Below, one piece after another: positions 1 to 64,000 of a DNA stretch of 64,000 nucleotides. Position 1 is the stretch's first letter. Every line of letters begins with the position of its first letter. This DNA is from Haliotis rubra (lineage: Eukaryota). The stretch lies in NCBI RefSeq assembly GCF_003918875.1, contig NW_025765003.1, forward strand, positions 4,650,001-4,714,000, in the 5' to 3' direction. The position numbers and the translations under genes were made by a program. The notes under the pieces are model-generated. The model was not told the DNA's origin, searched no databases, and worked only from the letters and a program-made list of their open reading frames with translations.

Positions 1-420
1 ACTGCATATGTTGAAGGTACGGTTCACTTGACTAAAGGCACACCAGGAAAATATGTTCAGCACCGCTATCTATTTTCGTTTAAAATAGTCACTTTCCTAA
101 TTCATATCTGTTTTGGTTGTAACAAAACACATTTGTAATCACATGTATTAGATCCGGTGATCTGATTGTGAAGTAGTGAGTGAGTGAGTTTAGCTTTGCG
201 CCGCATTCAGCAATATTCCAGCTATATGGAAATAATCCAATCTGAACTAGACAATCAAAGAGATCAACAGCATGAGCATCGATCTACGCAATTGCGATAC
301 GATGACGTGTCAACCAAGTCAGCGAGCCTGACCACCCGATCCCGTTAGTCCCTCTTACAGGCATGGGTTACTGAAGATCAGTTCTAACAAGGATCTTCAC
401 GGGTTGGATTGAGACGTACA

Positions 421-730
421 TGTATACAACCATGAATACAGTGCCTTGGTTATATCCCAAATATAACACGTGTTATATAAAGTATACACCCATGAATACA
501 GTGCCATGGTTATATCCCAAATATAACACGTGTTATATAAAGTATACACCCATGAATACAGTGCCATGGTTATATCCCAAATATAACACGTGTTATATAA
601 AGTATACACCCATGAATACAGTGCCATGGTTATATCCCAAATATAACACGTGTTATATAAAGTATACACCCATGAATACAGTGCCATGGTTATATCCCAA
701 ATATAACACGTGTTATATAAAGTATACAAC
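421..730. repeat. 60-bp minisatellite, about 5 copies
   Basis: Near-identical units GTATACACCCATGAATACAGTGCCATGGTTATATCCCAAATATAACACGTGTTATATAAA. Confidence 0.97.
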
Positions 731-2589
731 CATTACTGATGGTGACTAGCAAGAAGCAAAAAATGCAGTGGTTATTCGATGGTGATGTACTTCATATTGG
801 TATCTACGTTGTGTTTTGGACCCCAAGTTTGCAGTGTTTAGGATGCTGTTTTCGGCTTAGTAGTTTTGTTAACATTTGAAATGTTTCGGTCAATCCCCGT
901 CTACCCTTTCTCTGGCCGACAGTTAGACGCCTTTGCCAATGTTTGGTGTTCTTCAGTTCATAAGCGTTATGAAGATCAGGGATAAAATTTTCTTCTGCTA
1001 AAAAAGTTGTCGCAAGAGGGCTCCTCGCTGACTTGGTTGTATTCTACTTGTGCAGATCGATCCTCATGTCAATCACCGGTTTGTTTAGTGGATTTTTTTA
1101 TTTACAGAACGACGTAATGTGGCTTGAATACCTAATGCAGCGTTAAACAGATTCAGGATTCAAAGCTAACTATATAGTCCAGTTTAGGACATTTTCACCC
1201 GCTTTTGCTGACGACTGAGGCCAGAATAGACTATGCGTTCGCTCGTCAGGCTGATGACCCAGGTTAATCACCATAATGCCTACGCCCTTCCTGCGTCTCA
1301 TGCAGCTGCGGATTATAGCTCCTACACCAGTTTCCTATTTGTCAACAGCGAATGAAAACAGGATGTTATGAAGAACTGTTGAAATGGGATATTTCATCAT
1401 CCATGAGGTGTAGTGGGCTTAAACTCCCCATTTGTTTAATTACATGGCGGTTGCATACACTAGCGACGATATTTACAGGCAGATTTGTGGTGTTTCATAC
1501 GTCGCAGCTTGGCATGTACGAATACCCAACTCACACTTATTGACTCGACCCAACCAATAACTGCTCTCTCCCCAAATGCCAAGCACCAGGCATGTAAACA
1601 AGAAACCTAACGCTTAGTCTCAGAATATATATAATGTTGATAGAAACAAACAAGTCCTTTCAAACTGAAAAGGACCCTAGTGGGCCTGAACCTGAACCCG
1701 AGAAGCTTAACTTGCTTGATATATGGTTTTAGCACTGCAGAGAGGGACCAACAGAAGAGAAAATGCGGTTCAGGGACTGTGAGACTAGGTAACAAGTACA
1801 TGTTTTCCAAGTGGCCATAAACTAAACCATTAAAGTGTCTGAACAAGAAATCACATTGCTTTGAGCCGACCCTTTAAATCGTCTAGTGGAGAGCAGGTTC
1901 GGTCCCTGGAATGTGTCTTCTCAAAAGGCCTATATACCCCATGAAAAAGTAGAGTTGAAGGTTCTCTTTTCTTGGCCATTTTTCGGTTACATCGGTGTGG
2001 GCAGTCATGGACATTAATCGGTTTAATACAACATAAGTGTGACGCCAATAGGTCAAGGATCGAAAATGTGACGTCGCGGAATCTGGTGCAAAGAATCAGA
2101 ATCCGATTATGTGGATTGTTGTCCATTCTACTAAACAGAGTTGCTATGGGAGACAATACAAACAAATACATGCCCTCCACCTTTGTTCCATAAAAATGAT
2201 ACTTGGTTAGTCACCATCATACCCTCTTGGCTTCACCAAAAGTGTACAAAGAGTCGTTTAACACCCTCTGAAAGGAAGAATGGAAATAAAGTTGGGAAAC
2301 CCAACTCACGGTCAACCTGAACACACACCGATTATTCATTATTCGATGTCATTTCTGTCTGCCCTCAGGCCAAGAAGAGCTGCTGGAAGCATGTTCTCCC
2401 CACACTACAATGTACATTTGTCAATACGTCATGTTCCAAGGACCTCCACTGATCATTAGGTTTAGTGTTCTTACAGAGCACCCACAAGAAGTCCAGTAAA
2501 TGTATGCCCAGACAAGTCAGTTGACAGTTATCCAAAATGTAACAACTAAAGCTGCTCAATGATAACAGAACAATATCTGTTTCTACATC

Positions 2590-2725
2590 TTTATTTAACA
2601 TTTTTACATTTTTTTTCTTCACATTTATACATCATTTTTTTTCTCTTTTCTACACGTTTTTCTTTTCATATCTTTCTTTCTGTACATTTTTTTCAATTCT
2701 TTTGTTTTTAATATTTTCATATTTT
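2590..2725 (-). promoter_or_regulatory. A-rich tract followed by AATAAA poly(A) signal in the PABPN1 3' UTR
   Basis: The + strand T-rich run at 2596-2725 is A-rich on the mRNA strand. AATAAA sits at 2595-2590 with GU/U-rich sequence downstream. Confidence 0.6.
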
Positions 2726-3660
2726 GAGTCAAATACTGTCAGTCTGAAAAAGAATATGATTAGCATAATATCAACAACATATCTATGTTAAAATTGCAGA
2801 CAAGAGAAAACACGGATATAGGGGATAATTCACCTGGAAAAGAATGCATCAATAAGCAGGAAGTGCACGACTTACTACTCACAGTCAAAGCAATAGACTA
2901 ATCTTCAGGACATTAAAAGGGGAATGTCTTAAGGTATTTTAGAATATTAAGAAAAGAACCTTATGGTAGTATTCACAGACATACCTAACTATATCCATGA
3001 GGTGACTTTCACCCGAGATAACTTGATGCAATATTTAGAAGGTAAAATATGAAATAATGTTTGTTTTCAACCACTATTATGGGTGATAATTCAGAGGGAT
3101 TTCAAGTGTCATTCATAGTATCTGTTGAAGTCCAGATTACTACACTATAAAAGCGCACATTGACAACAGTGTACACATTAAAAGACAACACCAACAGTAT
3201 TTTAACGTCCACAGTTAAATAAGACCACTGAAATACAGTTATTCCACTATAATACAGGGAAGTCATATTCTGGCCTTGATAAAAACAAGATACAAAAATA
3301 GGGAACTGTAAATTTCTATTTCTTGCCTGCACCAGTTCATTGACTATCTTCCTGTCTCAAAACAACCTCTCACTCACACTTTCAAACGACCAATCCTCCA
3401 CATGCCATAGTAAGTATGTTAAAAAGAGATGGAAATATCATGCAGTATGGCACAATTAATCCATATGGGACATACAAACTACTATGGATTTTGATTCTGC
3501 TATGAGAATAAAAGGGTGGTATGACATGAACAAAACTTCTGACGTCGATGTTGATAAAAAGTCAGGCTGTAACTCTGATAGAATTTTAGGTAAGTTTTGG
3601 AGTTATTTTACCCCCATGGTTATCACCATAGTATCCTTCATTCTTTCTTGTTATTTAGTT

Positions 3661-6600
3661 TCAGTAAGGGGAATAGTAGGCTGCTCTTCGGTATCTCCTG
3701 AAACAAACAATTGTTCTCAATTTAACAAAGACTGACAAAAAGCATAACCTCAAATATTATGTCCAAGATATTTTTATGGATTAAACTTCTTTTTAATTTC
3801 TCTCAACGTTTCGAGACCATTCCAGGTCCCTTCATCAGGTGAACTGGCAGTTAAGACTATGACGTCGTCACTATGACGTCATAACTGAGTTATGACGTCA
3901 CAATGCAAGTGACATCACAGTACACTGGGGAGAGTACTGTATAAGTGAGTTTGAAGAGTTAATTACATAATGATGAAAATTCATGCTAAAGTGACGACGT
4001 CATAGTCCTAACTGCCAGTTCACCTGATGAAGGGACCTGGAATGGTCTCGAAACGTCGTGAGAGAAATTAAAAAGAAGTTTAATCCATAAAAATATCTTG
4101 GACATCAATGTACAACTTCTAAATGCCACTGAAAGACCTCAAATATTATATGTTTCCTCAATGTTTCAAAGTTTACTAACATTTCATTACTACTGATCTT
4201 GTGCAGATAAAGGTCTTGATGTAACATTTTACCGACAAAATGAAGCACTGAGTACACATCATTACTTAGGATACCTTCAGGAAACTACATACTATACTTG
4301 TTTGTACCTACACATCACAAGTCACAAGCGACTGAAGAATGACAACTGTAGCAATGTTAACAGAAGTGATTTTTACTTCTGAATTCTTGGAGAAGAAATG
4401 TATCATCATAAGAGACATCTGCACTGACATGATATAACATAACACATTGTAATTATGTTTACATGTCAACAACAATATCTACAACAAAAGCTACACTCTT
4501 CCTGTTTATGAAACAGAAAGTATAAAAGAAAATAATGAAAACAGGTTTTTTAGTCTGAACCAGTGAGATTTTTTCATCAAAACCCTAGATAAGTCATAAT
4601 TAATTGCAGTTAGGTATGAATAGTAACTGCTCATTGTGTCTCCCAAATATCTGGGGATGTAGGTTTTTTGTTTCATAATGGCATATATTTAGAGCTATAT
4701 CATTCCAAAAATACAAAGGAAAACATGACGAAGTGAAAATTTATCAGTTGAAGGTATTAAAACATTTTCAAAATATCTATGATTGCATGGTAATACAACA
4801 TCAACTCTAGTCAGCAGAATGTCTGACTGATATGAAGATGTTTGATCAATGTAGATATTACAGAACAGAAAATTTCCTAATTCGTCTTTCAGCAAGGCGT
4901 GTAAGCACTAAGAAAAGTATGTGTTTTACTAGAATTGTGAGAACAAATTCCAGGTCTCTGCTATTAATCATTTGAAAGGAAACTACTTTAGGTTAATAAA
5001 ATACATACAATTCCCAAATTTAAAGTAACTTGGCAAAACATCAAAAAGAAAGGTAACAAACCCATATGGTCTTCTTCCCCTGGGGTTAAACCCACGTCCC
5101 CTGCCTCTGCCTCTACTGCGTGGGAAGCGATTTGTGGAACTAATGCCTGGCCTATTTGTCCGTTTTGGAGAGACCTGAAACCATAAAATGGATCTGAAAT
5201 AAATAAACAATCCATACACTGTACACTCATTTGAGATGAGTTTCTATGAAAACCATATGGTATAAACAATACATCTAGCATCACAACCTAAGACACTAGC
5301 ATAGATTATTAATTCTCTCAGAGCTGTTCTAAATTGGTGTGTATGAAGGTAAGAAAAAAAAGAAAATTACCAGCTTTACTAAAGGACTAATGCTGCTTTA
5401 CCTTAATTTGTCGACCTCTGAAAAGTGAGTCATCCAAAGCCATTGCAGTTGCAACTGAATCTTTGTCAGCAAATTCAATATATGCAAATCTGGAACAAAA
5501 CATTTGTCTTGAATTAGAAAATCGAAAAAACTGTTGCAGTATTTCTTTGGAAGCACAAAATATGAACATGATCATGATGGTCAGCTGATAATAGAAAGCC
5601 ATTTCTCCAAGATCAGCAGCATATGTTACAATCACAGAGGATCAGAAGTCCAACATGTGTAAACATCATTTCTTGGAATAATCTATCTATAAATAATATG
5701 GACACGTAAAGATGGGGTGTTGGGGGGCATGGTGTATATATGTGTATGTGTGTGTGCATTTCTTTTCAGCTAGGGCAAACAGATAGTCTTTCAAAATATG
5801 CCTTACAACTGTCATACGAAAAACCATGCACTATTTGAAAGCTAAAAACTTATCTAAGGTATTTTTATAATCACTACATGCAGGTGCGTTTGATAATGGT
5901 GAGATCTTTGAAAGTCACAATTTTTCTGAAATCCTAAATAGAAGAAACACAATCAGGAACCAGGTACAGAGATAACTTTAATCATACTGAAAATTCAGCA
6001 TTTCTCCAAGATCAGTAGCGGTTATGTTACAATCACAAAGGATCAGAAGTCCAACATGTGCAAACATCACTTCTTGGTAAAATCTATCTATAAATAATAT
6101 GGACACGTAAAGATGGGGTGTTGGGGGGCATGGTGTATATATGTGTATGTGTGTGCGTGCATTTCTTTTCAGCTAGGGCAAACAGATAGTCTTTCAAAAT
6201 ATGCCTTACAACTGTCATACGAAAAACCATGCACTATTTGAAAGCTAAAAACTTATCTAAGGTATTTTTATAATCACTACATGCAGGTGCGTTTGATAAT
6301 GGTGAGATCTTTGAAAGTCACAATTTTTCTGAAATCCTAAATAGAAGAAACACAATCAGGAACCAGGTACAGAGATATGTTTAATCATATTGAAAATTCA
6401 GCATTTCCCCAAGATCAGTAGCGGTTATGTTACAATCACAAAGGATCAGAAGTCCAACATGTGCAAACATCACTTCTTGGAAAATTTTGTCTATCTACAA
6501 ATAATGAGGACAAACATGGTAAAGATATAGGGATGGGGTGTTTGCAGCTAGGGGAAACTGATGGCTTTTTCAAAATACATCTTTCAAAATTCATACACAA

Positions 6601-9600
6601 AACATGGCAATATTTGAAAGCTAGTAACTTATTCAGGGTAATATTCAGGATCACTATATGTATGATTTACAATGGTGAAATCTTTGAAAGTCCAATATTC
6701 CCAGAACCTCTATTTCCTTACAATGCTTCTTACAAAACTTAAACATGTTGCAGATGAAAAACAAATGCACACTGCAAACCAGAAACTTATTAAGAGGGTC
6801 ATTTTCTAACAGCGGACAGGGAATATTTTAGTTTTTGCAACATACAAGGTAATAGACTGAATAAACATGCAGTGCCATAAGAAGAGTCATGTTCTAAAAC
6901 CGTCTGTTGAAACTCCAAACTTATTTTCAGGGTTTTTTTGCTGATGACTACACATAATATCTTGACCAATTCAAAGACCCCTTTTCTTCGTTCTTAGGGA
7001 AACAATCATATATAGATGTGTAAATCTTGAAAATTTGTATAGGTCTCCAAGATCAGTAGCGGATATGTTACAATCACAGAGGATCAGAAGTCCAACATGT
7101 GCAAACATCATTTCTTGGGATATCAGAATCATGTATCTCCTATCTTGACAAACTTTTAAAATTGCACCTTTTGAAGATGAGCAGTACATTCCTTGCAGCC
7201 ATAAGGTAACTATATGTTTGAGCAACACTGAAAGTTTGACAAATAATGCAGTTTCAAGAGTTATATTCTGGCAACTGGCATGTTGTAAAACATGGTTTGC
7301 ATACTGCCTTCATAGATTTCCAAATGTTTCAATACTAGTCAAAACTTGGAGTGAGTGAGTATAACTTTACCCTGCTTTAGCGATATTCCAGGAACATGGT
7401 GTGGGACACCAGAAATAGTCTTCACACATTGTACCCATGTGGGGAATCCAACCCGGGCCTTCAGCGTTACGAGCGAACGTTTTAACCACTTAGTTAACCC
7501 ACTGCCCCAGTCAAACTTGGGAATCTTTCAATTTGCATCAACAACTATGTTAGTTACAACTATTCAACTTTTGTTCAGCCAATACTTCTGTGATTGTTTC
7601 AGAATGATGTAGTCTTTGAAAGACACCATCCTCTTAGCAATTCTTTGTGGAATAACAAGAAAAAACAGAAAACTCTACCAGGTACAGATATAACTTTGCA
7701 TGGTTGAAAGTACTTTTTTCTCCAAGATCAGCAGTGGTTATGTTACAATCATGGAAAATCAGAAGTCCAACATGTGAAACATCACTTCTTGGAATATGTT
7801 AGCTAAAACTCCAAAGTAGAATCTGACAAGCCTTAAATCATACATGACATTCAAAGATAACGCACCCCTTTGGATGGCCTGTGAATTTGTCACATAGTAT
7901 GGTCACTCGGTTCACAGAGCCACATCCATGAAAATGTTGCTCCAATTCTTCTGCTGTGGCACCGTAATCAACCTAAAACATTCACTCTAATGTTAAAAGA
8001 GCAATTTTGCACAAAAGTGATAAACACAATCAGACAAAAGAAAATACTAAGATTCATAAATTTTTAAAAAAGCATAAATGGGTAGCAGTAATATCAATGT
8101 AAAATATTTCATGATGAAGGTTGGAATGCTTAAAATTTTTCATACACATTTGAAGGTGGTTGCTTTTTTGTGAAATGTTAAGTAAGAGGGGAATTAACAC
8201 TATGATCAGCTAAAAACACTTGTCAATGCTGAGGTGATATGGGAATTGGGTCACTCACACAGTGCAGTATTGGTACAAATAAAATGCAATGGAAGTTTGA
8301 CTTGCCATACCACACGTACCAAAATTATGTACAGAAAATATTAATACTAACTTAAGCAATCGACATTGTAAAATAGGACTGTCGTTACCAATAATGTACT
8401 CACATTACCACAATATATTGAACGAGCATCAGCTTCTATTTTTTCATCAACGCTTGGAAAAGATGCTGAAATGAACAGGTCTGTCTGTGTAAAGTTTGGA
8501 GTAAGTTACAATTTATAGGACTGATAAGTCTCATGATAGAGGTCTATTGACCTTATTATTTGATTGAAGTTTTAGACTTGTGTATTTAACACATTCAATG
8601 GTGAAAAACAACATATAGAAAGCCACAAAGTATTTAATTAAGCCAATAAACAAATTATTTCATGGGGTTTGATGTTCTACATGCTGGAAGATACCTATAA
8701 TTGAAGTACTTGTCAAGTTTAAGTTTCTTTAATTGAATGTAGAGAAATGTGTTGGCTGTTAAACTAATAAACCTATTAAAAAAAACCAAAACATTACATG
8801 TAGAACGCTCATCCATAATTCTCAACATTGTTAGCCAATTTCAATCAGGGCATACCAGTCCTAAAACAATACATTTCTAATCATGGCAAAGGTTGATAAC
8901 TGGACATGTAAATGAATAAAAATACAAATTCTTAGCATGCCAACAAAGCTTTTGATACTGATGCCATTGATCCTGTTGATGGATGATGTTTTGAGCAAAG
9001 TGATTAAAACTTATGATGAAAATCCAAATGGTTTCTTAACACTGCACAGTGTCAAAAGAACAATGTTCATCGTGTCTTTACTGACTAAAACCCACATATA
9101 GATGAAGAGCTCATATTCATTTGACTATCAACTTCTTTCTGCATTTCTTTCAATTTTTCAGCTTCTTCTTCCATTTCTTTGACCCTGGCTTTGATAGCCT
9201 CAAGTTCCTGCAACAGTCATCAAATATCTCATTGTTGTCACAACATATATAACAGATGCTGCCTCAGAAGGTTCGAGTGTGACAATCTGACAAGTGTTTA
9301 GTGAAACATCATTGTTCGCAGATTAAATATTGTTCAAAAGATTTTTTGGTTTTTTTCTTTGAATCGTCAGGAATTGTTGCAGCAGTAGAGATGGAGAACA
9401 CAGTTCAATCATCTGCACGAACTAGTACATATCGAGACGCTCAGTAGGCGTATATTTGAACCTAACCAAACTTTTTAACGAAATATAAGAATCTATCTAT
9501 TGTGATTAAACAGCTGTAGGCATGTTTCAAGTGTATATCTTGTATATTCATACAGACCGGATCTTCCACGCCAACATCTTCAGATACTATTGCACTGGTG

Positions 9601-9698
9601 TCGGCGTCAGTGGCTTCGGGATCAAACTGACTCGTGTCGAAATCTCCATTGGTTTCTGTAAAACTTTCTTCCTGATCACCATTTTCAATATCGGCCAT
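3661..9698 (-). CDS. PABPN1: Nuclear poly(A)-binding protein 1 (PABP2), 7 coding exons, 219 aa
   Basis: Exons 9698-9558, 9207-9096, 8465-8404, 7972-7866, 5489-5402, 5174-5062 and 3697-3661 all have GT-AG introns with matching phases (660 nt). The protein has an acidic N-terminus, coiled coil [29 protein letters not shown] ([52 protein letters not shown]) and an RG-rich tail ending RRAAYYSPY*. Confidence 0.97.
3761..4135. mobile_element. Foldback Penelope-like-element remnant with hammerhead motifs in both arms
   Basis: Inverted arms of about 113 bp (3760-3872 and 3990-4104) flanked by the 14-bp direct repeat ACCTCAAATATTAT (3747-3760, 4136-4149). Confidence 0.75.
4020..4061 (+). ncRNA. Minimal type I hammerhead ribozyme (PLE type)
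   Basis: TCAC-CTGATGA-A-GGGACC(tggaat)GGTCTC-GAAA-CG-TC-GTGA: stem I TCAC/GTGA, 6-bp stem II, palindromic minimal stem III, GUC cleavage triplet. Confidence 0.75.
5606..5677 (-). ncRNA. Box C/D snoRNA copy 1, SNORD104/snR58-like
   Basis: Terminal stem TCCAAGA/TCTTGGA, box C ATGATGT, guide ACACATGTTGGACTT, D' CTGA, C' GTGATT, box D CTGA. Lies in PABPN1 intron 4 in the host's sense orientation. Confidence 0.85.
6006..6077 (-). ncRNA. Box C/D snoRNA copy 2, SNORD104/snR58-like
   Basis: CCAAGA stem, box C GTGATGT, guide GCACATGTTGGACTT-CTGA complementary to 28S GAGUCUAACAUGUGC (one internal G:U), C' GTGATT, box D CTGA. Confidence 0.88.
6409..6480 (-). ncRNA. Box C/D snoRNA copy 3, SNORD104/snR58-like
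   Basis: Same boxes, guide and terminal stem as copy 2. Confidence 0.88.
7047..7118 (-). ncRNA. Box C/D snoRNA copy 4, SNORD104/snR58-like
   Basis: Box C ATGATGT, guide GCACATGTTGGACTT, D' CTGA, C' GTGATT, D CTGA and CCAAG stem. The flanks have diverged while the snoRNA is conserved. Confidence 0.87.
7721..7793 (-). ncRNA. Box C/D snoRNA copy 5, SNORD104/snR58-like
   Basis: Box C GTGATGT, guide CACATGTTGGACTT, D' CTGA, C' ATGATT, D CTGA and TCCAAGA stem. Starts about 70 nt downstream of the exon 4 donor. Confidence 0.83.
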
Positions 9699-9719
9699 AT
9701 TTACGAAATAAATATACAC

Positions 9720-9900
9720 TTAGACACAAAAATGGAGGACTGTATGATTAAGAGAGGGATAAAATATGATAAAACAAATATGATTAAACAATAAGAGAGT
9801 AGTTAGTCTCTCGATGGTAAGGATTAAGAGACAGCCGTTAAGCGGCAGACAAAGAGACGCTCGTCGAACAATTTGTCAACTTCCGGTTACGTTCGGAAAA
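9720..9900 (-). promoter_or_regulatory. Putative PABPN1 promoter/5' region with YY1-like and ETS motifs
   Basis: CAAAATGGAG (YY1-like, 9727-9737) and ACTTCCGG (ETS/GABP, about 9879-9886) in a locally CpG-rich stretch upstream of the ATG. Confidence 0.4.
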
Positions 9901-11115
9901 CCTCGTCTATGTGTCGGATCTTCGATTTTCCGACAATCGTCTTACCACCATTGTACAACTCGGACACGAGCGAGATAAATAATTCATTTTATATAATCTA
10001 CATATATACATGAACATATGCTTTGACACATGCACAACAAGCTACAACAAGCTGGTGTTTAAATGTATTAGCAGGCTTCACTTTGCGGACTTTATTACTG
10101 GTGTGTTCCGATTGCTTACACACGGGATGAGAGTAGCCGCCCTTTGAAAATACAAACAAAACATAAAAGAACAGACAAGAAAAAACAAAACAAGAGTAGC
10201 TAAAGCAAAATTTATGAAAAAAAGCAGAGGCGTGTCATTTTACCTCCTGTCGAAGTTATATATATAAATAAAGGATCAGGGTAAAATAATCCGAAGAGAT
10301 TTTCATTTTTAGAAGAGGCCCCCATCCGATGTTATCTTACATAGAGTCGGCATTTTGCGAGTTCATCTACGGAAAACACGTTGTTAAACATAATATACAG
10401 CGACATATGTCTTGTGATAAAATGGGAGTAGATTTACACTAATAAATATCTTCAGAGATTAAATGTTAAAATAGTAACTGGATAATGATGTTACGAATTT
10501 AGGCCATTAAGAAATTTAGATTTCTTCTGTCATATTTAAATAGTGATAGTATGTATCCTTTGATCTTGTTTATATTACATGTCATTTGGTGAAAGAGATC
10601 TGAAATCTAGTGCTAATATATATGAATGTCAAACATGCGTTAAATGAACTAACTATTAACAATTAACTGAGAGTAATTCATAGACGCTTACATTGTAACT
10701 CCAGCTTTTGGTGAGTTTATCCATATATATTAAAGGACCCTGAGAACTTCAACATTGTATTGTATGTTATTGTGTAAAACATCCCTAAAAGATGTATTCA
10801 TTTGAATATATGTCTGTTCAGAAAGTTTCTAAGATAAAACATGGTTATCAAAAGATTTTACCCGGAAAACACTAAGGAACATTTTGACACAAACAATTGG
10901 TGAAAATTGATCATATCGCATGCGAAAAGTAGGAAGTCTAGTTCATGATTTACACCTGTGTTTTGCACTATCATATCTGTAAATGATTCAGATGAAACCG
11001 TATTTGATTTCATACTTATTTTGCAAATCAAGCGACCGTGGTCGAACCCATAAGATGAACCCTGATGTCTTGAGAGAAAAGTCGACCCCGCAGATTAACA
11101 TGTTAGCATCACAAG

Positions 11116-11699
11116 TAGTGCTTGTACTGGCATACATCCTGCGATACGATACATCACGATGCTAAATTTTTTGTCACGACGATATATTGCCAAAGTATCG
11201 TGCACTGAAGCTGCGATACGATACGAATCCCGATATAAGGGTGACGATACGATACGCATCACGATACTAAAATATTTAATTCTAACACCAACTATAAAAC
11301 ACATGAATATCAAAACAAAACCATTTTAAAGTATTTCGTCAAATTCCGCCAGCGTTATCCAATGTTCATTCGGAAACGAGATAATTAAGTTTATACACGG
11401 ACTTTGTGAATAATAATAACATATGAGCGCTATGTCTGACACAGTTCTTGACGCAAGAATTTCCGAGAAAACGTTTACTTATGAAGCGAAAATAAGTAAG
11501 CAAATATTTTAATCATCAAACAAAAGTGGGTCTTTTTTCTTGACAGATATCGCGATTCGGCAATATTCAAAGTTAAACATCGATGTATCGTTGCCCATTT
11601 GAAGTTTCGTATCGGGTAATACGACAATGTAAAACTTTGTATCGATTCACTGTATCGGCGGTCCATGGATCGATGTATCGATGAATCGTCACACCACTA
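11116..11699. mobile_element. hAT-like MITE with CGATA subterminal repeats
   Basis: TAGTG..CACTA ends with 8-bp TSD ATCACAAG/ATCACAAT. Confidence 0.7.
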
Positions 11700-12354
11700 A
11701 TCACAATTTCTCCATATTCCGCCCTCCAAGTTCTTCCCCCATTTACGTGTTAGTTCTGCATGACAACCAATATGACGGTCTCTGGAAGCTCCATGTATGA
11801 CTGTCACAGTAAACCGGTTCTGAGTGAGTGAGTGAGTATGGTTTTAAGCCGCTTTTAGCAATATTCCATCAATATGTTCTGAAGCGACAATCCCACCAAG
11901 AACGCGAAACATGACTAACATTTTTTCCTAATCTCAACAGTATACATTTTCCTATGTATCGAACACCTTAAAGGAATTCACATTTAAAACATTCACAAAT
12001 TGTATTTGTAAACTATTTAAAAAATAGTTTACAAATACATCCACGGCTTTCTATTTGATAACTTGCCGACAACGCACTGCCAATCTAAATATCTTCTGGG
12101 AATTGCACATGCATTAGCTGGATTACCGATGTTGTATTAAAGGGGTTTCCTGTGTTCAGGAATTGGTCTTCAGCACCCATGCTTGTCGTAAGAACCGACT
12201 AACGGGATCGGGTGGTCAGGCTCGCTAACTCATGTCATCGTATCATAATTGCGTAGATCGATGTTCATGCTGTTGATCTCAGGGTTGTCTGGTCCAGTCT
12301 CAATTATTTACAGACTGCCGTCATATAGCTCGTCGTGTCGCGTCAACAATCATA

Positions 12355-14950
12355 CAGATAATGGGATACAGTGTTAGAACGTGTCGACAATCATATAGAT
12401 ACTGGGGTACAGTGTAACACCATGTCGACAATCACATAGACACTGGGGTACAGTGTTACACCATGTCGACAATCATATAGACACTGGGGTACAGTGTTAC
12501 ACCATGTCGACAATCATATAGACACTGGGGTACAGTGTTACACTATGTCAGCCAGGATATCGACACTGGGGTACAGTGTTACACTATGTCAGTCAGGATA
12601 TAGATACTGAGATACAGTGTGACACTACGTCAGTCAGGATATAGATACTGAGGTACAGTGTTACACTACGTCAGTCAGGATATCGATACTGGGGTACAGT
12701 GTTACACTATGTCAGTCAGGATATAGATACTGAGGTACAGTGTTACACTACGTCAGCCAACATATAGACACTGCGGAACAGTGTTACACTATGTCAGTCA
12801 GGATATATACACTGGGTTACAGTGTTACACTATGTCAACCAGGATATAGACACTGGGGTACAGTGTTACACTATGTCAACCAGGATATAGACACTGGGGT
12901 ACAGTGTTACACTATGTCAGGCAGGATACAGACACTTAGGTACAGTGTTACACTATGTCAGCCAGGATATAGAAACTGGGGTATACTACAGTGTTACACT
13001 ATGTCAGCCAGGATATAGACACTGGGGTACAGTGTTACACTATGTCAGCCAGGATATAGACACTGGGGTATAGTGTTACACTATGTCAGGCAGGATACAG
13101 ACACTGGGTTATAGTGTTACACTATGTCAGCCAGGATATAGACACTGGGGTACAGTGTTACACTATGTCAGGCAGGATACAGACACTGGGTTACAGTGTT
13201 ACACTATGTCAGCCAACATATAGACACTGGGGTACAGTGTTACACCATGTCGACAATCATATAGACACTGGGGTACAGTGTTACACCATGTCGACAATCA
13301 TATAGACACTGGGGTACAGTGTTACACTATGTCAGCCAGGATATAGACACTGGGGTACAGTGTTACACTATGTCAGCCAGGATATAGATACTGAGATACA
13401 GTGTGACACTATGTCAGTCAGGATATAGATACTGAGGTACAGTGTTACACTCACGTCAGTCAGGATATCGACACTGGGGTACAGTGTTACACTATGTCAG
13501 TCAGGATATAGATACTGAGGTACAGTGTTACACTACGTCAGCCAACATATAGACACTGCGGAACAGTGTTACACTATGTCAGTCAGGATATATACACTGG
13601 GTTACAGTGTTACACTATGTCAGCCAGGATATAGACACTGGGTTACAGTGTTACACTATGTCAACCAGGATATAGACACTGGGGTACAGCGTTACACTAT
13701 GTCAGGCAGGATACAGACACTTAGGTACAGTGTTACACTATGTCAGCCAGGATATAGAAACTGGGGTATACTACAGTGTTACACTATGTCAGCCAGGATA
13801 TAGACACTTAGGTACAGCGTTACACTATGTCAGCCAGGATATAGACACTGGGGTATAGTGTTACACTATGTCAGGCAGGATACAGACACTGGGTTATAGT
13901 GTTACACTATGTCAGCCAACATATAGACACTGGGGTATAGTGTTACACTATGTCAGACAACATATAGACACTGGGGTATAGTGTTACACTATGTCAGCCA
14001 TGATATAGACACTTGGTTACAGTGTTACACTATGTCAACCAGGATACAGACACTTAGGTACAGTGTAACACTATGTCAGCCAGGATATAGACACTTGGTT
14101 ACAGTGTTACACTATGTCAACCAGGATACAGACACTTAGGTACAGTGTTACACTATGTCAGCCAGGATATAGACACTGGGGTATACTACAGTGTTACACT
14201 ATGTCAGCAAGGATATAGACACTGGGTTATAGTGTTACACTATGTCAGCCAGGATATAGACACTTAGGTACAGTGTTACACTATGTCAGCCAGGATATAG
14301 ACACTGGGTTAGTGTGTTACACTATGTCAGCCAGGGTATAGACACTGGGGAACAGTGTTAAACTATGTCAGCCAGGGTATAGACACTGGGTTACAGTGTT
14401 ACACTATGTCAGCCAGGATATAGACACTAGGCTACAGTGTTACACTATGTCAGCCAACATATAGACACTGGGGTATACTACAGTGTTACACATGTCAGCC
14501 AGGATATAGACACTAGGGTACAGTGTTACACTATGTCAGCCAGGATATAGAAACTGGGTTACAGTGTTACACTATGTCAGCCAGGATATAGACACTGGGT
14601 TACAGTGTTACACTATGTCAGCCAGGATATAGACACTGGGTTACAGTGTTACACTATGTCAGCAAGGATATAGACACTTGGTTACAGTGTTACACTATGT
14701 CAGCCAGGATACAGACACTTAGGTACAGTGTTACACTATGTCAGCCAGGATATAGACACTGGGTTACCGTGTTACACTATGTAAGCCAGGATATAGACAC
14801 TTGGTTACAGGTGTTACACTATGTCAGCCAGGATATAGACACTTGGTTACAGGTGTTACACTATGTCAGCCAGGATACAGACACTTAGGTACAGTGTTAC
14901 ACTATGTCAGCCAGGACAAAGAGTCTAAGGTACAGTAATACACTATGTCA
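12355..14950. repeat. 41-bp minisatellite, about 63 copies, with a ~785-bp higher-order duplication
   Basis: Unit GACACTGGGGTACAGTGTTACACTATGTCAGCCAGGATATA. The variant order at about 12440-13150 recurs at about 13220-13910. Confidence 0.97.
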
Positions 14951-16144
14951 GGTTACAGTGCCCCAACCCGGAGATAACACATGTTCCACAAATACTAGTA
15001 AGTGACATGTTGATCAGAGTTATGAAAAACAACACATCACATGATTACAACTGAATTTATTTCATAATGTGAGACATTTTGAATTTTTTGGTCTAAAGAA
15101 AAGCAAATGTTATGTAATACTACCAGCACTGATAAAATATTAGGATTCTGCTGTAACTTACTGGATGGTACTCACTTAAGTTCCTATTCTGCTGTATTGT
15201 GTGTTTGATCTATGGAAACCAAACATTGTCATGTTGTCAGTAGATCACTTCACTGTATTGCACCTGGCGAGGATATTTACGATGGTCTAATATCGGCAAG
15301 TATATGTACACAAAATCAAAACAGTCAAGCACCTTCGGGCCAGATCAGTTTTAAGTCAGAACACAAATGTTTAGGGCACACTGCCTCGGAGCTACACGCC
15401 AAAGCAAAAAAATGTCCTGATAATTTTTTGACATGGTTGCCATGGTTACAGAACTAACATTAGAAACAATTTTACAAAGGCATGAAAATGAGACTAGTTT
15501 ATGGAAGACAATGAATGACTTGCTGTGAAAGGAGCACATATGGCTCTTGGTTGGAAAGAGTAGGTGAATGAATCTGATTTAATGCCACTTGGAGCTATTA
15601 GATCATGGCATTGGTTTAAATTAGCTGAATATGTCCAAATCTGAGACAGTTCTGACATGTGATGGAGATATTACAGGAATAAATAACTGGATACTGACCC
15701 CTTCTGGGCATCATCCAACATCTTACAAATAGTTCATCTAGTATTTCTCTCACTGACCATACACAGAGCACATATATACCAATATAGACCAACATTACAG
15801 CAAATTGTCCATCACATCTCTGACACATTTACTGTCAATGAAACCTCACTCGTCTCTGGTGAGTACAATACACATCAAATTTAATTTTCTGCTGTAAATA
15901 TCAAGAAGCTCCAGTTTCCATCCAGGAATCTCAAGATGTCAAAGTTCATTGTCGAAGTTGCACCACCAACATAAGTGAGGCATGTAAGCTCTTGATACCA
16001 TGGTTACAACAAGTATCCCACGCTAGGCACCGGGATCATGGGCACTGGCTTTCCCATGATGCAGTTGGGCAGGTGGTGCTCAAGGAGCTGATGTTATCCC
16101 ACAGTTCATCTCGGAATTCACACCAGAGTCCCCAGCACAGGCTG

Positions 16145-30030
<13,886 letters not shown>

Positions 30031-30409
30031 GCTTACGGAAACTGAATCAATTACGGTTGTCGTAAATTATATGTCAAAAACCAAACCAACTCGTACGCAA
30101 GGGTTTATTGAACTTTCTTTTTCCAGCATCCCTCCCAGTGTGATTTTGACTGTGGTGTAGTCATTGTCAGTCTAATAATCAAATGAAATTATGCTGTTTA
30201 TCTGTAGAACCGAGTTATGGTATCACTGGTTTTACATAACTGACGCTCAAAACACTTTGCGCTGTTATACGCGCAAAAGACAGAACCGAGTTGTCGTTAC
30301 ATTCGTGACATGCGGCATGTAGAGCTAGAGGTCGAAGTTAGCCTGGTAAACAATCCAGAGTTGGATTCTGTCTCGTGTCGATTAGGTAGCACATGTCAGC
30401 GCAGTAGCA
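30031..30409. promoter_or_regulatory. Bidirectional promoter region between RNMT and FAM210A
   Basis: Divergent ATGs 380 bp apart, with CpG-enriched sequence and E2F-like TTTGCGC/CGCGCAAAA motifs near 30255-30278. Confidence 0.7.
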
Positions 30410-33373
30410 ATGGCATCGTTTCGATGCATGGCACTCACGCCAAACTTGAGGATTATAGTTAAGAGTTGCTCACCAGGTTTCGCGAACAATCTTCCTAAGC
30501 TTCTGGACTTTAGAGGTAAGTGTTCAATCATACTTGGACGTTGGTAGATTTAATGATCGATTTAGTCCAATCAAGATGTAAGTATATTTGACGAGTTAAT
30601 GTCAAATGTCTGGTCTGTACATAGCTATTGGTTTGTGGGTATTTTAATGTCAGTTATGATCAAGTCATCTGGAAAAGCATCATGATCATCAGATGATAAC
30701 ATCTCCATTATTATTTCATCATAATCATGATAATGATGATTTTGCCTGAACTTTCAAATTTTAAAAGTAGGGCTACTTACATTACTTAAATGATAGCATT
30801 TGAATGTAAGTTTTGGCACTTTTGCACATGTGGTGACACATTAATTTCCTGATTAAAAATGTTTGAAAAGGTATTTAAAAAATCTCATTTTTGTGAGTGC
30901 TGCATAAAAGTTGGCTGAAATTAGAGCAGAAAAATAACATTATCTACAGCTAGATCTAAAATGAACGTAGCACTTAGTGACAATCATTTATACTGTATAA
31001 TGCTAGACATATATAAAGTTAACACTAACCCATCTCATTCTTACCTCCTTCATTTCAGTGCAAAAGAAAACAAACCTTGTGTCAGATGGATCAGTAAAAG
31101 GATACTTTTTAATGTCACTATAGCAAAATATATGATGTGGTCAAATATATGACAAGCTCCTCTCACTACTCTCAGAGATCTATCAGTGTCACCTCTACAC
31201 CAATGTATACATTCATTAATCCCAGCAATATTGACAAGACCCAAATTCTACAGTCATGCCAGTGCCTCCCTTGTTTCTTTCTAAGATCAATATTATCCCT
31301 ATGATGTTCCCACACTTTTTTTGTTACATGAGTACCCAATGAATAATTCAATTGTCTTTCCTTAATGCGAACTTGAGAACTTAAACGTCTGACTTCTGGG
31401 GCCTTCATTGATTTGTATATCAGATCATTACTCATCACTCATCATGTAGATTACAAAATAGTCCAGGTGTGCTGGATGGCATCAGGACCCCTTGTGTCAG
31501 TGGACTAATGTCGTGGGACAGCATAGCTACTCATGACTTTTGTATGTGTTGGTCAATATTTCTCCATTTCCACTCTTTTCTGCAGCCATTTCCGTATGGC
31601 TGCTAAAGTTTCACTTGGATTTATGGAATAGAAATAACCCAGTCGGCAAATGTATCTTGCTAGCAATCTGAAAGTTGCAAGTTCAGGTCCCACAGATTCT
31701 TTCAGAAACTAGTTTCTTCTGTTGCTGACTTTGTCCTATGGCAGAGATTGTCAGTAGTTATGAGCACAGCCAGTGATATGAAACTAAAAATACGAAAATA
31801 TAAATAATCAGTCCTGCTTTGTCTGTTACTTCAAGTAATAAGTTGGGGGCTAAATTCTGAATTCTTTTTCTTTTCAGTTTGTGCAGTAGTTCCAAGTACT
31901 GTGAACAATCAATCCATTTCTTCAAGAAACTTATCAACGGGGCCATTGTTGCACTCAAGTTTTCTACATGACAATCAAATCTTGTATTCCCCTTTCACTA
32001 AACCGTCAGTCCCAGAAACTTTCTCTGCTGGTGTGAGAGATTTCAGCACCAGTCAAAAGTTGGTTGCCAGTGATAAAGTAACAGATGACAATAAAAGCCA
32101 GACTGAAGGGGAGGGAAAAGATGACAGTACATTAACAGTTTTCCAGAGATTCAAGAAAACATACAGAGAGCATGGGAAGATCCTAATTGGCGTGCACTGT
32201 GTGACTTCCGTGGTCTGGTTTGGATCCTTCTACATGGCGGCAGTCAGGTGTGTACTGGAGGCTCTAAGGTCACTCTTTTTCTTACCTGCTGTACAGAGTT
32301 TTATTATAGATCATGTAGATTCAAGACATCAACAACTGATGCAATTTCTTTGATTGGCATTCTAAAAGTTGGGTAGATGAAGAATGAGGACTATTTTTAT
32401 GGATATACAACTTCTTTATTCTATATAGGCGACGTTTCGACATAGATTCTAATGTCGTTGTCAAGCAAGTGGTACATGGGAAGTAATTTGGGTGTAATTT
32501 CTCATGTATATATATCACCCAAATTACTTCCCAACACAATTGCATGTCTGTCTCAACAGGAAGTATCCTTGTCTTGACTGTGGTAATAATCAGTGTCTGT
32601 TACATTTGCACAGACCTGTGAAGATCCGGGGTAGAATAGGTCTTCAGCAACCCATGCTTGCCACAAAAGGCGACTATGCTTGTCGTAAGAGGCGACTAAC
32701 GGGATCGGGTGGTCAGGCTCGCTGACTTGGTTGACACATGTCATCGTTTCCCAATTGTGCAGATCGATGCTCATGCTGTTGATGACTGGATTGTCTGGTC
32801 CAGACTCGATTATTTACAGACCTCCGCCATATAGCTGGAATATTGCTGAGTGCGGCGTAAAACTAAACTCACTCACTCACTCATTTGCACAGTGTTATGA
32901 TTGTGTCCTTTTATGACTTTTGGGGTGGGTTTTTTAGATTATAATCGATTTTTGATTGATTACTCAGCTCCGATTATCGATCTGCATATTGTGAGTGATA
33001 GCCAGCACTAGTCATGATGCATTGTTTCTTTTATTGCAGTGGTGTAGATATTGTGCCTCTGATGGAACAGCTTGGACTGAGTGAGACTCTTATTAAACCC
33101 TTCCGTGCGGGGGGCCTTGGGTTCGTGGCCTTGGCCTACCTGATGTACAAGCTTGCCACACCTGCCCGTTACACGGTTACACTTGGGGGGACCAACATGT
33201 TCATACGCTACATGCGTCGTTCAGGAAAAATGGATCCCATCCCAGAAGGCGAAAAGATCAGGAATCTGTATAAAGCTGGCAAAGTGGAACTCAAAGATCG
33301 TCATTTGTTATTCAGAGAAAGACGGGGTGTCATAATTAGGAATCGGAAATTATCTCGACAGAAAGATTCGTGA
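30410..33373 (+). CDS. FAM210A: FAM210A-like mitochondrial inner-membrane protein (DUF1279), 3 exons, 269 aa
   Basis: Exons 30410-30515, 31878-32247 and 33040-33373 are in phase. N-terminus resembles a mitochondrial presequence. FQRFKKTYREHGKILIGVHCVTSVVWFGSFY...AYLMYKLATPARYTVTLGGT matches the FAM210A signature (TPARYTVTLGGT). Confidence 0.92.
32429..32466 (-). ncRNA. Minimal hammerhead motif, U3-A8 core variant, in a PLE remnant (about 32345-32470)
   Basis: GC-TTGACAA-C-GACAT(tagaatct)ATGTC-GAAA-CG-TC-GC, followed by the family tail AATAAAGAAGTTG...ATCCATAAAAA...AATGCCA. Confidence 0.55.
32613..32883 (+). mobile_element. SINE family B with Nin-like domain (representative copy; about 12 copies in the window)
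   Basis: GTGAAGATCCGG..CATGCTTGTCGTAAGAGGCGACTAACGGGATCGGGTGGTCAGGC..GCTGGAATATTGCTGAGTGCGGCG tail. Other copies near 175-401, 960-1147, 12160-12340, 21335-21570, 22555-22830, 26749-26985, 37107-37325, 38802-39005, 40420-40653, 42991-43220 and 59620-59752. Confidence 0.85.
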
Positions 33374-34379
33374 TATTCATGGAAAGATGTGTAGTCTTGG
33401 TTAAAATTAACATTATCTTTCCTGCAGAACACATTATCAGTACATTGCCACAATTGTTGGTAGCTTCCTTATCTGTCATAGATAATATTTTGCATGAGCT
33501 CCTACCTATACAGATTTTTCATTTTTATCAGGAAAGCATAACAGAAAATGTTAATACAGTATAATCTATTTAAACCAGATTTGTGAATTAAGGAGTGTCA
33601 TTTAGACAATATATTGTCTTTTTTCGCAGTTTCAGTCCAGAATCTGAAATGAAGGTGGTCCAGATTAGTCAGGTTAACTTGATGATGAATTAACATCATA
33701 AATTCATGGTTGTTAAGTTATTGACAGAAGTTTGTATTAGTAAGTCTGGTTTCGACAGATTTTCCTGTATACAGAATTAATTTGTTTAAGGTGTGTCATG
33801 ACTTTTTCCGCAGAGCTTTATCCATAGCCATGCAAGTTGTTGGTTGTAGGTCATATAAACTCCAAAATAATTATGAGCAGTGTAAAATTGCTTTCCTTGT
33901 CTGATAAATAATTTAAGCAACTGACAGTATCTGGTTTTTCTCTTTTATCATCACCTATATCATTTCCAGATTATCACCAGTATATGTTGAATTTTCTTTC
34001 ATGTATCGAATATATCTTATAAAAGCAATACCCCAAATTGCTGTAACCAATATGAGTAATTTAACAAGGCTGATTAAGAAGTTGATGTTTCGCATAAGTA
34101 TATCAACTTTCTAATTAATAACATTCATTAATGACAGCCATGACAATGGATATAATGTTGATAATCACTGAACAAACTGTATGTTGACAATTTTAGCCAT
34201 TGTATAACCTTTACACCTGCTTGTTCAAATGATCACAGATAAACAACTTAGGATCATTGTTCAAAAGAAAATCACCTTCACATCAACATTTACCCGTAAA
34301 GTAATCAGTGATTTGTAATTTTATTTGTTACATATTATTTTTGGGGAGAGGTGAGATAATCCATGCATTGTAATCATGC

Positions 34380-34688
34380 TTGCATGTGGCAGTAAGTATG
34401 GTATATATGGTATATCAACCTGTGAACAGGTCATGCTGGAAGGAAGCTGTAGCACTAGGCAGTGTGTTTGTTCAGCTGTTGTTGCATGTGGCAGTTAGTA
34501 TGGTATATATGGTATATCAACCTGTGAACAGGTCATGCTGGAAGGAAGCTGTAGCACTAGGCAGTGTGTTTGTTCAGCTGTTCTTGCATGTGGCAGTTAG
34601 TATGGTATATATGGTATATCAACCTGTGAACAGCTCATGCTGGAAGGAAGCTGTAGCACTAGGCAGTGTGTTTGTTCAGCTGTTGTTC
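34380..34688. repeat. 102-bp tandem repeat, 3 copies
   Basis: Units start at 34380, 34482 and 34584. Confidence 0.95.
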
Positions 34689-35179
34689 AACCTAGTGCCA
34701 GCTGTACTGTTAGCATGTAGACGTGTATGTGAAGTGTATTTGAGTGAAAGCTGATGAGGTTGTTACAAAGTAGCAACTATTCCTAAGAAGACAACCCGAG
34801 TGTGTAGTGTTGTGACTCCTACAGTTTATTTTGCTTGTATGATGACTTATTGAAGACAAATAATTTTGCTGCAACAATTTGAACCGAATTATTTCTTCCC
34901 ACATCATTGATTGTTGCAAATGTGTGAATTTTACAGAAAAAGTGAGTAAAACGTGTAAAAACCTTTCTGTTTTATGTTGTGTGTTTTTAAAGTGTGTATT
35001 TTTACAGGTTTAGATCTCAGAAATAACAATGCAGCCTTCATTTATTGGTTTGTCAGCACCATACATGCACTTGTAGACTCCTTTAAAAGGGTAAACATCC
35101 ACAAACTTTAGCTTTCCTCTCACCGGACAGCATCCTATCTATCTGTAGATGTCACCCTATCTGTTTACAGTCATACCCT

Positions 35180-36225
35180 ACCTGTGTGTAGTCAGCAACC
35201 CACCTGTGTGTGGTCAGCAACCCACCTGTGTGTGGTCAGCACCCCACCTGTGTGTGGTCAGCACCCCACCTGTGTGTGGTCAGCACCCCACCTGTGTGTG
35301 GTCAGCACCCCACCTTTGTGTGGTCAGCAACCCACCTGTGTGTGGTCAGCACCCCACCTGTGTGTGGTCAGCATCCCACCTCTGTGTGGTCAGCACCCAA
35401 CCTGTGTGGGGTCAGCAACCCACCTGTGTGTGGTCAGCACCCCACCTTTGTGTGGTCAGCAACCCACCTGTGTGTGGTCAGCACCCAACCTGTGTGTGGT
35501 CAGCATCCCACCTCTGTGTGGTCAGCACCCAACCTGTGTGTGGGTCAGCAACCCACCTGTGTGTGGTCGGCACCCACCTGTGTGTGGTCAGCAACCCACC
35601 TGTGTGTGGTCAGCAACCCACCTGTGTGTGGTCAGCACCCCACCCTGTGTGGTCAGCACCCCACCTGTGTGTGGTCAGCATCCCACCTGTGTGTGGTCAG
35701 CATCCCACCTGTGTGTGGTCAGCACCCCACCTGTGTGTGGTCAGCACCCCACCTGTGTGTGGTCAGCAACCCACCTGTGTGTGGTCGGCACCCAACCTGT
35801 GTGTGGTCAGCACCCCACCTGTGTGTGGTCAGCACCCCACCTGTGTGTGGTCAGCACCCCACCTGTGTGTGGTCAGCACCCCACCTGTGTGTGGTCAGCA
35901 ACCCACCTGTGTGTGGTGCACCCAACCTGTGTGTGTGGTCAGCACCCCACCTGTGTGTGGTCAGCACCCCACCTGTGTGTGGTCAGCACCCCACCTGTGT
36001 GTGGTCAGCACCCCACCTGTGTGTGGTCAGCACCCCAGCTGTGTGTGGTCAGCACCCAAACTGTGTGGGGTCAGCACCCCACCTGTGTGTGGTCAGCACC
36101 ATACCTGTGTGTGGTCAGCACCCCACCTGTGTGTGGTCAGCACCATACCTGTGTGTGGTCAGCACCCCAGCTGTGTGGGGTCAGCACCCCACCTGTGTGT
36201 AGTCAGCACCATACCTGTGTGTGTG
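35180..36225. repeat. 22-bp minisatellite, about 47 copies
   Basis: Unit CACCTGTGTGTGGTCAGCACCC. It is stop-free on the + strand, which explains three overlapping pseudo-ORFs. Confidence 0.97.
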
Positions 36226-38072
36226 TTTTACCCTGCTTTTAGCAATATGAGGGTGGGGTACACCAGAAATCAGCATCACGAACTGTACCCACATTTGGAA
36301 TCGAACTGACGCTTTAACCACTGGGCTTCACCTCTTTCTTCTTAAAGCTGGCACTTATTGGTTGAATAGCCTAGTGGTTAAGATGTTCATCACACCAAAA
36401 ATGGGTTCCATTCTACTATGCTATGTGCGAAACCCATTTCTGGTGTCTCCTGTAATATTGCTGGATTAATTCTAAAGGCCCTGTTAAAACACTCACTCAC
36501 TCACTCACTCACTCACTCACTCACTCGGTCACACTGCACTCTCAGACTAGTTAGCACAGTGGTTGCTGTGCAGGTCCATCTCTACCTGGGTTCTGATATT
36601 AGTTATGCTGAGAAAGTAAAACATGTGGTTGAACAGCTCTACAACCTGTGGATAGTTGCCAACTCTGGCTCTCTGGCTCTGGATCAGGTCACAAGCTTGT
36701 AGGCCTGGGCCTGGGATCATATTACACCACTGCAGACGATTATACAGCCATTTTATCAATTCTTTTTCCTTGCTTGGCTGTGGCGTAGCCTAGTGGTTAG
36801 AGCATTCGCTCATCGCACCGAAACCCTGGTTCTATTCCCCCCATTAGGGTACAAATATGTGTGAATCCTATTTCTGGTGTCCCCGTCTGTGGTATTGCTG
36901 GAATATTGCTAAAAGCGGTGTAAAACTAAACTCACTCTTTCCTTGCTTCTCATCACAGGTCCTCCCACTTGACCCAATAAAGATGCATATTGCTTGTACA
37001 GGTGCAGATAAACGCACACTGATAAGCACCAGCTTCAGTTTCAACCTGCTGTCTAGGATGTTAGTGGGGCAACACAAGTCATGGTCCATCTCCTATTGAC
37101 GTAAAGGACCCATGAAGAATCCGGGGTAGAATTTGTCTTCAAGAAACCATGCTTGTCGAAAGTGTCTAACGCTGACTTGGTTGATACATGTAATCGTATC
37201 CCAGTTGCGTAGATCGATGCTCATGCTGTTGATCACTGGATTGTTTGGTCCAGACTCAATTATTTACAGACCGCCGCCGCCGCCATATAGCTGAAAAACT
37301 GCCGAGTGCTGGATAAACAACAAACAAATTAAACAACTGAGGTACACCAAGGACTGATCACTCTTGGTACACTGATGCCAAACATTAATGATGCAGTCGC
37401 GAGGAGTCAACGGAGGATTGACAACAGTCTGACCCACATGAAATACAATTCTTTTATTACAAAATAAGCTTCAGCAATTTGCAGAATCATCAAAAAGGTG
37501 TTCTCAGAGTGGGTTTGAACATTAAGAAATGCTGTGATACCTGGAAGGAGGGAAGGATGACATACATAAACATGAGATTAAGATGCAAAAGAATCCGGAA
37601 CCTTGTGTAGATATACATACGATGGGGTGATTTGTGTGATATTATAACAACGTAAAACATACCAGTATATATAAACTATTAACAAATAATGAACTTGACT
37701 TTCGGATAACAACATATTCACATTTGTAAATAACAGGTCTGAGAAATAGATAAAATATATGTTATATTAAGATTAAACCCTCCTTGGCATAAACATTGTC
37801 AGTACGTCATGACGCCCCTGGCTTCTACACCAACCTGTTGGCAAATTTTATAAGCAGCTGTATAATATCGACCTACTTTGAAAATAACGACGTAAAAAGG
37901 GAACCTAACTGCGTAGTAATTAAATTCGCTCTCTAAGTTTGATAATTATGGGTTTGTCAACTTTCTGAGCGCATATGAGACAGGTATTATAGCCAAATGG
38001 GACTGCTAAAAGTGACAATAAAAGCTAAAAGGCGAATGTAGATACAGAGGTCTGCTTGATTACTGGTCTTCT

Positions 38073-41000
38073 TCACCCCTCAATGGTAACAATCACCTGG
38101 GCACACATGAAGCACTGTCCCTTCGTACCGGTGATGTTGGCGGTCAGTTTGTAGGAACCCTGTGGGAAGAAACAAGCATTCAACGAACCCAAGGCCAAAT
38201 ATGATACAAAAATTCAAATGTTCCATTCCCCCTATTTTAAAACTGGTAAATTTTATTTCATTTATATGAGAATCATCATGAGAGAAGTATATCCTTCTTC
38301 TGTCGCTAGTTCTTTAAAAAATACAAATGTTCGATATTTTAAGGGTGAAGGGCAAATTATTGTTGATAATGCAAGACTTTATTATTATCACATTATACTG
38401 TGGTCAAAGTGCAGGCAGGTAATTAAGCCCCTGGCGGTGATGAAAACATGTTTGTTTCAAAGTGGTGATTTTTTTTAATTTTCAATGAGAAGTTACCATA
38501 ATCAAGTCTTACAATATGACAAAAAGTAACTACCGTAAGTTCTGAAATAGTAACGTCTTATTTGGTCACAGTCAGCAGTATTCCACACAGTGGCATTTAA
38601 AATTCTGGATCAGGCAATCCAGTGATTGATATTATTTCTCATGCCGTTGGGTACGAACAAAAACAAAATAGCATATCACTAAGCTGGTGGCAAATATATG
38701 ACTGGTATGAAATTACTATGAATAGGGCCTGTTCTGAAACATGCATTGAGAAAAGGACAACTTTGACATTATTTTAAGAACTGGGCGGTCACCCTGTCTG
38801 ACACCCATGAAGATCCGGGTTATAATTGATCTTCAGCAACTCATGCTTGTCGTAAGAGGCGACTAACTGGATCGGGTGGTCAGGCTCGTTGACTTGATTG
38901 ACACATGTCATCGGTTCCCAATTGCGTAGATCGATGCTCATGCTGTTGATCACTGGATTGTCTGAGCGGGAATATTGCTGAGAGCAACAAACTAACCAAC
39001 CAACCACACTGTTTGACTATGTCATTTGTTTGCCAGCCTTCTGTAGATTAATGTCAGGATCCTGGGATATACTATAGCTGGAATATTGCTGGCTACAACA
39101 TATAGCTCATCCCCTCAGTTAACAAGCATCACAGGGATGTACTCACTGGAGGCAAGGCTGTCAGGTCTGGCTGGTCGTACTTCACATCAATATGCGCTGT
39201 AGAAAGAACAAGGTGGGGATGGTGAGAATTTGGCTATTAATCGGAATCTTTCACACTGATGACCCTCCATTAAGGCCACATAAAAAATGTTGTTTCTCAG
39301 CACTGATTAAAATTTTGACACAGTTCACTATTTGTTACGAGATAGGGGTGCAAAGAGAGGAACAGCCAGGTGTGCGAGAAAGGATGATGACAGCACAGCA
39401 CAGGTAAATGATTCAATAACTTTGTTGGCACTTGTGCACGTGCTCCACGTACACCTGGCTGTTCCTCTCTTTGCAGTCCTCCCTCGTAACAAATGGTGAA
39501 CTTTGTCAAAATTTTAATGATAGTTTGTTAAACAACTTGTTTTATTTCTAGGACATAAATTCTGCAAACAAAACACAGAGTTGGTCTGATCGTTTGATCA
39601 TGATCAGTGTTTCATTGAGTATTATATGTTCAGTAGTTTTCGAGTTAGATTGCAATTCATCGGTCCGATTTTGAGCCAAACGGATTATAGTAAAGGCTGC
39701 TTCTTTAAAGGAGCCCCAGGTCGGTATTCGCCATACCATGCCACTATCTGGACTCTCGAGATGACATAATGTACCAGAGGCAGTGTTTCTAGCTGAGGGT
39801 TCTGATCCCAAATTTGCCCAAATGATAATGCTTGGTTTGTCGGCACCATGCCTTGCTCTAGATTTCCCAAGATGTAAATTATGAGGCCAGCTTCCATGTA
39901 ATGTTTCCCTTCCATGTTAAACTGGCGATGATATGATGACTTGAAAGCTTTTCAAAGTTTGGACAGATCACCCAAACCATCAACACAATGCACTATCTCC
40001 CATACACCAAGACAATCAGTTGCTCTCCAAGGAAAAATAATGTTGCGATCTAAACCTACCTCCTGTTTTGATTGGACACAAGTTCTTGAAAAGCTTGTTC
40101 ATGATGGCACAGTTCAGGGGCAATGAGTCTGTGATGAAGGGCTCACTCGATCCGTCTGTGTACACGGCCACGTCCGCTTGACCACTACTGAAGTCAGCAG
40201 CTATAACATAGAGAGTTCTGGTACAGATTCCAACGTGTAAATGTACCATTACCTGTATCTATCGGTCGTCTACATGTTCGGTGGGTGACAATTAAGGATA
40301 TCTTGCAGGTCAGGTCAACACATAAACAGTGTTCCGATTAAGATAATGCTGTACAACTTATGAAAGTTGTGTCTGCTCTATTTGAGACGTCGACGTCGAT
40401 GCTCGGGCGTCAGAGAGAATTTAGGTTAATGTCGTACTCGGTAATATTTCAGCTATATGGCGACGGTCTGTAAATACTCTAGTCTACACCACACAATCTT
40501 GTGATCAATTAACATCATAAGCATCGATCTACACAAATGGAATACGAAAACATGTGTCAATCAAGTAAGCGAGCCAGACCACCCAATCCCGGTATGTGCC
40601 TCTAAGGACAAGCATGGGCAGATGAAGATCAATTCTAACCCAGATCTTCACGGATTGCACCGAATAAATCTAAGCAGGCCAGGAGCCTTTAATGTACTAA
40701 GACTACACAGACGTTTCTAAGGAACATACATGCACGATACCACACAGAATGGCCAGCATATGGCACACACACACGTGATTTACCTGCAATCATTTGGAGA
40801 TTGAACATGACTCCACGAGACGGGTTCACAATCTTGGGAGTCCAGGTCAGGTTAAACTTCTGTAGACCTAAAGGGAATGAGTGAGTGAGTGTGTTTGGTT
40901 TTACGCCGCTTTTTTTTCAATATTCCAGCAATGGGCTTCACACATTGTGCCCATGTGGGAAATGGAACCCGGTCTTCGGCGTGACGAGCGAGCGCTTTAA

Positions 41001-42514
41001 CCACGTGTACCAGGCTACCCCACCGCCCCCTAAAGGGAATGAAGCAAGGAAGCGAGCATCATTGAAAGTAATATATATATTTCATGATTCATTATTCCTA
41101 AACACTCCTACAGTTGAAACATCCATGATTAACAGAGAGGTGAAACAGAGAACAAAATACTCACACTTGGTCAGTGTTATGAGTGAGTAAGTGTCGTTCT
41201 ATGCCTCTTTCAGCAATATTCCAGCAATATCACAGCTGTGGATACCAGAAATGGGCTTCACACACTGTACCCATGTGGGGAATCGAACCCAGATCTTCCG
41301 CGTGACGAGCAGGCCGAACGCTTTAACCAATAGGCTACCCCACCGTCAGTGTAATGACGTATTCCGCGTGACGAGCGAATGCTTTAACCAATAGGCTACC
41401 CCACCGTCAGTGTAATGACGTATTCCGCGTGACGAGCGAACGCTTTAACCAATAGGCTACCCAACCGTCAGTGTAATGACGTATTTCGCGTGACGAGCGA
41501 ACGCTTTAACCAATAGGCTACCCCACCGTCAGTGTAATGACGTATTCCGCGTGACGAGCGCGAACGCTTTAACCAATAGGCTACCCCACCCCACCGTCAG
41601 TGTAATGACGTATTCCGCGTGACGAGCGAACGCTTTAACCACTAGGCTACCCCACCGTCAGTGTAATGACGTATTCCGCGTGACGAGCGAACGCTTTAAC
41701 CAATAGGCTACCCCACCGTCAGTGTAATGACGTATTCCGCGTGACGAGCGAACGCTTTAACCACTAGGCTACCCCACCGTCAGTGTAATGACATATTCCG
41801 CGTGACGAGCGAACGCTTTAACCAATAGGCTACCCCACCGTCAGTGTAATGACGTATTCCGCGTGACGAGCGAACGCTTTAACCAATAGGCTACCCCACC
41901 GTCAGTGTAATGACGTATTCCGCGTGACGAGCGAACGCTTTAACCACTAGGCTACCCCACCGTCAGTGTAATGACGTATTCCGCGTGACGAGTGAACGCT
42001 TTAACCACCGTCAGTGTAATGACGTATTCCATAATGACATATTCCATAATTCTTCCTTCAAATTTCAAGCTGAGAAAACGTTCATCTTTTAGACGCGAAC
42101 ACTCAACCTATATAATCAAATATTGATCTTAATTGCAGTGTTATTTATAAATTCCCTGTAAATATCAAATGACAATCCAAATGACAGAGGTGAGTGTAAT
42201 ATTTACACAATTAGCAATTCAAGATTGGTCGATACGATCTTTTTTTCCATTTCACGTAAAACAATAAATATAATTGTGAAAAACACTTCATATTTACCAC
42301 CGCAGCTTGTAGCCTTGCCACTGTCAGTTAGTCTCACCACGGGTTGAGGCTTGAAAAAATTGCCCAGAGCTTCTTTGATTGATGTGACCTTCGCCTTTGT
42401 CAACAGAGCCGCTTTCTGATACTTGCTTTCAAACAGTAAGGGAGCGTCTTCATGGAACTCGACTGCCGCAGAGATCGACATGAACAGGAGAACACACACT
42501 GCCAAATGCTCCAT
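38073..42514 (-). CDS. Secreted ML-domain (MD-2/NPC2/GM2A-like) lipid-binding protein, 5 exons, 192 aa
   Basis: Exons 42514-42298, 40867-40784, 40200-40060, 39196-39147 and 38159-38073 are in phase. Signal peptide MEHLAVCVLLFMSISAA. ML-type pattern ATSC...LNC...LCPIKTG...LPPGSYKLTANI..CFMCAQVIVTI. Confidence 0.8.
39306..39518. repeat. Long inverted repeat in an ML-gene intron
   Basis: Arms of about 70 bp: ATTAAAATTTTGAC..AGCCAGGTGT / ACACCTGGCT..GTCAAAATTTTAAT. Confidence 0.8.
41296..42030. repeat. 61-bp tandem array (about 12 copies) derived from the SINE-A 5' head plus flank
   Basis: Unit TTCCGCGTGACGAGCGAACGCTTTAACCAATAGGCTACCCCACCGTCAGTGTAATGACGTA, continuing directly from the SINE at 41181-41345. 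Confidence 0.95.
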
Positions 42515-44125
42515 GGTCTTGTCTGTCTGTGTGGTGCCTTTAACAAAGGTATTCAATACATGCATTTAAGCAGTTTTGATTTCACGCCACGTGGAGGATG
42601 GACCAACAACTTCTTTCTGCTCAGAAAAGGTCGCCTTTAATCGGTTTGTATATGTCGTTTCCTGAACGAGTGTATGAACTAAAACTGGAAATTCTACTTG
42701 GGACGAAAAACGGTTGGAATTCATTCCTCGGCATATCCACTATCTGTACCAATCTACTTAGCATCTCTTCCTTGTATAGGTGCATTTTAACTCCTCACTC
42801 AACGATATTCTAACCAATATTCATACGGAGGACGCTGATGAACGACACCTTACAGTCAATTTCACCAACTAGTGACACGTGTACGTACATGCATCTCGTG
42901 ACTGCTATGTATACAGTCTGTTCTGAAACATGTATTGGGAAAAGGACAACTCTGACATTATTTTAAGGATCGGTATGTCACCCTGTTTGACACCCGTAAA
43001 GACACATCCGGGTTAGAATTGGGGTCTTCAGCAACCCACAAGAGGCGGGAAGAGGCGGGTGGTTGGGCACGCTGACTTGGTTGACACGTTATTGTATCCC
43101 AATTGCGTAGATCGATGCTCATGCTGTGGATCACTGGATGTTCTGGCCCAGACTCGATTATTTACAGACCGCCGCAATATAGCTGGAATATTGCTGAGTG
43201 AGGCGTTAAACAACAATCAACCTATACGATTATTTCTTTGACATTGTTATGTGGCAGTATTATTCCTTGTGATACACTGTTCCAAGCTGTACCTGGTGGC
43301 ATCAGTTTGGGGCAGTGGTGTGCCACAGTTCTAGAGGCTTTCATCGTGTTCTGACCCGCAAAATATTACAGAAACATCTGGAATGTTCTACCAAAACGTT
43401 CAGTGTTTTGCCTGAGAGTATTGTTGATTTTTTTCTATGCCTTTTCTGTGGTATATTAGAGGGGCTAGCTATTGCCTCTCATCTCACATTACCTTACATC
43501 AGAGTCTAGAAGAATACCAGTATTTAGTGTGATCCCACTATACCCCAGATACCCTGTCTAGATTTGGTAAGTTGGATTACAGTCGCTGACAGGTGACTTA
43601 CCATCATTGTCTGAAGTGTTGGCTTCTATTCAGTGCTAATTAACTGTTAAATGTTGGCGTCCAATCAGCGTTTTTTTCACTCTTTAGTAACACCAAAATA
43701 AGACCACGATTGGTACATATCGACCTACATATTCCACGTGGTCAGGACACCAGGGTCGTTTGCAGACATAGCTTCGTTCGACATACATGGAATACAAGCT
43801 TATCGATATTTTACTGCAACAAAAGTAGTCAAAAGTGGTTAACATTATAATTTTATATTTATAATATCTACGATTTATTACTTCTAGCTGTTTAATAAAT
43901 TCCCTTTTAAAATATTTGAGTGTTGGAGTAGCATTTGACACATTGCACTTGTAAACATATACAATTTTGTACTGTGAAGACATAATTAAGACTTATTTGT
44001 CCTTTGTCAATCACACATCAAAGTCAGTTAACTGTTGACTTCCATTGGTTAGCCCGCATCGTTGTTGTCTTATCACTTTTGTTGTTATTACATGTACATA
44101 TGCTCACTGCTTCAAACCATTCATT

Positions 44126-44165
44126 CACCCGATGAAGAAGTAAGGATATACTCCGAAACGTTGTG
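44126..44165 (+). ncRNA. Minimal hammerhead motif, degenerate (U4C), in a PLE remnant
   Basis: CAC-CCGATGA-A-GAAGTA(aggata)TACTCC-GAAA-CG-TT-GTG, then AATAAAGAAG..ATCCATA tail. Confidence 0.55.
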
Positions 44166-44377
44166 TTCCTCATAATAAAGAAGCTGACATCCATACCATG
44201 TTACTCTCTTCCTTATCGCTGTCTTTATTGCTAATATCACTGCTCAGACATTACATTACCTTTGAATTGTACTGCCATTCTCTTTTGTGTACTGCCTTAG
44301 TTTGCAAGTTACGTATGTTGCCACGTGAGAACACACTGTGAAAAGGGGAACACCTCAAATTTAAAAATGGTTACGTT

Positions 44378-44491
44378 CCAGGGCCTAGATTTTCGAAGCG
44401 CTCTTGGCGCTAAGATGGTCGTAAGTTAATGTTAATGTATGGCACTTACGACTATCATAGCGCTAAGAGAGCTCCGAAAATCTAGGCCCTG
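44378..44491. mobile_element. Short palindromic MITE
   Basis: CAGGGCCTAGATTTTCG..CGAAAATCTAGGCCCTG, arms of about 50 bp. Confidence 0.7.
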
Positions 44492-46006
44492 CAATATCTT
44501 TCAGGGTCAAACTGACACCAGTGTGCCACTGTTGGGATCGGGCTGCAACGTGGCGATCAGTGAACTAACACTACTGGCCGTTGAGCTTCGTGGAGAGTCG
44601 ATCTGGAATTGTTTGTCGGGTAACCAGTAACCTCGTATCCGAGGCCGGCCATTTCATTGAATGCCTGATCCTATCTTGGGAATTTTGGATGTACGCGTTC
44701 CTGGTCCAGGCCGATCTTCAAATTGCTTTCTTTGGTGGATTCTATTTAACAGTCTGTGAGCACAGATTGTAACACATAAACATATCAATCCAACTGATGA
44801 GTTCGTCATGCTTCAGACTCGACATTGTTACTTGGACACCTTATGGTAATCATATAGTACAGTGGGAGTTTCACACAGTTGTGATGTTCACTAAAGCCTG
44901 ATAAATTCAAGTAAAATATGGTTAATGAGTTTGTTCAAAATTGCCTCTGTTCATCCAGCAGAATATGGGTACCCGGTGGGATAAGTCATGTGACTATAAC
45001 CTTCTAGCGCCTCACAGGCACCTTGGGTTATAATGAACTGTCTATTTGTATGCGCTTTGAGCATGCACTTGTATGGATTTTAGCGCTATATAGGAGTACA
45101 CATTGTTATTGTTATTAATATCAGAAACGCAACCATACGCGTTTTGATGCCGATTACCCGATGCACGTTCAGAGAAGGGACGTGTGTGTCTATTTACTGT
45201 CTCTGTCGATAATTGTCCCCATGTGTTATGAAATGAAAAGCGAGCATTAACCTGTTAATGATAGTCTCGGTCAAGGTGCTGATTCGGATCCATCGGAAGT
45301 ACTCGTAAAATCATCAAATGACCATCAAATAATACAACTTTTATCATGTGAAAGTCAGTTAGTTACTTCAGTTGTACATCCACTTTTAGCAATATTTCAG
45401 CAAATTCGCGGCAGGGGACACCAGAAATGGGCCTCACACATGTACCCATGTGGGGAATGGAACCCGGATCTTCGACGTAACGAGCGAACGCTTTAACCAC
45501 CAGGCTACCCCATCGCCCCTTATCATGTGAGACAAAACCCTGTTAGGTACACTTGAATTCTTTAAGTAAATCTTGAAGATTATCCCATGTTTAAATATTT
45601 GTGCTGATCGCTTCACAACTGCGGTGCTTTTTCCACTGACTGAATCAGTTTAGTTTATGTTGACGCCATACATGCATTATAAACAACATAAATAATCGAA
45701 GTATAGTGAAATGCCACTTAAACTTAGGCGAGGCGTAGACACAGAGGCCCTTGTGTTATTGCTGAAATATTTCCAAATTATCATATATCATAGAACATTG
45801 CATTTCTGACTCTCTTGGTATATCAATAGCTCCGGCGATATGCAAACGACACATGACAGTCTGGTTCCCTGCTATGCTCAGTGAAGCGACCGCGCAGTGT
45901 ATCCGGGGAACCAGACTGCGACACAACGGTCAAGAATGTGTGAAGGCAGAGTGAAAAGTGGTGATGCGTCTGTAAAATATCCCAAATTTGTCAGGAATCT
46001 CATTTG

Positions 46007-46206
46007 AAGAGGAACAATTTTTATGGATAAGACAACTTCTTTGCTGCAGTAGATGCGACGTTTCGGTGTAGATCCTAACTGCGTTATTTGTTTGATAACG
46101 GTGTTAGGATCTACACCGAAACGTCGCATCTACTCTACAAAGACGTTGTCTATCCATAAAAAGTGTTCCTCTTCATCATACCAGTTTCTAAATGCCACTT
46201 AAGGAA
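46007..46206. mobile_element. Second foldback PLE remnant with U3-A8 hammerhead motif (46089-46128, + strand)
   Basis: Inverted arms of about 80 bp, 12-bp direct repeat GAATCTCATTTG on both sides, TTGATAA-C-GGTGT..ACACC-GAAACGTC. Shares the tail ATCCATAAAAA...TTCTAAATGCCACT with 3761-4135. Confidence 0.7.
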
Positions 46207-47571
46207 GAATCTCATTTGTTAAGGGGTTCCCAGACTAACGCTTAGTCTCTGAATATATATAATTTTGATAGCAACAAATAAACCCATTTAAATTGAAAAG
46301 GAGCCCCAGTGAGATGGGAAATTCAGATTCTGAACCTGAGGGAATCTAGACTTGCTTCATTTAGGGCTTTAGCATTGGAGGGAGGGCTAGGCAGTAGGGA
46401 AAATAATGTGGTTCAGGGACTGTAAGACATACTAAGAGGTTCCGTGTGTGACTTTACAGTGTAAAAAAGACGTTCAAATTTTTAACTAAACGGGTACATA
46501 TATCCGTATATGATAATTAACAATGTCACAAAATATTTACACTTTCAGAGTATACATTAAGTAGATTATTTAGCACAGCAAAATGGCGTCTGTATTTTAG
46601 CAAAATGTCCTTCACATTGCACAGTATCGTATCTCAACTGCATGGTATGATGAGCATGGTGCCAGTTGCTGGAGTATCTGGTCCTGGATCGTTTATTTAC
46701 AGAATATTGCCGAGTGTGGCGTTAAAATATAAAACAAACCCCATGCAATTGGAATTGCTAATCAATCTAGCTACTGGTATCAACCAGGCATCATAACATT
46801 GTCTCGTAAATCAATAAAAAGGGCCAAGCTTGTTGATTTTCCTGATACCAATAAAAAAAAACAACTTCCGAAACTATTTTCTAAGTTTTAGAAATAAAAT
46901 GTGAAGATTATATCTGTGTGCGAAGACTTACCTAGTGATGTACAAAATCCAACTCAGATTACGAAGTGTAACAAATCTTTATTGATGGGAATTCCTTACT
47001 TCCTTGTCAGTAGATGTAGACTCTAGACACCGCGTTGCTGATAGTCTAAGTTAGGAGAATAGCGAGGACGTTCGCGTTTCACTTCATTCGTGACCAACTC
47101 GTGTTATTCCGGGACAAGCCGAATAGCGACTCGTGTCCCCCCCTGGAAGGATTTCATATTGACGCGTGAACATCAGAACTACTTTAAACAGGAACGATAA
47201 CTCTTTTCTTGTTTGATTCCAATGGTACTTAATATCACCGAAGTAATCATATATTGTATTGCTGTTTATGTTTTTAAACCTTTTGGAGGTTACGGAAAGA
47301 GGCGAGTAGTGACGAATGGTTTCACTTCTCTCTGAGTGAAGCGCCAGCGCAGCATGCCCAGAGAACCAGGCTGTCCACTTCGCGCGTTGGCAAAACTCTT
47401 CTCCAGCGCGTGACATCGTAAAGTTTGTTCACGGTGTCATCACGCACGGGCTATCGCTGTGAGGAGGTAGGATCATAGATTGCAAAGCATTTACTTCCCT
47501 TTGTTAAAAGGAAAGAGTGTAATATCCAGTGTTGATTATGTAGGCCGATGAAACACTTCTCGCGGCGAAAG

Positions 47572-47615
47572 ATGTTACGTAGAAAAGTAGCTGTCGACGC
47601 TTCCCTAAGAGGAAG
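47572..47615 (+). CDS. Candidate first coding exon of the SPIDR-like gene
   Basis: ATG in a CpG-rich patch (about 47050-47620) with strong donor AAG|GTACGT. Joining to 51610 gives ..PKRK|LEDD.. only if one A is added in the AAAA run at 47583-47586. Confidence 0.35.
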
Positions 47616-48069
47616 GTACGTTCCACTGTTATGAAATGTTCTGAAATTTTCCTGTCAAGCAGACGTTTTGATCTGACGAATAATGACAATGCCATTTTAG
47701 TAAATTGTGCTAACTGTAGCAGACGAAACCTATTGACCAAGGCAGGGGCTGTGTCAGTGTTAGCTATGTCAGTGTTTGTGTTCCTGTTCCTGTTCCTGTT
47801 CCTGTGGTCACTACCTGGAAACTATTTCCACCCTTCTAATTTTGCCTGGTTTAGGCGGACGTGTTTACCATAACATGTTAATGCAATGAACCTCAATAGA
47901 TGACAAGGCAAACTGACTTTGTTGGAAGTTAAAAGCAATGAAACATTCTAATCTTCTGGGAACCTGACTAACCCATCCTTGTGAAAAACTGAAAAAGAGG
48001 ATGTGGAAAGAGTTCCTTCCGTTCCCCCAACTCTAAAGCAAACTCTAAACCTAACCAAAACCTAGCACT

Positions 48070-48552
48070 ATAGTACTGTCGGAAATAGACAAAAACTGTA
48101 TTTTCTCATTTATCTCTACAATTTATGCTCTTTTACATATCTCAACATAAACTATATGAAAGAAAGTCACGTAAGATGTTAATCAATAGATGAGACATAG
48201 TCAACACACATGAAAAAGCACAAAATATCTTTGAAATGACCCCTTGTGCCTGTAGGCAGCACATGCATTTTATGCCAGGTGAGTCGACGGTCCATCGTCA
48301 TACCTGGCTGAGCAACCTAATTGCCATCTATAGTCTGAACTATTGTTTTCAGCAGCTATTCATATTTTTTCTAAGTTTTGCCCGATTTTACGAGTAAACA
48401 TGCTTTTCTGGATATCGTATTACGCATCCCACTGAACGCCCAGTTAGGCCGAAGTGGGTTATTTCGACATATGCTATTTGCAATTGTGTAAATTTTAGGG
48501 ATACAGAGTAACAGCCTAAAAACAGTTTTTTTCTATTTCCGACAGTACTTTA
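48070..48552. mobile_element. MITE family copy B
   Basis: Same AGTACTGTCGGAAATAG TIRs. Internally shorter and in opposite orientation to copy A. Confidence 0.8.
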
Positions 48553-50059
48553 ACTTAAATTTTGGACTTTTAATCGTTTTGTGAGTTCTCTAGTAATTGT
48601 TGTGTTAAGTTTTGTTTATAATTCTAGAATATATATACATATTATTTGGGATGGGGGAACGGGAGGAACTCTTACCGAGAATGTTTTGGTTTTTTTAAAT
48701 GTCATGTATCCCTGATTTATGAATGGCAGTGGTTGTTTAAAACTACTTTGAAAGTCTGTGATAATTCTTTGACTTCTTTTACATAGTGAAATTGTGATTG
48801 TAGCAATAAACTTAGTAAGTCAACACTTGTATCCGAGGATACTAAAATTGAGCAAAAGGCTCTTTCCTTTCTCAGCACTTGTGGAAGTGTAACTAGTGCC
48901 AGATACTCCACAGGTCCTGAAGTAGCTTTATATCTGTTTGTGTTATTTCAATGTATCTTCAATTTACTTGCCCTGACACCATCTTCACAATATTCACATC
49001 ACAGCATCTTTCCAACTTCCTACACATTTGTTCAGTTAGTAATGCAGACATTATTATGACATAGGTACGTGCCTGTTTAAAACCCAAGTCTGCAGTACAT
49101 GAATAATAGTGTTAATAATAATCTAAACCTGGCTAGAGGCATTATTCGTGCCCCATTATCACTTCAAAGTAAACATTCCCAAACTGGAGTTGCAAAGTTC
49201 CTATTTTATAAAGTGCTAAGTAATACAGGCCCTGATTTCTCGAAACAAACTTAAGGTTTTGCTCAAATTTCAAATTGAGTTTGACAAATTGAGACAGCCG
49301 AATTTCTAACTCAACTGCATTTCTAAAATCAAAAAACCCCAAACAACTCAAGTACCTAGTAAACATAAATTGTCTCCTATGTTTGAGTTAAATATCGAAA
49401 TGCAAGTTCATGCGTTTCCTCAAATTTGAGTAAAACCTTTAACTGAAGTCAAAACACAGACTTAAGTTTGTTTCAAGATATAGGGTCACTACTTACCACT
49501 ATATGAAATAGGAACTTTGCAACTCCAGTTTTAGTGAGATTCCATTGGTAGCATAACCAAAAGGGTAGGAGATATTTACTTTTAGATGAATGTATTGAAT
49601 GCGGAGTTACAAAATACAATAATGATGATGATGATGATGACCAAGGGAAATTGATTTGAAGTCCTAGATAAATCAACGCTAATGTTACGGCTTGGTCAAG
49701 CTGATTTGTATTTTGCTGAGAACTGGTACAATTAAGAGGAAACTGTTTAAGCAAACATTATTGACATAAATAACATCTTTAGGTACATGTAAAATTTAGA
49801 AAATAAGAACTTACCCAAAATAACAATTGAACTGAAAAAACCCCATTTGATGTGGAGCAGCTTTTTACAAGACATTCAAATTTACTTCTAATACTCACAA
49901 ATGTAGAGAATGGATGCAGAAAAAAAATCAGTGTGTCCAGAGGGACGCACAATATCATTCACTGTACCCACAAAACATCTATGACTTTGCTAAGTGTTTG
50001 GTTGTTTCTTTCAGAGCAGTTACGTGCATCATTTCACCCATCAGTCCACATAATTAATG

Positions 50060-50512
50060 CAGAGATACCAACCCTTACGCTTTAGGCGTAATTATTACGA
50101 TTTTGACCATTAAATTACGCCATTACACTTAATCTGCGAAAATTACGCTTTTCTACTCGTTTTTCGAAAATCAGTTAAATGGATAAATTTTCACAGGGAA
50201 GTGTTTCGTAACGCACAGGTGCAGGGGTGCAGAAATGGCCTTGCACCAATAGGAATCGCTTACTCTTAGCATCACACTCATTCCAATTTACTTGCAAGGA
50301 ATTAAAGTATTTTGAGTCACATGACCAACAATTTTCGATGTATGGAGCTTCATAATGATTGATCACATGTGTTTCTGTCTAGAATCTTCCTTTCGTGAAA
50401 GCGTGTACCATGTTGAAGCGATCGGCAGACAAGTATTACACTTTTTAGCTCCAAATTACACTTTTTGACCTCTAGTATTACACTTAGGCCCCAAATAGGT
50501 TTGGCATCTCTG
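50060..50512. mobile_element. MITE with ATTAC(G/A)C subterminal repeats
   Basis: CAGAGATACCAA / TTGGCATCTCTG ends with TTAATG on both flanks. Confidence 0.6.
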
Positions 50513-50761
50513 TTAATGATTCATTCCAGGCTTTATAGAAGTGATCAAAACATACTCTACACCATTACTTCACAGGACCCATGTATTGCCCACAAGGACC
50601 CTTAAACCTAATAATTAGGGATCCCTGGGACCCCCATCTTTTTGAGTCAGGGTAAAACCCTGGATGCAGAGGTGTTTAGTTTTAGACTCTAGACCCATCC
50701 TTGTTGGTGTTCAATGCAATATGATTGTAAAGCAGGTGGCGGTTTGTCACACTGTGTTGGT

Positions 50762-51516
50762 TTTGTTATCCCCCATAGATATAGAAACGAGTTTTGTGTG
50801 TCCGTCTGTCCATCCTTCACACTTTGTCCGAAGCATATCTCCTAAACTATTTATGATAGCTTAACCAAACTTGGTACACATGTCAACCATGATCCCTAGG
50901 TGTGCGTTTTGGGGGTTAGACCCAGATGCGAATTTTATTTTTTGCTGTTTTCATGGAAATGTGACTTAGGCTGTGACTATGAGGATGATATCTTGTCCGG
51001 AGCAGATCTCCCAAACTATACATGCTAGCTTCATCAAACTTGGTACATATGTCAAGCATGAACCCTAGATGTGCCTTTTGGGGGTTAGACCCAGATATGA
51101 ATTTCTTTTTTTGCGGTTTCTGAGGAAACGTGACCTAGGCTGTGGCTATGAGGATATCATCTTGTCCAGCACAGATCTCATAAATTATACACGCTAGCTT
51201 CATCAAACTTGGTACACATATAAAGCATGATCCCTAGATGTGCCTTTTTGGGGGTTAGTTCCAGATATGAATTTTTAATTTTTGTGGTTTCCATTGAAAC
51301 ATGACTTAGGCTGTGACTATGAGGATGTCATCTTGTTGCAGTTCCATGGCAACAAGTTAGGCTTCAACTGAAGTTGGTGGTAGTGCTCCTTTCTGGAGCA
51401 GATCTTAAAAACCTTTCTATACACTCCAAAACATTTGACATAATTATAACTAGTAGACATATTCATAAAGAGTATTTTGCCGTTGCAGGGGATATTGATG
51501 GCTTTGTCTTCTTGTT
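50762..51516 (+). mobile_element. HINE/DINE-1-like (Helentron-associated) element with about 3 internal repeats of ~177 bp
   Basis: 5' TTATCCCC, GTCCGTCTGTCC microsatellite, tandem AAACTTGGTACA.. units, 3' GGGGATA sub-TIR and terminal hairpin, T-rich insertion site. Confidence 0.7.
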
Positions 51517-51609
51517 GGTTATTGTAAAGGCCCCTCAACATAATCCACAGTAAAAAACTCTGATCAGTTAAAACATGACTAATCTACAGTCTTATTAATA
51601 TTTTCAAAG

Positions 51610-53423
51610 CTGGAAGACGATCTAGAAGCAACATCAGCATCACTGCAACATGGAGAGTGGAAGCGATGTATGGAAGGATTCTCAACAGGTTTTGCCAAGA
51701 CAGACACTGGGCACCAACGCACAAAGAAACTCTGCACACAACGATCACCCAAGGTCCAAGGCTTCCTTGAGTCCAGTTTTGACCATGTCACTGAGCTAGC
51801 ATCTGATGCATCGGGGCAGGATACGAAAGGTGATAACACATGAAATATTGCCTGCTTGTAACCATTGACATTATCATTTAACTTGTGCAATAGTTGAACT
51901 TTTAAGGTTACGATTTTGTGTGTGCAAAATGCATATGTTTTAAATATGTTGTACCTCTCTGCATTAAGAAAATCATGACACGTTTACATGTCATCTCAGG
52001 CAGTCTGTGTGCGAACATTCACTGCCCAGTGTTCTGCCAAGAAACTGGACAAGTTGAGACAGTGATGCCTTCAGTTTAATATGCATGGCGTCATTTTGAA
52101 AACTTATGGGGTCAGTCTGAGAGATAATATAAACATTAACACCAAACATGCGGTTTGTTGGTGCATAATCACCGTCCACAGTAACGGGTATCATACACGG
52201 GATATTTTGCATGGAATTTTCTCATGTAACATATTGCAGCTGTAACAACATGCCATGTAGTATATTTAGCCTCAACAGCTTGTAGGTGATCACTGCCATT
52301 AGCATGTCTCTTCACAGTACTCATTCTAAACTTAGAACTAAGCTTTGTCATTAAATTAGATTTAACACAATTTTTACAAAGCTGTCAGGTTATAGTGTAT
52401 CTTTTTGATTATGCTGCAACCTTGTGTAAGCACAAAAATATTTTTGGGAAAATATCTACCGTCTTCAGTGTTTCTACCTATCCATAATGTCCTGGTTGCT
52501 GTCAGATACCCTCCCTAAGAGGTGTGTGAGTGAGTTTGAAATTACTCTGCTTTTAGCAATATTCCAGCAATAACACATCTAGGGACACCAGAAATGGGCT
52601 TCCAGGGGTGGAAATAACCCATTGCCCGACGTCCCAGTCCAGTGTTCTTTTCTGTTGGGCAAGACAAATTTTATATCACGCTGTACCGGTGTCCAGTTGA
52701 CTTTCCAATGTTAATTATGTTGTTTATTTTAAAAAATCAACAGGAAAATCGGCCGGTATAGTGGACAAATTATAAGGGCGAGTGATGTTATATGTGCCAC
52801 TGTACCGGAGTACACTAGAAATTTTAAAGTTATTTCTACCCCTGCTTCACATATCGTACCCATGTGGGGAATGGAACCCGCGGTAGCAAACGCTTTAACT
52901 TCTGGGACACACACACGCATGCACACACACACACACACAGACAGACAGACAGACAGTGTGTTGTATATTACCGGTATAGCATCTAAGAAATACTAGTGAG
53001 TACATATCACAACATGGTTGGAAAAATATACTGGTACTTTGTGTTTTGAAAATCATGCATGTCTTCAAATTGCTTGTTTGCATTTCAGATGCTGAACTCA
53101 TATCTTGGTCTTCAAGTGATAGTGAAGATTTGGAAACCAATGTGAAATCTCACGTGCAAGTCAAATCATCAAAAAACAGTAAGAATTGCACACCAGGTAT
53201 GACAAAACAAGATACACCTTCCACAAAAAAGAAAGCATTTCCTAAATCAGCTAAACTAGAGTTGAGGAGGATATGTCCAGATTTTGATGTTCATGGATTA
53301 TATGAGTCTACTGGAGGTATTGACACAATATCCAGCAGTTCGGAACAGGAAGAGGAGGGGATGAAGGACAGGGCTGAGGAGGACAAAAAGCCATGTGTTC
53401 AACTGGCAGATATACCCAGACAG
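51610..53423 (+). CDS. SPIDR: SPIDR-like (scaffold protein involved in DNA repair), N-terminal exons; gene incomplete
   Basis: Exons 51610-51829 and 53089-53423 join in phase. SLQHGEWKRCMEGF and ISWSSSDSE resemble human SPIDR SLSEAWLRCGEGF and ITWSSSGSD in the same order. No further exon was identified before the window end. Confidence 0.6.
52603..52843. mobile_element. MITE nested inside a tRNA-SINE
   Basis: TIR CAGGGGTGGAAATAAC / GTTATTTCTACCCCTG. It splits the SINE at GGGCTTC|CTTCAC. Confidence 0.8.
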
Positions 53424-53432
53424 GTGAGATAG

Positions 53433-53790
53433 ATAGGTGTACCATGGGGACACAGGTGTTTCCTCTTCTAGGCCAACACAGAGTTGTGTCCCTTTCGGCA
53501 GAAATCTGTGTCCAGTTGATTCAATCGATTCATGGGGATAGGTGTACCATGGCCAACACAAAGTTGTGGTTTCGGCAGAAATCTGTGTCCAGTTGGCGGT
53601 TGGGTAGTGAGGCCAACACAGAGTTGTGTCCCTTTTGGCGGAAATCTGTGTCCAGTTGATTCAGTAGATAGGTGTACCATGGGGACACAGAGGTGTCCCT
53701 TTCGGCGGAAATCTTCTAGTTGCCAAAATAGAGTTGTGCCAACACAGAGTTGTGTCCCTTTCGGCGGAAATCTGTGTCCAGTTGATTCAA
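53433..53790. repeat. Complex degenerate tandem repeat just after the SPIDR-like exon
   Basis: Recurring AGGTGTACCATGG and CCAACACAGAGTTGTGTCCCTTTCGGC.GAAATCTGTGTCCAGTTG modules. Confidence 0.85.
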
Positions 53791-54036
53791 TGGTTCTAGA
53801 TTTGTCTTCACCACACAGCCCATGGAGTGGAAAATGTCTTGCATGAACTCAGGTTTTCCTCCCACATTCGTTTGATACACTGATATATGCCTACTAAAAT
53901 ACTGCTCAAAGGAACAATAAATCACCCACAGAGCTCTAGATAAGGTTTTTGCAATCTGGGTATTTTACCCATGGTGTCAGTTATTAGTGGATACTACTGA
54001 TCTTCAGTGGGTACTCAAATTTTCTGATACCCACCC

Positions 54037-54645
54037 TTTTTATCCCCCCATCTTGTAATTCTGGGGATATAGTCGAAGCCTCGTCCGTCTGTCCTTATCA
54101 ACAAAAATTGGTAGACATGTCAATTAGAACATAAAGTGGTTCCTTTCGCTATTTACAGATTTTTAGTCGTTTTTATTTTTCATGATTTTCATGGAAACGT
54201 GTTTGACTTAGTCTCAAAAAGGAGGGGTGGACTTCGTTTCCCGAGCAGAACTTAAAAACCTTTCAATATCTTTCAACAGAACTTGGCAGACATTTGAGGC
54301 AGGTCCCATAGTGGTGCCTTTTGCTATTTACAGATTTTTGGCATTTAAATTTTTCTTGGTTTCTATGGAAACAATTCAGACTTAATCTCAAAAGGGACGG
54401 GTGGATTCGTTTCTGGAGAACAGCTTGAAAACCTTTCAATATCTTTTCTACAAGACTTGGCAGACATATCAAACAGATCTTGAAGTGGTGCCTTTTGCTA
54501 TTTACATATTGTTGGCATTTATATTATTCATGATTTCCATGGAAATGATTCAGACTTAGTCTTAAAAAAAATAAAGTTGGATTTTACGTAACTGTCCAAA
54601 TATGTGGGGGCTGGGGGATTTGTCATCTTCTGATGACTCTTGTTT
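54037..54645 (+). mobile_element. Second HINE/DINE-1-like element with internal ~180-bp repeats
   Basis: TTTTTATCCCCC...GTCCGTCTGTCC...GGGGGAT...GTCATC/GATGAC hairpin, then CTTGTT. Confidence 0.7.
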
Positions 54646-56719
54646 AAAATGTGGGTATTTTCTATGTCTGTAATTTTTAAAAAAAAAGGTTTAAAAGATA
54701 ACTACCCTCTAACCAATGTTTTGTACTTCAGATGTCAATATGGTTTTTTTAAAGAGATGTTGGGGTAGCCTAGTTAAAAAAAAGCGTTGGCTCGTTTAAA
54801 AGTTCGATTCCCCACATGGGCACAATGTGTGAAGCCCATTTTTGGTTTGATATTGCTGGAATATGTCAATCATCAGTCAGTCAGTTTAAAGAGAAATTAA
54901 AAAAATGTGAAGTCTTAACAAGACAAGCGATTTTATTGGATGGTATTTTCAGAAGAACTAATCAAAATGAGTGTTATAAACATAACTAGCTGCGTTTACG
55001 CAAATGTTTCTTTCTGTAGTTCATAAAGTGTACAGTTACATAGTGAAATTCGTTCGATAATCTGCCCGATCCACTTGTAATATTTGACAGTTAGCTACTT
55101 TCTGTTACGCATTTGTTTTTCACCTGTAAGTCAGGGTACGCAAGTCAACAACTAACCAAAGCGTTTCTGTAATTTCCTTTGCGTGTTAGGGATGCTACAG
55201 ATACATTTTAGTGCGTATTTTGGAAGTTTCAATGCATGTTTTATGCAGATACGCAGCTTATCTAGACTTCTGACCCGTGAAGATTGAGCATTAGTCCAGG
55301 GCCCCGTTTCACAAGACGATTGTAATGCTATGACTGTAGTAAGCCAATATCATGGCATGTGACTTACAACAGTCGTAGCTTTACTATCACTTTGTGAAAT
55401 GATTCCAAGGGGACATGTGATGCATGTTGCTATACGTCGTAAGTGCAATAATCTTGGAGATAATGTGGAACCCATTCTTATCACTGAACGTGTATCAAAC
55501 AGATGAATGGAAGTGTATTTTCTATATTTTAGATTGCCATTCATTCCATTTGTACAGGTTTAAATTATTAACAACTGCCTCTTACACAATGACCATTTTG
55601 TTGTTATAAACTTCCCCATTGAAGAATTCACGCATCTGTCCTGCAAATGCGAGTTGTTAACAGTGTCAAACTTTTCCTCTGTGAAACTAGAGTTTATCAG
55701 AACATCTAAGAACATGATGAAGCACAAAGGTTGCTCATTGGTTCGGCAATGAGTGAGTGAGAGTAATTTTAGTTTTATGCCACTTTTGCACTACTTTGGC
55801 AGGGTGTGAGTGATGGATAATCCTTTTAGTCTAGTTTATGCCACCGGGTTTTGCACTACAATGTGTTAAGCCCAGGGTCCCCGCCATGATATTGCTGGAA
55901 TATTGCTAAAAGTGGCGTGAAACTAAACTCATTGTATCCTTGTTGAGAATTGAACCCAGGCCTTCCATAGCAATCATCCTCTGAAGTATCTTAATCCTTT
56001 GGTTGGCTGTTTACCATTTATTAGGGAAATACAATTTAAATAATCGATTGTGAAATTATGGAGCTGTTAATACAATATATACGTAGAAAGTCAGGACTCT
56101 TTAGTTTATAACTTACCCGGTTTGGCTGAGAGAGTTGATTAGATCTGGAGAGCAGACAGCAGTGTTCCTTCTGAGCCCGACAGCAGCTGTGTTGTAATAC
56201 CAGTACAGCAATCATTACTTCCTTGTTTCACTGTGTGTCATGTGAGTGTTCTGTGTATTTAGTTCAATGAGGAAGTTCTCCTTGTCTTACTGGAAGTGAT
56301 TCAGTATTGATAGACCATGTGACTGAATTTAGGAATATTCCCTGTTAAGATAAGATGGATAACATAAAACCCTGTTATTAGGAAGGGAAGTTGTTTTGTG
56401 AGTCAATAATGCTTAATTTGCGTGCCATTACTACTTGCAGGTAAATATTGAAATGGCAAGGATGAATATTTTTCAGTGTTCCTAAATTTTACAAGTAATG
56501 CTCACCAAGATTGATTTAATGGAAAACGAGATCAATTAGACCGTGTCATATGATTCAAATACTAATTTTGCACCCCATCAAACTATTATAGGTGGCACTC
56601 TTGATCTCACAGCTTAACCTAGGTGCAGCCATTTTGAATGACAGGAAATCTCATTTCGGACAACATAATATCTTGGTTAGCGTGTGGTCCTGTGCAAGTG
56701 TGTGGTTCTGTGCATAGGG

Positions 56720-56980
56720 CTCAGGTCACAATAAGTTGAAGTTAAGCAGCGTTGGGCTTGGAGAGTCCTGCCCACAGGTGATAGGAGTTTGTGAAGCACA
56801 TGTAATACATGTGGTCTTCCCCAGCAGACTGCAAGTGAGTTTTTTCAAACTTGCCTCTGTTCACCCAGCTGAAAATGGGTACCTGGTGAAATAAGTCGTG
56901 AGACTATTAACCTTCTAGCGCCTAACAGGCAGCTTGGGTTATCTGGGGTAATAATGATCAGATTGTGCGCTTTTAGCAGG
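56720..56980 (+). mobile_element. Old SINE with a possible 5S-derived head (related copy at 44930-45117)
   Basis: GAAGTTAAGCAGCGTTGGGCTTGG resembles 5S box A. The core TTGCCTCTGTTCACCCAGC..ATGGGTACC..CCTTCTAGCGCCT is shared with 44940-45030. Confidence 0.45.
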
Positions 56981-57169
56981 AAATCTAGCCTGGAAAAGGT
57001 GCATTGAAAATATTCTCATTATTATTAGCAGAAGATACTGTCTACCAAACCATGTCAGTGTCACAGAAGAGAACCGTATCAAGCTTTTTACACTCAATTG
57101 CTGTGAAAATTAAGAATGATTCACTGGATGATGTTGCTGAAAACACTCAATATTATCAAGCAAGTTTGA

Positions 57170-58097
57170 CTCGAAAGTTGGCTGTACTTGTAGAGCAAGA
57201 GAATTTTTATATGAGAGATGAGGTGAGGTGAAATTGGGTTTTACGTCGTGCTTGAGAATATTTCGCTCTTTTTATATGAGAGAGAGAGAGATCTCTCTGT
57301 CGTTAACTGTTATTCAGGAGATCGTGATGTTAACCGTTGTTCAGGAGATAGTGACAGATCATGCTAATATATGATAGTATGTTGGCCTTTGACCATGGTT
57401 GTTCATGTTTCCTCCCTTTGTGTTTCACTCATATTTTCCTTGTATGTACAAGACGGAAAGAAGTATTGTGTATTTTCATGTTTTAAGCTCACCTGGCATT
57501 GAGCAAAATGAACATTCTGGTATATCATGGCCTGTTTATCCATTGTATGTCTTACATCCTAATAAGTGAGTGAATGTAGTTTTATGCTGCTTTTAGCAGT
57601 ATTTCATCTAGATCACTGAGCAGGACCACAGTAAATGTTCTTAACACATTGAATCCATGTGGGGAATCGAACCCAGGTCTTTGGCGTGATGAGTGAACGT
57701 GTTAACCACTAGGCTACCCCACCGCCCCATGTACATCATAAGTCACCTATTGTAAACGTCTCTACTATAGGGGTGAGTGAGTTGGGTTTTATGTTGCTTT
57801 TAGCAATATTCCAGCACTATCATAACGGGGGACACCAGAAATGGGCTTCACACATTGTGCCCATGTGGGGAATCGAACCCGGGTCTTTGGCGTGACGAGC
57901 CAACGCTTTAACCATTAGGCTACCCCACCACTCAGTCTCTACTATAGAGCCACTGAAACTGAAACTTCACGTGCTAGTTTGTGTAAGAGGCCTGAATCCG
58001 ATGCATATTTCAAGTCCAGACAAGACAATCCAGTGATCAACAGCATGAGAATCGATCTATGCATGTTTATGTAAGAGGCCTGAATCCGATGCATATA
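57170..58097. repeat. About 0.9-kb local duplication (second copy at 62344-63237)
   Basis: Near-identical sequence including two SINE-A copies. 57083-57170 also matches 61568-61655. Confidence 0.92.
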
Positions 58098-58174
58098 AAA
58101 CAGTGTGAAAGCTGTGACTTTAATTTGGCCATTACTCAGCCATGTTTGTTCAAAATTTAATGAAATCTGGTATA

Positions 58175-59153
58175 CAGTGAAGCCTCGTTAATCCGGACAG
58201 TTGCGTTTCTCAGCAAATTCGTCCGGATTGCGATTAGTCCGGACTACTGAATCAAGACCCAAGTTCAAGCAAGAGTTGCTTCCCTTACTATTACAAAAAC
58301 GACACGAATCTGGATAAAACAAATAAGCATTTAATGTAAATCTTATAAAACAATGAATAGCAAGCACAACAATAATCTATAGTCATAGCAAAAAGTCTTT
58401 CATTGCTGTTTGTGTTCGTTTAACCTTCCTCATTGAATTCATCACATGAATAATTTTACCGGAGTGACATCTGCATGTTGATCCGACGTGTCTGATCACG
58501 TCCTTCCACAGCACAGGTGAGGTAATGTCTAACAAGCGATCTATTGTAGTATGCCTTGAATGTCCGAATTATTCCTGCATCCATCGGTTGAATATGAGAC
58601 GTGGTATTTGGTCACATTTCGCAAAGTTAGCGAAGCACACTTGTGACTTGCAGCGTTGTTGAGAAGCAAAATCACTTTAAGTCCACGTGACCGCATCTGT
58701 CTGTCGAAGTACATTAACCAATCACAAAATAGCTCACTTGTCATCCACGCCTTTGTATTGTGGTGTCAATCAAAGTGTAAATGTACAGCATCTTCAGTCG
58801 GGAGATTTTAATGTCTAATTAAAACAACAACCCTGAACAGACATTTCTCAAAAGTTAACAAGAGTTCATCTTGTCAACTCCATGACACCGAGTTTTTATT
58901 GTTTATGGCCAGTTAAGTAAACATCGCCGTGGGGTGTTGTTATGGTTCGTGAACACGACTTACAGCGTCCCGACTGTGAAGCAATATACTGTTTATTTTA
59001 CTGATTGGTTACAGCTACTTACCGTCCGGTTCCGGGAACCGAATTTCCAGATTATCGAGGCAAATTAAATAGGCATAGATTGGTAACACGCTAAAATCGT
59101 CCGGGAGGCGAGACATCCGGATTATCGGAGTCCGGACTAACGGGGCTTCACTG
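58175..59153 (-). mobile_element. Internally deleted pogo/Tigger-like transposon
   Basis: TIR CAGTGAAGCCTCGTTAATCCGGAC / GTCCGGACTAACGGGGCTTCACTG with TA TSD. DDE_1 fragment MTSELFCDWL..ILLLNNAASH and QPMDAGIIRTFKAYY. Confidence 0.88.
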
Positions 59154-59839
59154 TATATGTAGACAGTAGCTGAACACTTATGTTTTGTTTTGAACAATAA
59201 TTTTAAATTTGGACTTTTGTTTGAATTTGAATTTGACCATTCTTCCAAATTCTCTTCAAATAAATTTTTTGTACTGCTGATATGCTATTCTCAGAAATAA
59301 TGGAGGTTCAATTTGGTTTAAAATGTTGCTGCCATAACAACCACATTGCACATTACAAAACATATTGCTTTTGCACTAATTATATACAAAATGTTATTAA
59401 ATTTAGTCATTGTTCTGTTAGTCTGAAATTTCAAAACAAGCCCAATTTTCTATTTAATGTGAATTGTTTAACTTTTTCTTAAATTATTTCTAAAATGCAT
59501 ATTTTGCTCTGTGAAATCTCTTCTCCCATGAATGTGCTGAAATACCCCAACTGACTACCCAGTTGAAGTTTTCAGCGTGTTTCTCCACATGATGACACTG
59601 TATTTAGTTCAGGTTATTTGCGCAATTGGATGAGATGACATGTAACCCATGTGTCAACAATGTCAGCGAGCCTGACCACCCGATCCCGTTAGTTGCCTCT
59701 TACGACAAGCATGGGTTACTGAAGATCAATTCTATCCCGGATCTACAAGGGTACATATGCTAATGACATTTCAACCTGTTGACTCCACAAACACATGTGA
59801 GCTGCAGTACCGTGACACTTTTGTGTTTTCTCTTGCACC

Positions 59840-60007
59840 CGGGGCGTGGGGTAGCCTAATGGTTAAAGCGTTGGGTCGTCACGCCGAAGACCCGGGTTCG
59901 AATCCCCACATGGGTACAATGTGTGACGCCCATTTCTGGTGTCCCCTGCCGTGATGTTGCTGGTATATTGCTAAAAGCGGCGTAAAACCAAACTCAGTCA
60001 GTCAGTC
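59840..60007 (+). mobile_element. tRNA-derived SINE family A (representative full copy; about 20 copies in the window)
   Basis: A box TAGCCTAATGGTTAAAGC, B box GGTTCGAATCC, body, tail GCTAAAAGCGGCGTAAAAC-(TCAC/TCAG)n. Other copies near 7349-7509, 19057-19220, 19456-19625, 20622-20842, 24828-24948, 36360-36525, 36780-36937, 40878-41030, 41181-41345, 45380-45520, 52527-52900, 54760-54885, 57565-57728, 57773-57930, 60571-60716, 60733-60900, 62681-62845 and 62888-63065. Confidence 0.9.
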
Positions 60008-60899
60008 TCTTGCACCCAGTGCGAGGCAGTGATTCCGGTTTTTGACGTGTTTGATGAAAGTAAATAGGTGTTAGTCATTATGGGTAAATGAAGTAAAATC
60101 TTCATGACAGAGATGCCCAGAAAGGGTACTGTTGGTTGGGTGGGTGTGTAATTTAGAGAATCTTTGACAGGTTGGGTGTGTAACCACAAGAATCTTTGAC
60201 AAGTAGCTTGTGGCTACTTTGATGATAAACTAAAATGAACAGTATTATTACGATCTCTCCAAGTCACAGTTTGTTGTCTTTACCCTAGTGTAATAAATGT
60301 CGGGCTCTGGAGCAACGCGGCAGAGTAATTATGGTAATGCTAATCAAATACATTAGTGTACAAGGAAGTTGCATATGGCTACAAGCAGATAGCCAGGTTG
60401 TGTTCTGATAACATGCCTACAATCCTGTGTGAAACAGGATGTAACATCGGATGATATCTGCTGAGCAGCTTCCGCCAGTGTTCATGAAAATTAATGTAGC
60501 TTTTGGGTGTCACTGACTCCCAACCTGTTGTGTGCTTTAGTCTAGTAGGCATTCCCATGTGTTATGTGGGTCGGTGGGGTAGCCTTTTCATCACGCTAAA
60601 GCCCAGGTGCGATTGCCCACATGGGTACAATGTGTGAAACCCATTTCTGGTATTCCCCGCCGTGATATTGCTGGAATATTTCTAAAAGTGGCTTAAAACC
60701 CAACTCACACACTCACAAGTTGTTATGTAGTGCGGGGCGGTGGGGTAGCCTAATGGATAAAGCGTTGTCTCGTCACACCGGAGACCTGGGTTCGAATCCC
60801 CACATGGGTACAATGTGTGAAGCCCATTTCTGGTGTCCCCCACCGTGATGTTGCTGGAATGTTGCTAAAAGCGGCGTAAAACCAAACTCAGTCAGTCAG

Positions 60900-61155
60900 T
60901 GTTATGTAATGCTGTAGGCACTCCCATGTGTTATGTATTGTTGTAGGCACTCCCATGTGTTATGTATTGTTGTAGGCACTCCCATGTGTTGTGTATTGTA
61001 GGTACTCCCATGTGTTATGTAATGCTGTAGGCACTCCCGTGTGTTATGTATTGTTGTAGGCACTCCCATGTGTTATGTATTGTTGTAGGCACTCCCAGTT
61101 ATTTACTAATGTAGGCACTCACAGGTGGAATGTACTGTTGTAGGCACCCCATGTG
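60900..61155. repeat. ~29-bp minisatellite, about 8 copies
   Basis: Unit TGTAGGCACTCCCATGTGTTATGTATTGT. Confidence 0.9.
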
Positions 61156-61253
61156 TAACTGTAACACCATATACTTAATGGAATAACTTCTATTACCTTA
61201 TATCATGTTTATTAAATTTAGATCAAGGCTAAGCATGAAATAGTAGGCTCATG

Positions 61254-61660
61254 CAGTGTGCAAAATAGCCACTGGCCCGCTAGCCCATGGCTAGTAAAAT
61301 CCAGTCAGGCCAGTAAATCTCAATAGTTACTGGCCCGACTGGCTGATGAATTTTCATGTGATCATTTTGTAAATACAGTTTGTATATCACTCTCTCTGAC
61401 TTGTTATGTTATGATACACTTTTAAATCATGGTAGATTATGATGATAAAAATGTTCATCATATCAGCAGCTTAATGATAAAACCTGTGTCTACATTCAAA
61501 TTTCGGGCTAGTGAATTATATTGTGGGCTAGTAGCTTTCAGGCATAACTAGCCCGACTGGCTAGCAAAATTTTTACACTCAATTGCTGTGAAAATTAAGA
61601 ATGATTCACTGGATGATGTTGCTGAAAACACTCAATATTATCCAGCAAGTTTGACACTGA
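61254..61660. mobile_element. MITE with GCTAG/GGCCCG subterminal repeats
   Basis: CAGTGTGCAAA / TTTGACACTG ends. Confidence 0.5.
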
Positions 61661-63125
61661 AGTCTGATAGGCCTAGCATAACGATCCCAACCACATGGTT
61701 TTCCTCAAGGTTGGCCACCTAATAAATAGGATTGGTGGCCAAATGTGACTGGGTGCAAAACAACTTATATTCTGCATATTGTGTAGAAACGTTTGTCATG
61801 CATCGACATGGATGGTAAACCAAATCACTTTGTTACTGGGTTTCCAAACTGGTAAACTGGAACTAAACGTGGAAAGTGGTGAACATTTACTTGCTCTTTG
61901 TTGCGAAATGGCATACAGAATTAAACCTGGGGAATCTATGAAGTATGGGTGCACTTATTGTCACAAAGGTGCACGTAATTAATCTGTCTGGTGCTATATT
62001 GCACCTTTGGAAAAAGTTGTCTTTCTATCTATACTTTGCGCAATAGGCACACTTGCCCACCCTTTTTCCATGATGGCATAACACTAGTATTTAACACTTA
62101 CATAGATATCAGTTTTGTGGGAAGAAGCCCCTTGACAAAGAGCATAAAAGTGCCGGTTTAGACAGGTTTCACTGTAATGTCATAATCAGCAGTTCTGCAA
62201 GTGCAGATCTCTGGTAAAATTATATGTTTATTTCATATATTTCTATAAATCACAATCAAAGAACTCTTTTTGAGAAATAGGTGGCAGATGGACGGTTTGC
62301 ATATGACTCCTCACCTTTTTATTTCAGCTCTCAATTTGGCATGCTCGAAAGTTGTCCGTACTTGTAGAGCAAGAGAATTTTTATATGAGAGAGAGAGAGA
62401 CATGCTTGAGAATATTTAACTGTTATTGGTTAACTGTTATTCGGGAGATCGTGATGTTAACCGTTGTTCAGGAGATAGTGACTATATGATAGTATGTTGG
62501 CCTTTGACCATGGTTGTTCATGTTTCCTCCCTTTGTGTTTGACTCATATTTTCCTTGTATGTACAAGACAGAAGGAAGTATTATGTATTTTCATGTTTTA
62601 AGCTCACCTGGCTTTGAGCAAAATGAACGTTCTGGTATATCATGGCCTGTTTATCCATTGTATGTCTTACATCCTAATAAGTGAGTGAGTGTAGTTTTAT
62701 GCTGCTTTTAGCAGTATTTCATCTAAATCACTGAGCAGGACCACAGTAAATGTTCTTAACACATTGAATCCATGTGGGGAATCGAACCCAGGTCTTTGGT
62801 GTGATGAGTGAACATGTTAACCACTAGGCTACCCCAACGCCCCATGTACATCATAAGTCACCTATTGTAAACGTCTGTACTATAGGGGTGAGTGAGTTGG
62901 GTTTTATGTCGCTTTTAGCAATATTCCAGCACTATCACGGCGGGGGACACCAGAAATGGGCTTCACACATTGTGCCCATGTGTCGAACCGGGTCGAACCG
63001 GGTTAACCATTAGGCATTCAGTCTCTACGAGCCAGCACTGTTTTTAACCATTAGGCTACCCCACCATTCAGTCTCTACTCTATAGAGCCACTGAAACTGA
63101 AACTGAAACTTCATGTGCTAGTTTG

Positions 63126-64000
63126 TGTAAGAGGCCTGAATCCGATGCATATATCAAGTCCAGACAAGACAATCCAGTGATCAACAGCATGAGAATCGAT
63201 CTATGCATGTTTATGTAAGAGGCCTGAATCCGATGCATATTTCAAGTCCAGACAAGACAATCCAGTGATCAACAGCATGAGAATCGATCTATGCATGTTT
63301 ATGTAAGAGGCCTGAATCCGATGCATATATCAAGTCCAGACAAGACAATCCAGTGATCAACAGCATGAGAATCGATCTATGCATGTTTATGTAAGAGGCC
63401 TGAATCCGATGCATATATCAAGTCCAGACAAGACAATCCAGTGATCAACAGCATGAGAATCGATCTATGCATGTTTATGTAAGAGGCCTGAATCCGATGC
63501 ATATTTCAAGTCCAGACAAGACAATCCAGTGATCAACAGCATGAGAATCGATCTATGCAAGTTTGTGTAAGAGGCCTGAATCCGATGCATATATCAAGTC
63601 CAGACAAGACAATCCAGTGATCAACAGCATGAGAATCGATCTATGCATGTTTATGTAAGAGGTCTGAATCCAATGCATATTTCAAGTCTAGACAAGACAA
63701 TCCAGTGATCAACAGCATGAGAATCGATCTATGCATGTTTATGTAAGAGGCCTGAATCCGATGCATATATCAAGTCCAGACAAGACAATCCAGTGATCAA
63801 CAGCATGAGAATCGATCTATGCATGTTTATGTAAGAGGCCTGAATCCGATGCATATATCAAGTCCAGACAAGACAATCCAGTGATCAACAGCATGAGAAT
63901 CGATCTATGCATGTTTATGTAAGAGGCCTGAATCCGATGCATATTTCAAGTCCAGACAAGACAATCCAGTGATCAACAGCATGAGAATCGATCTATGCAT
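63126..64000. repeat. 88-bp tandem array (about 10 copies, running off the window) containing a SINE-B fragment
   Basis: Unit TGTAAGAGGCCTGAATCCGATGCATATATCAAGTCCAGACAAGACAATCCAGTGATCAACAGCATGAGAATCGATCTATGCATGTTTA. Confidence 0.97.

What the first reader, a model, noticed from the sequence alone, without database searches (positions are those of the whole stretch)
5606..7793. Five SNORD104/snR58-like box C/D snoRNAs packed into one PABPN1 intron
Seen: five ~72-nt units on the host strand within intron 4 (5490-7865). Each has a terminal CCAAG/CTTGG stem, box C RTGATGT, D' CTGA, C' RTGATT and D CTGA. The D' guide core CACATGTTGGACTT is invariant while the spacers of copies 3-5 have drifted, which indicates purifying selection on the RNA. 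Known: the conserved LSU rRNA segment GGAGUCUAAC is 2'-O-methylated at the C by yeast snR58 (Cm663) and human SNORD104. The D+5 rule places the target here on that same C. Inference: this is a polycistronic intronic snoRNA array, departing from the vertebrate one-snoRNA-per-intron pattern, in a host gene I do not know as a SNORD104 host (human SNORD104 lies in a non-coding host). Release of five RNAs from one lariat would need endonucleolytic cuts or hidden splice sites.
Basis: partly seen in the sequence, partly recalled or inferred. Interest (0 to 1): 0.85.

Follow-up and report, generated by a model that had tools for sequence, protein, structure and literature searches.

The report
Five-copy rRNA-methylation guide array in PABPN1
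One intron of this mollusc's PABPN1 gene carries five intact copies of a small nucleolar RNA predicted to guide methylation of one conserved cytidine in large-subunit rRNA; the same RNA also sits, often in several copies, in PABPN1 introns of a deep-sea snail and a scallop, so it is a real, conserved but essentially ordinary kind of gene cluster.

Summary
Five 72-74-nt box C/D units lie on the minus (host) strand at 5606-5677, 6005-6078, 6408-6481, 7046-7119 and 7721-7793. All have box C, a 14-nt guide, D', C', box D and a 7-bp terminal stem.

RNA contigs from three runs join 5489 directly to 7866. The whole 2376-nt intron 4 of a PABPN1 orthologue is therefore removed as one piece in the main mRNA.

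Old copies are 84-94% identical to each other while their flanks are at background (about 50%). Variable columns avoid the functional elements (2 of 48 against 12 of 26). Copies 1-3 also reflect a recent 403-nt tandem duplication.

A model built from the five copies finds the same RNA in other PABPN1 genes: 13 copies in intron 5 of Gigantopelta aegis, five copies in introns 3 and 6 of Argopecten irradians, and copies on five metagenomic contigs. The terminal stem covaries across these. Patella, a chiton and an annelid lack it.

The closest Rfam family is the fly Me28S-Cm788 guide, below threshold. Intronic snoRNA clusters are already described in rice and Drosophila.

Not shown here: mature 70-nt RNAs, the species' 28S sequence, and how the five copies are released.

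First-stage notes report similar arrays elsewhere in this genome.

The parts
5606..5677 (-). snoRNA copy 1 (72 nt), the copy nearest the 3' end of the intron, 116 nt upstream of the 3' splice site
   Evidence: Model R1 scores 104.6 bits. All boxes and the stem are intact. An RNA contig covers 5500-5699.
6005..6078 (-). snoRNA copy 2 (74 nt), product of the recent 403-nt tandem duplication
   Evidence: R1 scores 110.3 bits. It is 99% identical to copy 3. No contig independent of the assembly covers it.
6408..6481 (-). snoRNA copy 3 (74 nt)
   Evidence: R1 scores 111.9 bits. RNA contig 6355-6708 and DNA contig 6190-6474 cover it.
7046..7119 (-). snoRNA copy 4 (74 nt)
   Evidence: R1 scores 110.1 bits. 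RNA contig 6956-7113 and DNA contig 6453-7427 cover it.
7721..7793 (-). snoRNA copy 5 (73 nt), the first copy in the intron, 72 nt downstream of the 5' splice site
   Evidence: R1 scores 103.4 bits. DNA contigs 7635-7776 and 7777-9800 cover it.
5490..7865 (-). Host intron 4 of the PABPN1 orthologue (2376 nt), GT..AG on the minus strand
   Evidence: Joint 5489|7866 in X1, X2 and X3 at depth 29-35, equal to the neighbouring exons.
7866..7970 (-). PABPN1 exon 4 (first half of the RRM)
   Evidence: Joints. The RRM_1 Pfam hit is below the curated cut-off (16.8 against 20.7 bits). It is 85-90% identical to named mollusc polyadenylate-binding protein 2.
5400..5489 (-). PABPN1 exon 5 (second half of the RRM)
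   Evidence: Joints. The RRM_1 Pfam hit sits at the curated cut-off (20.7 bits). phmmer gives 366 hits, the best being PABPN1 fragments.
5600..6485 (.). Recent tandem duplication, 403-nt unit x 2.2 at 96% identity. Its limits lie inside snoRNA copies, which suggests unequal crossing-over between copies.
   Evidence: Copy 1 differs from copy 2 mainly in its last 16 nt, outside the duplicated stretch.
7340..7515 (.). Highly repeated interspersed element inserted between copies 4 and 5. It is not part of the snoRNA system.
   Evidence: Word depth is 27,000-51,000 in the RNA runs and 1.6 million in X24 for bin 7360-7523, with many loose ends at 7403-7461. ARAGORN finds no tRNA.
5934..5957 (-). Branch-site-like CTGAT plus pyrimidine tract plus AG, 71 nt downstream of copy 2. 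The same element lies at 6337-6360 after copy 3, and a similar one at 7643-7672, 78 nt after copy 5. These are candidate cryptic 3' splice sites by inference only.
   Evidence: Sequence reading. No RNA joint uses them. There is no counterpart in Gigantopelta or Argopecten.

Best explanation
These are five functional, tandemly duplicated genes for one box C/D snoRNA. They are transcribed as part of the PABPN1 pre-mRNA and lie in a single intron. The D' guide (14 nt) is predicted to pair with the conserved large-subunit rRNA segment GAGUCUAACAUGUG. That places fibrillarin-dependent 2'-O-methylation on the C five positions from D', the site guided by yeast snR58 (Cm663), human SNORD104 (Cm1327) and fly Me28S-Cm788. 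The array grew by unequal crossing-over between copies. The last event was a 403-nt duplication. PABPN1 is an old host of this RNA in molluscs, with copies moving between introns and amplifying independently. Shown here: anatomy, conservation, covariation, removal of the intron as one unit, and recurrence in PABPN1 of other species. Inferred: the rRNA target, the expression of each copy, and the release mechanism. For release I favour debranching and exonuclease trimming from both ends, plus endonucleolytic cuts in the spacers. SnoRNA-ended long intermediates are possible.
For: All five copies are complete and the 18-mer is exact. Variable columns number 2 of 48 in boxes, guide and stem against 12 of 26 elsewhere, Fisher p = 2.5e-5. 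Core identity is 84-94% while flanks are at background. The best Rfam alignments are to snoMe28S-Cm788 and snoR64, running through the guide and boxes. Models R1 and R2 find 13 copies in Gigantopelta PABPN1 intron 5, five in Argopecten PABPN1 introns 3 and 6, one in L004, and copies beside PABPN1 exons on L043, L073, L077, L028 and L055, always on the gene strand. Across 32 distinct sequences the 12-mer ACATGTTAGACT is constant. The 7-bp stem is 96% paired, all 7 pairs change on both sides, and 0 of 500 shuffles reach the covariation score. The joint 5489|7866 is seen in three RNA runs. Low-depth RNA contigs cover copies 1, 3 and 4 with their flanks. snR58-Cm663 and SNORD104-Cm1327 come from papers.
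Against: No Rfam family reaches its gathering score: 22-28 bits against 45. No discrete ~72-nt RNA was seen, because the runs are assembled contigs, probably of poly(A) libraries. The species' 28S was not available. All five window copies carry G where every other family member has A, which gives a G.U wobble next to the target C. Gene conversion confined to the copies could mimic part of the conservation within the array. The metagenome members were picked with a pattern that fixes box C and the guide, and A6 is fitted to the model, so those counts lean towards the model.
Confidence: 0.8

Rival explanations
1. There are hidden mini-exons. Each unit keeps its own 3' splice site, and rare or regulated isoforms remove the intron in several pieces. 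The rule of one snoRNA per spliced intron then still holds, as in non-coding multi-snoRNA hosts.
For: A CTGAT plus pyrimidine tract plus AG lies 71, 71 and 78 nt downstream of copies 2, 3 and 5. To my knowledge this is about the distance at which box C/D snoRNAs usually sit before a 3' splice site. The motif TCTGTACCTGGT just upstream of it is kept between otherwise diverged units.
Against: The only joints across this region in three RNA runs are 5489|7866 and one low-depth copy-to-copy join. No conserved 5' splice site follows the candidate acceptors in all units. The candidate sites are not AG|GT recursive sites. No such signal follows the copies in Gigantopelta or Argopecten. Contigs do drop rare variants, so absence is weak evidence.
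Confidence: 0.12
2. The excised intron is trimmed only from its ends. It then yields long non-coding RNAs capped by snoRNPs at both ends (sno-lncRNAs, up to 2.19 kb from 7793 to 5606) rather than, or besides, five free snoRNAs.
For: This is the documented outcome in mammals when two snoRNAs share an intron (PMC11028025; PMC4234469 listed). Intronic contigs between the copies exist at 2-3x.
Against: That depth equals the depth of other introns of the gene, so nothing shows accumulation. The libraries probably exclude non-polyadenylated RNA. The recurrence of large arrays (13 copies in Gigantopelta) is easier to explain by dosage of the guide itself.
Confidence: 0.25
3. Only one or two copies are expressed and functional. 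The rest are young or decaying duplicates kept alike by gene conversion.
For: Copies 2 and 3 are 99% identical and belong to a recent duplication. A low-depth contig joins copy 5 to copy 3 in register, as expected from ongoing unequal exchange.
Against: Copies 1, 4 and 5 have flanks at background identity yet keep every box, the guide and the stem. All differences fall in the D'-C' loop, the unused D-side spacer and the outer stem pair.
Confidence: 0.15

Closest known systems
Drosophila snoRNA Me28S-Cm788 (Rfam RF00539)
   Same: It is the best Rfam match to all five copies, full length. Box C, the guide (ACAUAUGUUAGACU in the family against CACAUGUUGGACUU here), the D' position, C' (UGAUUGUAA) and box D all align. 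It has the same single-guide D' design.
   Different: Scores are 22-28 bits against a gathering score of 45. The guide differs at the positions where, to my knowledge, fly 28S differs. I could not establish its host gene in the fly.
Yeast snR58 (25S Cm663) and human SNORD104 (28S Cm1327)
   Same: The predicted target nucleotide is the same, in the conserved GGAGUCUAAC segment. The guide-site pairs are confirmed in papers. The sequence context is from my own knowledge.
   Different: Neither name appears among Rfam matches up to E = 10. snR58 is independently transcribed. To my knowledge SNORD104 sits alone in an intron of a non-coding host. That host's spliced RNA is PABPN1-sensitive in human cells (SHG104; PMC3499365).
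Intronic snoRNA gene clusters of rice and Drosophila
   Same: Several snoRNA genes lie in one intron of a host gene on the host strand (stated in PMC2780460; listed as a class in PMC11028025).
   Different: Here all members are copies of one guide. The host is PABPN1, and the array recurs in different introns of the same host in other molluscs. The original papers were not held, so I could not compare details.
sno-lncRNAs and the SNORD115/116 tandem arrays of mammals
   Same: They are tandem arrays of one box C/D snoRNA. Two snoRNAs in one intron protect the stretch between them.
   Different: In SNORD115/116 most copies have their own intron in a non-coding host. No snoRNA-ended long RNA has been shown here.
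Plant snoR64/Z200 (Rfam RF00267)
   Same: It is the second-best Rfam family. The guide CACAUGUCAGACUUC aligns with the guide here. The Argopecten copy at L008 3568-3646 scores 38.7 bits and shares the internal hairpin.
   Different: It is below the gathering score of 45. A plant methylation map assigns SnoR64 to another site (U2884; PMC8053127), so functional equivalence is not established.

Membership tests
Box C/D snoRNA (class) | Box C (RUGAUGA) near the 5' end and box D (CUGA) near the 3' end | tested here: met
   RUGAUGU and CUGA are invariant in all five copies and in all 32 distinct relatives.
Box C/D snoRNA (class) | Short terminal stem that brings boxes C and D together | tested here: met
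   The stem is 7 bp and 96-98% paired. Six of 7 (A5) and 7 of 7 (A6) pairs change on both sides, and 0 of 500 shuffles reach the covariation score.
Box C/D snoRNA (class) | Internal D' and C' boxes | tested here: met
   CUGA and UGAUUG are invariant in the window. D' is degenerate (AAGA, AGGA, AUGA) in other species.
Box C/D snoRNA (class) | Antisense element of 10 nt or more before D or D', pairing with rRNA so that the fifth position is the modified nucleotide | tested here: inconclusive
   The 14-nt guide pairs with GAGUCUAACAUGUG (12 Watson-Crick pairs plus 2 G.U) as I know that rRNA segment. The 12-mer is constant in all relatives. No 28S of this species, or any LSU sequence, could be fetched.
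Box C/D snoRNA (class) | Accumulates as a discrete RNA of about 70 nt bound by fibrillarin and the other core proteins | not testable with these tools
   Only assembled contigs of likely poly(A) libraries were on hand. They give 2-3x contigs over copies 1, 3 and 4 with flanks.
Rfam RF00539 snoMe28S-Cm788 | Score at or above the curated gathering score (45 bits) | tested here: not met
   22.5-28.2 bits. Nothing passes at gathering in the window or in 12 related loci.
Rfam RF00267 snoR64/Z200 | Score at or above the curated gathering score (45 bits) | tested here: not met
   18-24 bits for the window copies and 38.7 bits for one Argopecten copy.
SNORD104 / snR58 (guides of LSU Cm1327 / Cm663) | Guides methylation of the C in GGAGUCUAAC | tested here: inconclusive
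   The position rule puts the target on that C if the rRNA has this sequence. The site-guide pairs come from papers. There are no methylation data.
SNORD104 / snR58 (guides of LSU Cm1327 / Cm663) | Sequence or profile similarity to these RNAs | tested here: not met
   No family of either name appears among 22 matches up to E = 10. I did not check whether Rfam 15 holds such models.
Intronic snoRNA gene cluster | Two or more snoRNA genes within one intron, on the host strand, with the intron removed as a unit | tested here: met
   All five copies lie between 5490 and 7865 on the minus strand. The joint 5489|7866 is seen in three runs at exon depth.
sno-lncRNA | Stable intron-derived RNA ending in a snoRNA at each end, without cap or poly(A) | not tested
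   No non-poly(A) or read-level data were available. Intron depth is no higher than in other introns.
PABPN1 / polyadenylate-binding protein 2 (host gene) | Acidic N-terminus, coiled-coil exon, single RRM and Arg-rich C-terminus, co-linear with named orthologues | tested here: met
   Six exon matches to named mollusc proteins, with RRM exons 85-90% identical. RRM_1 Pfam hits are at or below the cut-off. Exon joints are seen in RNA.

The most novel reading that the evidence does not exclude
The pairing of this guide with PABPN1 is functional rather than accidental. PABPN1 hands nuclear RNAs, including snoRNA-host transcripts, to the exosome. In human cells this includes the SNORD104 host transcript. 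Hosting a multi-copy array of the equivalent guide in its own pre-mRNA could couple PABPN1 dosage to snoRNA or intron processing. One route would be cleavage of the array in competition with splicing. Another would be snoRNA-ended long RNAs that bind PABPN1 or the exosome. Array size would then be tuned lineage by lineage.
Probability: 0.08. Interest if true: 0.75.

Novelty: new member of a known kind. Interest (0 to 1): 0.42.

Why it matters
Mollusc snoRNAs are almost undescribed. This locus gives a well-supported example of a guide for a conserved LSU methylation site, together with a covariance model that recovers it in gastropods, a bivalve and unidentified metagenomic animals.

The locus shows three things about how such genes evolve. 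First, the guide stays in one host gene (PABPN1) across mollusc classes. Second, it moves between introns of that gene. Third, it is amplified independently into tandem arrays of 5 copies here, 13 in Gigantopelta, and 3 plus 2 in Argopecten.

It also offers a simple natural substrate for an open mechanistic question: how animal cells release several snoRNAs from one intron. All five products are near-identical but can be told apart by a few variants.

It does not overturn anything. The kind of organisation is already known from flies and plants, and by unchecked first-stage notes it may be common in this genome.

Tried and rejected
- Rfam at gathering thresholds found nothing in the array or in 12 related loci.
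- Are the spacers decayed copies of exon 5 and its surroundings, which would mean duplication of a snoRNA-plus-exon unit? Local alignment scored no better than shuffles, 20 against 21 +/- 2.6, so I rejected this.
- I tried to obtain an LSU rRNA to test the pairing. Two scans of viral contigs with the conserved 22- and 24-mers found nothing. The one read-laying run had already gone to the locus itself.
- The first route to orthologous loci, through short ORF fragments (P0004, P0006, P0027, P0013, P0082), gave contigs of 0.5-0.9 kb or no DNA. Only L004 was useful.
- Look-ups for Pomacea (P0175) and Saccoglossus (P0206) found no record, so no named non-mollusc could be tested beyond Paralvinella.
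- Model R2 with filters off found nothing in the Patella, Liolophura or Paralvinella PABPN1 loci (best E = 2.4).
- The spacer motifs TCTGTACCTGGT and CTTTCAAAGA are kept between old units in the window but are absent from other species' loci. I did not build on them.
- Cryptic acceptor sites 70-80 nt after the copies are not seen in Gigantopelta or Argopecten.
- Literature on the fly orthologue's host gene gave nothing, and Huang et al. 2005 is not held.
- ARAGORN finds no tRNA in the repeat at 7340-7515.
- Single-sequence folding is uninformative, with z-scores from -0.5 to -1.8, as expected for box C/D RNAs.
Full report
**What is there**

The region 5300-8100 holds five copies of a 72-74-nt unit that read as a box C/D snoRNA on the minus strand. 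From stem to stem they lie at 5606-5677, 6005-6078, 6408-6481, 7046-7119 and 7721-7793.

Each copy has, in order:
- the stem half CCAAGA;
- box C (RTGATGT);
- a 14-nt guide (CACATGTTGGACTT) followed directly by D' (CTGA);
- a short loop;
- C' (TGATTG);
- a 12-14-nt spacer;
- box D (CTGA);
- the stem half TCTTGG.

The 18-mer of guide plus D' occurs exactly five times in the window. Chance would give 0.08.

**Host gene and intron**

The minus strand around the array encodes a PABPN1 (polyadenylate-binding protein 2) orthologue. Six exon matches to named mollusc proteins are co-linear. The RRM exons are 85-90% identical, and the nearest proteins are those of Gigantopelta aegis and Patella vulgata.

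Contigs of three RNA runs of one organism were laid on 4900-9800. They show five joints: 9206|9557, 8465|9096, 7970|8402, 5489|7866 and 5172|5400. All have GT..AG ends on the minus strand and exon-level depth of 29-35.

Copy 5 starts 72 nt after the 5' splice site. Copy 1 ends 116 nt before the 3' splice site.

Low-depth contigs (2-3x) cover copies 1, 3 and 4 with their flanks, at a depth similar to other introns. A run of unstated kind, apparently DNA (about 4-5% diverged), covers copies 3, 4 and 5. Copy 2 has no support outside the assembly.

**History of the array**

Units 1-2-3 contain a 403-nt tandem unit, 2.2 copies at 96% identity. The limits of that unit lie inside snoRNA copies. Copy 1 matches copy 2 at 96% over its first 56 nt and its upstream flank, but differs in its last 16 nt. 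This pattern fits unequal crossing-over between copies.

One low-depth RNA contig joins copy 5 to copy 3 in register through the shared guide. This could be a recombinant allele or a chimera.

The other copies are old. Their 100-nt flanks are 44-61% identical, against a background of 50 +/- 6%, while the snoRNA cores are 84-94% identical. A highly repeated interspersed element has inserted between copies 4 and 5.

**Constraint**

Within the array, 2 of 48 columns in the boxes, guide and stem vary, and both are in the outermost stem pair. Elsewhere 12 of 26 columns vary (Fisher p = 2.5e-5). The variable parts are the D'-C' loop and the spacer before box D. The RNA therefore appears to use only its D' guide. 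Gene conversion could contribute to the likeness of the copies, but it does not explain this pattern.

**Relatives**

I reached orthologous loci in steps:
1. A phmmer search with exon 5 led to a full-length annelid protein.
2. That protein was used to find named orthologues.
3. Their genomic loci were then fetched.

A covariance model of the five window copies (R1) then gave the following results on the gene strand:

| Species or contig | Copies | Position in PABPN1 |
|---|---|---|
| Gigantopelta aegis | 13 | intron 5 |
| Argopecten irradians | 3 + 2 | intron 3 and intron 6 |
| Metagenomic scaffold L004 | 1 | just after exon 5 |

In Gigantopelta, nine of the units form a 445-nt tandem repeat at 99% identity.

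A pattern scan of metagenome contigs followed by the broader model R2 gave 22 matches in 19 loci. Five of those contigs carry PABPN1 exons on the same strand, with the RNA in intron 1, 2 or 3.

The Patella, Liolophura and Paralvinella PABPN1 loci have none, even with filters off.

Across 32 distinct sequences the 12-mer ACATGTTAGACT is constant. The terminal stem is 96% paired, with changes on both sides at all seven pairs, and 0 of 500 shuffles reach the covariation score. Two caveats apply. The metagenome members were selected with box C and the guide fixed. The alignment is also fitted to the model.

PABPN1 is thus a recurrent, probably old, host of this guide in molluscs. The intron varies and amplification is independent in each lineage.

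**Target**

By the position rule for box C/D guides, the nucleotide paired to the fifth guide position upstream of D' is methylated. Against the LSU segment GAGUCUAACAUGUG, which I give from my own knowledge and have not checked with a tool, the guide forms 12 Watson-Crick and 2 G.U pairs. The target is then the C of GAGUC.

Three lines of support:
- Papers confirm snR58 for yeast Cm663 (PMC5344495) and SNORD104 for human Cm1327 (PMC8677024).
- The best Rfam match to every copy is the fly 28S-Cm788 guide, aligned through the guide.
- The plant snoR64 family follows, with a similar guide.

None of these matches reaches a curated threshold.

One oddity remains. All five window copies have G where every other family member has A. 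This puts a G.U wobble next to the target C, unless this species' 28S has changed. I could not obtain any LSU sequence.

**Mechanism**

Shown here: the intron leaves the main mRNA as one piece.

Inferred: after debranching, exonucleases trim to the outermost snoRNPs (copies 5 and 1), and the inner copies need cuts in the spacers. I give three alternatives.

- *SnoRNA-ended long RNAs.* This is the documented fate of two-snoRNA introns in mammals. I give it 0.25 as a significant product.
- *Hidden exons.* Branch-site-like CTGAT, a pyrimidine tract and AG lie 71, 71 and 78 nt after copies 2, 3 and 5. However, no joints use them, and nothing comparable follows the copies in the two other species. 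I give it 0.12.
- *Only some copies active.* I give it 0.15.

**Comparison and novelty**

[quoted passage not shown] It is listed as a class in a 2024 review, which also notes the predominant rule of one snoRNA per intron (PMC11028025).

First-stage notes report other multi-copy intronic snoRNA arrays in this same genome (unchecked). The scan has therefore seen this kind of thing before, on other DNA of this genome.

What is new, as far as I could find, is the host (PABPN1), its recurrence across gastropod and bivalve, and the movement between introns.

One curiosity deserves mention. In human cells the spliced SNORD104 host transcript is one of the RNAs degraded in a PABPN1-dependent way (PMC3499365). 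I treat this as coincidence unless tested.

**Verdict**

This is a real, conserved snoRNA gene array and a new member of a known kind. It is of moderate interest, mainly for snoRNA evolution and as a test case for processing several snoRNAs from one intron.

Noticed in passing
window 7340-7515: An interspersed repeat lies between snoRNA copies 4 and 5, with a stretch that looks to me tRNA-like. Word depth is 1.6 million in DNA run X24 and 27,000-51,000 in the RNA runs, with many loose ends at 7403-7461. ARAGORN calls no tRNA. It is probably a very abundant, expressed SINE.
   Followed up: partly
window 8466-9095 (PABPN1 intron 2): A 677-nt RNA contig covers the whole intron in all three RNA runs at 9-10x, against 20-35x for exons and 0-3x for the other introns. 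This looks like substantial retention of this one intron. To my knowledge mammals autoregulate PABPN1 by retaining a different intron.
   Followed up: no
window 5959-5970, 6362-6373, 7677-7688 (minus); 5905, 6308, 6681, 7613, 5544 (minus): Two short motifs are kept downstream of the snoRNA copies, even between units whose spacers are otherwise at background identity. They are TCTGTACCTGGT (three units) and the palindromic CTTTCAAAGA (four exact copies plus one with a mismatch). The first reads as a 5' splice-site consensus on the opposite strand. Neither occurs in the Gigantopelta or Argopecten loci.
   Followed up: partly
window 7757 joined to 6445 (run X2): One RNA contig (depth 2.6) joins copy 5 to copy 3 in register through the 19 shared letters of the guide ('goes back 1313'). 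It could be an allele made by unequal crossing-over, template switching or an assembly chimera.
   Followed up: no
window, guide position in all five copies (for example 6454 in copy 3): The guide reads GTTGGACT in all five copies, while 27 other distinct family members read GTTAGACT. The change lies next to the predicted methylated C. It means either a shared G.U wobble or a matching change in this species' 28S.
   Followed up: partly
L005 29066-33216 (Gigantopelta aegis, PABPN1 intron 5): A 445-nt unit is repeated 9.3 times at 99% identity, each unit carrying one snoRNA copy. With four more diverged copies at 28202, 33115, 33350 and 34244, the 10.8-kb intron holds 13 copies.
   Followed up: partly
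L008 (Argopecten irradians) 3564-3648, 6631-6714, 7012-7095, 8084-8168, 10515-10598: The scallop copies carry an extra 5-bp hairpin between D' and C'. Four of them share about 20 nt of 3' flank (ACAACTGCTAAATA). They lie in two different introns, so copies have moved within the gene together with a short flank.
   Followed up: no
window 5730-5763 and 6131-6168: GT-rich microsatellite-like stretches lie inside the duplicated spacers. The reads tool skipped them as repeats, and DNA contigs end there. This is why the 5556-6190 zone has no independent coverage.
   Followed up: no
phmmer hits P0016 and P0030: In some unidentified animals the intron between PABPN1 exons 4 and 5 is only about 45-60 nt and stays in frame. 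In many arthropod-like hits it is absent. The intron that hosts the array here is thus variable across animals.
   Followed up: no
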